From assembly GCA_964428465.1 (NCBI GenBank), contig CAYRYG010000003.1, positions 1 to 33,549 of the forward strand: a stretch of DNA of 33,549 nt, given 5' to 3'. Positions 1-33,549 of the stretch are shown piece after piece. A model generated the notes under the pieces. The model saw only the letters and a list, made by a program, of their open reading frames with translations. It was not told where the DNA came from and ran no database searches. The stretch comes from an uncultured Gammaproteobacteria bacterium (GTDB lineage: Bacteria; Patescibacteriota; Patescibacteriia; UBA9934; GWF2-40-263). A program made the position numbers and the translations under genes. Every line of letters begins with the position of its first letter. The stretch's first letter is position 1.

Positions 1-135
1 GCGCTCGGGCACAGCGTGAACACGCTCACGCGCGTCCGCGTGATGAACATCGAGCTCGGCGACCTGCCGGTGGGCGAGGTCCGTCCGTTGTCACCGCCGG
101 AAACCAGGACGCTTTTGGAATCTATCGCCCCGTAG
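1..135 (+). CDS. C-terminal fragment of an rRNA pseudouridine synthase (RsuA/RluB/RluF family), 5'-truncated by the window
   Basis: Frame 1 reads ALGHSVNTLTRVRVMNIELGDLPVGEVRPLSPPETRTLLESIAP*, which matches the RluF/RluB C-terminal pattern (LxRxRIMNxxLxxLPxGExRxL); TAG at 133-135. Confidence 0.75.
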   Translation, partial: ALGHSVNTLTRVRVMNIELGDLPVGEVRPLSPPETRTLLESIAP

Positions 136-136
136 T

Positions 137-1060
137 ATGGAAATCCCGAAAATCGAAGGAAAGGCGTGCACCTGGTGGCACGCGTCGCCGTGCGACGCGG
201 ACGCGCAGGCGACGATGCGGACGCAGTTCAAGTTCCACACGCTCGACTACGAGGACATCGCGGAGGCGACGGAGTTTCCGAAGCTCGACGAGTACAAGTA
301 CTACGCGATGGTGGTGTTCATCGTGCCGCAGTACGACCGGGCGGCGCGCGCGGTGCGCAACCGGCACTTCGCGATGTTCATCGAGAAGAGCTACGTGGTG
401 ACGGCCGCGGCCGAGCCCGTGGAGGCGCTCGACCGGTATTTCGCGCAGATGACGCAGTCGTCGCGCATGCGCCGCGAGACCAGCAAGTCCGCGCAGTCGG
501 TTTCCCTGCTCACCTACAACATCCTGGACGCGGTGTTCGAGGAATACGGCCGCATCATCGCGGAGCTTGTGCGCGAGACGCGCGTGCTCGAGGAGCAGGT
601 GGAGGCGCAGAATGCGCGCGAGACCACCATCCGCCTCGGGTCGCTCCGCCGCAACGTGCTCCACCTCATGCACTCCCTCGAGCCCCAGCGCCGCGTGGTG
701 CGCAAGCTCGGCGACCTGGAGCGCGACTTCCTCCCCGAGGAGGACCGCGTGTACTTCGAGGACCTGGAAGACAAGCTCGACGGCTACCGCGTGAACGTCG
801 CGAACCTGCGCGCCACCGTGGACACGCTGTTCGAGGTGAACGAGACCGTGCTCGCGCACCGCACCAACGACCGTCTCGGCGCGCTCACCGTCATCTCCGT
901 CTCCCTCATGCCGCCGACGCTCCTCGCGAGCTTCTACGGGATGAACGTGGAGGGCCTTCCCTTCGCGGACCATCTCTGGGTCCCCATCGCGGTCATCGTG
1001 GCGTCGCTCATCGTCTCGCTCGCCGGAATCCTGCTGATCGGGCGCAGGACGAGGCACTAG
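137..1060 (+). CDS. corA: CorA-family Mg2+ transporter
   Basis: Long soluble domain followed by two TM helices with the PPTLLASFYGMN signature (GMN motif). Confidence 0.92.
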   Translation: MEIPKIEGKACTWWHASPCDADAQATMRTQFKFHTLDYEDIAEATEFPKLDEYKYYAMVVFIVPQYDRAARAVRNRHFAMFIEKSYVVTAAAEPVEALDRYFAQMTQSSRMRRETSKSAQSVSLLTYNILDAVFEEYGRIIAELVRETRVLEEQVEAQNARETTIRLGSLRRNVLHLMHSLEPQRRVVRKLGDLERDFLPEEDRVYFEDLEDKLDGYRVNVANLRATVDTLFEVNETVLAHRTNDRLGALTVISVSLMPPTLLASFYGMNVEGLPFADHLWVPIAVIVASLIVSLAGILLIGRRTRH

Positions 1061-1992
1061 GCGCGGGCTTCCAAGTATTCCTTCAGCTTCGGGACGATCT
1101 GCTTGCGCATGAAGATGCGGTCGATGGTCGAGACGTCGTCCTCGAACGCGCGGCCGAACACCGTCGTCAGCAAGGCGGCGGTTTTTTCGTCGAGCGCGAG
1201 CCAGGTGTCCGTCGCGTTCAGGATGTCGATGGCGTTCAAAAACGTCGCGTCGAACCGCTCCTCTACGGCGTACCGCGCCATGACGTCGAGGATCTCCCGC
1301 TTCCGGTCGCGCACCACGTCCGCCACGCCCGCGGCCTCCAGCTGGAACACGCCGAAGCGCGTCCCGCCGAACTCCTTCACGATCCAGTCGCCCTCGAGCG
1401 CCTGGCGCAGCGTGTCGCCGGACAGGTCGGACTTGGCCAGGAACATCTCGCGGGCAAAGTCGGCCGGCAGGTCCGCGAACGGCGCGAGCCACGCGAACGT
1501 CTCGCGGTCGCGGTCCGTGGTCCCCGGCGACTTGAAGTTGACCGTGTTGCTCACGATGGCGCCGGTGAGCAGCCGCGCGGCGTCCGCGGACGGCACCGCC
1601 CCGCCCTGCCTCATCCGCTCGGCCACGAGCGTGGCGCAGGAGCCGACGAGCTCGATTTGCACGCGCGACACGTTCGGGAAGTCGGCCGCGCGGTGCACGG
1701 AGCGGTGGTCGATGATCTCGACCACCGACGCGATGGGAAACGACGCGTCGAGGTCGCCCGGGTCGCTCGCGTCCACGAGAATGACGTCGGCCCCCGCGAG
1801 CCGGTCGCGCCCTTCCGGCGGCACCGGAATCCCGAACCGCCCGCACACCCACGCGGCCTCCTGCGACGGCGTCCCCACGACCACGGCCTCCGCGTCCTCC
1901 CCGCGCGCCCGCAGCAGCTCCGCCATTCCCACGGAACACGCCACGCCGTCGAGGTCCGGATTGATATACGAGCACGTGATGGTCTGTTTCAT
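1057..1992 (-). CDS. Family II Mn-dependent inorganic pyrophosphatase-like DHH/DHHA2 protein
   Basis: NPDLDG, ILVD, IIDHR, ELVGSCAT, GAIVSNT and RKQIVP align with PpaC motifs; start chosen at MKQTITCS. Confidence 0.8.
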   Translation of the reverse strand: MKQTITCSYINPDLDGVACSVGMAELLRARGEDAEAVVVGTPSQEAAWVCGRFGIPVPPEGRDRLAGADVILVDASDPGDLDASFPIASVVEIIDHRSVHRAADFPNVSRVQIELVGSCATLVAERMRQGGAVPSADAARLLTGAIVSNTVNFKSPGTTDRDRETFAWLAPFADLPADFAREMFLAKSDLSGDTLRQALEGDWIVKEFGGTRFGVFQLEAAGVADVVRDRKREILDVMARYAVEERFDATFLNAIDILNATDTWLALDEKTAALLTTVFGRAFEDDVSTIDRIFMRKQIVPKLKEYLEARA

Positions 1993-2047
1993 ACCCGCGT
2001 ATGGTGCCACATCGCGGACGTTGCATCAAAAAAGCTCCCGGTGGGAG

Positions 2048-3118
2048 CTAGTGGGCCGAGTCGCGGATGGACTCGTCCCAGTGGTGGTTGTGGATGGCCC
2101 AGGCCAGCTTCTTGTCCCAGCCCTCGACCACGCGCAGCCGGCCGTCGGCCATCAGCGAGGCGAGCTCGGGACGCGACGCGACCGGGATGGTCTCGGCGCA
2201 GTAGATGCGGTCCACCGGGCAGTCGGGGGCGAGGAACCGCTCGGCGGCCCCGCCGCGAAACACCCCGTGCGTCACCGCGGCGTGGTACGCGGCGGCCCCA
2301 TATTGGACTCGCATCGCCTTCCCGTTGGCGAGGTTGGTCTTGGCCGTGGCGATCTCGTCGTCGAAGCCGATGACCGTGGCCCCGCGAACCGCGTCCACGT
2401 CGCCGTAGACGTTGAGCAGTTCCACGTCTTCCGACTTCCGGCGCTTGGATCCCTGCACGACCGGGACGCGCCCGATGCCGAGCTCGGCCTCCACGCGCGC
2501 GAGCGCCGGGCCGGCCCGCTTCACTGACCCGTCGTCGGTGAACGCCACCACGGGACGCCCGCCCTCCGCGATCACGTCCGCGATGGCCGCCCGCAGCACC
2601 TGCTTGGCCATGGTGACCTCGGTGATGAGGCCGATGCGTCCGGTGGAAACCGACTGCGGGGCGTGCAGGTCGGCGGCGATGATGCGATCGAGCCGGCCGT
2701 CCGCCGCGTCCATGAACTTCTTGGTGACGAAGCCCACGAGAGCGAACTCGAACTCCCCCTCGTCCTTGTCGGACCGCGACAGCGGGAAGTAGCCGGTCAC
2801 GAGCGCGATGCGCCGCGCGCGCCGCCCCACGAGGTACTGGAGCACGAACTCGGTCTGTCCGAGCATCTCGTAGGTTCCCGGCCCGCTGGTCAGCACAACC
2901 ACGTCGTGGCCGCCCACGTGCCGCTTGCCGAGCCGCAGGAACGGCTCGCCGCTCGACCGCAGGCCGAACTCCGGCTCGGCGATGTCGACCGGCGTGTGGG
3001 TGCCGCCCTCCTCGGAGCCGACGGCCGCGATCCTGGCCGCGATCGCGTCCGCGAGCGTGCGGAACCCCGGCATGGGGAGCAGTGTGAGGCCGCCGTGGCG
3101 GTTGAATGGTGCGTTCAT
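2048..3118 (-). CDS. Ribose-phosphate pyrophosphokinase (Prs)-like protein, divergent
   Basis: SSGEP, GYFPLSRSDK, ADLHAPQ, KRR, DDEIATAKT and THGVF follow the Prs motif order; GGAGG 7 nt upstream of ATG 3118. Confidence 0.8.
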   Translation of the reverse strand: MNAPFNRHGGLTLLPMPGFRTLADAIAARIAAVGSEEGGTHTPVDIAEPEFGLRSSGEPFLRLGKRHVGGHDVVVLTSGPGTYEMLGQTEFVLQYLVGRRARRIALVTGYFPLSRSDKDEGEFEFALVGFVTKKFMDAADGRLDRIIAADLHAPQSVSTGRIGLITEVTMAKQVLRAAIADVIAEGGRPVVAFTDDGSVKRAGPALARVEAELGIGRVPVVQGSKRRKSEDVELLNVYGDVDAVRGATVIGFDDEIATAKTNLANGKAMRVQYGAAAYHAAVTHGVFRGGAAERFLAPDCPVDRIYCAETIPVASRPELASLMADGRLRVVEGWDKKLAWAIHNHHWDESIRDSAH

Positions 3119-3185
3119 GCGATGCCTCCGCCCGGACTTCACCATATTTTTTACCTCTTGTCAATGGATTTGCTATACTCGATGC

Positions 3186-3647
3186 ATGGACGCGGAGCTC
3201 ACCATGTTCGACCGCCTCAAGGCCTTCTGCTGGGCCAAATTCGCCCCGTTGTTTCCGTATGTCCGCGACGGCCTCCTGTGGCTCGGGATCATTCGCCACA
3301 ACATCCGCCAAAACTTCCTCATCGGCTACCTCGCCCCGGGCCGTACGGTCCAGGGGCTCATCGAGCACCTGAAACAGCACGGCTTCGACCACCACCATGT
3401 CGCCTGGATCGACCGCGACGAGGTCGTGGGCCTGCGCAAGCTCGTCAACTTCCACTGGCAATACCACCTGCGCGTGTTCGTGGACCGGGAAATCCGCGTC
3501 CACTTCGAGTACACGCCGGAAAGCCGTCCCATCGACCATATGCTCGAGGCGCACTTCGAGCATCGCCGCGAGGACTTTCTGCGATTTTTGGACGACTGGA
3601 TCGTCGAAACTGAGATGTCCGCCAGAGGCGGATCAGCCTTCGGCTAA
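3186..3647 (+). CDS. Hypothetical protein
   Basis: Plausible globular ORF (WQYHLRVFVDREIRVHFEYTPE); TGcTATACT lies 6 nt before ATG 3186. Confidence 0.75.
   Translation: MDAELTMFDRLKAFCWAKFAPLFPYVRDGLLWLGIIRHNIRQNFLIGYLAPGRTVQGLIEHLKQHGFDHHHVAWIDRDEVVGLRKLVNFHWQYHLRVFVDREIRVHFEYTPESRPIDHMLEAHFEHRREDFLRFLDDWIVETEMSARGGSAFG
3618..3645. repeat. Double mini-hairpin repeat (TCCGCC-AGA-GGCGGA, AGCC-TTC-GGCT) encoding the SARGGSAFG tail of the upstream CDS
   Basis: Both inverted repeats are visible; the peptide resembles a REP-like repeat I recall from CPR genomes. Confidence 0.6.
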
Positions 3648-3668
3648 AAAAAGAGCCGCAGGGGCTCT
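3646..3668 (-). terminator. Intrinsic terminator of gene 3667-4215
   Basis: Minus strand AGAGCC-loop-GGCTCT followed by a T-run, overlapping the stop codon. Confidence 0.7.
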
Positions 3669-4215
3669 AGAGCGGGCGCGGGACGACGAACACGTCCGTC
3701 CCGGGCTGAAGCTGGATCGTGACCTCGCTGCTCTGGAACAGGAAGGTGGCCGTCGCCGTCGCGAACTTGAACCGGGCGTGCGCGGGACCGCCGAACTCCT
3801 CCCTGACCCTCACGGTCCCGCGGACGACCGTGCCGCCGTGCAGGAGGTCGATCACGTCCCCGGTGGCGAGGATCGTCTCGCCCGCCAGGAACTGGACCGT
3901 CTCGGCGCGGTAGGCCAGCGGGACCGCCAGGCGGAACGACTCGGCGTCCCCCTCGTCGGTCACGAGCGCGCACTCGAAGCCGTTCGCGAGCGGGACCACC
4001 ACGCGGCCGATGCCGCGGTAGGTGATCTCCACGTGGTAGCGGATGTCGACCTTCGGCTGCCCGGGCCGTAGCCCGCCGAAATCCCTCGTACGCAGCACGT
4101 GCCGCTCCTCGGTCCCGTCGGGGAACCGGATCCACGCCGGCATCCCGCCCACGAGCGGGATATCGCCGTGGCAGTGGTGGCCACGCCCGTCGAACGTCGT
4201 CGTTCTGAAATCCAT
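3667..4215 (-). CDS. Hypothetical beta-rich protein
   Basis: ORF with its own promoter, a purine-rich SD-like site (GAGGAGAAGG) and a terminator. Confidence 0.7.
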   Translation of the reverse strand: MDFRTTTFDGRGHHCHGDIPLVGGMPAWIRFPDGTEERHVLRTRDFGGLRPGQPKVDIRYHVEITYRGIGRVVVPLANGFECALVTDEGDAESFRLAVPLAYRAETVQFLAGETILATGDVIDLLHGGTVVRGTVRVREEFGGPAHARFKFATATATFLFQSSEVTIQLQPGTDVFVVPRPL

Positions 4216-4238
4216 CGCCTTCTCCTCGAGAAGAGGAG

Positions 4239-4267
4239 ACGCTACAGCGATCATCCTGCCTTGTCAA
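4239..4267 (-). promoter_or_regulatory. Sigma70-type promoter TTGACA-17-TAGCGT
   Basis: -35 at 4267-4262 overlaps the upstream gene's stop; 17-bp spacer; -10 at 4244-4239. Confidence 0.65.
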
Positions 4268-5517
4268 GGGGAAGATGGAGCGGAATCGGCCGCATGTTCG
4301 CCCGCCAGCCGGCCGGTCGCCCAGGAGGCCTGGAGGTTGAATCCGCCCGTAAAGCCGTCCATGTCGAGGATTTCGCCCGCGAAAAACAGGCCCGGGCACA
4401 CCTTTGATTCCATGGTTCCCGGGTCGACCTCCGTCAGCTCCACGCCGCCGGTCGTGACGAACTCGTCCCCGGCCCCGCGCTGGACCACGTGGAGCGGGAT
4501 TCCCTTCAGCCACTCGGCCGCGCGCGCCATGTCCTTCTTGGCCACCTGGTTCGCGCGCTTGGTCTCCGAGATCCCAAGCTCGCGGACCATGGTCTCGGAA
4601 AGCGACTTCGGCACCACCTCCGCGAGCACGTTCGCGAACTGCTTGTGCGCGAACGAGCCGGCGTACGACTCGATGCGCGCGCGGAGCGTCGCGAGCGGGA
4701 CGTCGGGAAACAGGTCGATGCGGATCTCAAGCGGGTTCTTCGCGTCGTACGTCTCAAACGCCACGATCGAGGACAGCGCGAACACGGCCGGGCCGCTCAC
4801 ACCCTTGTGCGTGAAGAGGAAGGGGCCGGTAAACGTAAACCGTTTGTCGCGCGGCGAGGAGATGGTCGCGTTCTGGAACGACAGGCCCGAGAGCTCCTTG
4901 GGCCAGGTCTCGCTCGCGAAGAAGGCGTTGAGGGACGGGGCGAGCGGGGTGATGGCGTGGCCGAGCGCGGCGGCGAACGCGTAGCCGTCGCCCGTGGACC
5001 CGGTTTGCCGGTACGCCTGCCCGCCCGTGGTGAGCACGAGCGCGTCGACATCGAGGGGTTCGTCCTTCCCCTTGAAGATCAACCGGAACCCGTCCGGGGT
5101 CTTTTCGACCCGAACACAAGATGTGTTCAGCATCACATGCGCCCGCGAATTTTCAAACATCGTCTCGAACACCCGCACGATGTCGCGCCCGTTGTCGGAC
5201 CGCGGGAACACGCGCTGGTCGGCCTGGGTTTTCAGCGGGACGCCGTGCTCCTCGAACCAGGCGTACACCGCGTCCGGCGGGAAATGATACATGGCGCGGG
5301 TGAGGAACTTTCCGCCGCGCGGATACTTGGTCAGGAGCGCCCGGACGTCGTGGATCCCGGTCGTGACGTTGCAGCGCCCGCCGCCCGAGATAATCACCTT
5401 CTTGCCCAGCCCGTCGTTCCGCTCGATCAGAAACACCTCGGCGTCCGGATGGACGTCGAGCAGCGTGGCGGCACACATGAGTCCGGCGGCTCCCCCGCCC
5501 ACGATGGCAACGCGCAT
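4264..5517 (-). CDS. HI0933/YhiN (BaiN-like) family FAD-dependent oxidoreductase
   Basis: GGGAAG, GKKVIISGGGRCNVT, TGSTGDGY, FTHKGVSGP, VTTGGV and GFTGGFNLQ motifs. Confidence 0.93.
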   Translation of the reverse strand: MRVAIVGGGAAGLMCAATLLDVHPDAEVFLIERNDGLGKKVIISGGGRCNVTTGIHDVRALLTKYPRGGKFLTRAMYHFPPDAVYAWFEEHGVPLKTQADQRVFPRSDNGRDIVRVFETMFENSRAHVMLNTSCVRVEKTPDGFRLIFKGKDEPLDVDALVLTTGGQAYRQTGSTGDGYAFAAALGHAITPLAPSLNAFFASETWPKELSGLSFQNATISSPRDKRFTFTGPFLFTHKGVSGPAVFALSSIVAFETYDAKNPLEIRIDLFPDVPLATLRARIESYAGSFAHKQFANVLAEVVPKSLSETMVRELGISETKRANQVAKKDMARAAEWLKGIPLHVVQRGAGDEFVTTGGVELTEVDPGTMESKVCPGLFFAGEILDMDGFTGGFNLQASWATGRLAGEHAADSAPSSP

Positions 5518-5518
5518 A

Positions 5519-6382
5519 CTAGAGGCCGAGCAGTTCCTCGGCGGTCCCGTGCGCCACGGCCTCGCGCGCGCCTTCGTCCAGCCCGTCGAGCAGCGTCCGC
5601 AGCCCGTCGACCATCTGCGCGTACGCCTCGCCCCAGTCGCGGCCGGGCGGGCCGTTTACCTGCACGTCCGTCCCGAGCACGACGCGGCTCGCGTCGACCC
5701 CGGCCGGGAGCGTTCCGCGCTCCATCTCGCAGTACAAATTCTCGTACGTCTTCATCAGCTCGACGGCCTGCGACCCGCAGCTGTGCGCGAACACGAAGTT
5801 CGTTTCCGGGCTCGCCTCGAGCGCGCGTTCCAGCTCCCCGAACCCCGCGTCCCGGTCCGTCCCGTATTCGAAGTCGTAGTGGAAGATCACCGGCACGTCC
5901 GCGGCCGCGGCCAGATCGTAAATTGCAAGCATGACCGGATGGTCCGCCGGGGTCACGGTCTGCTTCACGCGGTTGCGCAGGTCGAGCTCCCCGATCGCCT
6001 TCCAGCGCCCGGTCGCCAGCTGCTCGCGGACGTAGTCGACCGACGCCTCGTCGGACGGGTCAAAGCCGTTCAGGGCCGGGATGATGAGGTCGGGATACCG
6101 CTCGGCCATGTCGAGCACCCACGCGTCGTGTTCCTCGGAGTAGGTGGGCGGGCGCTGCGGGACCTGGCGGGCGTTCAGCCCGAGCACGATCCCGCGGACG
6201 CCGGCCGCGCGCGCGGCCTCGACGACCTGTGCGACGAACGCGTCGTTCGCCTCCTCGGACGACGGCTGGATATGCGCGTGGATATCAATGATCGCAGTCA
6301 CGGGTGCCGCTTCCGGCGCCGGCGAACAACCGGCCCCGAGCAGGGTGACCAGGCAGATGATCGGCAACAGCGATTGGCGCAT
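5519..6382 (-). CDS. Amidohydrolase-superfamily (TIM-barrel) lipoprotein
   Basis: Signal peptide with LLGAGC lipobox; metal motifs DIHAH, IGEL, FHYD, FAH and GTD. Confidence 0.8.
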   Translation of the reverse strand: MRQSLLPIICLVTLLGAGCSPAPEAAPVTAIIDIHAHIQPSSEEANDAFVAQVVEAARAAGVRGIVLGLNARQVPQRPPTYSEEHDAWVLDMAERYPDLIIPALNGFDPSDEASVDYVREQLATGRWKAIGELDLRNRVKQTVTPADHPVMLAIYDLAAAADVPVIFHYDFEYGTDRDAGFGELERALEASPETNFVFAHSCGSQAVELMKTYENLYCEMERGTLPAGVDASRVVLGTDVQVNGPPGRDWGEAYAQMVDGLRTLLDGLDEGAREAVAHGTAEELLGL

Positions 6383-6384
6383 AG

Positions 6385-6894
6385 CTATCTCACCTCGTTA
6401 ATGACATACGCGACCTCGTTCCCGCCCACAGGCACCACGGCCGTCTCCCCCGCCGTCTTCCCCATGAGCGCCGCGCCGATCGGGGACAGGTAGGAGATGC
6501 GCCCGCGCAGCGGGTTGGTTTCCTGCGAGCCGACGATCTCGAACGTCATCTGGCGGCCCCCCGAGGCAACGACGACCGTCGAGCCTATGCGCGCGCGCCC
6601 GTCGTCCCCGGTTCCCGTCTCGATCGGGATCGCGTTCGCCACGCGGAGCTTCAGCGAGTCGATGCGGTTGTTGATGCGCCGCAGCTGCGCCTTCGCGTAC
6701 GAGTACGCGGCGTTCTCGGACAGGTCGCCCATGGCCGCCGTGCGCCGCAGCTCCTCGGCCGCGGGCGGACGTTCTTCCTTCTCCAAGCGCACGATCTCGT
6801 CTCGCATCCGCTGGATCGCGGCGGGCGTCAAAAACGCGTCGTTCGACTTCTTCGTCTGGGCAAGTTGTTCGCCTCGCCGCGTGGGAACGCGCAT
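6385..6894 (-). CDS. greA: GreA/GreB family transcription elongation factor
   Basis: GDLSENAAY and ISYLSPIGAALMG motifs; start chosen at MRVPTRR. Confidence 0.85.
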   Translation of the reverse strand: MRVPTRRGEQLAQTKKSNDAFLTPAAIQRMRDEIVRLEKEERPPAAEELRRTAAMGDLSENAAYSYAKAQLRRINNRIDSLKLRVANAIPIETGTGDDGRARIGSTVVVASGGRQMTFEIVGSQETNPLRGRISYLSPIGAALMGKTAGETAVVPVGGNEVAYVINEVR

Positions 6895-6905
6895 ACCGGG
6901 GTATC

Positions 6906-8675
6906 TTACAACGAGATGATCTTTTCTTCGACCGCGAGCCACTCCTTCTCGATGGCCGCGAGCTCGTCGTTGAGCTCCGCGAGCCGCGTGGCCTTGTCCG
7001 GGGCGTAGTCCGTTGGGTTCTCGAAGAAGAACGCGAGCAGCCCGCTCTTCTCCTTGTCGATGGTCCCCATCCGCTCCTCGAGCCGCTCCTGCGCGCGTCG
7101 CAGCTGGCGGGACTGGAGAGCGCGTTCCTTGCGCTCGCGCGACGCCTCGGACGGCGCGTCCTCGCTGGCCGCATGGGTCGTCTCGTCCGCGATCGCGGTC
7201 AGGTCGGACACGTATTCCTCGTACGTCCCCGTGTAATGGCGCAGCGAGCCGTCGCGCACCTCGTAGAGATGGTCCACGAGCGCGTTCATGAAGGTTCTGG
7301 CATGTGACACCACCACGACGGTGCCGGCATACTGCTTGAGAGCCCCGGCGAGCACCTCCACGGTTTCCACGTCGAGGTGGTTGGTCGGCTCGTCGAGGAT
7401 GAGCACATTATGTGCTCGCAGGATGAGCCTGGCCAGGCGGACGCGCGCCCGCTCCCCTCCGGAGAGCACGCGGCACGGCTTCTCAAGGTCGTCGTTCTTG
7501 AAGAGGAACGCCCCGGCCGCCGCGAGCACCTGTTCCGCGGACGCGTCCGACGGCGCGGCGGCGGTGAGTGCCTGGAGCACGGTGAGGTCCGGCGACAGAG
7601 TTTCCTCGGACATCTGGGAGAAGTACCCGATGTCCGCGTGCGGCCACCACTTGTACTTCCCGTCCACGGGCGGCAGCACGCCGGCGAGCGTCTTGAGGAG
7701 CGTGGACTTGCCGCGCCCGTTCTCGCCGACGATCCCGACCTTCCATCCGCGCATGACGTCGAACGAGATGTCCCGCGCCACCGCGACTCCGTCGTATCCG
7801 ACCGCGAGGCCGTCGCACACCACGGCCGGGCCCGCGGTGATGCGCGGACACGGGATGCGAAACGCGGCGGTCGGCAAATCGGACCCGCTCTGGCGGATCT
7901 GCGACCGGAGCTTCGCGATGTGCTTGAGCTTGCTCTGCGCGCGCGTGGCCTGGCTCGCCTTCGCGCGGAACCGGTCCACGAACGCCTGCGCGTCGGCCAT
8001 CTCGCGGCGCAACCGCTTGTTCGTGCGGCGCAAAAACTCGGCTTGTTCGTCCTTCCAGTCCAAGTAGGTTTCCAGGTCGCCGGGGAATTCCGCGAGCTTG
8101 CCCCGCTCAATCTCCCACGTGGACGTGCAGATGTTCTGCATAGCCTCGCGGTCATGGGACGTCATCACGAACGCGCCAGGATATTCCTTCAAAAACGCCT
8201 CCAGAAGCAGCAGCGTGGGCAGGTCGAGGTAGTTCATCGGCTCGTCGAGCAGCAGCAGCGTGGGCCGCTCGAGCAGCATGCGCACGATCTTCACGCGCAT
8301 CTGGTACCCGCCGGACAGCGCCGCGGGCGGCTTCGCGAGATCCTCGGGCCTGAGCCCGAACCGCGCCGCGAGCTTCGCGCATTCCCATCCCGGCCGCCCG
8401 CTCCCCTCGGACAGATACCCGACCGCGGTCCCCGCGTCCGGCAGCACCTCGTGCTGGCGCAGGATCCCGAGCTTCGCCCGCGGCATCACGTGCACCTCGC
8501 CGCCGTCCGCCTCCTCGTCGCCGGCAATCACGCGCATGAGCGTCGTCTTCCCGGTCCCGTTGCGCCCGATGAGCCCGATGTGCGCGCCCTCGGAAATCAC
8601 AAACGAGATCCCGTCGAGGACCACCTGCCTTCCGTACGCCTTCGTCAGTTGTTTTACCTCGAGAAGCGGATGCAC
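6906..8675 (-). CDS. ABC-F family ATPase (ribosome-associated)
   Basis: Two NBDs (GRNGTGKT/LSGG/LDEP and GENGRGKST/LSGGE/LDEPTNHLD), an inter-domain linker, a coiled-coil C-terminus and no TM segments; GTG start inferred at VHPLLEVK. Confidence 0.92.
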   Translation of the reverse strand: MHPLLEVKQLTKAYGRQVVLDGISFVISEGAHIGLIGRNGTGKTTLMRVIAGDEEADGGEVHVMPRAKLGILRQHEVLPDAGTAVGYLSEGSGRPGWECAKLAARFGLRPEDLAKPPAALSGGYQMRVKIVRMLLERPTLLLLDEPMNYLDLPTLLLLEAFLKEYPGAFVMTSHDREAMQNICTSTWEIERGKLAEFPGDLETYLDWKDEQAEFLRRTNKRLRREMADAQAFVDRFRAKASQATRAQSKLKHIAKLRSQIRQSGSDLPTAAFRIPCPRITAGPAVVCDGLAVGYDGVAVARDISFDVMRGWKVGIVGENGRGKSTLLKTLAGVLPPVDGKYKWWPHADIGYFSQMSEETLSPDLTVLQALTAAAPSDASAEQVLAAAGAFLFKNDDLEKPCRVLSGGERARVRLARLILRAHNVLILDEPTNHLDVETVEVLAGALKQYAGTVVVVSHARTFMNALVDHLYEVRDGSLRHYTGTYEEYVSDLTAIADETTHAASEDAPSEASRERKERALQSRQLRRAQERLEERMGTIDKEKSGLLAFFFENPTDYAPDKATRLAELNDELAAIEKEWLAVEEKIISL

Positions 8676-8706
8676 ACTGGCTGAATGATGTGCTATAGTT
8701 ATGCTA

Positions 8707-11157
8707 ATGTCAAAGCGAACCAACAAGCCGTTGCTCACGTGCGGGCTCCTGGTCAGCGGAGGCTTACTTGTGCTTCTCACGGTGAAGGGATTGGACATGG
8801 CCGGCGTGATCACGCTGAGGCCGGAGCCGGTTCTGCCCGACGGAATCCTCGCGCGCTCCGACGAGAGCCCGCGCGTGTACGTGATCGAGAACCGCGAGAA
8901 GCGATGGGTTCCCTCGCTCGAGATCTTTAACGCGCAGGGGTTCGACTGGGGCGAGGTACGCGCGGTCACCGAGGACGACCTTTCCACGCACGACGAAGGC
9001 GCGCCCGTCGACCTGTACACGGACATCGTGCTCGCGGGCGAGGAGAGCGTCCTTCCCGACCTCATCCCGCTCGCCGGTCGCGACCTGTTTCTCAGCCGCG
9101 AAAACGGACGGCTGCTGCTTCGATTTACCACCATGTTCTGGAACGCGGGCGACGCGGCGCACGAGCTCATCGCCTATCCGGAAAAGGACCTGAACGCGGA
9201 GGACGGGTACCTCGACACCTACCAGCACATCGTCCGCGCGGACGGGACCACCCGCGACCGCCTGTCCGGGGTGTTCCTGTGGCACGCGCTGCACAACCAT
9301 TATCATTACGACCAGTTCGCGGACTACGTGCTCACCTTCGTGAGGCCGACCGTCGCGAACACGGTCCCGCCGCCGACGACCACGCACAAGACCACCTTCT
9401 GCATGCGCGACGACGCGGCCATCGACCTCACGCTCCCGAACGCCTCCGCCGCCAAGCGGTTCTCCGTGTGCGGGAAGTATCGCCAGGGCGTGTCCGTGGG
9501 ATGGGCCGACCGGTACGGCAGCGAGCTTCCCGACCAGTACATCGACGTGAACGACCTCCCCGCCGGCATTTACGCGTTGTCGTTCGTGGTGGACCCGAAC
9601 GGGCGGTTCCTCGAGACCAGCGACGGGAACAACACGAGCGTGACGCTCCTCGAGCTCGATCCCGCGAACGCGACCATGAGCGTCATCGCCAAGGCCGCGC
9701 CGTTCGAGACGTCCGACAACGACTTCCCCGACGGGATGCTGATCCGGTCGGAGGGCGACAGCAAGGTGTACGTCACGCAGAACGACCAGAAGCGCTGGCT
9801 GCGCGGCGAGGAGGTGTTCCTGGCATACGGGTACGCCTGGTCCGACATCTACGTGCTTCCCGCCGGGACGACCGACGCGATCCCGGACACCGACGTGCTC
9901 CGCGCCCCGGACGGGTCGCTGCACGCCATTAACGACGCGGGCTACCGCCGGCAGATCCTGAACCTCGACGTGTTCGCCTCCTACGGCTGGTCCGACGACG
10001 ATGTCGCCTCGGTCAATGCCACAGAGCTCGCCTCCTACCCGCAGACCGACTACATCATGCGCGAGGGCGACACGGGGGTGTTCTCCATCCGGACCAAGCG
10101 CTACGTGGGCACGCTCGACTCGCTCGGCGCCGCGGAGGCCGCGTCCGTGCACGTGGTGAACCAGACGGACTTCAACGCCTACGGCATCACGGTGGTCGCG
10201 ACCGGCCTCAGCGTCCCGTGGGACATCGTGTTCCTGCCGGACGGCGACATGCTGGTCACCGAGCGGCCGGGAACCCTCCGCCGCATCGGCGCGCGCAACG
10301 CGAGCATCGACATCCCGGACGTGAAGCACTCGGGCGAGGGCGGGCTCATGGGCATCGCGCTCCACCCGCAGTTCGCCGCCAACCAGTACGTGTACCTGTA
10401 CTTCACCACCACGGACGGCAACCAAAACCGCGTGCAGCGGTTCCGGCTCGAAGGCGACGCGCTCGTTGAGGACAAGATCATCATCGACGGGATCCCGGCC
10501 GAGCTGTACCACGACGGCGGGCAGATCGCGTTCGGCCCGGACGGCTATCTCTACGTCACCACCGGCGACGCCAGCGACGCCGACCAGGCGCAGGACCTCG
10601 GGTCGCTCGCCGGAAAGACGCTGCGCCTCACCTCGGACGGCGCGATCCCGTCGGACAACCCGTTCGGCACCGCGGTGTGGTCCTACGGCCACCGCAACGC
10701 GCAGGGGCTCGCCTGGGACGCGAGCGGACGCCTCTGGGAAACGGAACACGGCCGCTCGGGCGCGCTTTCCGGATACGACGAGGTCAACCGCGTCGAGAAG
10801 GGCAAGAACTACGGGTGGCCGACCATCCAGGGCGACCAATCGCGCGACGGAATGGTCACGCCGGCGGTCAACTCCGGCGCCACCACCACCTGGGCGCCGT
10901 CCGGGATCGCGTACGCGGACGGAAGCCTGTTCTTCGCCGGGCTGCGCGGCTCCGCCCTCTACGAGGTCACCTTCGGCCCGAACGGCACCGTGGCGGGCGT
11001 CACGCCGCATCTGGAGGGCCAGTACGGCCGCCTGCGCGCCGTGGTGCTCGGCCCGGACGGCTACCTGTACGTCACCACCTCCAACCTCGACGGCCGCGGC
11101 ACCCCGCGCCCCGGCGACGACCAGATCCTCAAAATCCACCCGGACTTCTTCAAATGA
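8707..11157 (+). CDS. Membrane-anchored lysyl oxidase-domain / PQQ-dependent sugar dehydrogenase (GSDH) fusion with ~55-aa repeats
   Basis: N-terminal hydrophobic helix; LOX motifs WHALHNHYHY, KTTFCMRD, QGVSVGWADRY, DQYIDV and E..GNN; GSDH motifs PWDIVFLPDG, HDGGQIAFGPDG, SYGHRNAQG and NYGWP; start 8701 or 8707. Confidence 0.88.
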   Translation: MSKRTNKPLLTCGLLVSGGLLVLLTVKGLDMAGVITLRPEPVLPDGILARSDESPRVYVIENREKRWVPSLEIFNAQGFDWGEVRAVTEDDLSTHDEGAPVDLYTDIVLAGEESVLPDLIPLAGRDLFLSRENGRLLLRFTTMFWNAGDAAHELIAYPEKDLNAEDGYLDTYQHIVRADGTTRDRLSGVFLWHALHNHYHYDQFADYVLTFVRPTVANTVPPPTTTHKTTFCMRDDAAIDLTLPNASAAKRFSVCGKYRQGVSVGWADRYGSELPDQYIDVNDLPAGIYALSFVVDPNGRFLETSDGNNTSVTLLELDPANATMSVIAKAAPFETSDNDFPDGMLIRSEGDSKVYVTQNDQKRWLRGEEVFLAYGYAWSDIYVLPAGTTDAIPDTDVLRAPDGSLHAINDAGYRRQILNLDVFASYGWSDDDVASVNATELASYPQTDYIMREGDTGVFSIRTKRYVGTLDSLGAAEAASVHVVNQTDFNAYGITVVATGLSVPWDIVFLPDGDMLVTERPGTLRRIGARNASIDIPDVKHSGEGGLMGIALHPQFAANQYVYLYFTTTDGNQNRVQRFRLEGDALVEDKIIIDGIPAELYHDGGQIAFGPDGYLYVTTGDASDADQAQDLGSLAGKTLRLTSDGAIPSDNPFGTAVWSYGHRNAQGLAWDASGRLWETEHGRSGALSGYDEVNRVEKGKNYGWPTIQGDQSRDGMVTPAVNSGATTTWAPSGIAYADGSLFFAGLRGSALYEVTFGPNGTVAGVTPHLEGQYGRLRAVVLGPDGYLYVTTSNLDGRGTPRPGDDQILKIHPDFFK

Positions 11158-11176
11158 TGCCGAGGGGTCCAGAACC

Positions 11177-11205
11177 TTGACATTTCCGAAGGAATCAGTT
11201 AGGAT
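11177..11205 (+). promoter_or_regulatory. Sigma70-type promoter TTGACA-17-TAGGAT for the helicase gene
   Basis: Consensus -35 with a 17-bp spacer. Confidence 0.7.
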
Positions 11206-11261
11206 ACCTTCTGATTTGCCCCGTTTGGGGCCAATAGACTCGAGCCTCGTGTGTCAACGAT

Positions 11262-11292
11262 TAAGGTGACCCGTAGGAACCGGGTCACCTTA
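11262..11292 (+). promoter_or_regulatory. 12-bp perfect hairpin in the helicase 5' leader
   Basis: TAAGGTGACCCG / CGGGTCACCTTA with a 7-nt loop, ending 6 nt before the ATG. Confidence 0.65.
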
Positions 11293-11298
11293 TTTCGT

Positions 11299-12756
11299 AT
11301 GACCAACACCCAAAACCCCCAAAACGGGGGGTTCTACGGGCTTGGGATCGCGCCGAGCCTGCTCGACGTCCTGGCCCGCCTTAAGTACGTCACGCCGACT
11401 CCGATCCAGGAGAAGGCCATCCCGATCGCGGTCCAGGGACAGGACGTGATCGGCATCGCGCAGACCGGGACGGGCAAGACGCTCGCGTTCTCGATCCCGA
11501 TGCTCATGCGCCTCGCCGCCACCAAGGGCCGCGGGCTCATCCTGCTGCCGACGCGCGAGCTCGCGCTGCAGGTGGACGAGACGCTCCAGAAGATCGGCAA
11601 GCAGGCCGGCCTGCGCACCGCGGTGCTCATCGGCGGCGCGTCGATGCACCGCCAGATCGCGGACATCAAGCTGAAGCCGCACGTGATCGTCGCGACCCCG
11701 GGCCGGCTCAACGACCACCTCGAACAGCGGACGGTCACCCTCTCGGACGTGACCGTGCTCGTGCTCGACGAGGCGGACCGCATGCTCGACATGGGCTTCG
11801 CGCCGCAGATCAACCGGATCCTGAAGCACGTCCCGGCCAAGCGCCAGACCATGCTGTTCTCGGCGACCATGCCCCCGGAAATTTCCAAGATGGCCGCGCA
11901 GTACATGGCCATGCCGGTGCGCGTGGAAATCGCCCGCTCCGGAACGGCCGCGGAGCGCGTGGAGCAGGAGCTGTTCGTGGTTGAAAAATCCGACAAGATC
12001 CGCCTGCTCGAACGCCTGCTCAACGAATATCACGGCACGGTGCTCGTCTTCTCCCGCACCAAGCACGGCGCGAGCAAGATCGCGCGCATGCTGAAGAAGA
12101 TGGACTTCACGGCCGCGGAAATCCACTCCAACCGCTCGCTCAGCCAGCGCAAGGAGGCGCTCGAGGGGTTCAAGAACGGCAAGTATCGCATCCTCGTCGC
12201 CACGGACATCGCCGCGCGCGGCATCGACGTGACGGGCATCGAGCTCGTCGTGAACTTCGACCTTCCGGACCAGGCCGAGGACTACGTGCACCGCATCGGC
12301 CGCACGGGCCGCGCGGGTCTCACGGGCAAGGCGATCTCGTTCGCCACCCCGGACCAGGGCAAGGACGTCCGCGAGATCGAGAAGCTCGTCCGCACCCAGC
12401 TGAACATCACCAAGACCCCGGAACTTCCGGCCGCGCGCAAGCTCGATCTGTCGGACGACAGACCGGAGCGCGAGGAACGCCGCTTCGGCGGACGTTCCGG
12501 CGGCGGTCGCTCGGGCGGAGGCCGCTCCGGAGGCCATGCCCCGCGCGGCGGCGGCAGCGCCACGGGCAAGCCGCGCAGCACCTCGGTGCCGGGCGAAGGC
12601 GCCCCGCGCTCGTCCTATGACTCGGAATATCGCCGGGACAAGGGCGAGAAGGGCGGCCACGGCAAGCCGTCGCATGGCGGAGGCCGCTCCGGAGGCCACG
12701 GCGGACGCAAGCCCAAGATGGCCCCGCGCAAGTTCTTCGGCGGAATGGGGGTATAA
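11299..12756 (+). CDS. DEAD-box RNA helicase (RhlE-like) with an RG/GG-rich C-terminal tail
   Basis: Q motif TPIQ, AQTGTGKT, PTRELA, TPGRL, DEAD, SAT, ARGID and HRIGRTGR. Confidence 0.96.
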   Translation: MTNTQNPQNGGFYGLGIAPSLLDVLARLKYVTPTPIQEKAIPIAVQGQDVIGIAQTGTGKTLAFSIPMLMRLAATKGRGLILLPTRELALQVDETLQKIGKQAGLRTAVLIGGASMHRQIADIKLKPHVIVATPGRLNDHLEQRTVTLSDVTVLVLDEADRMLDMGFAPQINRILKHVPAKRQTMLFSATMPPEISKMAAQYMAMPVRVEIARSGTAAERVEQELFVVEKSDKIRLLERLLNEYHGTVLVFSRTKHGASKIARMLKKMDFTAAEIHSNRSLSQRKEALEGFKNGKYRILVATDIAARGIDVTGIELVVNFDLPDQAEDYVHRIGRTGRAGLTGKAISFATPDQGKDVREIEKLVRTQLNITKTPELPAARKLDLSDDRPEREERRFGGRSGGGRSGGGRSGGHAPRGGGSATGKPRSTSVPGEGAPRSSYDSEYRRDKGEKGGHGKPSHGGGRSGGHGGRKPKMAPRKFFGGMGV

Positions 12757-12757
12757 A

Positions 12758-12854
12758 AAAAGGTTTGACAGGTCAGACAGGAATGACACGTTTGACAGGA
12801 TACGATGGGTATCCTGTCTGACCTGTCTGACCTGCAAAACCTGTCAAACCTTTT
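12758..12854. repeat. Palindromic element with 4 x 9-bp units per arm, between convergent genes
   Basis: AAAAGG-TTTGACAGG-TCAGACAGG-AATGACACG-TTTGACAGG-ATAC-GATGG-GTAT-CCTGTCTGA-CCTGTCTGA-CCTGCAAAA-CCTGTCAAA-CCTTTT; may also act as a bidirectional terminator. Confidence 0.85.
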
Positions 12855-13638
12855 ATCGTTTCGCCCTCAGCAGCCCGGCGATCGTCCGATCGACCGCCTG
12901 GAGCGGCTCGATGGCGATCTCGTCCTGGATGTGCGCGCGGTCATGGTACTGGAACGGGTTGTCGAGGTCGCGGATCAACATGATCATGTAGATGAGCAGG
13001 TACGCGATACCCACCGTGATCATGATCGCCTCGGGAAGCGTCCCCATGTCGACGAACAGCATCGAGAAGATCACGACGGCCGTGAACAGCTCGGACACGG
13101 CGTACGCCGGGGCCACCACCGTCGCCTCGCGGATATTGCGCATGCGCACCAGCATGCGTCGGACGGACGCCACCTCCTGCTTCAGGCGCACCAGGAAGTT
13201 CGCCTGCGTGTGCGGCTCGAGCGTTGAGAACAGCGGCGCGTATCCGCGCAGGACCGCCACGACGTCGCGCGTGCGCTCCTTGTGATGGAACCACCGTACC
13301 ATCGACGCGATCGTTGTCCGCGTGTGTTCCAGGCACGCGACCGCGGCCTTCCGCGCGGCCGGCTTCTGACGCAGGACGTCGCACTCCTCGACGATCGAGT
13401 CGAGCGCAGCGGACATCTCCCCCGGGATCTTCTCGGCCTCCTTGTAATCCGGCATCGCGCCGGACAGGAGGAAACCGAGCAGGAACACGTCCGCGGCAAC
13501 GAGCGTCGAGAAATACGTGTTGAGCTCCATCACCTCGAGGCCGTGCTCCTGCGCGTACCATTTCGTCGCCCCGAGCAGCAGCGCGAACGGAAGGACGCGG
13601 ATGGTGAGGTGATGCTTTGAAAGAAACGTGCGAACCAT
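12853..13638 (-). CDS. Membrane protein, bestrophin-like/DUF4239-like
   Basis: Two TM pairs flanking a helical domain; C-terminal LIRDLDNPF. Confidence 0.65.
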   Translation of the reverse strand: MVRTFLSKHHLTIRVLPFALLLGATKWYAQEHGLEVMELNTYFSTLVAADVFLLGFLLSGAMPDYKEAEKIPGEMSAALDSIVEECDVLRQKPAARKAAVACLEHTRTTIASMVRWFHHKERTRDVVAVLRGYAPLFSTLEPHTQANFLVRLKQEVASVRRMLVRMRNIREATVVAPAYAVSELFTAVVIFSMLFVDMGTLPEAIMITVGIAYLLIYMIMLIRDLDNPFQYHDRAHIQDEIAIEPLQAVDRTIAGLLRAKR

Positions 13639-13657
13639 ATAGCATACATTCTATCAT

Positions 13658-14578
13658 ATGGCGCTCTGGACCAAACTTCTCCGGTGGTACGACACGCACG
13701 GGCGCGACCTGCCGTGGCGCAAGACGCGCGACCCGTACCGGATTTTGGTCTCCGAGATCATGCTGCAGCAGACGCAGGTGTCGCGCGGGCTGGTGTTCTA
13801 CGACCGATGGCTGGCGCAGTTCCCGGACTGGAAGGCGCTCGCCGGGGCGTCGAACGCGGACGTCATCCGCGCCTGGGCCGGGCTCGGGTACAACCGCCGC
13901 GCGCTGATGCTGCGGGATATCGCGCGACACGTGGTCGAAAGGGATAAGGGAAAAGGAGCAAGGAGCAAGGGCTTGGTTCCGGGGACGGAAGCAGAATGGA
14001 TGGAGATGAAGGGGGTTGGGCCGTATACGGCGGCGGCGATCTCGGCGTTTGCACTACGGCAGAGAACGCTTCCCGTGGACACCAACATCCGCCGCGCGCT
14101 CGGCCGCCTGCTCTTCGGGGTCCCCTACCCCCAGCCGGCGATCGACGACAGGATCCGCCGCGACATCGACCGTATCCTCCCCAAGCGTGGCCGGTTCTTT
14201 GACGTCCCGCAGGCATTGTTCGATCTCGCGACGATGCACTGCATGAAAGAGCCGACGTGCGCGACGTGTCCGATGCGCTCGGCCTGTTCGGCCGCACCAA
14301 AGTTCTTGTCGGGCAATGTACGCGTGCCGAAACAAATGGTGAAGAAGGCCGTCGAAACCAGGCATCGCGACAAGAAATTTCCCGACCGTATTTATCGCGG
14401 GCGCATCCTGAAGCTGGCGCGGGAATCGGGACGAATCCCGATTGCCGACATTGGCCCGAAGATCGATGCGTCGTATGTCGTGTCGCGTGACGCCGAGTGG
14501 GTGACGGCAATGGTCGGGCGGCTGGAAAAAGATGGGATGATCCGGCGCGTCGGCAGCGCGATCGTCCTCGCGCAATAA
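13658..14578 (+). CDS. mutY: A/G-specific adenine glycosylase, short form
   Basis: RDLPWR, SEIMLQQTQV, WAGLGYNRRA, HhH GVGPYTA, VDTN and a 4-Cys Fe-S motif; the C-terminal NUDIX-like domain appears absent. Confidence 0.9.
   Translation: MALWTKLLRWYDTHGRDLPWRKTRDPYRILVSEIMLQQTQVSRGLVFYDRWLAQFPDWKALAGASNADVIRAWAGLGYNRRALMLRDIARHVVERDKGKGARSKGLVPGTEAEWMEMKGVGPYTAAAISAFALRQRTLPVDTNIRRALGRLLFGVPYPQPAIDDRIRRDIDRILPKRGRFFDVPQALFDLATMHCMKEPTCATCPMRSACSAAPKFLSGNVRVPKQMVKKAVETRHRDKKFPDRIYRGRILKLARESGRIPIADIGPKIDASYVVSRDAEWVTAMVGRLEKDGMIRRVGSAIVLAQ
13939..13973 (+). repeat. In-frame 5 x 7-bp tandem repeat within mutY
   Basis: AAGGGAT AAGGGAA AAGGAGC AAGGAGC AAGGGCT. Confidence 0.65.
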
Positions 14579-14590
14579 AAAATCCGACCG

Positions 14591-15160
14591 CTAGAATGGG
14601 TCGGGAGGCATGGAGACGCGCACCAGGTTGCGGACGCGCTGGTTCTGCCAGACGGCGGACTTCACGCACTCGATCAGGAAATACCCGGGGATGACGATCC
14701 CGAGCGGGATCCCGACCCAGGCGTCGACGACGACGCAGAGCACGAGGTACGGGAGGTACAACGCGACGATCGCGAGGTCGAGCGGCAGGTGCCGCCAGCT
14801 CCGTTCCCGCGACTGCGCGAACCCGACCGTCCAGGGGGAGAGCTTGTGCTTCTCCCCGCGCGACACGGCCATGAGGTCTAGCGAGGTGACCGTCGGGATC
14901 ACGAGGAAGTAGAACACCATCGCGGTGGCGACGACCACGTGTACCGCGCTCGTCCGCATGAGCCAGTCGACGCCCGACAGGATACCCAGCGCCTGGAAGG
15001 TAACCAGCGTGACGCCGATCGAGATAAGCTGCCCGAGCGCGGCAAGCAGCTCGGCGATGGCCACGGCCGCGATGGGCCCGGCCTTGAACCACGCGCGAAT
15101 GCGCGCGAGGAACGGCTCGGACACGCGGTGAAAGAACCACTGGCGGATCGATTCGAACAT
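14591..15160 (-). CDS. Hypothetical integral membrane protein
   Basis: About 4 hydrophobic segments; GGAGG just before ATG 15160. Confidence 0.7.
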   Translation of the reverse strand: MFESIRQWFFHRVSEPFLARIRAWFKAGPIAAVAIAELLAALGQLISIGVTLVTFQALGILSGVDWLMRTSAVHVVVATAMVFYFLVIPTVTSLDLMAVSRGEKHKLSPWTVGFAQSRERSWRHLPLDLAIVALYLPYLVLCVVVDAWVGIPLGIVIPGYFLIECVKSAVWQNQRVRNLVRVSMPPDPF

Positions 15161-15202
15161 GGGGCCTCCGGAGCGGTAACCTACCAAACGAAAACCCGGG
15201 GG

Positions 15203-16006
15203 TCAACCCCGGGTGATTTCGAACGTGTCTTTTTGGGAAATCTGGTAATGCTTGGCCGCGGAGCTTCCCTGCACGACGAGCTCGACGAAGCGCGCGTCGC
15301 CGTACCCCGAGGATCCGACGATGAGGGCGGTATGGTAATCCGGGACCGCGCGGAGCTGCTTGTAACAGGTGGCCGCGATCGCCAGGCCGTTCAGGACGAA
15401 CTCGCGCTTGGCACCTTCCTCGAACTGGATGTCCCGCGGGAGCAGCGTGGTCTTGCAGTTGCCGAACGAGTCGATCCACCACACGCCCGGGCCCGCGTCT
15501 GGTATTTCCGAGAACGGGAGCACCTCGCACGGCGCGTCCTTGCTGTCCCACACGATGCGGGCGAGGCGCGGGAGGTAGTCGAAGCTGCGGAACTGGCTGG
15601 TCGCGGCGTGCTCCACCGTTGCCTCGTCGTATCCGCCGAACGCCATCACCTCGCGGATGTCCGTGACGTTCACGCGGTCGGCGAGCCCGAGCTTTTTGAC
15701 GAGCGAAAGCGTTTCCCCGTCGATGGTGCAGACCACCAGGACCTTCTTGAGCCAGAAATACCCGAACGGCGTGCCGTTCGGCCACTTTTCCTTCGCCCGC
15801 CCATGGCGAGGCGCGACGTTGACCGCGATGACGCCCTCGGCGTCGCCGGCCCCGTCGAGCACGTCGACGAGGTTCCCCGCGGCCTCGATGTCCGAGGACA
15901 CGCCGACGAAGGACACGTGCGTGCCCGGGAACAGCTCGGCGTAACGCGTTTCCTGGCGCGACTGGGCGTTGCCGTCGCGGCAGTCGGTGATGACGGTGAT
16001 AAACAT
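15203..16006 (-). CDS. SAM hydroxide adenosyltransferase / SAM-dependent halogenase family (DUF62)
   Basis: N-terminal ITVITD, QFRSFD, WWIDSFGNCKT and LIVGSSG..FVELVVQGSSAA. Confidence 0.8.
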   Translation of the reverse strand: MFITVITDCRDGNAQSRQETRYAELFPGTHVSFVGVSSDIEAAGNLVDVLDGAGDAEGVIAVNVAPRHGRAKEKWPNGTPFGYFWLKKVLVVCTIDGETLSLVKKLGLADRVNVTDIREVMAFGGYDEATVEHAATSQFRSFDYLPRLARIVWDSKDAPCEVLPFSEIPDAGPGVWWIDSFGNCKTTLLPRDIQFEEGAKREFVLNGLAIAATCYKQLRAVPDYHTALIVGSSGYGDARFVELVVQGSSAAKHYQISQKDTFEITRG

Positions 16007-16015
16007 AACGGGCGG

Positions 16016-16058
16016 ATCATACCCGAGAATTGACAAAACGTCAAGAAATCCGTATGAT
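16016..16058. promoter_or_regulatory. Symmetric overlapping divergent sigma70 promoters
   Basis: Plus: TTGACA(16030-35)-17-TATGAT(16053-58); minus: TTGACG(16044-39)-17-TATGAT(16021-16). Confidence 0.8.
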
Positions 16059-16076
16059 CGTCGGCCGGAGGAACCC

Positions 16077-16895
16077 ATGCCCGAACCCGAAGAGCCAGGC
16101 GAGGTGAAGCCCACGTGGGAATACACCAGGCTGGCGCGCCGTCATGCGAGCGATTCGCCGTACGGCTCCGCGGGAGGCGGGCCGAACGGCAGTTACCGGG
16201 GCCGACACATCATCGGCCGCAACTCCCGAGTCCTGGGCGGCATCTCCATGGTGGCCGGCCATCCCATCCTGATCGTGGTGTCGGAGGAGGACACGCACCT
16301 TCCCGCCGTCTACCTGGAGCTGACGGAGCGCCTGGCCAGCCGCAACGTGCGACGCATCCCGGACCTGCTCGCGGACGTGCACGCGCTCGTCCGCGAGAAG
16401 CTGCGGTACGTCCGCGACCTCAACAAGACCGTCCGGCGCGAGAAGAGCCCGGGCGGCGCGGAGGTGAAGCTCCCGCTCGCGTTCTACGTCGCGCGAGGCG
16501 AGGGCGTCTGCTGGCAGCAGGGCCTGCTCGCCGCGTATCTCGTCGAGAAGCTCATCGACGACGACGTGATCGGTGGATCCGTCTCCACCGACCGCAACAT
16601 GAAGCGGGACGTGCTGAAGGAATGGGCGGACTTCTCGACCGGCGAGTACGTTGGGCATCAGTGGACACGCTACACGGCGCCGGACGGGACAGTGTACGTC
16701 GTGGACCCGGCGCAGGACTACTGCGGCCGCCTCGTCGATGTCCCGCGCGACCGGCGCGGCTTCTGGCGCGACTACTTCCGGCCCGAGGACCCGATCCCCG
16801 CCCCTTCCCCGAAGGTTCCCTCGTTCTTCGACGAGCTCGACATGCTCGTCGCGGCCGGCATCGTGGCCGCGCTCGTCTGGAACCTCGTCACCTGA
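16077..16895 (+). CDS. Transglutaminase/papain-like Cys-His-Asp protein with a C-terminal TM anchor
   Basis: GVCWQQGLLAAYL, GHQW and VVDPAQ motifs; GGAGG SD; hydrophobic C-terminal tail. Confidence 0.7.
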   Translation: MPEPEEPGEVKPTWEYTRLARRHASDSPYGSAGGGPNGSYRGRHIIGRNSRVLGGISMVAGHPILIVVSEEDTHLPAVYLELTERLASRNVRRIPDLLADVHALVREKLRYVRDLNKTVRREKSPGGAEVKLPLAFYVARGEGVCWQQGLLAAYLVEKLIDDDVIGGSVSTDRNMKRDVLKEWADFSTGEYVGHQWTRYTAPDGTVYVVDPAQDYCGRLVDVPRDRRGFWRDYFRPEDPIPAPSPKVPSFFDELDMLVAAGIVAALVWNLVT

Positions 16896-16915
16896 CCCTT
16901 CATGGGGTCTTTTTC
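16893..16915 (+). terminator. Intrinsic terminator overlapping the stop codon
   Basis: TGACCCTTCATGGGGTCTTTTTC. Confidence 0.75.
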
Positions 16916-16964
16916 TTGTTTTTGTATCTTGTATCTTTTAATTTTTCCTCTATGCTTTAGTCCT

Positions 16965-18236
16965 ATGGCCAAGCCGAACACCCTGTTTGACAACCCCTCC
17001 GCGGAGAGCCGGACCGCCCCGCTCGCGGACCGCATGCGGCCGAAGACTCTCGAGGAATACGAGGGCCAGCGGCAGATCGTGGGCGAGGGGACGATCCTGC
17101 GCGAGGCGCTCGAGCGCGACGAGATCCCGTCGATGGTGTTTTGGGGACCGCCGGGAAGCGGCAAGACCACGCTCGCGAGGATCATCGCGGAGAGGACGAA
17201 GGCCACGTTCGTCCCGTTCAGCGCGGTGTCGGGGACGGTGAAGGACATTCGCGAGGTGATCGCGACCGCCGCGGACCGTCGCAAGCTGTACGGCGAGAAG
17301 ACCATCCTGTTCGTCGACGAGATCCACCGGTTCAACAAGGCGCAGCAGGACGCGTTTCTCCCCGCGGTCGAGAACGGGACCATCGTGCTCATCGGCGCGA
17401 CCACGGAGAACCCGTCGTTCGAGGTGAACTCCGCCCTGCTCTCCCGTTGCCGCGTGTTCGTGCTGTCCATGCTCGACGTTCCCGACGTCGTCGCCATCCT
17501 GAAACGCGCGATCGCAGACGCGGAGCACGGGCTCGGCGCCATGGGGCTCGCGGTGGAGGAGGACGCGCTGACGTATCTCGCGATGATGTCGAACGGCGAC
17601 GCGCGCGTGGCGCTCAACGCGCTCGAGCTCGCCGCGAACACGACGCGGCGGGGTGCGGGGACCCCGCCTATTACGCGCGAGCGAATCGCGCAGGCGCTCC
17701 AGAAAACCCACCTGCTCTACGACCGCGCCGGCGAGGAGCACTACAACATCATCTCCGCGCTCCACAAGTCCATGCGCGGCAACGACGCCAACGCCGCGCT
17801 CTACTGGCTCGGGCGCATGCTCGAGGCCGGCGAGGATCCGCTGTACGTCGCGCGCCGCCTCGTGCGCTTCGCATCCGAGGACATCGGCCTCGCGGACCCG
17901 AACGCGCTCACCCAGGCGGTGGCCGCGTTCCAGGCCGCGCACCAGATCGGCATGCCGGAGTGCAACGTGATCCTCGCGCAGTGCGTCGCCTACCTCGCGC
18001 TCGCGCCGAAGTCCAACGAGCTGTACCTCGCCTACGGCCGCGTCCAGCGCGACATTCGCGAGCTCCCGGCCGAGCCCGTCCCCATCCACCTGCGCAACGC
18101 CCCGACCTCGCTCATGAAGGACCTCGGTTACGGCAAGGAATACAAATACACCCCGGACGACGAGAATCCGGGGGAGGCGACGCAGGACTATCTGCCGGAA
18201 CGGCTCAAGGGGAAGAAATACCTTCGTCCCAGGTGA
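16965..18236 (+). CDS. rarA: Replication-associated recombination protein A (RarA/MgsA AAA+ ATPase)
   Basis: PLADRMRP, GPPGSGKTT, DEIHRFNKAQQD, GATTENPSF, ISALHKSMRG and ASEDIGLADP. Confidence 0.96.
   Translation: MAKPNTLFDNPSAESRTAPLADRMRPKTLEEYEGQRQIVGEGTILREALERDEIPSMVFWGPPGSGKTTLARIIAERTKATFVPFSAVSGTVKDIREVIATAADRRKLYGEKTILFVDEIHRFNKAQQDAFLPAVENGTIVLIGATTENPSFEVNSALLSRCRVFVLSMLDVPDVVAILKRAIADAEHGLGAMGLAVEEDALTYLAMMSNGDARVALNALELAANTTRRGAGTPPITRERIAQALQKTHLLYDRAGEEHYNIISALHKSMRGNDANAALYWLGRMLEAGEDPLYVARRLVRFASEDIGLADPNALTQAVAAFQAAHQIGMPECNVILAQCVAYLALAPKSNELYLAYGRVQRDIRELPAEPVPIHLRNAPTSLMKDLGYGKEYKYTPDDENPGEATQDYLPERLKGKKYLRPR
17648..17674 (+). repeat. 27-bp REP-like element in frame in rarA (copy 1)
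   Basis: GCGGGGTGCGGGGACCCCGCCTATTAC is the exact reverse complement of 32165-32191. Confidence 0.85.
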
Positions 18237-18876
18237 CGCGCCCGTCGCCCGTGATGTCGACGGGATCCCCGAGATATTCCGGCTCCGCCCCGAACAGCAC
18301 GTCCCCCACCGCCTTCACGCGCGCCAGCGACTCGCGCGCGGAGAACCAGGCCTGCTTCACATAGGGCTGCAGGTCGGAAGATACGCCCTGCGCGCGGATG
18401 CCGACGCGGTCCGCGAGGTACAGCGCGCGCGGCAGGTGGTAACGCTGGGTGACGATGATCGCGTCCGTGACGCCGAACACGTGCCGCGCCCGGTACGCGG
18501 AATCGTACGTGTCGAACCCGGCATGGTCGAGGAACAGGTCCTCGGGCGCGACGCCCGCGTCGAGCAGGTACGCGCGCATCGCGTTCACCTCGTCGTACCC
18601 GTCCTGCCCGTTGTCGCCGGACACCAGGACCTTGTCCGCCAGCCCCGCCGCGTAAATGTCCGCCGCGACCTTCAGCCGGTCCGCGAGAATGTCCGACGGC
18701 TGCCCGCTGCGCAGCACGCTGGCCCCAAGCACGATCACCACGGGCGCGCGCTCGATTTCGTCCGACGGAAACGCGACGATGTCCTTCCCCGCGGCCAATA
18801 CCACGGCCTGGCAGCCCAAATACGCGGCCGTTGCCGCGATAAGACAGGTGAGGATAAGTGACACGAGCCGGCGCAT
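18205..18876 (-). CDS. sanA: SanA/YdcF (DUF218) family protein
   Basis: N-terminal TM, IVLGA, LVSGDN, YDEVNAM, DHAGFDTYDS, VTQRYHLPRA and RESLARVK; start 18876 or 18885. Confidence 0.88.
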   Translation of the reverse strand: MRRLVSLILTCLIAATAAYLGCQAVVLAAGKDIVAFPSDEIERAPVVIVLGASVLRSGQPSDILADRLKVAADIYAAGLADKVLVSGDNGQDGYDEVNAMRAYLLDAGVAPEDLFLDHAGFDTYDSAYRARHVFGVTDAIIVTQRYHLPRALYLADRVGIRAQGVSSDLQPYVKQAWFSARESLARVKAVGDVLFGAEPEYLGDPVDITGDGRVTWDEGISSP

Positions 18877-18884
18877 GGGGAACA

Positions 18885-18893
18885 TGATACAAT
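18885..18893 (+). promoter_or_regulatory. Extended -10 promoter (TGaTACAAT) for the putative ncRNA
   Basis: Predicts +1 near 18900, which coincides with the 5' end of the closing stem. Confidence 0.6.
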
Positions 18894-18900
18894 ATATTTG

Positions 18901-19100
18901 CTCCACGAACGAACTGATTTGGGCTAAATTTGGTACTTGGGCTTGGTAATGTCTTCATTCCTTCGGAATGGGACTGAGAGCCCCGCGGTTAAGCCGATTC
19001 CGCCACGAACATCCGGTGCAAACTGGCCGTCCGAGCGAATGAAGCGGTCCGAAAGGATCTACCCGACTGCATAAGGACCAAATCCAGTGCGTACGTGGAG
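18901..19100 (+). ncRNA. Structured ~200-nt non-coding RNA, 6S RNA candidate
   Basis: Ends pair (CTCCACG..ATTTGG / CCAAAT..CGTGGAG); inner stem CTTCATTC/GAATGAAG; GNRA-capped hairpins containing G-U pairs on the + strand; promoter upstream, T-run downstream, no credible ORF. Confidence 0.6.
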
Positions 19101-19111
19101 TTTTCGTATAC

Positions 19112-19197
19112 AAAAAAACGTCGCGCCCGCTTGTCGCCCTTCGACGTTGCTCAGGGCTACCCTGAGGAACCTCGAAGGGTCGGTGAGCGCGACGTTT
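19112..19197 (-). terminator. Terminator-like hairpin of the ECF sigma operon with a REP-like palindrome inside its loop
   Basis: AAACGTCGCGC / GCGCGACGTTT outer stem followed by T7 on the minus strand. Confidence 0.6.
19137..19179. repeat. REP-like palindrome (CCCTTCGA..CTCAGGG / CCCTGAG..TCGAAGGG)
   Basis: Two-segment inverted repeat seen directly. Confidence 0.75.
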
Positions 19198-19200
19198 CGT

Positions 19201-19569
19201 TTAACGGCTTGCCGCGAACTGCATGGACGGGCTCGCGAACTCAAGGACGTGCCGGACCTCCGGGCGTTCCGTAAACGAGACGAACTCGACGGGCGCCGTT
19301 TGGCGGCTGATGGGCGAGGAACCGCGCGCCTGTTCGAGCTCGACGGTGAGCACGCTCACCGCGAACACGGCGACCACCGCCCCTCCCGCCACCACGGACG
19401 TGGTGTACATAAAGAAGCGCGTCCAGACGACATAAAAGCGGTTCCGCTCGAAGAGCGTGGAATTCAGGAGGGCCCGGCGCAGCGCGTAGCGGTGCGAGGG
19501 ATCTTCCCGGACGTCAGGCTCCGCCCGTTCCAAGAGCCGTTCGAGTTGTGCGAGCATCAGTTCGTTCAT
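19201..19569 (-). CDS. Small single-TM protein, putative anti-sigma factor
   Basis: Overlaps the 3' end of the ECF sigma gene; helical N-terminus (PSHRYALRRALLNS) followed by one TM helix. Confidence 0.6.
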   Translation of the reverse strand: MNELMLAQLERLLERAEPDVREDPSHRYALRRALLNSTLFERNRFYVVWTRFFMYTTSVVAGGAVVAVFAVSVLTVELEQARGSSPISRQTAPVEFVSFTERPEVRHVLEFASPSMQFAASR

Positions 19570-20146
19570 AGCCGCCCTCGGCGGGTTCTTCCGCCATGAG
19601 GACCTGTAATTTCTTAAGGGCGCGGTGGATGTGGGACTTAACCGTCCCTTCCTTCATCTTCACCGCCGCGGCGATCTCCGGCACGGTCAGCTTGGAGAAG
19701 AACCGCATGCTCAATATGTTCTGCTGCTTCTGGTTGAGCTTCGCGAGCAACCCGCGCAGCCGCTCAACCTGCCGCCTCACGCCGAGCGCGTCCTCGTCCG
19801 CCACCATCTCGATGTCCGGCCGGTAATCGTCGTTCGCGGCGAGTTCCGGCGCCTCGTCGATAGTGACCGACAGATAGCGCTTGCGACTGCGGAAATACGT
19901 CCCGATCTGGGCCACCGCGATGGCGAACAGCCAGGACTTGAACGGCTTTCCGCGCGCCTCGTACCGGCGGATATTCTTCAGCGCCTGGAAAAAGGTCTCG
20001 CTGCACAGGTCCTTCGCCACTTCGACGTTGTGCGTGCGCGAGAGCAGGAACCCGAAGACGGGCTGGTAGTAGCGATCGTACAACCGCCCGAACGCCTCGG
20101 GGTCCGTCTTGGATTGTTCGATGAGCGTCACCTCCTCGTTTTGCAT
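19514..20146 (-). CDS. ECF-family RNA polymerase sigma factor
   Basis: AFGRLYDRY, DLCSETF, FKSWLFAIA (region 2) and EIAAAVKMKEGTVKSHIHRALKKL (region 4). Confidence 0.92.
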   Translation of the reverse strand: MQNEEVTLIEQSKTDPEAFGRLYDRYYQPVFGFLLSRTHNVEVAKDLCSETFFQALKNIRRYEARGKPFKSWLFAIAVAQIGTYFRSRKRYLSVTIDEAPELAANDDYRPDIEMVADEDALGVRRQVERLRGLLAKLNQKQQNILSMRFFSKLTVPEIAAAVKMKEGTVKSHIHRALKKLQVLMAEEPAEGGYERTDARTTRTALGTGGA

Positions 20147-20162
20147 AGGATTTAATCAATCC

Positions 20163-20250
20163 AGGGATCAGGTCGGACGACTTCAGGAAACAGGGCCTGG
20201 AGCTTGAGGAGAAAACACCCTGCCTCCTGAAGTCGCCAGCCCTGATCCCT
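20163..20250 (-). promoter_or_regulatory. Long rod hairpin in the ECF sigma 5' leader
   Basis: 10-bp outer stem, 5x5 internal loop, 18-bp inner stem (complete only on the minus strand, using G-U pairs) and a 22-nt loop. Confidence 0.65.
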
Positions 20251-20329
20251 ACCTCGTCCTCCTTCCCGCCGACCTTTACGAAAGTATATCGCCATCATAC
20301 CGCGACCGTTGCAGGCGGTCACGGGAAAA

Positions 20330-20352
20330 GAAAAAAGACCCGGGAAGGGTCA
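20330..20352 (-). terminator. Intrinsic terminator overlapping the stop codon
   Basis: TGACCCTTCCCGGGTCTTTTTTC. Confidence 0.75.
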
Positions 20353-20727
20353 GGGGAACGGGATCTCGGCGAAGACGTCCTGGCGCTGCCAGGGGGTTCT
20401 CACGATGCCTCCGCCGGGGTTCGGGCCGTGCAAGTCGCCTTCCACGAACCGATGGTTGGAGAAGATCAGCCCGATCGTCGCGCCGTCCCGGTAGCCGGGC
20501 AGCACCCCCTCGAACTCCAGCGTCGGGCGCACGCCGCCGGGCTTCGGGCCGAAGGTCTTGAAGGTCCCGACCTTGGTCTCGCCGGCCCAGATCTCGTACG
20601 CCTTCGCGTACTCCATCCCGTAGCTCCAGTCGAGGACGACCGGCGGCCGCACCTCCACCGTCAGCCCCGGAAAAAGGCCGCAGAGGAAGGCGTAGAAGCC
20701 GTCGGCGCCCGGAAGAACGTTGCTCAT
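20350..20727 (-). CDS. Hypothetical protein
   Basis: 125-aa ORF with its own promoter, GAGGGA SD-like site and terminator. Confidence 0.75.
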   Translation of the reverse strand: MSNVLPGADGFYAFLCGLFPGLTVEVRPPVVLDWSYGMEYAKAYEIWAGETKVGTFKTFGPKPGGVRPTLEFEGVLPGYRDGATIGLIFSNHRFVEGDLHGPNPGGGIVRTPWQRQDVFAEIPFP

Positions 20728-20786
20728 GGTGTCCCTCGTAAGAACATGCGGCTTTCCCAGCCGCGGGGCTCAATTCAAGAGCTGTC

Positions 20787-20815
20787 AGGATATCAAAAAT
20801 CCAGCCATTTGTCAA
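20787..20815 (-). promoter_or_regulatory. Repeated sigma70 promoter, copy 1
   Basis: TTGACA AATGGCTGGATTTTTGA TATCCT. Confidence 0.8.
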
Positions 20816-20830
20816 CGGCCGGACGCGTAT

Positions 20831-20854
20831 GAAAAAAGACCCCTTGCGGGATCA
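20831..20854 (-). terminator. Intrinsic terminator overlapping the stop codon
   Basis: TGATCCCGCAAGGGGTCTTTTTTC. Confidence 0.75.
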
Positions 20855-21190
20855 GAAGCGGGGCGTGCAGCCCTTGGCGTTCCAGCCGGTGCCGCAGCAC
20901 ACGGTGAGGTTCACCGGCTTCTCCTGGACGTTCTTGGCCGTGACCTTGAACGCGATGCCGTCGCTGTCGCTGCAGCCGCTGCGGGCGACGTTCCAGGTGT
21001 CGGTGTCCGTGACGCGGGCGTCGGTCATCCCGAGCGCCTCGACCACCTCGATGGCCTTGGACGCGTCGGGCCGGCCGCAGCCGCCGACGTTGCCGACCGC
21101 GATGGCCGCGAGGATGCCGATGATGGCGATGACGATGACCAGCTCGACGAGCGAGAACCCGCGCCGCGCGCGGGAGGTGGATGCGTGCAT
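20852..21190 (-). CDS. Small type IV prepilin-like protein with a Cys-rich C-terminal domain
   Basis: RRG|FSLVELVIVIAIIGILAAIAV class III signal (G-1, F+1, E+5); GGAGG SD. Confidence 0.85.
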   Translation of the reverse strand: MHASTSRARRGFSLVELVIVIAIIGILAAIAVGNVGGCGRPDASKAIEVVEALGMTDARVTDTDTWNVARSGCSDSDGIAFKVTAKNVQEKPVNLTVCCGTGWNAKGCTPRF

Positions 21191-21216
21191 TCCGAGTGCC
21201 TCCGTTTGGCGTCTCG

Positions 21217-21245
21217 ACGCTATCAAAAAACCGGCCGTTTGTCAA
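21217..21245 (-). promoter_or_regulatory. Repeated sigma70 promoter, copy 2
   Basis: TTGACA AACGGCCGGTTTTTTGA TAGCGT. Confidence 0.8.
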
Positions 21246-21271
21246 CCCTTGCGGGGCGGACAAACGGCCGG
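21225..21271 (-). terminator. Terminator of the ABC transporter gene, overlapping promoter copy 2
   Basis: 13-bp perfect inverted repeat CCGGCCGTTTGTC / GACAAACGGCCGG followed by T6 on the minus strand. Confidence 0.75.
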
Positions 21272-21276
21272 AAGCG

Positions 21277-23028
21277 TCACAGGACCGCGTTCTCGGCCTG
21301 GGCCTCCACCATGCGGCGAAATGCCCCGGCCTCGGCGCGGACCTGGGCGTACGGTCCCTGCTGGACCACGCGGCCCCGGTCGATCACCACCACGTAGTCC
21401 GCGCGGCGGATGGTGGAGAGTCGGTGGGCCACGATGACGACCGTGCGGGTCCCCTTCAGGCGGTCGACGGCCTCGGCCATGATCTGCGCCTCGGTCTCGC
21501 CGTCGAGGTGCGACGTCGGCTCGTCGAGCAGCAGCAGGCGCGGGTCGCGCATGAGCGCCCGGGCGATGACCAGGCGCTGGGCCTGGCCGCCGGAGAGCCG
21601 CACGCCGTTTTCCCCCACGCGGGTCTCGTACCCGTCGGGAAGCGAGAGGATGAACCCGTGCGCGTCCGCAAGCCTCGCGCAGCGCTCCACGTCCTCCTGG
21701 GAGGCGCCGGGCATGCCGAACGCGATGTTGCCGCGCACGGTGTCGTTGAAGACGCCCATGGTCTGTGAGACCACGCCGACCTGTCCGAGGTACTCGGTCG
21801 GATCCAGCTCGCGCAGATCCTTCCCGTCGATGAGGATGCGGCCCGCGTGCGGATCGTATCCGCGCAACAGGAGCGTCATGAGCGTGGTCTTGCCCGCGCC
21901 CGAGGGACCCACGACCGCGACCGTCTTGCCGGCCGGAACGTAGAAGCTCACGCCTTGCACGGTCCCGGCCGTGTCCGGATAGGCGAACGAGACTCCCTCG
22001 AACGCCACGGACCCGGCCATGCGGCCGAGCGGCAGCGGGTGCTCGGGCGGACGCACGTCGGGCTGGATCTCCAGGAGTTCGAACAGCTTCTCCGCGTCGG
22101 GACGAAACCGCTCGGCCATGTTGATCCCCTGCAGCGCGTTCTGCATGGAACCGACGAGCCGGTTGGTCACGCCGAACAGCAGGGTGACCGTGCCGAGCGT
22201 AACGTCGCCGCGCACCATGAGCCACACGGCGAGCGTCAGGACGGACCCGGCGACCGCATGGCGCAGGAACGTCTGCGCGCTCCCGAGTCCGAAGACTCGC
22301 CGCGCCAGCGTCTCCGTGAGGCCGAGCAGGCGTTCGTTGCGGCGCAAAATCTCGCCATGCACCGCCGCCTCGCACGCGTTCGCCTTGACGGCCTGGATGT
22401 TCCGCAGCACGTCGTTCTTGTAGACGTCGGCGGCGCGGTCGCTGTCGCGGAACTCCTTGCGGACGCCGCGCAGTTTCCGCTGGGCCCACACGCCGTACCA
22501 CACCGTCACCGCGCTGCCGGCAATCATGACGACGCCCGGGACGGGAACGATGACGACGGTCCAGAGCGCGAACACCGCGACCTGGCACACGGCCGGGGCG
22601 GCCTGGGTCAGCGCGATCCAGACGATCTCCTGGGCGCCGCTGAGTCCCTGCCCGACCACGTTGAGCTTCTCGGCCGTGTCCCTGCGGGTATGGAACCCGA
22701 GCGACAGCCGGAGCAGGTGGAGCGCCGTGTCGCCCGAAAGCCGGTAGGACACGCGCGTCTGCAGGCGGTCCGACAGGTAGTAGGACGCCTGCGACCCGAG
22801 GTCCGCGAGGACCGTTGACCCGACGAGCGCCGCGACGGCGAACGCCAGGGCGCGCATCGAGATGTCGGACGACCCGCGCATCCACCCCTCGACCGCGTCG
22901 AAGAATGCCTTCTGCGCGAGCATGGGGACGAACCCGACGACCTGCGCGGCGACGGTGAGGACGAGGGCGACTCCGAAGATCCCCTTGAACGGCCACACCA
23001 GCCGGAGGACGTTCTTCCAGAAGTCCAC
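21277..23028 (-). CDS. ABC exporter, fused permease + ATPase (MsbA/Atm1-like)
   Basis: N-terminal TM domain, GPSGAGKT, LSGGQ, LLDEPT and AHRLSTI; GTG start preceded by AAGGAG. Confidence 0.92.
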   Translation of the reverse strand: MDFWKNVLRLVWPFKGIFGVALVLTVAAQVVGFVPMLAQKAFFDAVEGWMRGSSDISMRALAFAVAALVGSTVLADLGSQASYYLSDRLQTRVSYRLSGDTALHLLRLSLGFHTRRDTAEKLNVVGQGLSGAQEIVWIALTQAAPAVCQVAVFALWTVVIVPVPGVVMIAGSAVTVWYGVWAQRKLRGVRKEFRDSDRAADVYKNDVLRNIQAVKANACEAAVHGEILRRNERLLGLTETLARRVFGLGSAQTFLRHAVAGSVLTLAVWLMVRGDVTLGTVTLLFGVTNRLVGSMQNALQGINMAERFRPDAEKLFELLEIQPDVRPPEHPLPLGRMAGSVAFEGVSFAYPDTAGTVQGVSFYVPAGKTVAVVGPSGAGKTTLMTLLLRGYDPHAGRILIDGKDLRELDPTEYLGQVGVVSQTMGVFNDTVRGNIAFGMPGASQEDVERCARLADAHGFILSLPDGYETRVGENGVRLSGGQAQRLVIARALMRDPRLLLLDEPTSHLDGETEAQIMAEAVDRLKGTRTVVIVAHRLSTIRRADYVVVIDRGRVVQQGPYAQVRAEAGAFRRMVEAQAENAVL

Positions 23029-23084
23029 GTTTTTCTCCTTGGACAGAGCGAACGAACGCCGAGCGACCTTCGCTCGGAGGGCGA

Positions 23085-23113
23085 AGGATAGCAAAAAATC
23101 GGCCGTTTGTCAA
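23085..23113 (-). promoter_or_regulatory. Repeated sigma70 promoter, copy 3
   Basis: TTGACA AACGGCCGATTTTTTGC TATCCT. Confidence 0.8.
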
Positions 23114-23147
23114 CGGATGGCCGCATTAGTGCTACACTGTGTCGCAT

Positions 23148-24548
23148 ATGATCAGCACTGCGCATCGACGCCCGAATCCGCCGCGCGAAACGGAACGGGA
23201 GTCGCTCGGGTCCGCCAGGGCGGATGCCCTGCGGAAAGACATGGACGCGCGCGACAAAGCCGCGACAGCGACCACCCGGGCCCGCGCTGCCGTAAAAACC
23301 GTTGAGCAGGTGCTCCCGATTATCCTGGAGGGAACCCTTCCCGAGGGGGACGTCCTATCCCAGACGATTCTGGAGATAAGCGAAGGCGTCTCCGCACAGG
23401 AGCCCGGAACGACCCCCGAACTGATCGCGCGTGAAATCGACGCGTGGCTCGAACAGCATCCGGACACTCGGAAACGGCTCGAACGGACGATCGGGGCATC
23501 GTTTGGCATTCGATTCGACCGCCTCGTCGCGTCCCTCCCGCTTCCGGAAACGGACGAAGAAATCGAGGAGGCGTGCGACCGGCTCGGCGAGACCCTCCTG
23601 CGCGACCACGTGCGAAAAAGCTGGCTGCGCGAACGCGTGAAGGATCAGCGTCGCGTCTGGAAGGCCGAAGTCCGGGATGACAGAAAGAATTGGGCACTTC
23701 TGGAAAAAATGCTTCCGGAGCGGGACGTCGCGACCATCCGCGAGATCACGGGGGCCGACGAGATCACGTTCCGTTCCCGCGCGGGTGATCTTGCGTCCAT
23801 CGCCGAGCACCTATCCGACCGTGTCCGGCACGCGATCGGGGTCGTCATGATGAATGCGGAGAAACGCCGCATTCACGACGCGGTTTCGAACGCCGCCCGG
23901 TCGTACGACCCGATCCGTACGGCCCGGAGCCGCGTTTCCGGGATCATGCGTGAAATCGCCGTCCTCAGGGAAGCGATCCCGCATCGGACGCGAGAGTTGG
24001 CCTCGGCGCGCGAGGAACGCCAACGTACCATCGCGGACGAGCGGACCAGACTGGCAGAGAAGCTGAAGTCGTTACGAAAACCGATGGGGGCGGCCATCGC
24101 GAAGGCGGCGGCGCTGGAACGGAAGGCCGCGTCGATTCCGGAAGCGCGCCGCGAGACATTCGAGGCAGAATTGGCAGCCGCTTCGTCGATCGCGGCCGAA
24201 TACGCGCGACAATATGACGAGTCGTTGTCTCCCAAGGTACCCGAGCACGACGCGCGCGTCTCTCGCATCGAGCAGGAAGCAAACGAACTTGGGATACAAC
24301 TGGCGGGCAAGGTCAAGCAAGCGGAAGAGGCGGGCAAGGAAGCAGCGCGGATGACGATGGAACATTTCGACGGGGTCCGTGCCGCCATCGCCGGCCTTCC
24401 GTCCGCGGCCCACAAAGACAGACAGGCGGGTCACCGGGCATTCACGGAACGCCTGACCTTCCTTGGCGTCAAGCCGTCGCAGGACGACTGGGAGCAGTAT
24501 CTCCGCTCGTTCGAGGCGGCAGTTGGCGGAGAAATCAAGACGACATAA
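23148..24548 (+). CDS. Hypothetical alpha-helical/coiled-coil protein
   Basis: A/E/R/K-rich ORF; TGcTACACT 9 nt before the ATG; followed by a terminator. Confidence 0.7.
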   Translation: MISTAHRRPNPPRETERESLGSARADALRKDMDARDKAATATTRARAAVKTVEQVLPIILEGTLPEGDVLSQTILEISEGVSAQEPGTTPELIAREIDAWLEQHPDTRKRLERTIGASFGIRFDRLVASLPLPETDEEIEEACDRLGETLLRDHVRKSWLRERVKDQRRVWKAEVRDDRKNWALLEKMLPERDVATIREITGADEITFRSRAGDLASIAEHLSDRVRHAIGVVMMNAEKRRIHDAVSNAARSYDPIRTARSRVSGIMREIAVLREAIPHRTRELASAREERQRTIADERTRLAEKLKSLRKPMGAAIAKAAALERKAASIPEARRETFEAELAAASSIAAEYARQYDESLSPKVPEHDARVSRIEQEANELGIQLAGKVKQAEEAGKEAARMTMEHFDGVRAAIAGLPSAAHKDRQAGHRAFTERLTFLGVKPSQDDWEQYLRSFEAAVGGEIKTT

Positions 24549-24556
24549 ACGCGCGC

Positions 24557-24592
24557 AAAAACCGGCCCGGGCGAACGCGCGGGCCGGTTTTT
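24557..24592. terminator. Bidirectional intrinsic terminator
   Basis: AAAAACCGGCCCG / CGGGCCGGTTTTT between convergent genes. Confidence 0.85.
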
Positions 24593-24596
24593 CATC

Positions 24597-25844
24597 TTAG
24601 TAATCCCTCAGCTTCTCGATCATCGGGTGCGACTGGATCTTTTCGAGCGCCTTGGCCTCGATTTGGCGGATGCGCTCGCGCGTGACGTCGAATTCCTTGC
24701 CCACCTCCTCGAGCGTGTGGCTCACCCCGTCGGTGAGGCCGAAGCGCATCTCGAGGATTTTCTGCTCGCGCGGGGACAAGTCCTTCATCGCGTTGTTCAC
24801 GTAGTCGCGCAGGAGTTCCCGGGCGGCGGCGCGGTCCGGCGAGATCGTCTTGATGTCCTCGATGAAGTCCTCGAGCTTGGAATCCTCGTCGTCGTCGCCG
24901 ACCGACGTCTCGAGCGACACGGTGTCCTGCGAGATGCGGATGATGTGCTGCACCTTCTCGAGCGGCTCGTTCATTTCCGCCGCGATTTCCTCCGGCAGCG
25001 GCTCGCGGCCGAGGTCCTGGATGAGGCGTCGCTCCACCTGCATGAACCGGTTGATGGTTTCCACCATGTGCACCGGGATGCGGATGGTGCGGCTCTGGTC
25101 GGCGAGCGCGCGGGTGATGGCCTGGCGGATCCACCAGGTCGCGTACGTGGAGAACTTGTACCCCTTGCGGTACTCGAACTTCTTCACGGCGCGGAACAGG
25201 CCGATGTTCCCCTCCTGGATGAGGTCGAGGAGCGACAGCTGCTTGCCCACGAACTTCTTGGCGATGGACACCACGAGGCGCAGGTTGGCCTCGATGATGC
25301 GCCGCTCGGCCTCCTTGTCGTTGCGTTCCTTGCGCTTGGCGAGCGCGACTTCCTCCTCGCCGTTCAGGAGCGGGATCTTCCCGATCTCGCGCAGATACAT
25401 CTGGATGGAATCCTGCGACAGCTCCGGAACCTCGTTCGATTTCTTCGACGCGACGCGCGTGGTGCGGATCTTGTCGTACACGTCGGTGCGTTCCTTCTCG
25501 CGGCCGAGAATCCCCTCCTTCATCTCGATGAAGTGGATGCCGGCGCGGTCGAGCCGGTCGAGGAACTCGCGGAACACGTCCACGTAGTCCTCGACGTCCG
25601 CGAACGTAAACAACACCTCGTTCTCCGTGATGAACCCGCGCTGCTGTCCCTTCTTGATGAGACGGTCGATGATTTCCGGGGTCGGCGGGGGCGTGCGGAC
25701 GTACCGAGCCTTCGGTGGGCTGACATGCTTGACGGGTTTGACATGTTTGACGGGTTTCGCAGAACGAGCGACCTGTCTGACCTGTTTAACCTGTCTGACC
25801 TGTCTGACCTTCGCGCCCTTCTTGACGATTTTCTTCTTGACCAT
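24597..25844 (-). CDS. rpoD: Primary RNA polymerase sigma factor
   Basis: [59 protein letters not shown] and TRERIRQIE; immediately downstream of dnaG. Confidence 0.97.
25719..25807. repeat. In-frame copy of the 9-mer palindromic element in the rpoD 5' region
   Basis: GCTGACATG CTTGACGGG TTTGACATG TTTGACGGG ... CCTGTCTGA CCTGTTTAA CCTGTCTGA CCTGTCTGA; encodes [24 protein letters not shown]. Confidence 0.8.
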
Positions 25845-25871
25845 ACGCAAACGCCAAAAAGCGATCCTCTC

Positions 25872-27677
25872 CTATCGCAGGGCGTTAAATTCACGGATGA
25901 GTTTTTCCACGGTTGCCTGGTCGCCGGCCTGCTCGGCACGGCGCATGTCCGCCTCGATGGCCTTCCGGCGCACATCGCGGTCGGACGCGGTAAGGGAGTC
26001 AAGGAGTTCGTGGACCTGGGTTACGACCCGTTCGGGCGGCAATTGTGCGACCAATTCTTCGCCGTGCAGAGCGATTTCATGCAGCACGGAGCGATGTGGG
26101 TCGCGGCCCGTCATGCGGGCTTCGAGCCGGCCAAAATATGAATGGGGTGCCTGGTCCAGTGACTGGCTCGCATCATACTCCTCCTTGAGGTCCGTGTAAA
26201 GCGAGCGGAGGGCATCCGACGGGAGGGTCCGGGCGGCCAGTCCGGAGAGGATTTCGGCGCGGACGGCCGGGACCTGGATCAGCATGCCCAGCAGCGAACG
26301 GACGGCCTGCTCGGCGCGGGTGAGCTTGACGGTCGCGACGGGCCGGACGGGGCTCGACGGCACGATCTTCACGGGGACGGCGGGAGCGAGCGCCTTGCGC
26401 AGCACGTCCATGTCCGTGCGCAGGAGGTCGGAGACGGTCTGCAGCCAGTGCTCGCGCTCGATGACGTCCGTGATCTGCGAGAGCTCCGGAAGCAGCAGCG
26501 CCGCCACCGCGCGCTTGTCGTCCACGTTCGAGAGGTCGCGACCGGTTACCGCGCGGTCGATGTAGTACTGCATGATGGGCACGGTCTTGGCGCATGCCGC
26601 GCGCCAGAGTTCCGGGTTCTTCTGCACCGCGTCGTCCGGGTCCTTCCCCGCATCCGCGGGAAGCACGGCCACGCGCACGTCGAACCCGCCGCGGCGCGCG
26701 AGCGCGATGCCGCGCTGGGCCGCCTTGAACCCGGCCGCGTCCGCGTCGAACGAGAACACGATGGTGGTGGTGAACCGCTTGAGGAGCGCGAGCTGGTCCT
26801 CGGTGAGCGCGGTACCGGACGACCCGACCACGTTCTCGACCCCGGCCTTGTGCGACGCGACCACATCGAGGTTCCCTTCCACGATCACCACGCGCCCCTC
26901 GCGCTTGATCGCCTGCTTCGCGAGATGCAGCCCGTAGAGCGTGCGTCCCTTGTGGTAAATCGCCGTCTCCGGCGAGTTCATGTATTTCGCAGTGGTGGAG
27001 TCGTGGAGTGATGGAGTCGTGGAGTCATTTGGCATCACCCGGCCGGTGAAGCCGATCACGTTGCCGTGCTGGTCGCACAGCGGGATCATCAGGCGGTTGC
27101 GGAACCGGTCGTATACGCCGCTCCCGTCCTTGCGGCGCAGCACCAGGCCGGCCTTCTCCTGCTCGAGCGGCTGGAACCCACGGCTGCCCAAAAACGCCGT
27201 GAGGGAATCCCACGCGTCCGCGGCGAATCCAAGGCCGAACCGCTCCGCGAGCGCCTCGGGGATGCCGCGCTTGGCCAGGTAGTCGCGCGCCGCCGCTCCC
27301 GCCGTGGAATCAGTGAGTACCTTCCGAAAGAATTTTGCGGCAAGCTCGTTCGCGTCCGTGAGCCGGCGCTTCTCGTTGGTCTCGGTCGCGGAATACCGCG
27401 CCACTTCCACGCCGACCTTCTTCCCGAGGTGCATGAGCGCCTCCGGGAAGTCCATCCCCTCCATGCGCATGACGAACGAAAAGCAGTCCCCGCCCTCGTT
27501 GCATCCGAAGCAATGCCAAATCTGCTTGTCCACAGAGACGTGGAACGACGGGGTCTTTTCGGCGTGGAACGGGCAGAGCGCGCGGAACCGGCTCGGCCCG
27601 GCCGGCTTGAGCGGCAAATACTCGCCGACCAGCTCGGCCATGTCCACGCGGGATTTGATCTCTTCCTTTGGGTCCAT
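25872..27677 (-). CDS. dnaG: DNA primase
   Basis: CPFH..KTPSF..CFGC zinc-binding domain, DRFRNRLMIP, KYMNSPET and TOPRIM VEG..D / FDADAAG. Confidence 0.97.
   Translation of the reverse strand: MDPKEEIKSRVDMAELVGEYLPLKPAGPSRFRALCPFHAEKTPSFHVSVDKQIWHCFGCNEGGDCFSFVMRMEGMDFPEALMHLGKKVGVEVARYSATETNEKRRLTDANELAAKFFRKVLTDSTAGAAARDYLAKRGIPEALAERFGLGFAADAWDSLTAFLGSRGFQPLEQEKAGLVLRRKDGSGVYDRFRNRLMIPLCDQHGNVIGFTGRVMPNDSTTPSLHDSTTAKYMNSPETAIYHKGRTLYGLHLAKQAIKREGRVVIVEGNLDVVASHKAGVENVVGSSGTALTEDQLALLKRFTTTIVFSFDADAAGFKAAQRGIALARRGGFDVRVAVLPADAGKDPDDAVQKNPELWRAACAKTVPIMQYYIDRAVTGRDLSNVDDKRAVAALLLPELSQITDVIEREHWLQTVSDLLRTDMDVLRKALAPAVPVKIVPSSPVRPVATVKLTRAEQAVRSLLGMLIQVPAVRAEILSGLAARTLPSDALRSLYTDLKEEYDASQSLDQAPHSYFGRLEARMTGRDPHRSVLHEIALHGEELVAQLPPERVVTQVHELLDSLTASDRDVRRKAIEADMRRAEQAGDQATVEKLIREFNALR
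26996..27027. repeat. In-frame 4 x 8-bp tandem repeat within dnaG
   Basis: TGGAGTCG TGGAGTGA TGGAGTCG TGGAGTCA. Confidence 0.75.
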
Positions 27678-27686
27678 GCTCGGACT

Positions 27687-30167
27687 TTAGCCGCGTTTGG
27701 CCGTTTTCGCAAGGCCGCGCGAAAGGCGGTAGGAAGCCAGCTTGACCGTCTCCGTGACGACGAAGTAGACGCCCACGATGCCGAGGATCAGCCAGAGGTC
27801 GTGCGACGTGGGCGTGACAAAATGAAAGACGTTCGTGCCCACGGACGTGAACGGGATCCAGATGGTCGCCGCGAACGCGGTGACGGAGAGCCAGAAGAGG
27901 ATCGGGGACGGCCGCGTGGCACGCCAGAACGGACGGCGCGTGCGGATGGAGAAGATGAGCACGAGCTCGGTCAGGATCGACCCGATGAACCAGTTCGTCT
28001 GCAGCACCTCCGGCGAGATGCGGTAGAACAGGCCGAAGAAGATGAAGTCGAACACGGTCGAGACCACGCCGAGCACCGTGGCCGCGTACACGATGTCGCG
28101 GATGTCGTAGGAGCGCGGGCGCTTGAGCTCGTCGCCGTCCACCGCGTCCGTGGCGATGGCGATCATCGGGAAGTCGGAAAGGAGATTGACGAGCAGGATC
28201 TGCACCGGGAGCATCGGGAGAAAGTCGACGAGGAGCGTGGCCGTCGCGACCGCGAGGAAGTTGCCGAAGTTCGAGGCGAGCGTGGCCTTGATGTACTTGA
28301 CCGTGTTCGCGAACACGGAACGGCCCTCGCGGATGCCGTTCACGATGACCTCGAGCGAATGCCGCATGAGCACGATGTCCGCGGCCTCGCGAGCGACGTC
28401 GCTCGCGCCGTCCACCACGATGCCGACCGACGCGATCTTGAGCGCGGGCGCGTCGTTGATCCCCTCCCCGAGGAATCCGACCTCGCAACGGCCGTGCTGC
28501 GCCTGGATGATGAGGAACTTCTGTCGCGGGGACACGCGCGCGAACACGGCGTGCGTAAGGACCGCGTCTATCCGATCCGTTTCCGACAGCGCCTCCCATT
28601 CCTCCCCGGTCATCACCTCCGCGTCCGACGCGATGAGGCCCACCTCGCGTGCCACGGCCGTCGCGACCTCCCGGCTGTCGCCGGTCAGAATTTTCACCGA
28701 AACCCCAAGTCGCTTGGCGTGCTCGATGGCCGATGCCGCCGACGCCTTCACCGGGTCCGCGAACGAAATCGCGCCGACGAGCTTCAACGCCGATTTTTCT
28801 CCAGAAGCGACCGCGATCACGCGGCGTCCCTTCTTTCCTTCCGCCGAGGCCCACGCCGCCATCCGCTCGCACCTGCCGTCGCACATCGCCGCGATCTCCT
28901 CCGGCGCGCCGCGCACGATGATCCTGCCGTCCACGACCACGCTGTTCCAGCGCCGGGCCGGGTCGAACGGGACCTCGTGCGACCGGCTGGCCGAGCTCGC
29001 GCGCGCCCGGTCGGATTCCGCCAGCCGGTTCCACACCGCGATGTCGAACGCGTTGTTCGGCGTCGCGCGCCGTTCTCCCAGGAAGGAAGACGCGACCGCC
29101 GCATCAAACACCGCGGCCTCGTGGTCCGATCCGAACACGTCCGTGACCTCCAGCTTATTCTCCGTCAGCGTCCCGGTCTTGTCCGTGCACAGCACCTCGA
29201 TGGACCCGAGGTCCTCGATTGCCGACAGGCGCTTCACCACCACCTTCTGCCGCGCCAGACGAAGCGCGCCGCGCGACAACGTGGTCGTGACCACGAGCGG
29301 CAGCGCCTCCGGGATGACCGAGACCGCGAGCGCGATGGAGAAGATCAGCAGGTCCGGGACGTTCACGGACCCGCCCTTGATCAACAGATTTGCGGCGAAC
29401 ACGGCGGCGAGCGTCACCAGGATGATACGCAGGATGAACGCGCTGAACGCGCCGAGGCTCTTCTCGAATCCGCTCTCCCCGTCGGTCTGCTGCGTCAGCT
29501 TCGTCACCTCGCCGATCTGCGTCCCGGTCCCCGTAGCCACGACGATCCCGACCCCGCGGCCGGACACCACCGTGGTTCCCGCGAACCCGACGTTCGTCGC
29601 GCGGTACGGTTCCGTCGCCTCCGTCTTCAGCGCCTCGACGATCTTCTTGACCGGGACCGACTCCCCCGTCAGCACGGATTCGTCCACGGTCAGGTCGTCC
29701 TCTTCCAAAAACCGAACGTCCGCGTGGATCATGTCGCCGGTCTCCACCACGACCACGTCGCCGGGCACGAGCTCCGCGCTGTCCACGAGCGTTTCCGTGC
29801 CGTCGCGCCGGACCCGCGCCTTCGCGCGCACGAACGTGCGAAGCAGCTCGACCGCGCGCTCGGAGTGATATTCCTGCGCGAACCCGAGTCCCGCGTTCAC
29901 GAGCACGAACGCCGCGATCATCGCCGCGTCCACCATCTCCCCGAGCGCGGCCGCGATGAGCGCCGCCGCGATGAGCAGGTACAAGAACGGGGACCTGAAC
30001 TGGCGGAGCAGGACGCGGTACCACCGCAGCCGCCCGCGCGAGATCTCATTGCGGCCGTGCTCGGCAAGGCGCCGGGCGGCCTCGCCGGGAACCAATCCCC
30101 CGCGCGAGCTGTCCAGGTCCCGGAGCAGGTCGGCATCGGATCGAATGGACGCGCTGGAAAATGTCAT
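27687..30167 (-). CDS. P-type ATPase, MgtA-like (Mg2+ importer, P3B)
   Basis: TGES, PEALP, DKTGTLT, TGD, GEGINDAP and ASNFGN. Confidence 0.88.
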   Translation of the reverse strand: MTFSSASIRSDADLLRDLDSSRGGLVPGEAARRLAEHGRNEISRGRLRWYRVLLRQFRSPFLYLLIAAALIAAALGEMVDAAMIAAFVLVNAGLGFAQEYHSERAVELLRTFVRAKARVRRDGTETLVDSAELVPGDVVVVETGDMIHADVRFLEEDDLTVDESVLTGESVPVKKIVEALKTEATEPYRATNVGFAGTTVVSGRGVGIVVATGTGTQIGEVTKLTQQTDGESGFEKSLGAFSAFILRIILVTLAAVFAANLLIKGGSVNVPDLLIFSIALAVSVIPEALPLVVTTTLSRGALRLARQKVVVKRLSAIEDLGSIEVLCTDKTGTLTENKLEVTDVFGSDHEAAVFDAAVASSFLGERRATPNNAFDIAVWNRLAESDRARASSASRSHEVPFDPARRWNSVVVDGRIIVRGAPEEIAAMCDGRCERMAAWASAEGKKGRRVIAVASGEKSALKLVGAISFADPVKASAASAIEHAKRLGVSVKILTGDSREVATAVAREVGLIASDAEVMTGEEWEALSETDRIDAVLTHAVFARVSPRQKFLIIQAQHGRCEVGFLGEGINDAPALKIASVGIVVDGASDVAREAADIVLMRHSLEVIVNGIREGRSVFANTVKYIKATLASNFGNFLAVATATLLVDFLPMLPVQILLVNLLSDFPMIAIATDAVDGDELKRPRSYDIRDIVYAATVLGVVSTVFDFIFFGLFYRISPEVLQTNWFIGSILTELVLIFSIRTRRPFWRATRPSPILFWLSVTAFAATIWIPFTSVGTNVFHFVTPTSHDLWLILGIVGVYFVVTETVKLASYRLSRGLAKTAKRG

Positions 30168-31117
30168 ACGACGAGGACATAGCCGACATACGCCACGTAC
30201 AGCGCGACGAACGCCGCGCCCTGCCAGCGTTCGAACTGATGTCGCCTGCCGACGAACATGCTGATGAACAGCAACACCGAAACGGCGACCACCACGGCCG
30301 CGTCACGCACGGCGAGGGCACCGAATGGCAGCGGGTTGATAAACGCGCTCAGCCCGAGGACCAGGAACACGTTGAAGATGTTGGAACCGACGATGTTGCC
30401 GACCGCGATGTCCGAATTTTTTTTCAGCGCGGCGACGACCGAGGTCGCCAGCTCGGGAAGCGACGTCCCGACGGCGACGACCGTCACGGCGATCACGTGC
30501 TCGGACAACCCGACCAACCGGGCGATCCCGACCGCGCCCTCGACGATCAGCGACCCGCCTACCGCGAGGGCCGTCAGGCCGCCAAGGACATAGGCCGCGA
30601 TACGCGGCGTGGGAAGTTCGTCCACGGGTTCTCCGCGCTCGCCGGACCCCTTGCTGATCGCGTGGATGTAATAGAGGAAGATCACGAAAAACGACAGGAG
30701 GACGAATCCGTCAATCCGCGTGATCGCGTTCGAGGACCGTCCGTCAAAGAGCACGTCGTTTCCCATCACCAACACGAGGACGGCGGCGAGCATGGAAAAC
30801 GGAATTTCCTTCCAGACCGTCGTGCGCTGCACGGCGAGCGGGCTGATGGCCGCGGCGAGCCCGAGAATGAGGAGGATGTTCGCGGCGTTGCTCCCGAGCA
30901 CGTTGCCTACCGCAATGTCGGTTTCGCCGAGCGCCGAGGAAAAGAGGTTCACGACGAGTTCCGGCGCCGACGTGCCGAACGCGACCACGGTGAGGCCGAC
31001 GACAAGCGCGCTGATGCCGAGACGACGCGCCAGCGACGACGCGCCGGCGACGAGATAGTGCGCGCCGCGCAGCAGCAGGAGGAAGCCGCCGGCGAGCATG
31101 AGCAGGTTAACGAGCAT
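30164..31117 (-). CDS. Calcium/sodium antiporter (YrbG/CaCA family)
   Basis: Two alpha repeats: GTSAPE..GNVLGSN and GTSLPE..GNIVGSNIFN. Confidence 0.93.
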   Translation of the reverse strand: MLVNLLMLAGGFLLLLRGAHYLVAGASSLARRLGISALVVGLTVVAFGTSAPELVVNLFSSALGETDIAVGNVLGSNAANILLILGLAAAISPLAVQRTTVWKEIPFSMLAAVLVLVMGNDVLFDGRSSNAITRIDGFVLLSFFVIFLYYIHAISKGSGERGEPVDELPTPRIAAYVLGGLTALAVGGSLIVEGAVGIARLVGLSEHVIAVTVVAVGTSLPELATSVVAALKKNSDIAVGNIVGSNIFNVFLVLGLSAFINPLPFGALAVRDAAVVVAVSVLLFISMFVGRRHQFERWQGAAFVALYVAYVGYVLVV

Positions 31118-31733
31118 AGCGGGATAAGACACGTGGATAGACGTCGAGAATCGTCTTGGCAATGGCCGGGTCCGCGAGGAATCGCTCCGCGAGTCCCACC
31201 ATCCGGTCCGCGCGGTCCGGGGCGATGCCGAGCTTCACCGAGAACGCGCGGTAGTCCGAGGCGTCGTCGCACGCCGGCGCGTACGCGGCGCGCAGGTCGG
31301 CGTAATACCGTTCCATGGGAGCGGTCTCTTCCCCGCACGGCCGCTGCGTCATGGCCAGTTCCCGCAGGATCGCCATGTCCGTGCCCAGCTGCCGCACCGA
31401 CTCCATGTCCTCGACCAGCTTCACGGACGTGAAGAACGCCCAGTCGTCCTTGCGCAGCTCCTCGGGAATCATCGTCAGCGTCTCGCGGCGAACCAGTACG
31501 GACGCTTGATCGTACGCAAGATGAGTCGCCCATCCCTTCTCAAAGTCGCCAAGCCCGTGCTGGAAGGGATCCTGCGGACAGAGCGCGTCGTTGTGCGTCG
31601 CCGTGCGCGGGATGCCGGTCGCGTATCGCGAGTCCGGATACACCGCGCCCGAATAGTACGCCGCGCGGTCCGTCACTAAGAGACGGACCGCCAGGTCCCG
31701 CGCGAATCGAACGTGCGTCGCTTCCATTGCCAT
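31107..31733 (-). CDS. Putative zinc-dependent phospholipase C / P1-nuclease-fold protein
   Basis: N-terminal ATH, SGAVYPD, ATH and GWATHLAYD pattern of metal ligands. Confidence 0.6.
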   Translation of the reverse strand: MAMEATHVRFARDLAVRLLVTDRAAYYSGAVYPDSRYATGIPRTATHNDALCPQDPFQHGLGDFEKGWATHLAYDQASVLVRRETLTMIPEELRKDDWAFFTSVKLVEDMESVRQLGTDMAILRELAMTQRPCGEETAPMERYYADLRAAYAPACDDASDYRAFSVKLGIAPDRADRMVGLAERFLADPAIAKTILDVYPRVLSRYAR

Positions 31734-31775
31734 AAGATGAGGCGTGAAGGCGTTGAAGGCCCGCAGGCCGCGAGG

Positions 31776-32162
31776 TCAATCGAACAACCAACCGAATAAC
31801 CCTCCCTTCTTTTTTTCCTGAGGGCCTTCCCGCCTTCCCGCCTGTCCGCCTGTGTCAACCGTTCCCAGCGACTTCACGAACGAGACGATCCGCGCGACCT
31901 CCCGTTCCACCAGCGGGCCCGAATATTCCCCGCTGTGCGCGTGGCCGCTCCCGTAGGACGCCTCCTTCTGGTCGAGGTGCAGGTTGAGCTGCATCCCGCC
32001 GTTCCGGTCCTCCACGTACGCGTGATACCGCGGATACGGCGTCCCGTGGATCCGTTTCACGTAGGAAAGCTGCGCCTCACGCCCGCGATGCTCACCATAC
32101 CCGGCCCTCCGCAACAGGTTCCGCGCCGTGTCCGCAAGCGGCCCTGGGATAAACGTGTTCAT
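31776..32162 (-). CDS. Hypothetical protein
   Basis: Only the 3' part of the listed long ORF (from MNTFIPG) is plausible; YPRYHAY, NLHLDQK and HSGEY look like a conserved core; TGgTAGAAT upstream. Confidence 0.75.
   Translation of the reverse strand: MNTFIPGPLADTARNLLRRAGYGEHRGREAQLSYVKRIHGTPYPRYHAYVEDRNGGMQLNLHLDQKEASYGSGHAHSGEYSGPLVEREVARIVSFVKSLGTVDTGGQAGRREGPQEKKKGGLFGWLFD
31824..31855. repeat. In-frame 4 x 8-bp tandem repeat in the C-terminal linker
   Basis: GCCTTCCC GCCTTCCC GCCTGTCC GCCTGTGT. Confidence 0.6.
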
Positions 32163-32164
32163 AG

Positions 32165-32191
32165 GTAATAGGCGGGGTCCCCGCACCCCGC
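32165..32191 (-). repeat. 27-bp REP-like element (copy 2) in the 5' leader of gene 31776-32162
   Basis: Exact reverse complement of 17648-17674. Confidence 0.85.
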
Positions 32192-32205
32192 ATTCTACCA
32201 AAGTA

Positions 32206-32233
32206 TTGACATCCGCCATAATTCGCGTATATT
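32206..32233 (+). promoter_or_regulatory. Sigma70-type promoter TTGACA-16-TATATT
   Basis: Consensus -35; followed by a 19-bp palindrome and a GAGGAG SD. Confidence 0.6.
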
Positions 32234-32267
32234 TGCATCTCCAGAAGTTCTGGAGAGGAGAATCAGG

Positions 32268-33464
32268 ATGTTCGAAATTCACGTCGAGGACCGTACCGTC
32301 CAAACGGGCATGGTCCCGGTGAGCTGGTGTGTCAGCCGGGCGTTGCTCGCGCGGCTCGCCGAGCTCGGGATCAAGGACCCGCACGTGCTGCTGGTGGCCG
32401 CCCCCGCCGGGGACCGCTACCACCCCGGCAAGGAGACGCGCAAGCTCGTCCCGCTCACGGACGGCATGGGCTACGTCGAGTTCCGCACCGACGGCCCCAA
32501 CCGGGTGTTCGCCGTGATCATGTTCTGGTGGGGCGGCATCCGCGGAGTGGATGACTACCTGTTCGCGCGGGAGGGCGGCGTCTGGAAGACGAACCTGCTC
32601 ACGACCGACGGCTCCGCGCTCTCGGATCGCCTCCACAAGGCGTACTACCACGGAGACTCCGCGTGCGGCTGGGGGATCACGGAACTGCCCGAGGCAGACA
32701 TCCCGAGCAACGACGCGACCAAGGGCTGGCGCGCGGCGTCCTCGACCCTCGACGTGATCGTCCCCGCGGGCGTGTTCGCCAAGCCGCCGCCCGCGTGGGA
32801 GACGGCGTGGGTGAACCACTGGTTCCGCAACGCCCCGATCGACGAGTGCGACTACCGCAAGCGCCGCCTCTGGGCGTACTCCGTGCAGCCGCCGGTCATG
32901 CTCGTGAACTGGCTGATCCGCCTCGCGGTGACGCTCTTCGCCCTCCTGGCCGGCTTCAAGCAGGTCAACTGGCAGCCGGTCTTCCACCTGCTGTCGACCG
33001 GCTTCGAGCAGGTCGTGGCGAGCTTCGAGAACGGGAACTACTTCTGGCCGAGGAGCTGGGGGAAGAACCCCGTCGGCTTCCTGGCCCGGTGCAGCCTGCC
33101 GCTCTTCAGCCCGCTGTCGCTGCTCGCGATCGCCGGCATCGCCTCGCTCGCGGAGAAGAGCCCATTCGCGACGGTCTTCGCCAAAACCCTGATCGGCCTC
33201 GCCCTCGGGATCCCCGCGATCGTGGCGGTCGCGTTCGGCATCGCGACGGCGATCGCGCTGGCGGGCCACGCGGCCGGCCGGTACTCCGAACGGAAGGCCG
33301 GGCGGCACGCCGACTACCTCGACCCCGAGACGGTCGACTTCCTGGCCTGCGACGCGCAGGGCGGCACGCGCCGCACCATCGGGAACGTCCCGTGGCGCCG
33401 CCGGTCCGTGCGGCTCATCTTCCAGGCCACCAAGGCCCAGGTCTGCCGCCCCTTCGCCCGCTGA
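32268..33464 (+). CDS. Hypothetical membrane protein
   Basis: 398-aa ORF with SD, a soluble N-terminal half, about 3 TM segments and a downstream terminator. Confidence 0.8.
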   Translation: MFEIHVEDRTVQTGMVPVSWCVSRALLARLAELGIKDPHVLLVAAPAGDRYHPGKETRKLVPLTDGMGYVEFRTDGPNRVFAVIMFWWGGIRGVDDYLFAREGGVWKTNLLTTDGSALSDRLHKAYYHGDSACGWGITELPEADIPSNDATKGWRAASSTLDVIVPAGVFAKPPPAWETAWVNHWFRNAPIDECDYRKRRLWAYSVQPPVMLVNWLIRLAVTLFALLAGFKQVNWQPVFHLLSTGFEQVVASFENGNYFWPRSWGKNPVGFLARCSLPLFSPLSLLAIAGIASLAEKSPFATVFAKTLIGLALGIPAIVAVAFGIATAIALAGHAAGRYSERKAGRHADYLDPETVDFLACDAQGGTRRTIGNVPWRRRSVRLIFQATKAQVCRPFAR

Positions 33465-33471
33465 CCCCCTC

Positions 33472-33492
33472 ACCGCCCCACGGGCGGTTTTT
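33472..33492 (+). terminator. Intrinsic terminator
   Basis: ACCGCCC-CAC-GGGCGGT followed by Ts. Confidence 0.75.
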
Positions 33493-33505
33493 CATTGGGT
33501 AAGTA

Positions 33506-33549
33506 TTACTTCGTGCCACCAAACTTCGTGGCCAGGCCGACCAGCAGGT
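33506..33549 (-). CDS. Possible 3' end of a gene entering from outside the window
   Basis: Minus frame reads LLVGLATKFGGTK*; too short to verify. Confidence 0.3.
   Translation of the reverse strand, partial: LLVGLATKFGGTK

Follow-up and report, generated by a model that had tools for sequence, protein, structure and literature searches.

A lysyl oxidase domain fused to a PQQ-type propeller in an exported protein of groundwater Patescibacteria

What would a lysyl oxidase (LOX) do in a bacterium when it shares an exported chain with a PQQ-type sugar dehydrogenase (GSDH)? The role of prokaryotic lysyl oxidases is termed 'enigmatic' and 'cryptic' in the abstract of PMC6452851, and most are single-domain proteins according to excerpts of PMC4448552. 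The gene that raises the question lies in a stretch of 33,549 nucleotides, the whole of which is called the window here. The window comes from an ultra-small groundwater bacterium; its genome is 1.25 Mb in size and 99.6% complete. An earlier note described a surface protein that joins the two domains, and this description holds. On balance, the protein is probably exported and held at the wall as a bifunctional oxidoreductase, with LOX and propeller paired on one substrate; it belongs to a small clade of groundwater Patescibacteria.

The gene is complete. It is a single open frame on the forward strand (8701..11157; alternative start 8707), encodes 818 amino acids and has a GC3 of 0.93; the frame itself, Pfam and 39 further clusters define it as an exported LOX-GSDH fusion. 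The start had been placed at 8707, which is indeed an ATG, but it is the third codon of a frame that already opens at 8701. Either start is possible, because the alignments of relatives begin at the Met of 8707 and a promoter-like site ends at 8699. This site (TGCACA-17-TATAGT, with TG ahead of the -10; 8671..8699, forward strand) is a candidate from a consensus scan, which gave 4 sites in the region where shuffled sequences gave 0.4 on average. Its 3' end is 1-7 nt upstream of the two candidate ATGs, and the transcript is possibly leaderless. Rfam and tRNA scans of the window gave no match. The neighbours in the window encode an ABC-F ATPase and a DEAD-box helicase, and none is wall-related; since the flanking genes are housekeeping only, the LOX-GSDH gene has no operon partner in this genome.

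A putative export signal is found at the N-terminus (8701..8800, forward strand). Basic residues K5, R6 and K9 are followed by a hydrophobic stretch of 18 residues, and the segment could be either a signal peptide or a signal anchor. It had been called a TM anchor; the hydrophobic segment is there, but it is better defined as an export signal, as the N-termini of relatives resemble ordinary cleavable signal peptides. The proposed extracellular location is supported at the level of sequence. A lipoprotein reading of the motif LLTC (residues 11-14) was rejected because the hydrophobic stretch comes after the Cys, not before it.

The LOX catalytic domain spans residues ~100-345 (8998..9735, forward strand), as judged from Pfam, phmmer, alignment and a structure model. 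Pfam Lysyl_oxidase (PF01186) matches at E 1.8e-15 with 57.6 bits (cut-off 20.4), residues 192-323 covering positions 78-198 of the 204 in the profile. With residues 101-340 as the query, many LOX proteins match across nearly the full length. This search, and the model set against LOXL2, make the domain larger than the ~9050-9660 first given to it. In phmmer against the PDB, the motifs WHALHNHYH, KTTFC and WADRY pair with WHdcHrHYH, hKasFC and cwDmY of human LOXL2 (5ZE3; E 3.4e-9). They lie where the earlier note had placed them, with W194 at nucleotide 9280, K230 at 9388 and Y272 at 9514. H198, H200 and H202 align with the LOXL2 copper ligands His626, His628 and His630, and K230 and Y272 align with Lys653 and Tyr689, the LTQ precursors. 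The C234-C257 disulfide and the Ca-site residues (D120/L121, E305, D308, N310 and N311) are also retained in the alignment to LOXL2. The roles of the Cu, LTQ, Ca-site and disulfide residues in LOXL2 are taken from excerpts of PMC5899467.

The AF2 model of the LOX domain has a pLDDT of 93.6. The only Foldseek matches at E <= 0.001 are the two LOXL2 chains 5ZE3_A/B (E 6.4e-11, prob 1.00). Both the profile match and the fold match on which the earlier note had made its LOX assignment depend are thus present. The copper His residues, the LTQ pair, the Ca site and the disulfide are kept in 39-40 of 40 relatives: H198, H200, H202, K230 and C234 occur in 39 of the 40 rows (the remaining row has a gap), and C257 and Y272 occur in all. 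In a wider set of 49 rows, all residues are kept except Y272 in one row (copper His residues 49/49, K230 49/49, Y272 48/49). The domain is predicted to be catalytically complete, with a Cu-His3 site, the LTQ Lys/Tyr pair, a Ca site and one disulfide.

The C-terminal part is a six-bladed PQQ propeller of the GSDH/Asd type (residues ~495-818; 10183..11154, forward strand), identified by Pfam, PDB search and alignment. The Pfam GSDH match (PF07995; E 5.1e-84, 282.8 bits, cut-off 25) is complete, as residues 503-799 cover profile positions 1-329 of 332. This agrees with the propeller first placed at ~10186-11154. The match to the P. aerophilum structure 3A9G has an E of 1.1e-83; excerpts of a preprint describe its twin entry, 3A9H, as a PQQ-dependent aldose sugar dehydrogenase. 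The NCBIfam subfamily model TIGR03606 (glucose/sorbosone family PQQ-dependent dehydrogenase) scores 146.5 bits, far under its cut-off of 434.55, and the match is partial (12-281 of 454); the propeller appears to fall outside this subfamily. Key residues are H604, at the catalytic His position, H664-R665-N666, E682-H683, R777 and R779. All 40 rows have H604; R665, N666 and R777 are shared by 39, and the one row left over has a gap there. H604 is the putative counterpart of sGDH His144, based on the sGDH motif. The roles of the catalytic His, the PQQ-binding Arg-Asn pair and the C-terminal Arg are those given in excerpts of PMC6881789. The propeller is predicted to be complete and of the sGDH/Asd type, with the catalytic His and the PQQ-holding Arg-Asn kept.

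The source of PQQ bears on whether the propeller is an enzyme at all. PqqB, PqqC and PqqE are all missing from the 99.6%-complete genome, and PqqC is over cut-off in none of 401 genomes of the phylum, a Streptomyces genome serving as positive control. Since no PQQ synthesis genes were found, PQQ is probably scavenged, as the earlier note had supposed; it would need an outside source. It should be noted that an organism unable to make PQQ may not use it, which counts against the reading that we favour. The propeller could then be a binding or scaffold domain, or hold another cofactor, and LOX would be the sole catalytic domain. GSDH-fold proteins that lack PQQ do exist, and one of them, Hedgehog-interacting protein, is among the PDB matches. 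Against this, the catalytic His, Arg-Asn and C-terminal Arg are kept in every row with a residue there, and also in the divergent propellers that partner related LOX genes. The propeller also has high identity to solved PQQ enzymes. Excerpts of the preprint report that propellers of uncultivated bacteria bind PQQ, state that CPR propellers in general would depend on external PQQ, and propose that CPR obtain it from their hosts. A propeller working in the absence of PQQ is therefore considered very unlikely, and an sGDH/Asd-type enzyme loaded with borrowed PQQ remains the reading used below.

The rest of the chain consists of repeats of ~50 amino acids. A custom HMM finds four (residues 50-97, 346-397, 400-449 and 450-494; unit E 1.2e-18 to 3e-12). 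The earlier note had seen one repeat before the LOX domain and two or three after it; the first stands, and the number after LOX is settled at three. Unit 1 is a beta/alpha module (8848..8991, forward strand; unit E 2.1e-14) which in the model runs three strands-helix-strand-helix. Units 2-4 (9736..10182, forward strand; unit E 1.2e-18, 4.7e-17 and 2.6e-12) are modelled with a pLDDT of 94.3. The repeat is matched by no Pfam family. Foldseek against the PDB gave nothing at E <= 0.001 (best E 0.06), a wide fold search with VIA gave nothing at Z >= 5, and an ESM Atlas search with residues 346-494 was uninformative (best score 0.78). Weak VIA fold matches were found to 6IST (Z 4.4), 4F87 (3.6), 3X3M (3.5) and 7D55 (3.3).

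Five further exported proteins encoded in this genome carry the same repeat, and one of them is an M23 peptidase. An M23 peptidase gene adjoins the LOX-propeller unit in 10 of 18 related loci. Against a wall role, the other eight show no M23 gene next to the unit, one of these (L005) being too short upstream for a verdict, and in this genome the M23 orthologue is on another contig (C16:9191-9715), not beside the LOX-GSDH gene. Together, the M23 link and the weak resemblance of the repeats to wall-binding modules make the cell wall a likelier site of action than pili.

A fusion of this kind could arise as an assembly chimera, which the earlier note had named as a way for its claim to fail, or the gene could be dead. 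A relative, L008, has an in-frame TAA within repeat 2. The window frame itself is intact, with the GC3 given above. PF01186 and PF07995 occur together in 39 further clusters at 49-62% identity, and the fused frame is intact in 11 of 12 related loci. The fused loci are the window, L003-L007, L009, L010, L083-L085 and L090, with L008 fused but carrying its one internal stop. At ~94% identity, one contig of an independent groundwater study (run X5) covers 8601-11257, the whole gene included, in one piece. The junction is spanned unbroken by contigs of four runs from two studies, of which X1 and X2 may be source samples. A chimera is ruled out by the intact loci and the independent contig, and the chance that the gene is either artefact or relic is negligible. 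The architecture is real and conserved. The literature search found no paper on it, in line with the earlier note, which knew of no characterised protein with this architecture.

The pairing of LOX with a propeller extends beyond the fused form. LOX is over cut-off in 3 of the 401 sampled genomes of the phylum, and in all three a GSDH is linked to it, either fused within one frame or encoded ~800 nt away in the same orientation. A PQQ-type propeller partner accompanies LOX, in three layouts, at every Patescibacteria-type locus with usable context. Besides the fusions, L013 has a propeller gene 32 nt downstream of the LOX gene, and L088, L089, L091 (with its near-twin L092), L093 and L094 have a divergent GSDH/TrAA12-like propeller gene directly upstream of LOX. 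L086, L087 and L095 stop at the LOX gene and were left out of the pairing score. In the divergent partners the His, Arg-Asn pair and C-terminal Arg are likewise kept. The two partner classes are only 24-28% identical. The three layouts are interleaved on the LOX tree. These genomes share ancestry, so locus counts are not counts of independent events.

Around distant LOX genes the picture differs. Using the window propeller as tblastn query, no GSDH was found in the flanks of 55 soil single-domain LOX loci (L096-L150), and L147 gave no match whatever. Pfam found no GSDH or PQQ family in 117 ORFs from these distant soil loci; these ORFs, each of at least 230 aa and within 3.5 kb, remained from 230 ORFs with a minimum of 150 aa once a GC3 filter had been applied and overlaps taken out. 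With no propeller near the soil LOX genes, the pairing is not general for bacterial LOX in this sample. Within the Patescibacteria-type clade, gene layout gives evidence that LOX and the PQQ-type propeller would be functional partners.

Two enzymes with unrelated substrates might instead be fused only for display at the same place, each acting independently on a shared tether. The linking repeats act as a general display module, being carried by the five other exported proteins. Stand-alone propellers are also common (103 of 401 phylum genomes), and none of 71 stand-alone GSDH loci (L011-L082 minus L013) has a LOX gene, the repeat or an M23 orthologue within 6 kb. What this view does not accommodate is the retention of the partner in every clade LOX locus with usable context, across three layouts and a swap of propeller class, nor the linkage in all three LOX-bearing genomes of the phylum sample. 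Independent display is rated as unlikely; a pair acting on one substrate is preferred.

How closely the two domains work together was approached by complex prediction. Residues 100-500 against 501-818 scored 0.69 (best of 3 controls 0.01), a verdict of 'supports binding'; of 157 solved complexes 116 reach that mark, as do 2 of 215 mismatched pairs. The runs share at least 90% of contacts, and the partner pLDDT is at least 89. The confident interface is formed by residues 495-500 against 808-813, 771 and 790; residues 466-468, 488 and 492 add a few contacts. Residues 495-500, packed on 808-813, form the closing strand of the propeller. The score was rejected as evidence of a LOX-propeller contact: no LOX-domain residue is in the interface list, and the 500/501 cut had divided the propeller itself, with its first strand in one chain and its last blade in the other.

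This result bears on a possible redox relay, in which electrons from sugar oxidation by the propeller would move to the copper/quinone centre of LOX and on to O2. The protein would then be a sugar oxidase or peroxide generator, comparable to fungal PQQ (AA12) dehydrogenases, which supply copper LPMOs with electrons. The use of two such different propeller classes fits a need for PQQ redox chemistry, not for one substrate pocket, and PQQH2 would need some acceptor in these organisms. A PQQ domain that drives a copper enzyme has a precedent in excerpts of PMC6881789, and MsrA genes are found near the unit in 2 of 18 loci. A relay is opposed by the lack of a cytochrome or other mediator domain, and by the prediction itself, in which the sole confident interface is the propeller's own closing strand. 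The fully conserved LTQ Lys/Tyr also point to ordinary amine oxidation. We regard the relay as unlikely.

The favoured reading, a wall-held pair acting on one substrate, can be set out as follows. The repeats would tether the enzyme to a cell wall, either its own or that of a host. LOX, loaded with copper, would oxidise primary amines at the wall to give aldehydes, NH3 and H2O2. Peptidoglycan peptides would be its likeliest targets, attacked at free amino groups (Lys epsilon or N-terminal) that the associated M23 peptidase exposes. On the same polymer, the propeller, using environmental or host PQQ, would oxidise a hydrated aldehyde or hemiacetal, which could be a reducing sugar end or the LOX product. 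LOX and propeller would in this way work as a pair on one substrate.

An extended form of this reading is unlikely. The M23 peptidase would free amino groups, LOX would turn them into aldehydes, and these would form covalent cross-links in the symbiont wall or the symbiont-host envelope; the propeller, with its host-derived cofactor, would trim or fix the products. If so, wall cross-linking by a LOX-PQQ pair would be a bacterial counterpart of extracellular-matrix cross-linking.

Because the pairing is kept in relatives, it offers a testable clue to the function of bacterial lysyl oxidases. A LOX clade is tied to a PQQ-type propeller by fusion, neighbourhood and partner swap, often beside a peptidoglycan peptidase, which makes its function assayable on wall peptides and sugars. 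Copper, a protein quinone of its own making and a quinone borrowed from elsewhere would all be required by one exported chain, and an ultra-small symbiont would in this way depend concretely on its surroundings.

Among known systems, the catalytic domain of human LOXL2 (5ZE3) shares the fold, the H-x-H-x-H copper motif, the LTQ Lys/Tyr, the Ca-site residues and one disulfide. Identity is 17-19%. The LOX-GSDH protein lacks SRCR and propeptide domains, and of the five disulfides in the LOXL2 catalytic domain just one can be recognised. Its LOX domain has bacterial ~50-aa repeats on either side and a propeller as fusion partner, and its substrate cannot be collagen or elastin.

The propeller has full-length matches (E 1.1e-83 to 5.8e-30) to the soluble PQQ aldose dehydrogenases of P. 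aerophilum (3A9G/3A9H), T. thermophilus (2ISM) and S. coelicolor (3DAS), to E. coli Asd (2G8S) and to A. calcoaceticus sGDH (1C9U), and keeps their His, Arg-Asn and C-terminal Arg positions. Those enzymes are single-domain periplasmic or soluble proteins, whereas the propeller described here forms the C-terminal part of a LOX protein. The fungal quinohemoprotein pyranose dehydrogenase CcPDH (AA8-AA12-CBM1) has a comparable design. According to excerpts of PMC6881789, it is an extracellular multi-domain protein that combines a six-bladed PQQ propeller with a second redox domain and a polymer-binding module and serves the copper enzyme LPMO, but its partner domain is a cytochrome b, not LOX. The LOX-GSDH propeller is of the Asd type; TrAA12-like matches are found only for the separate partner propellers of LOX-only relatives.

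The repeats resemble the wall-binding modules of phage lysins (LysIME-EF1, 6IST; PlyCB, 4F87; Lys170, 7D55) and the EccB1 repeats (3X3M, 5CYU) in being small beta/alpha units of ~50 residues in tandem. The repeat matches these folds best, though weakly (Z 3.3-4.4; Foldseek E 0.06 at best), at 6-18% identity.

HTU-LOX is likewise a prokaryotic LOX-domain protein with a hydrophobic N-terminus. Its abstract describes a BAPN-sensitive, Cu-dependent enzyme with activity on many primary amines, Lys polymers, aminoglycosides and polymyxin among them; by analogy, relaxed amine specificity is plausible for the LOX-GSDH protein. The same abstract mentions no fusion partner and calls the native role cryptic. 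The LOX-GSDH protein, in contrast, belongs to a separate LOX clade, with a propeller partner in every locus with usable context.

The LOX-GSDH gene, which encodes a lysyl oxidase (LOX) domain and a PQQ-type propeller, is a single open frame at 8701-11157 (+) specifying 818 aa, with a GC3 of 0.93. The earlier note put the start at 8707; this is also an ATG, and most relatives align from that methionine, but it is the third codon of the frame opening at 8701. A consensus scan alone picked up a promoter-like site at 8671-8699 (TGCACA-17-TATAGT, extended -10), which stops 1-7 nt short of the two candidate ATGs; the mRNA may be leaderless or nearly so. Pfam matches Lysyl_oxidase at residues 192-323 (E 1.8e-15) and GSDH at residues 503-799 (E 5.1e-84), both within the one frame, which bears out the earlier reading of two enzymes in a single chain. 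Residues 1 to ~33 form a putative export signal, in which an 18-residue hydrophobic stretch comes after basic residues; it is either a signal peptide or a membrane anchor. Relatives have ordinary-looking signal peptides at their N-termini, and the protein is confidently predicted to be exported.

Four repeat units of ~50 aa are found by a purpose-built profile (residues 50-97, 346-397, 400-449 and 450-494). The LOX domain occupies residues ~100-345 and exceeds the Pfam match, as judged from a search of 1.84 billion representatives with residues 101-340; 4037 proteins were found at E <= 0.001, 1642 at <= 1e-10 and 93 at <= 1e-30, and the best matches cover nearly the entire query. An AlphaFold2 model of residues 36-500, built from 49 sequences, has a mean pLDDT of 93.6 and a pTM of 0.88, and human LOXL2 (5ZE3; E 6.4e-11, prob 1.00) is the only PDB entry that it matches significantly. 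The propeller begins near residue 495; in a complex prediction, residues 495-500 are the strand that closes onto 808-813.

The earlier note held that the Cu-binding His cluster and the Lys and Tyr of the lysine tyrosylquinone (LTQ) cofactor are retained, and alignment to LOXL2 upholds this. By phmmer, WHALHNHYH corresponds to WHdcHrHYH, hKTTFC to hKasFC and WADRY to cwDmY. LOXL2 binds its metal through His626, His628, His630 and Tyr689, the last also being an LTQ precursor (PMC5899467); the second precursor is Lys653 (PMC9694262). The aligned residues are H198, H200, H202, Y272 and K230 respectively. The Cys657-Cys673 disulfide aligns with C234 and C257, and the calcium-site residues Glu722, Asp724, Asn727 and Asn728 with E305, D308, N310 and N311; Asp549 and Leu550 were assigned by eye to D120 and L121 in a P119-D120-L121 motif. 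Among 40 fused proteins, H198, H200, H202, K230 and C234 are present in 39 (one gap), and C257 and Y272 in all. A set of 49 fused and LOX-only proteins keeps all these LOX residues, with the sole exception of a Y272 to S change in one protein (P0060).

The propeller gives full-length matches to solved six-bladed PQQ-type propellers, including those of P. aerophilum (3A9G, E 1.1e-83), T. thermophilus (2ISM, E 1.3e-78), S. coelicolor (3DAS, E 3.4e-73), E. coli (2G8S, E 3.5e-37) and the A. calcoaceticus sGDH (1C9U, E 5.8e-30). The positions corresponding to the active site are H604 in LYHDGGQIAFGPDG, R665 and N666 in GHRN, and R777; we take H604, partly from the sGDH motif, to be the equivalent of sGDH His144. 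The latter is the catalytic residue of sGDH, and a neighbouring Arg-Asn pair and a C-terminal Arg are the PQQ ligands conserved among bacterial enzymes (PMC6881789). H604 is present in 40/40 fused proteins, and R665, N666 and R777 in 39/40 (one gap). The NCBIfam subfamily TIGR03606 scores 146.5 bits, far below its cut-off of 434.55, so the protein is not filed under it. At the level of sequence, then, both active sites are conserved. A redox relay, in which electrons pass from PQQ to the copper centre, could be imagined between them and is rather unlikely. An apparent LOX-propeller contact in the complex prediction, which cleared its threshold (0.69, against 0.01 for the best control), was rejected: the interface is the propeller's own severed strand, so the score is uninformative on contact between the domains.

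The earlier note also suggested looking for pqq genes. Models of PqqB, PqqC and PqqE found nothing in the genome carrying this contig (G000); the PqqC model matches a Streptomyces control genome at 271.5 bits. In the phylum sample of 401 genomes, G000 included, PqqC is above cut-off in none, with six weak sub-threshold matches, and GSDH is above cut-off in 103. A propeller working without PQQ would fit the missing synthesis genes; set against the retained PQQ ligands, it is quite improbable. A supply from outside has been proposed for CPR, with the host as the source of PQQ (10.64898/2026.07.10.737718). A stand-alone propeller with 51% identity to that of the window is found on a contig labelled Nanoarchaeota (L021), so this propeller type also occurs in ultra-small archaea; such archaea are also named as carriers of the preprint's own propeller class (10.64898/2026.07.10.737718).

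A word-indexed search found 77 proteins at E <= 0.001. Among these, 39 clusters besides the query have both Pfam families (49-62% identity), and 20 further proteins of 460-640 aa have the repeats and LOX without the propeller. The possibility of an assembly chimera, raised earlier, has little left to stand on. The frame is single and unbroken in 11 of 12 related loci with both domains; the twelfth, L008 (Komeilibacteria), has one in-frame TAA (7018-7020) inside repeat 2, at a position which is A, K, R, Q, P, E, H, N or D in other sequences. The gene may be split or dead there, or the TAA may be a sequencing error. Logan contigs from four groundwater runs cover 8601-11257. Two runs (X1 and X2) are identical to the window there and may be its source; X6 gives nothing but short pieces; X5, from another study, has one contig across the whole interval with 154 differences and 3 small gaps. 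The chance that the fusion is an artefact is negligible. Inside the propeller (window 10641-10645), X5 shows one inserted and one deleted base at a spacing of four bases; the two compensate and keep the frame.

The window is an entire 33.5-kb contig with a G+C of 62-70%, from a 1.25-Mb genome in 110 contigs (completeness 99.6%, contamination 5.3%). The gene is flanked by a divergent ABC-F ATPase and a DEAD-box helicase; tRNA and Rfam scans of the window found no family. The window also encodes, at 20855-21226 (-), a small protein whose N-terminus has a type IV pilin methylation motif, and a P-type cation ATPase lies beside a Na/Ca exchanger at 27690-31162 (-). The protein's nearest named relatives come from Patescibacteria, under the names Paceibacter, Komeilibacteria, Doudnabacteria and 'Patescibacteria group bacterium'. 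Three fused-gene records (L003, L005 and L007) are titled 'uncultured Gammaproteobacteria bacterium'; their LOX domains fall inside the Patescibacteria-type clade, and the titles look generic or wrong.

In the phylum sample, LOX is above cut-off in 3/401 genomes (4 at E <= 0.001). These are G000, G386, which has a 904-aa frame with both LOX and GSDH, and G384, where the two lie ~800 nt apart on one strand. Three layouts were found. The genes are fused in the window, L003-L010, L083, L084, L085 and L090. In L013 (Doudnabacteria), the propeller gene is separate: 32 nt downstream of the gene for a 662-aa repeat-LOX-repeat protein lies one for a 399-aa GSDH protein that carries a lipoprotein-like signal of its own. 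In L088, L089, L091 (with its near-twin L092), L093 and L094, an exported propeller protein of 533-550 aa is encoded directly before, and on the same strand as, a LOX-only gene of 426-502 aa. These upstream proteins carry one repeat of the same ~50-aa kind and a divergent propeller (PF07995 at E 3e-14 to 3e-20, with matches also to TrAA12-like and DUF7133); identity to the window's propeller is only 24-28%, with the His, the Arg-Asn pair and the C-terminal Arg kept. L086, L087 and L095 end at the LOX gene and were therefore left out of partner scoring; L086 and the fused L003 have identical LOX parts. A maximum-likelihood tree built from 30 LOX domains groups the Patescibacteria-type sequences in a single clade (support 100/100), separate from eight soil LOX that were hand-picked as outgroup from about fifty. 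The layouts are interleaved within this clade; given the starred branches, the fused label must have changed at least twice. No GSDH was found in the flanks of 55 distant soil LOX loci, nor any GSDH or PQQ family by Pfam on 117 neighbouring ORFs. The 71 stand-alone GSDH loci, drawn from many phyla, all lack a LOX gene within 6 kb. Within the sample, the pairing is specific to the Patescibacteria-type clade, and at loci with scorable context it is an obligate genomic partnership. Two unrelated activities sharing one tether might account for the common repeats; beside a partnership kept through all three layouts, this is unlikely.

The neighbour scan covered 59 of the 97 listed ORFs, those nearest the LOX/propeller unit, with L088:5442-6257 taken in place of the overlapping opposite-strand ORF L088:5637-6152. 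An orthologous Peptidase_M23 gene of ~230 aa lies directly upstream of the unit in 10/18 loci, across all three layouts; it is on the same strand in L003, L004, L006 and L007, and divergent in L008, L013, L089, L091, L093 and L094. Its products have H-x-x-x-D and H-x-H motifs, presumably the M23 catalytic motifs. In G000 the orthologue sits on a different contig (C16:9191-9715) and shares 40-59% identity with the ten. A profile search also found the repeat on five other exported proteins of G000: C7:7100-8560 (four units, E 1.3e-27), C82:2701-4353 (a Peptidase_M23, E 2.6e-14), C35:2122-3897 and, as weaker matches, C21:2653-3861 and C28:11529-12614. Pfam at E <= 0.01 gives no family on those other than C82's; the N-terminal part of the C7 protein has, by eye alone, the look of a glycan hydrolase. 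No PDB entry significantly matches a model of repeat units 2-4 (pLDDT 94.3). The highest-ranking rows are phage-lysin wall-binding domains and EccB1 repeats (best Foldseek E 0.06), with Z of 4.4 (6IST), 3.6 (4F87), 3.5 (3X3M) and 3.3 (7D55). A cell-wall link of repeats and M23 is a consistent theme, short of demonstration.

Other genes recur near the unit. Cu-oxidase_4 (YfiH/PgeF-type) genes lie just downstream in L091:5425-6168 and L094:5312-6028. Peptidase_C39_2 (L088:5442-6257, L093:711-1475) and MsrA (L010:9423-9965, L089:806-1357) are each found in two loci. An HI0933-like flavoprotein immediately precedes the unit in L010 and L083; in the window one lies ~3 kb upstream (4267-5517, -).

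It is fairly probable that, in general outline, a repeat-held LOX and a PQQ propeller act on the same wall material. The repeats would hold the enzyme on peptidoglycan, where LOX would oxidise exposed primary amines to aldehydes, with release of NH3 and H2O2. A non-protein amine is a possible target here, since the archaeal HTU-LOX shows relaxed amine specificity (PMC6452851). The propeller, with PQQ from outside, would oxidise a hemiacetal or a hydrated aldehyde on that same material.

A literature search found no description of the LOX-propeller combination, its repeats or the M23 link. Relatives are named in public records as 'PQQ-dependent sugar dehydrogenase', 'glucose/arabinose dehydrogenase', 'lysyl oxidase family protein' or 'hypothetical protein'. 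In the available text of a 2015 survey of LOX evolution, supplements apart, the terms GSDH, sorbosone and PQQ are absent, and most prokaryotic LOX are described as having simple architectures (PMC4448552). The word 'lysyl' is likewise absent from the available portion of a 2026 preprint, which lists 247 CPR genomes with PQQ six-bladed propellers, none of them with PQQ synthesis genes (10.64898/2026.07.10.737718). The finding of propellers without PqqC in our Patescibacteria sample is a pattern which that preprint already reports for CPR. The LOX and propeller domains are each members of known families.

Follow-up and report, generated by a model that had tools for sequence, protein, structure and literature searches.

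Candidate fused terminator-promoter modules in a variable gene slot between rpoD and an ECF sigma factor gene of a Patescibacteria (CPR) chromosome

Three consecutive, co-oriented genes between rpoD and an ECF sigma factor gene are each preceded by a short motif that very likely combines a housekeeping-sigma promoter with an intrinsic terminator, the CGGCCG stem of which would have been inherited and copied within the locus. The promoter part, which would be read by the housekeeping sigma factor, consists of TTGACA, 17 bp, TAnnnT, and a TG at -15/-14, and follows the grammar of a Patescibacteria (CPR) order, i.e., AA(A) after the -35 element, a G+C-rich mid-spacer, and a T-run ahead of the TG. 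The bases 5' of the -35 element would pair with the first 7 to 11 bases of the spacer, thus placing TTGACA at the tip of a hairpin whose GACA loop is closed by TT/AA, and the U-tract of the terminator would be supplied by the T-run of the spacer. Within about 45 bp, the transcript of the upstream gene would be ended and transcription restarted for the next gene. The copies would look near-identical because their spacer is constrained twice, as a promoter and as a terminator. This reading builds on the motifs, their hairpins and covariation, a link with the ends of upstream genes, a grammar found across the order, and gene content that varies at the locus; termination at the hairpins, firing of the promoters, and the origin of the copies are predictions from the sequence.

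The window (i.e., the whole stretch of 33,549 nucleotides that was analyzed) derives from a tiny groundwater bacterium with a 1.25-Mb genome (here G000). Its context is chromosomal (rpoD, dnaG, greA, and MgsA) and syntenic in congeners.

Three motif copies ahead of unrelated genes

The 30-nt pattern GTTGACA-17 bp-TAnnnT occurs at exactly three places in the window, all on the minus strand (23085-23114, 21217-21246, and 20787-20816; copies 1 to 3), and had no match in 100 shuffles. The shorter pattern TTGACA-17 bp-TAnnnT has 6 sites in the window, compared with 0.02 expected. The locus is composed of the following features.

24597..25844, minus strand: rpoD, primary sigma factor (Pfam Sigma70 r1.1, r1.2, r2, r3, and r4), left anchor of the variable slot
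24557..24592, no strand assigned: putative A5-hairpin-T5 bidirectional terminator, aaaaa-CCGGCCCG-loop-CGGGCCGG-ttttt, between the convergent rpoD and 469-aa orphan genes
23139..24548, plus strand: orphan469 gene (469 aa) from GTG 23139, between rpoD and module 1 in G000 only
23085..23123, minus strand: module 1, with -35 TTGACA (23113-23108), spacer AACGGCCGATTTTTTGC, and -10 TATCCT (23090-23085)
23100-23123, minus strand: module 1 hairpin, decayed (broken 8-bp stem), with T6 at 23092-23097
21277..23029, minus strand: ABC exporter with fused membrane and ATPase domains (PF00664+PF00005), from GTG 23029 after AAGGAG
21217..21271, minus strand: module 2, with 13-bp hairpin CCGGCCGTTTGTC...GACAAACGGCCGG (21231-21271) and T6 (21225-21230)
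21217..21271, minus strand: module 2 promoter, with -35 (21245-21240) in the loop and 3' arm, and -10 TAGCGT (21222-21217)
20852..21190, minus strand: prepilin-type protein, 112 aa (PF07963 N_methyl)
20832..20853, minus strand: putative terminator of the pilin gene, GATCCCgcaaGGGGTC plus T6
20787..20824, minus strand: module 3, with 11-bp hairpin GTCCGGCCGTT-GACA-AATGGCTGGAT (20799-20824, two G-U pairs) and T5
20787..20824, minus strand: module 3 promoter, with -35 (20815-20810) and -10 TATCCT (20792-20787)
20350..20727, minus strand: orphan125 gene (125 aa), no Pfam match
20331..20351, minus strand: putative terminator after orphan125, GACCCttcccGGGTC plus T6
20294..20322, minus strand: ECF sigma operon promoter, GTGACC-17-TATGAT, at which homology with all congeners resumes
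19514..20146, minus strand: ECF-type sigma factor (PF04542, PF08281), right anchor of the slot

All three copies have a -35 TTGACA and a -10 TAnnnT separated by 17 bp, keep the T-A...T of the -10 element, and carry TG at -15/-14. The -10 TATCCT of modules 1 and 3 matches TATAAT at 4/6 positions and passes an E. coli-style promoter scan, for which the TAGCGT of module 2 (3/6) is too weak. Spacer identities, when recomputed, were 15/17 (copies 1 and 2), 14/17 (copies 2 and 3), and 12/17 (copies 1 and 3), in agreement with the two matches to copy 2 (14/17 and 15/17) given in an earlier note on this DNA. The downstream genes start 55, 26, and 59 nt past the -10 elements of copies 1, 2, and 3, and their SDs, read directly, are AAGGAG, GGAGG, and GAGGGA. 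A terminator-like hairpin and T-run lie behind each gene (21233-21247/21231-21271, 20838-20853, and 20337-20351), and the terminator scan also flags all three motif copies. The genes themselves (an ABC exporter, a prepilin-type protein, and a 125-aa protein without a Pfam match) are mutually unrelated.

The earlier note had described a near-identical promoter at three consecutive co-oriented unrelated genes, each with its own SD and terminator, and this description holds; the leader hairpin that it placed at every gene is clear for copies 1 and 3 but not for copy 2. The same layout, which it had extended to the orphan genes at 3667-4215, 16077-16895, and 32268-33464, was recovered as TTGACA promoters at 4267, 16030, and 32206 and terminators at 3652-3668, 16894-16909, and 33472-33488. 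Pfam searches of the 31 window proteins revealed neither integrases nor transposases, in line with its remark that no integrase is visible.

The SD position and the alignment of orthologues place the most likely start of the ABC gene at GTG 23029 and not at 23094 or 23113. On the other strand, orphan469 probably has a near-leaderless start at ATG 23148, and the sequence TGcTACACT (23130-23138) lies 9 nt ahead of this ATG.

An order-wide promoter grammar

In the 1.25-Mb genome, 127 sites match TTGACA-N17-TANNNT; they account for 39% of all 327 TTGACA hexamers. Each of the 41 genomes of the order, which are kin and not independent samples, contains 22 to 190 such sites, compared with 0 to 20 for a reversed-pattern control. 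The T-run form of the promoter, TTGACAAA-N7-TTTT-N-TG-N-TANNNT, is present in 40 of the 41 genomes (1 to 18 each; 16 in G000) and had 0 matches in every control. Sites unlinked to the locus are as similar to each other as the window trio, with 16/17 and several 15/17 spacers, and 18 of 8,001 spacer pairs across G000 reach 14/17 or more. The generic spacer consensus is also found at core genes (L35 and a tRNA), and other perfect -35/-10 promoters precede L27, S16, L10, FtsZ, and SecE. The letters shared by the spacers (AA after the -35 element, the T-run, and TG before the -10 element) are mostly an order-wide promoter pattern and are not specific to this locus. Two classes of promoter are present, namely, those with a perfect -35 element, a leader, and an SD versus near-leaderless promoters with an extended -10 element.

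Of 29 genes that follow T-run promoters, 23 belong to no Pfam family, compared with 31 of 100 random genes, and the 29 have no common family or theme. An Rfam search of four regions behind T-run promoters without a called gene yielded one tRNA only. The arrangement of a consensus promoter, an SD, and a terminator per gene extends across the genome and is enriched at Pfam-less genes, which bears out the term "standardised expression modules" used in the earlier note.

The same note had also raised the possibility of a regulon with the spacer as its operator. A DNA-binding regulator would then read the shared spacer (AAYGGCYGR plus T-run) and co-regulate the three genes, which would fit the 12/17 to 15/17 identity of the trio, an A-run/G+C/T-run symmetry that a dimer could read, and the adjoining ECF sigma gene. 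However, the conserved letters recur at promoters of unrelated genes in 40 of 41 genomes, and the downstream genes share no function.

Separately, control of the three genes by the ECF sigma factor was weighed but discarded: a conserved promoter of a different sequence precedes the ECF operon itself, and TTGACA/TAnnnT is not known as an ECF-type promoter.

Hairpins around the -35 element

CGGCCG, which makes up the remaining shared letters of the spacer, is the 3' arm of a hairpin with the -35 element in its loop, and the T-run follows. The stems, each followed by T5-T6, comprise 13 bp in module 2, 11 bp in module 3, and a broken 8 bp in module 1. The hairpin of module 2 begins 6 nt past the ABC stop, folds at -32.7 kcal/mol (z -3.2), and is the sole terminator predicted in the ABC-pilin interval. 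Module 3 (-17.0 kcal/mol) lies only 12 nt beyond another complete terminator. Module 1 has a decayed 5' arm (-9.1 kcal/mol versus -16 to -19 in the orthologous modules of G003, G004, and G007), is no longer behind rpoD in G000, and has no co-oriented gene upstream there. As terminators, two of these hairpins are dispensable in their present place because module 3 trails a complete terminator and module 1 faces a divergent gene.

An unbroken stem of at least 7 bp surrounds the -35 element at 14 of 34 T-run promoters. When flanks were swapped among sites in 30 permutations, such stems numbered 2.8 on average and 7 at most; the remaining 83 promoters have no excess of stems (11 observed versus 9.3). 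These unbroken-stem counts with flank permutation replaced an MFE-fold measure (at least 5 pairs spanning the -35 element), which did not discriminate (96 of 139 sites versus 95.3 with shuffled flanks). RNAalifold returned no consensus structure for 22 modules, in which the MAFFT alignment was gapless on TTGACA and the hairpin register shifted by 1 to 3 nt; stem pairs were therefore counted by script from the loop outward. The 24 modules have 22 different 5' arms, and the loop always falls within the -35 element (GACA in 8, GACAA in 5, and TGAC in 4).

Orthologous modules differ by compensatory changes. The stem of the HU module is ACGGCCG/CGGCCGT in G000 and GCGACCG/CGGTCGC in G007, and the AhpC modules pair CCGC/GCGG versus ACGC/GCGT. 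Two G-U pairs, functional on the transcribed strand only, hold the stem of copy 3. A sequence-specific operator would forbid such compensated variation between the middle of the spacer and the upstream flank, and the G-U pairs keep RNA pairing and not a DNA palindrome; together with the order-wide recurrence of the conserved letters, these observations make the operator reading of the spacer highly improbable, and it was not borne out.

Hairpins are also linked to the ends of upstream genes. A co-oriented gene ends within 60 nt at 12 hairpin sites and is missing at 2, compared with 4 and 17, respectively, among hairpin-less sites (Fisher p = 1.4e-4). No Rho RNA-binding domain was detected in the 99.6%-complete genome.

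The motifs might instead be strong promoters and nothing else, with their likeness reflecting the promoter consensus and the flanking complementarity being incidental, with no role in termination. The T-run is indeed partly a feature of the promoter itself, since about 20 of the 35 promoters with a T-run carry the A-run/T-run spacer but no hairpin beside it, and modules 1 and 3 need terminate nothing in their present context. We nevertheless regard this explanation as unlikely, given the permutation result (14 observed versus a mean of 2.8), the compensatory changes between orthologues, and the association with upstream gene ends.

A dispersed palindromic repeat (REP- or MITE-like) with chance promoter-like hexamers would account for the core CCGGCCGTTGACAAACGGCCGG, which is a near-perfect 22-bp palindrome present in several copies. 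Its 14-mer core, however, has 8 copies at no more than one mismatch in G000 and 0 to 6 in relatives, the stems differ in 22 of 24 modules, and no terminal repeats or target duplications occur beyond the hairpin. The orientation of the element follows that of genes: a co-oriented gene lies downstream of 124 of 139 promoter sites, within 150 nt in 105, as determined with a crude codon-bias gene caller that mis-set some starts. A fuzzy 30-mer scan and the 14-mer scan of G000 both indicate that the element is not a high-copy repeat, and there is very little probability that a repeat of this kind explains it.

The fused terminator-promoter is further consistent with the situation downstream of rpoD, where the same module follows the stop codon in G003, G004, and G007, and a promoter-less version (GCCGGCCG...CGGCCGGC) does so in G006. 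The CGGCCG stem would thus have been inherited as the rpoD terminator seen in congeners and duplicated in the locus as genes joined.

A variable slot between two sigma factor genes

The two anchors of the slot are conserved, with identities of 86 to 89% for rpoD in 7 of 8 congeners (82% on the contig-truncated copy in G001) and of 75 to 82% for the ECF-type sigma factor in G003, G004, G005, and G007. The slot between them differs in all five genomes compared and is bounded by 1, 2, or 3 module copies where these are present.

G007: module, pilin-like gene
G003 and G004: module, ABC gene, module, 251/258-aa gene
G000: orphan469, then module, ABC gene, module, pilin gene, module, orphan125
G005: Clp-like gene on the other strand, no module

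Orphan469 has no Pfam match and one distant homologue (41%) among 5.8 billion proteins, and is absent from the syntenic slot of G003, G004, G005, and G007; the A5-hairpin-T5 terminator beside it is confined to G000 among the eight rpoD 3' ends compared. Orphan125 also has one distant homologue (46%), has no paralogue in G000, and is absent from the slots of congeners. The ABC exporter shares 54% identity with its positional counterpart in G003/G004 and is missing from the G005/G007 slot. The prepilin-type protein has paralogues on C4, C70, and C75, and the pilin-like gene of G007 resembles it only over the N-terminal 30 aa. The terminator at 20331..20351 is conserved with G007, where it follows another gene.

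The fused modules tend toward places where genes come and go.

The earlier note had proposed that such modules could be gained or shuffled by recombination at their shared boundaries. Extending the fused terminator-promoter reading in this direction, genes could also be gained and lost through the modules: two modules would recombine homologously and so delete or circularize the intervening gene, and the circle (one module plus one gene) would re-enter at any resident module to give module-gene-module. Besides the differences in the five slots, several observations point this way. G007 and G000 differ by exactly the ABC gene plus one module, flanked by module direct repeats. Homology with G003/G004 stops right past the -10 element of module 2 and resumes at the conserved terminator and ECF promoter. 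The CGGCCG stem is common to the copies at this locus, whereas 22 of 24 modules have different arms, which argues for copying and not convergence. The excess of Pfam-less genes behind T-run promoters agrees with this proposal, as do five other module junctions of G000 (at HU, AhpC, AstE-like, HolA, and 219-aa genes), the module of which is kept only in G005 and/or G007, if at all. At the 219-aa junction, G005 has the promoter without a hairpin, and at the AstE-like junction none is kept. The G000 downstream gene at these five junctions had a tblastn match only at AhpC (G005), with a look-alike recognized by eye at HolA (G005), and in congeners further removed (2 to 7 per junction), these places are mostly occupied by plain terminators whose sequences are unrelated.

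Other observations weigh against it. In assembled Logan contigs from two groundwater runs of one study, in which rare forms would be hidden, no junction, deletion form, or circle of weight was found; two joints had sides of 25 nt and came from a contig of a co-occurring relative, and the contigs otherwise had the same arrangement. No cassette was found at two different loci, as G000 carries no close paralogue of orphan125, orphan469, or the ABC gene and the second-locus search with the slot genes of G003, G004, G005, and G007 gave distant paralogues only. The shared homology is just about 30 to 45 bp, the 14-mer core has just the 8 copies in G000, and none of the 31 window proteins is a recombinase. 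Genes specific to a lineage vary by definition, and the association of modules with variable genes may carry no mechanism because a gene that inserts as a self-contained unit cannot do without a promoter and a terminator. Gain and loss through modules is therefore a tentative extension. Variable content bounded by one to three modules was found in the five genomes, but shuffling at these boundaries is something we infer, since the contigs yielded no recombination product and the window encodes no recombinase. The earlier note had set its proposal against a spacer that is the generic promoter consensus and a gene content that is stable across relatives; the spacer is indeed largely generic and serves core genes too, but the gene content is not stable.

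Comparison with known systems

Literature searches on genome transcription in CPR/Patescibacteria returned nothing, and those on CPR promoter motifs and on overlapping terminator/promoter elements in bacteria returned nothing specific. The closest known analogue of the modules is the promoter-early stem-loop (PeSL) of T4-type phages, as described by Arbiol et al. 2010 (PMC2839356) and Comeau et al. 2014 (PMC4122927). According to these papers, a PeSL combines a near-perfect sigma-70 promoter (TTGACA-N17-TATAAT) with a stem-loop terminator, which in some cases overlaps the -35 element, and has an SD and a start codon at its 3' end. Most PeSLs immediately precede ORFans in the variable regions, and they bound the indels by which close relatives differ. 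The modules likewise join a promoter and a stem-loop terminator in one short element ahead of Pfam-less genes in variable slots, and one comparative indel (ABC gene plus one module, G007 versus G000) has the expected shape. In contrast to the phage element so described, the modules are in a CPR chromosome beside rpoD, dnaG, HU, AhpC, and HolA, their hairpin has one preferred place (-35 element in the loop, T-run in the spacer), their stems are diverse and not poly-G/poly-C, and their copy number is lower (about 15 to 35 per 1.25 Mb). Mini-circles and promoter/terminator activity are on record for PeSLs, whereas the modules are known as sequences alone.

All defining sequence features of ordinary extended -10 (TGn) sigma-70 promoters and of intrinsic (Rho-independent) terminators are present in the modules, albeit with a weak -10 element in module 2; the modules differ in superimposing both in a fixed register and in having a spacer with the order-wide A-run/T-run pattern. 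A short sequence acting as both a terminator and an extended-TGn sigma-70 promoter was reported by Bao and Forster 2026 (bioRxiv 10.64898/2026.02.12.705533); in that report, the elements are hairpin-less class II T7 RNA polymerase terminators in E. coli constructs, whereas the modules are natural chromosomal sequences with predicted hairpin terminators.

The tandem array of single, mutually unrelated genes, all oriented alike, in a variable slot also recalls an integron. The cassettes of integrons generally lack a promoter and have an attC site at the 3' end. Here, the 31 window proteins include no IntI integrase, every gene comes with a promoter and a terminator of its own, and the repeated element is a promoter at the 5' end of the gene.

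Implications

Three results emerge from this locus, namely, an order-wide promoter grammar, two promoter classes, and a systematic fusion of predicted terminators and promoters in an organism in which no Rho domain was detected. These can be put to use in annotating such genomes and in the design of expression parts for those few relatives that can be cultivated. It is conceivable, though doubtful at present, that the fused modules of this CPR lineage form a recombinase-free cassette system, i.e., a cellular counterpart of phage PeSLs. Lineage-specific genes might then enter, leave, or swap at the 3' ends of core genes through homologous recombination between modules of roughly 40 bp, a route that we likewise advance only as a possibility. 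If such a system exists, each newcomer gene would be expressed and insulated at once. Should modules mediate gene gain and loss, these very small genomes would have a way of turning over their many orphan genes that requires no mobile-element machinery, and a mechanism known to date from T4-type phages only would be extended to a cellular chromosome.

Three motif copies precede unrelated genes

The source genome of the window (G000; 1.25 Mb, 65% G+C, rated 99.6% complete) has no match to the Rho RNA-binding domain (PF07497), which 9 of 14 control genomes match. The genomes of all 40 relatives sampled across the order measure 0.7 to 1.3 Mb. The best named matches of the G000 rpoD gene are Patescibacteria/CPR MAGs (61-69% identity), with one exception at 69% labelled Gammaproteobacteria, and groundwater metagenomes contain the window DNA. 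The 30-nt promoter pattern described in an earlier note matched exactly three positions, all on the minus strand, and none of 100 shuffled sequences, which confirms the three-copy motif; spacer identities among the copies are 15/17, 14/17, and 12/17. The motifs (modules 1 to 3) and the genes behind them are as follows.

23085-23114, minus strand, module 1
21277-23029, minus strand, ABC exporter, with the start placed at the GTG after AAGGAG
21217-21246, minus strand, module 2
20852-21190, minus strand, prepilin-type protein, behind module 2
20787-20816, minus strand, module 3
20350-20727, minus strand, 125-aa protein without a Pfam family (orphan125), behind module 3

These genes are unrelated to each other, as the note had stated. 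It had also assigned each gene a leader hairpin, a Shine-Dalgarno (SD) sequence, and its own terminator; an SD sequence precedes all three genes and a hairpin with a T-run follows each stop codon, but a clear leader hairpin is present for copies 1 and 3 only, not for copy 2. A TTGACA promoter and a terminator were likewise found at each of three other orphans listed in the note (3667-4215, 16077-16895, and 32268-33464). None of the 31 window proteins matches an integrase or a transposase family, and each gene carries a promoter of its own, so an integron, already doubted in the note, is not supported. The ABC exporter is 54% identical between G000 and its positional orthologues in the congeners G003 and G004, whose flanking genes are 75-91% identical, and the G000 query had no match in the remaining congeners. 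For orphan125 and for orphan469, a neighboring gene on the opposite strand, a collection of 5.8 billion proteins contains a single distant homologue apiece (46% and 41%, respectively).

The spacer follows an order-wide promoter pattern

TTGACA-N17-TANNNT occurs at 127 sites in G000, accounting for 39% of all 327 TTGACA hexamers; adding N16 and N18 spacers yields 139 sites, of which 126 are not inside any called gene and 105 lie within 150 nt of a co-oriented gene. The spacers of the 127 sites are nonrandom: A follows the -35 at two successive positions in 70 and 56 sites, the middle is G+C rich, T predominates at about positions 11 to 15, and G occupies -14 in 82 sites. The bare pattern is present in 41 of 41 genomes of the order (22-190 per genome; reversed control, 0-20), and the full T-run form, TTGACAAA-N7-TTTT-N-TG-N-TANNNT, in 40 of 41 (1-18 copies each, 16 in G000, and 0 in controls). 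A site in another genus differs from the copy 1 spacer at a single position, and unlinked G000 sites match the likeness seen among the window copies (one pair reaches 16/17, several reach 15/17, and 18 of the 8001 pairs share at least 14/17). T-run promoters (i.e., perfect -35/-10 promoters with A's after the -35 and a T-run in the spacer) also serve core genes, such as L35 and a tRNA 100 nt downstream of C2:28074, and other perfect -35/-10 promoters precede the genes for L27, S16, L10, FtsZ, SecE, and the DEAD-box helicase of the window. The shared spacer is mostly a lineage-wide promoter grammar; the note's own caveat, that the spacer might be a generic consensus used by core genes too, is thus largely borne out.

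A flanking hairpin is absent from about 20 T-run promoters that still have the A-run/T-run spacer, and therefore the T-run also has a promoter role of some kind. A second spacer class among perfect -35/-10 promoters, with an A-run in place of the T's and then TCGGG before the -10 (e.g., ATTCGGAAAAAATCGGG-TACGAT), suggests that an A/T tract on either strand (about -23 to -18) belongs to the promoter proper. Examples in G000 are C4:10795(-), C89:881(-), C8:25899(+), C4:14552(+), and C59:5442(-), and one site of this class precedes a paralogue of the window's pilin gene.

A second promoter class comprises approximately 164 genes with TAnnnT 6-10 nt before the start codon (peak at 9 nt), of which 72 have TG at -15/-14 and only 4 a perfect -35, which is otherwise weak. 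These extended -10 (TGnTAnnnT) genes appear to form a near-leaderless class, with window sites at, for example, 23130-23150, 3150-3188, and 12853-13660. In a further 40 genes TAnnnT directly abuts the called start, possibly because these starts were miscalled. The leaderless core genes of the note fit the near-leaderless class, but core genes are not confined to it.

A probable terminator hairpin is fused to the promoter

The stretch just 5' of the -35 base-pairs with the opening portion of the spacer in each of the three copies, which places TTGACA at the hairpin tip with the T-run directly after. Module 2 has a 13-bp stem (CCGGCCGTTTGTC...GACAAACGGCCGG) that begins 6 nt after the ABC stop codon and is the only terminator between the ABC and pilin genes. 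Module 3 (GTCCGGCCGTT-GACA-AATGGCTGGAT), 12 nt after a complete terminator, contains two G-U pairs, and RNA pairing is therefore preserved on the transcribed strand only. Module 1, which faces a divergent gene, is a broken 8-bp hairpin of -9.1 kcal/mol, versus -16 to -19 in its orthologues behind rpoD of G003, G004, and G007; this weakness fits decay after separation from rpoD. A terminator role does not account for the present positions of modules 1 and 3.

Across G000, an unbroken stem of at least 7 bp encloses the -35 in 14 of 34 T-run promoters, versus 2.8 on average and at most 7 in 30 permutations of the flanks among sites, and the 83 other promoters show no excess (11 versus 9.3). Hairpins tend to occur where an upstream transcript needs to end: a co-oriented gene ends within 60 nt of 12 of the 14 hairpin sites versus 4 of 21 sites without a hairpin (Fisher p = 1.4e-4), the latter 4 including module 2, whose long loop was missed by the stem function. 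Among 24 modules (16 from G000 and 8 from congeners), there are 22 different 5' arms and several Watson-Crick pair types at each stem position, and the loop always falls inside the -35 (GACA in 8, GACAA in 5, and TGAC in 4). Compensatory changes between orthologous modules are seen after the HU gene (ACGGCCG/CGGCCGT in G000 versus GCGACCG/CGGTCGC in G007) and after the AhpC gene (CCGC/GCGG in G000 and G005 versus ACGC/GCGT in G007).

The motif is thus probably a fused intrinsic terminator and promoter, both activities being predicted from sequence. The modules would be written in the order-wide promoter grammar, with the remainder of the spacer forming the 3' arm of the terminator hairpin. The note's alternative, a regulon with the spacer as its operator, is rejected because the conserved positions recur across the order, the variable ones covary with the flank, and the downstream genes have nothing in common. 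The reading as a REP- or MITE-like repeat also lacks support: G000 contains only 8 copies of the 14-mer core at one mismatch or fewer, the stems differ, and orientation follows the genes.

The loop of the long module 2 hairpin (21247-21258) holds a mini-hairpin with the 10-mer CCCGCAAGGG, which also forms the pilin gene terminator (20840-20851), 400 nt downstream. Module 2 of G003 and G004 has a simple GACA loop; G000 thus has a 19-nt insertion, which looks like a remnant of an exchange that took place between hairpins. CAT very often comes next after a terminator T-run (TTTTTTCAT), for example at 20826-20837 behind the pilin gene and in many G000 intergenic regions; the opposite strand reads ATGAAAAAA and could seed false gene calls.

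Gene content beside the modules varies among congeners

The genes for MgsA, a DUF218 protein, an anti-sigma-like protein, an ECF sigma factor (19514..20146), and RpoD (24597..25844) are syntenic in G000, G003, G004, G005, and G007, except that G007 had no DUF218 gene called there. The interval from the ECF sigma gene to rpoD (the slot) is different from genome to genome among those compared; gene content is not stable across relatives (the note had named stable content as one of the things that would count against its reading).

Content of the slot in five genomes
G005: Clp-like gene (opposite strand), without a module
G007: rpoD, module, pilin-like gene
G003 and G004: rpoD, module, ABC exporter, module, 251/258-aa gene with a HEAGH motif (by eye)
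G000: rpoD with a bidirectional terminator of its own, orphan469 (opposite strand), module 1, ABC exporter, module 2, pilin gene, terminator, module 3, orphan125

The core TTGACAAACGGCCGG(T/C)TTTTTG is identical or nearly so across the slot module copies of G000, G003, G004, and G007. In G006, an A-run and a T-run enclose GCCGGCCG-ttgatgac-CGGCCGGC at the rpoD 3' end, where a -10 is lacking; this makes the CGGCCG stem an inherited rpoD terminator, of which the extra slot modules would most simply be copies. Homology between G000 and G003/G004 ends right after the -10 of module 2 and resumes on the other side at the ECF promoter; with G007, it resumes at the terminator just before the ECF promoter, though the preceding genes differ. 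G007 differs from G000 by the ABC gene plus one module between direct repeats of the module, a shape that would be expected of recombination between modules, in either direction. The note had proposed that genes are gained or shuffled at such shared boundaries. This extension of the fused terminator-promoter reading is plausible but unproven, and it is less likely than not: the slot varies per genome and the indel is bounded by modules, but contigs from two groundwater runs show the reference arrangement only (rare forms being hidden in contigs), and paralogue searches in G000 found no cassette that occurs at two different loci.

The 251/258-aa gene (loci L060 of G004 and L061 of G003), which replaces the pilin gene, is 26-30% identical to FtsH-like genes of G000 and seems, by similarity, to be a stand-alone M41-type peptidase domain. 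The Clp-like AAA gene of G005 has four G000 paralogues (C56:3263-4093, C81, C7, and C95; 47-56% identity), one of them immediately upstream of HU and adjoining another terminator-promoter module. Groundwater runs X1 and X3 contain a co-occurring congener. Its contigs match the locus at no more than two places, the 3' end of rpoD and the module, and a loose end resembles the 5' UTR found with the slot gene of G003/G004; related species that differ in slot content are thus present together.

Five more G000 module junctions were compared (after the genes for HU, AhpC, an AstE-like protein, HolA, and a 219-aa protein); for a sixth upstream gene, none of five congeners gave a match. The module is kept, if at all, only in G005 and/or G007: the 219-aa junction of G005 has a promoter without a hairpin, and no module is kept at the AstE-like junction. 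By tblastn, the G000 downstream gene was found only at AhpC, in G005, and the HolA junction of G005 has a similar 5' UTR and N terminus by eye. In the farther congeners (G003, G004, and G006, plus G001, G002, and G008 where these were included), most junctions carry plain terminators whose sequences are unrelated.

Genes without Pfam families are enriched behind the promoters

With the absence of a Pfam match (E <= 1e-4) as no more than a proxy for orphan status, 22 of 26 genes behind T-run promoters lack a family (23 of 29 with the three window genes added), as do 44 of 76 behind other perfect -35/-10 promoters and 31 of 100 random genes without such a promoter within 250 nt (100 of 150 genes drawn, including genes inside operons). 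Both classes differ from the random genes (Fisher p = 4e-6 and 4e-4, respectively). Two perfect T-run promoters in divergent orientation (C27:4750, minus; C27:4855, plus) flank a 3-kb stretch of G000 (C27:4269-7272; L027:2070-5072) that has no open frame longer than 179 aa, no positive coding score, and no Rfam family reaching threshold; the stretch could represent decayed genes or encode an unknown long RNA.

Relation to promoter-stem-loop elements

A search of a limited literature collection returned nothing on promoter grammar in CPR bacteria and no such fused terminator-promoter elements in bacterial chromosomes. The closest described system is the PeSLs of T4-type phages. According to the portions of two reports consulted (PMC2839356, PMC4122927), PeSLs combine a near-consensus sigma-70 promoter with a stem-loop terminator that can extend over the -35, are located mainly upstream of ORFans in hyperplastic regions, and recombine, which shuffles genes and yields mini-circles. 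Unlike PeSLs, the modules described here, known from sequence alone, lie in a bacterial chromosome and have one preferred register and diverse stems, but they share the same promoter/terminator architecture.
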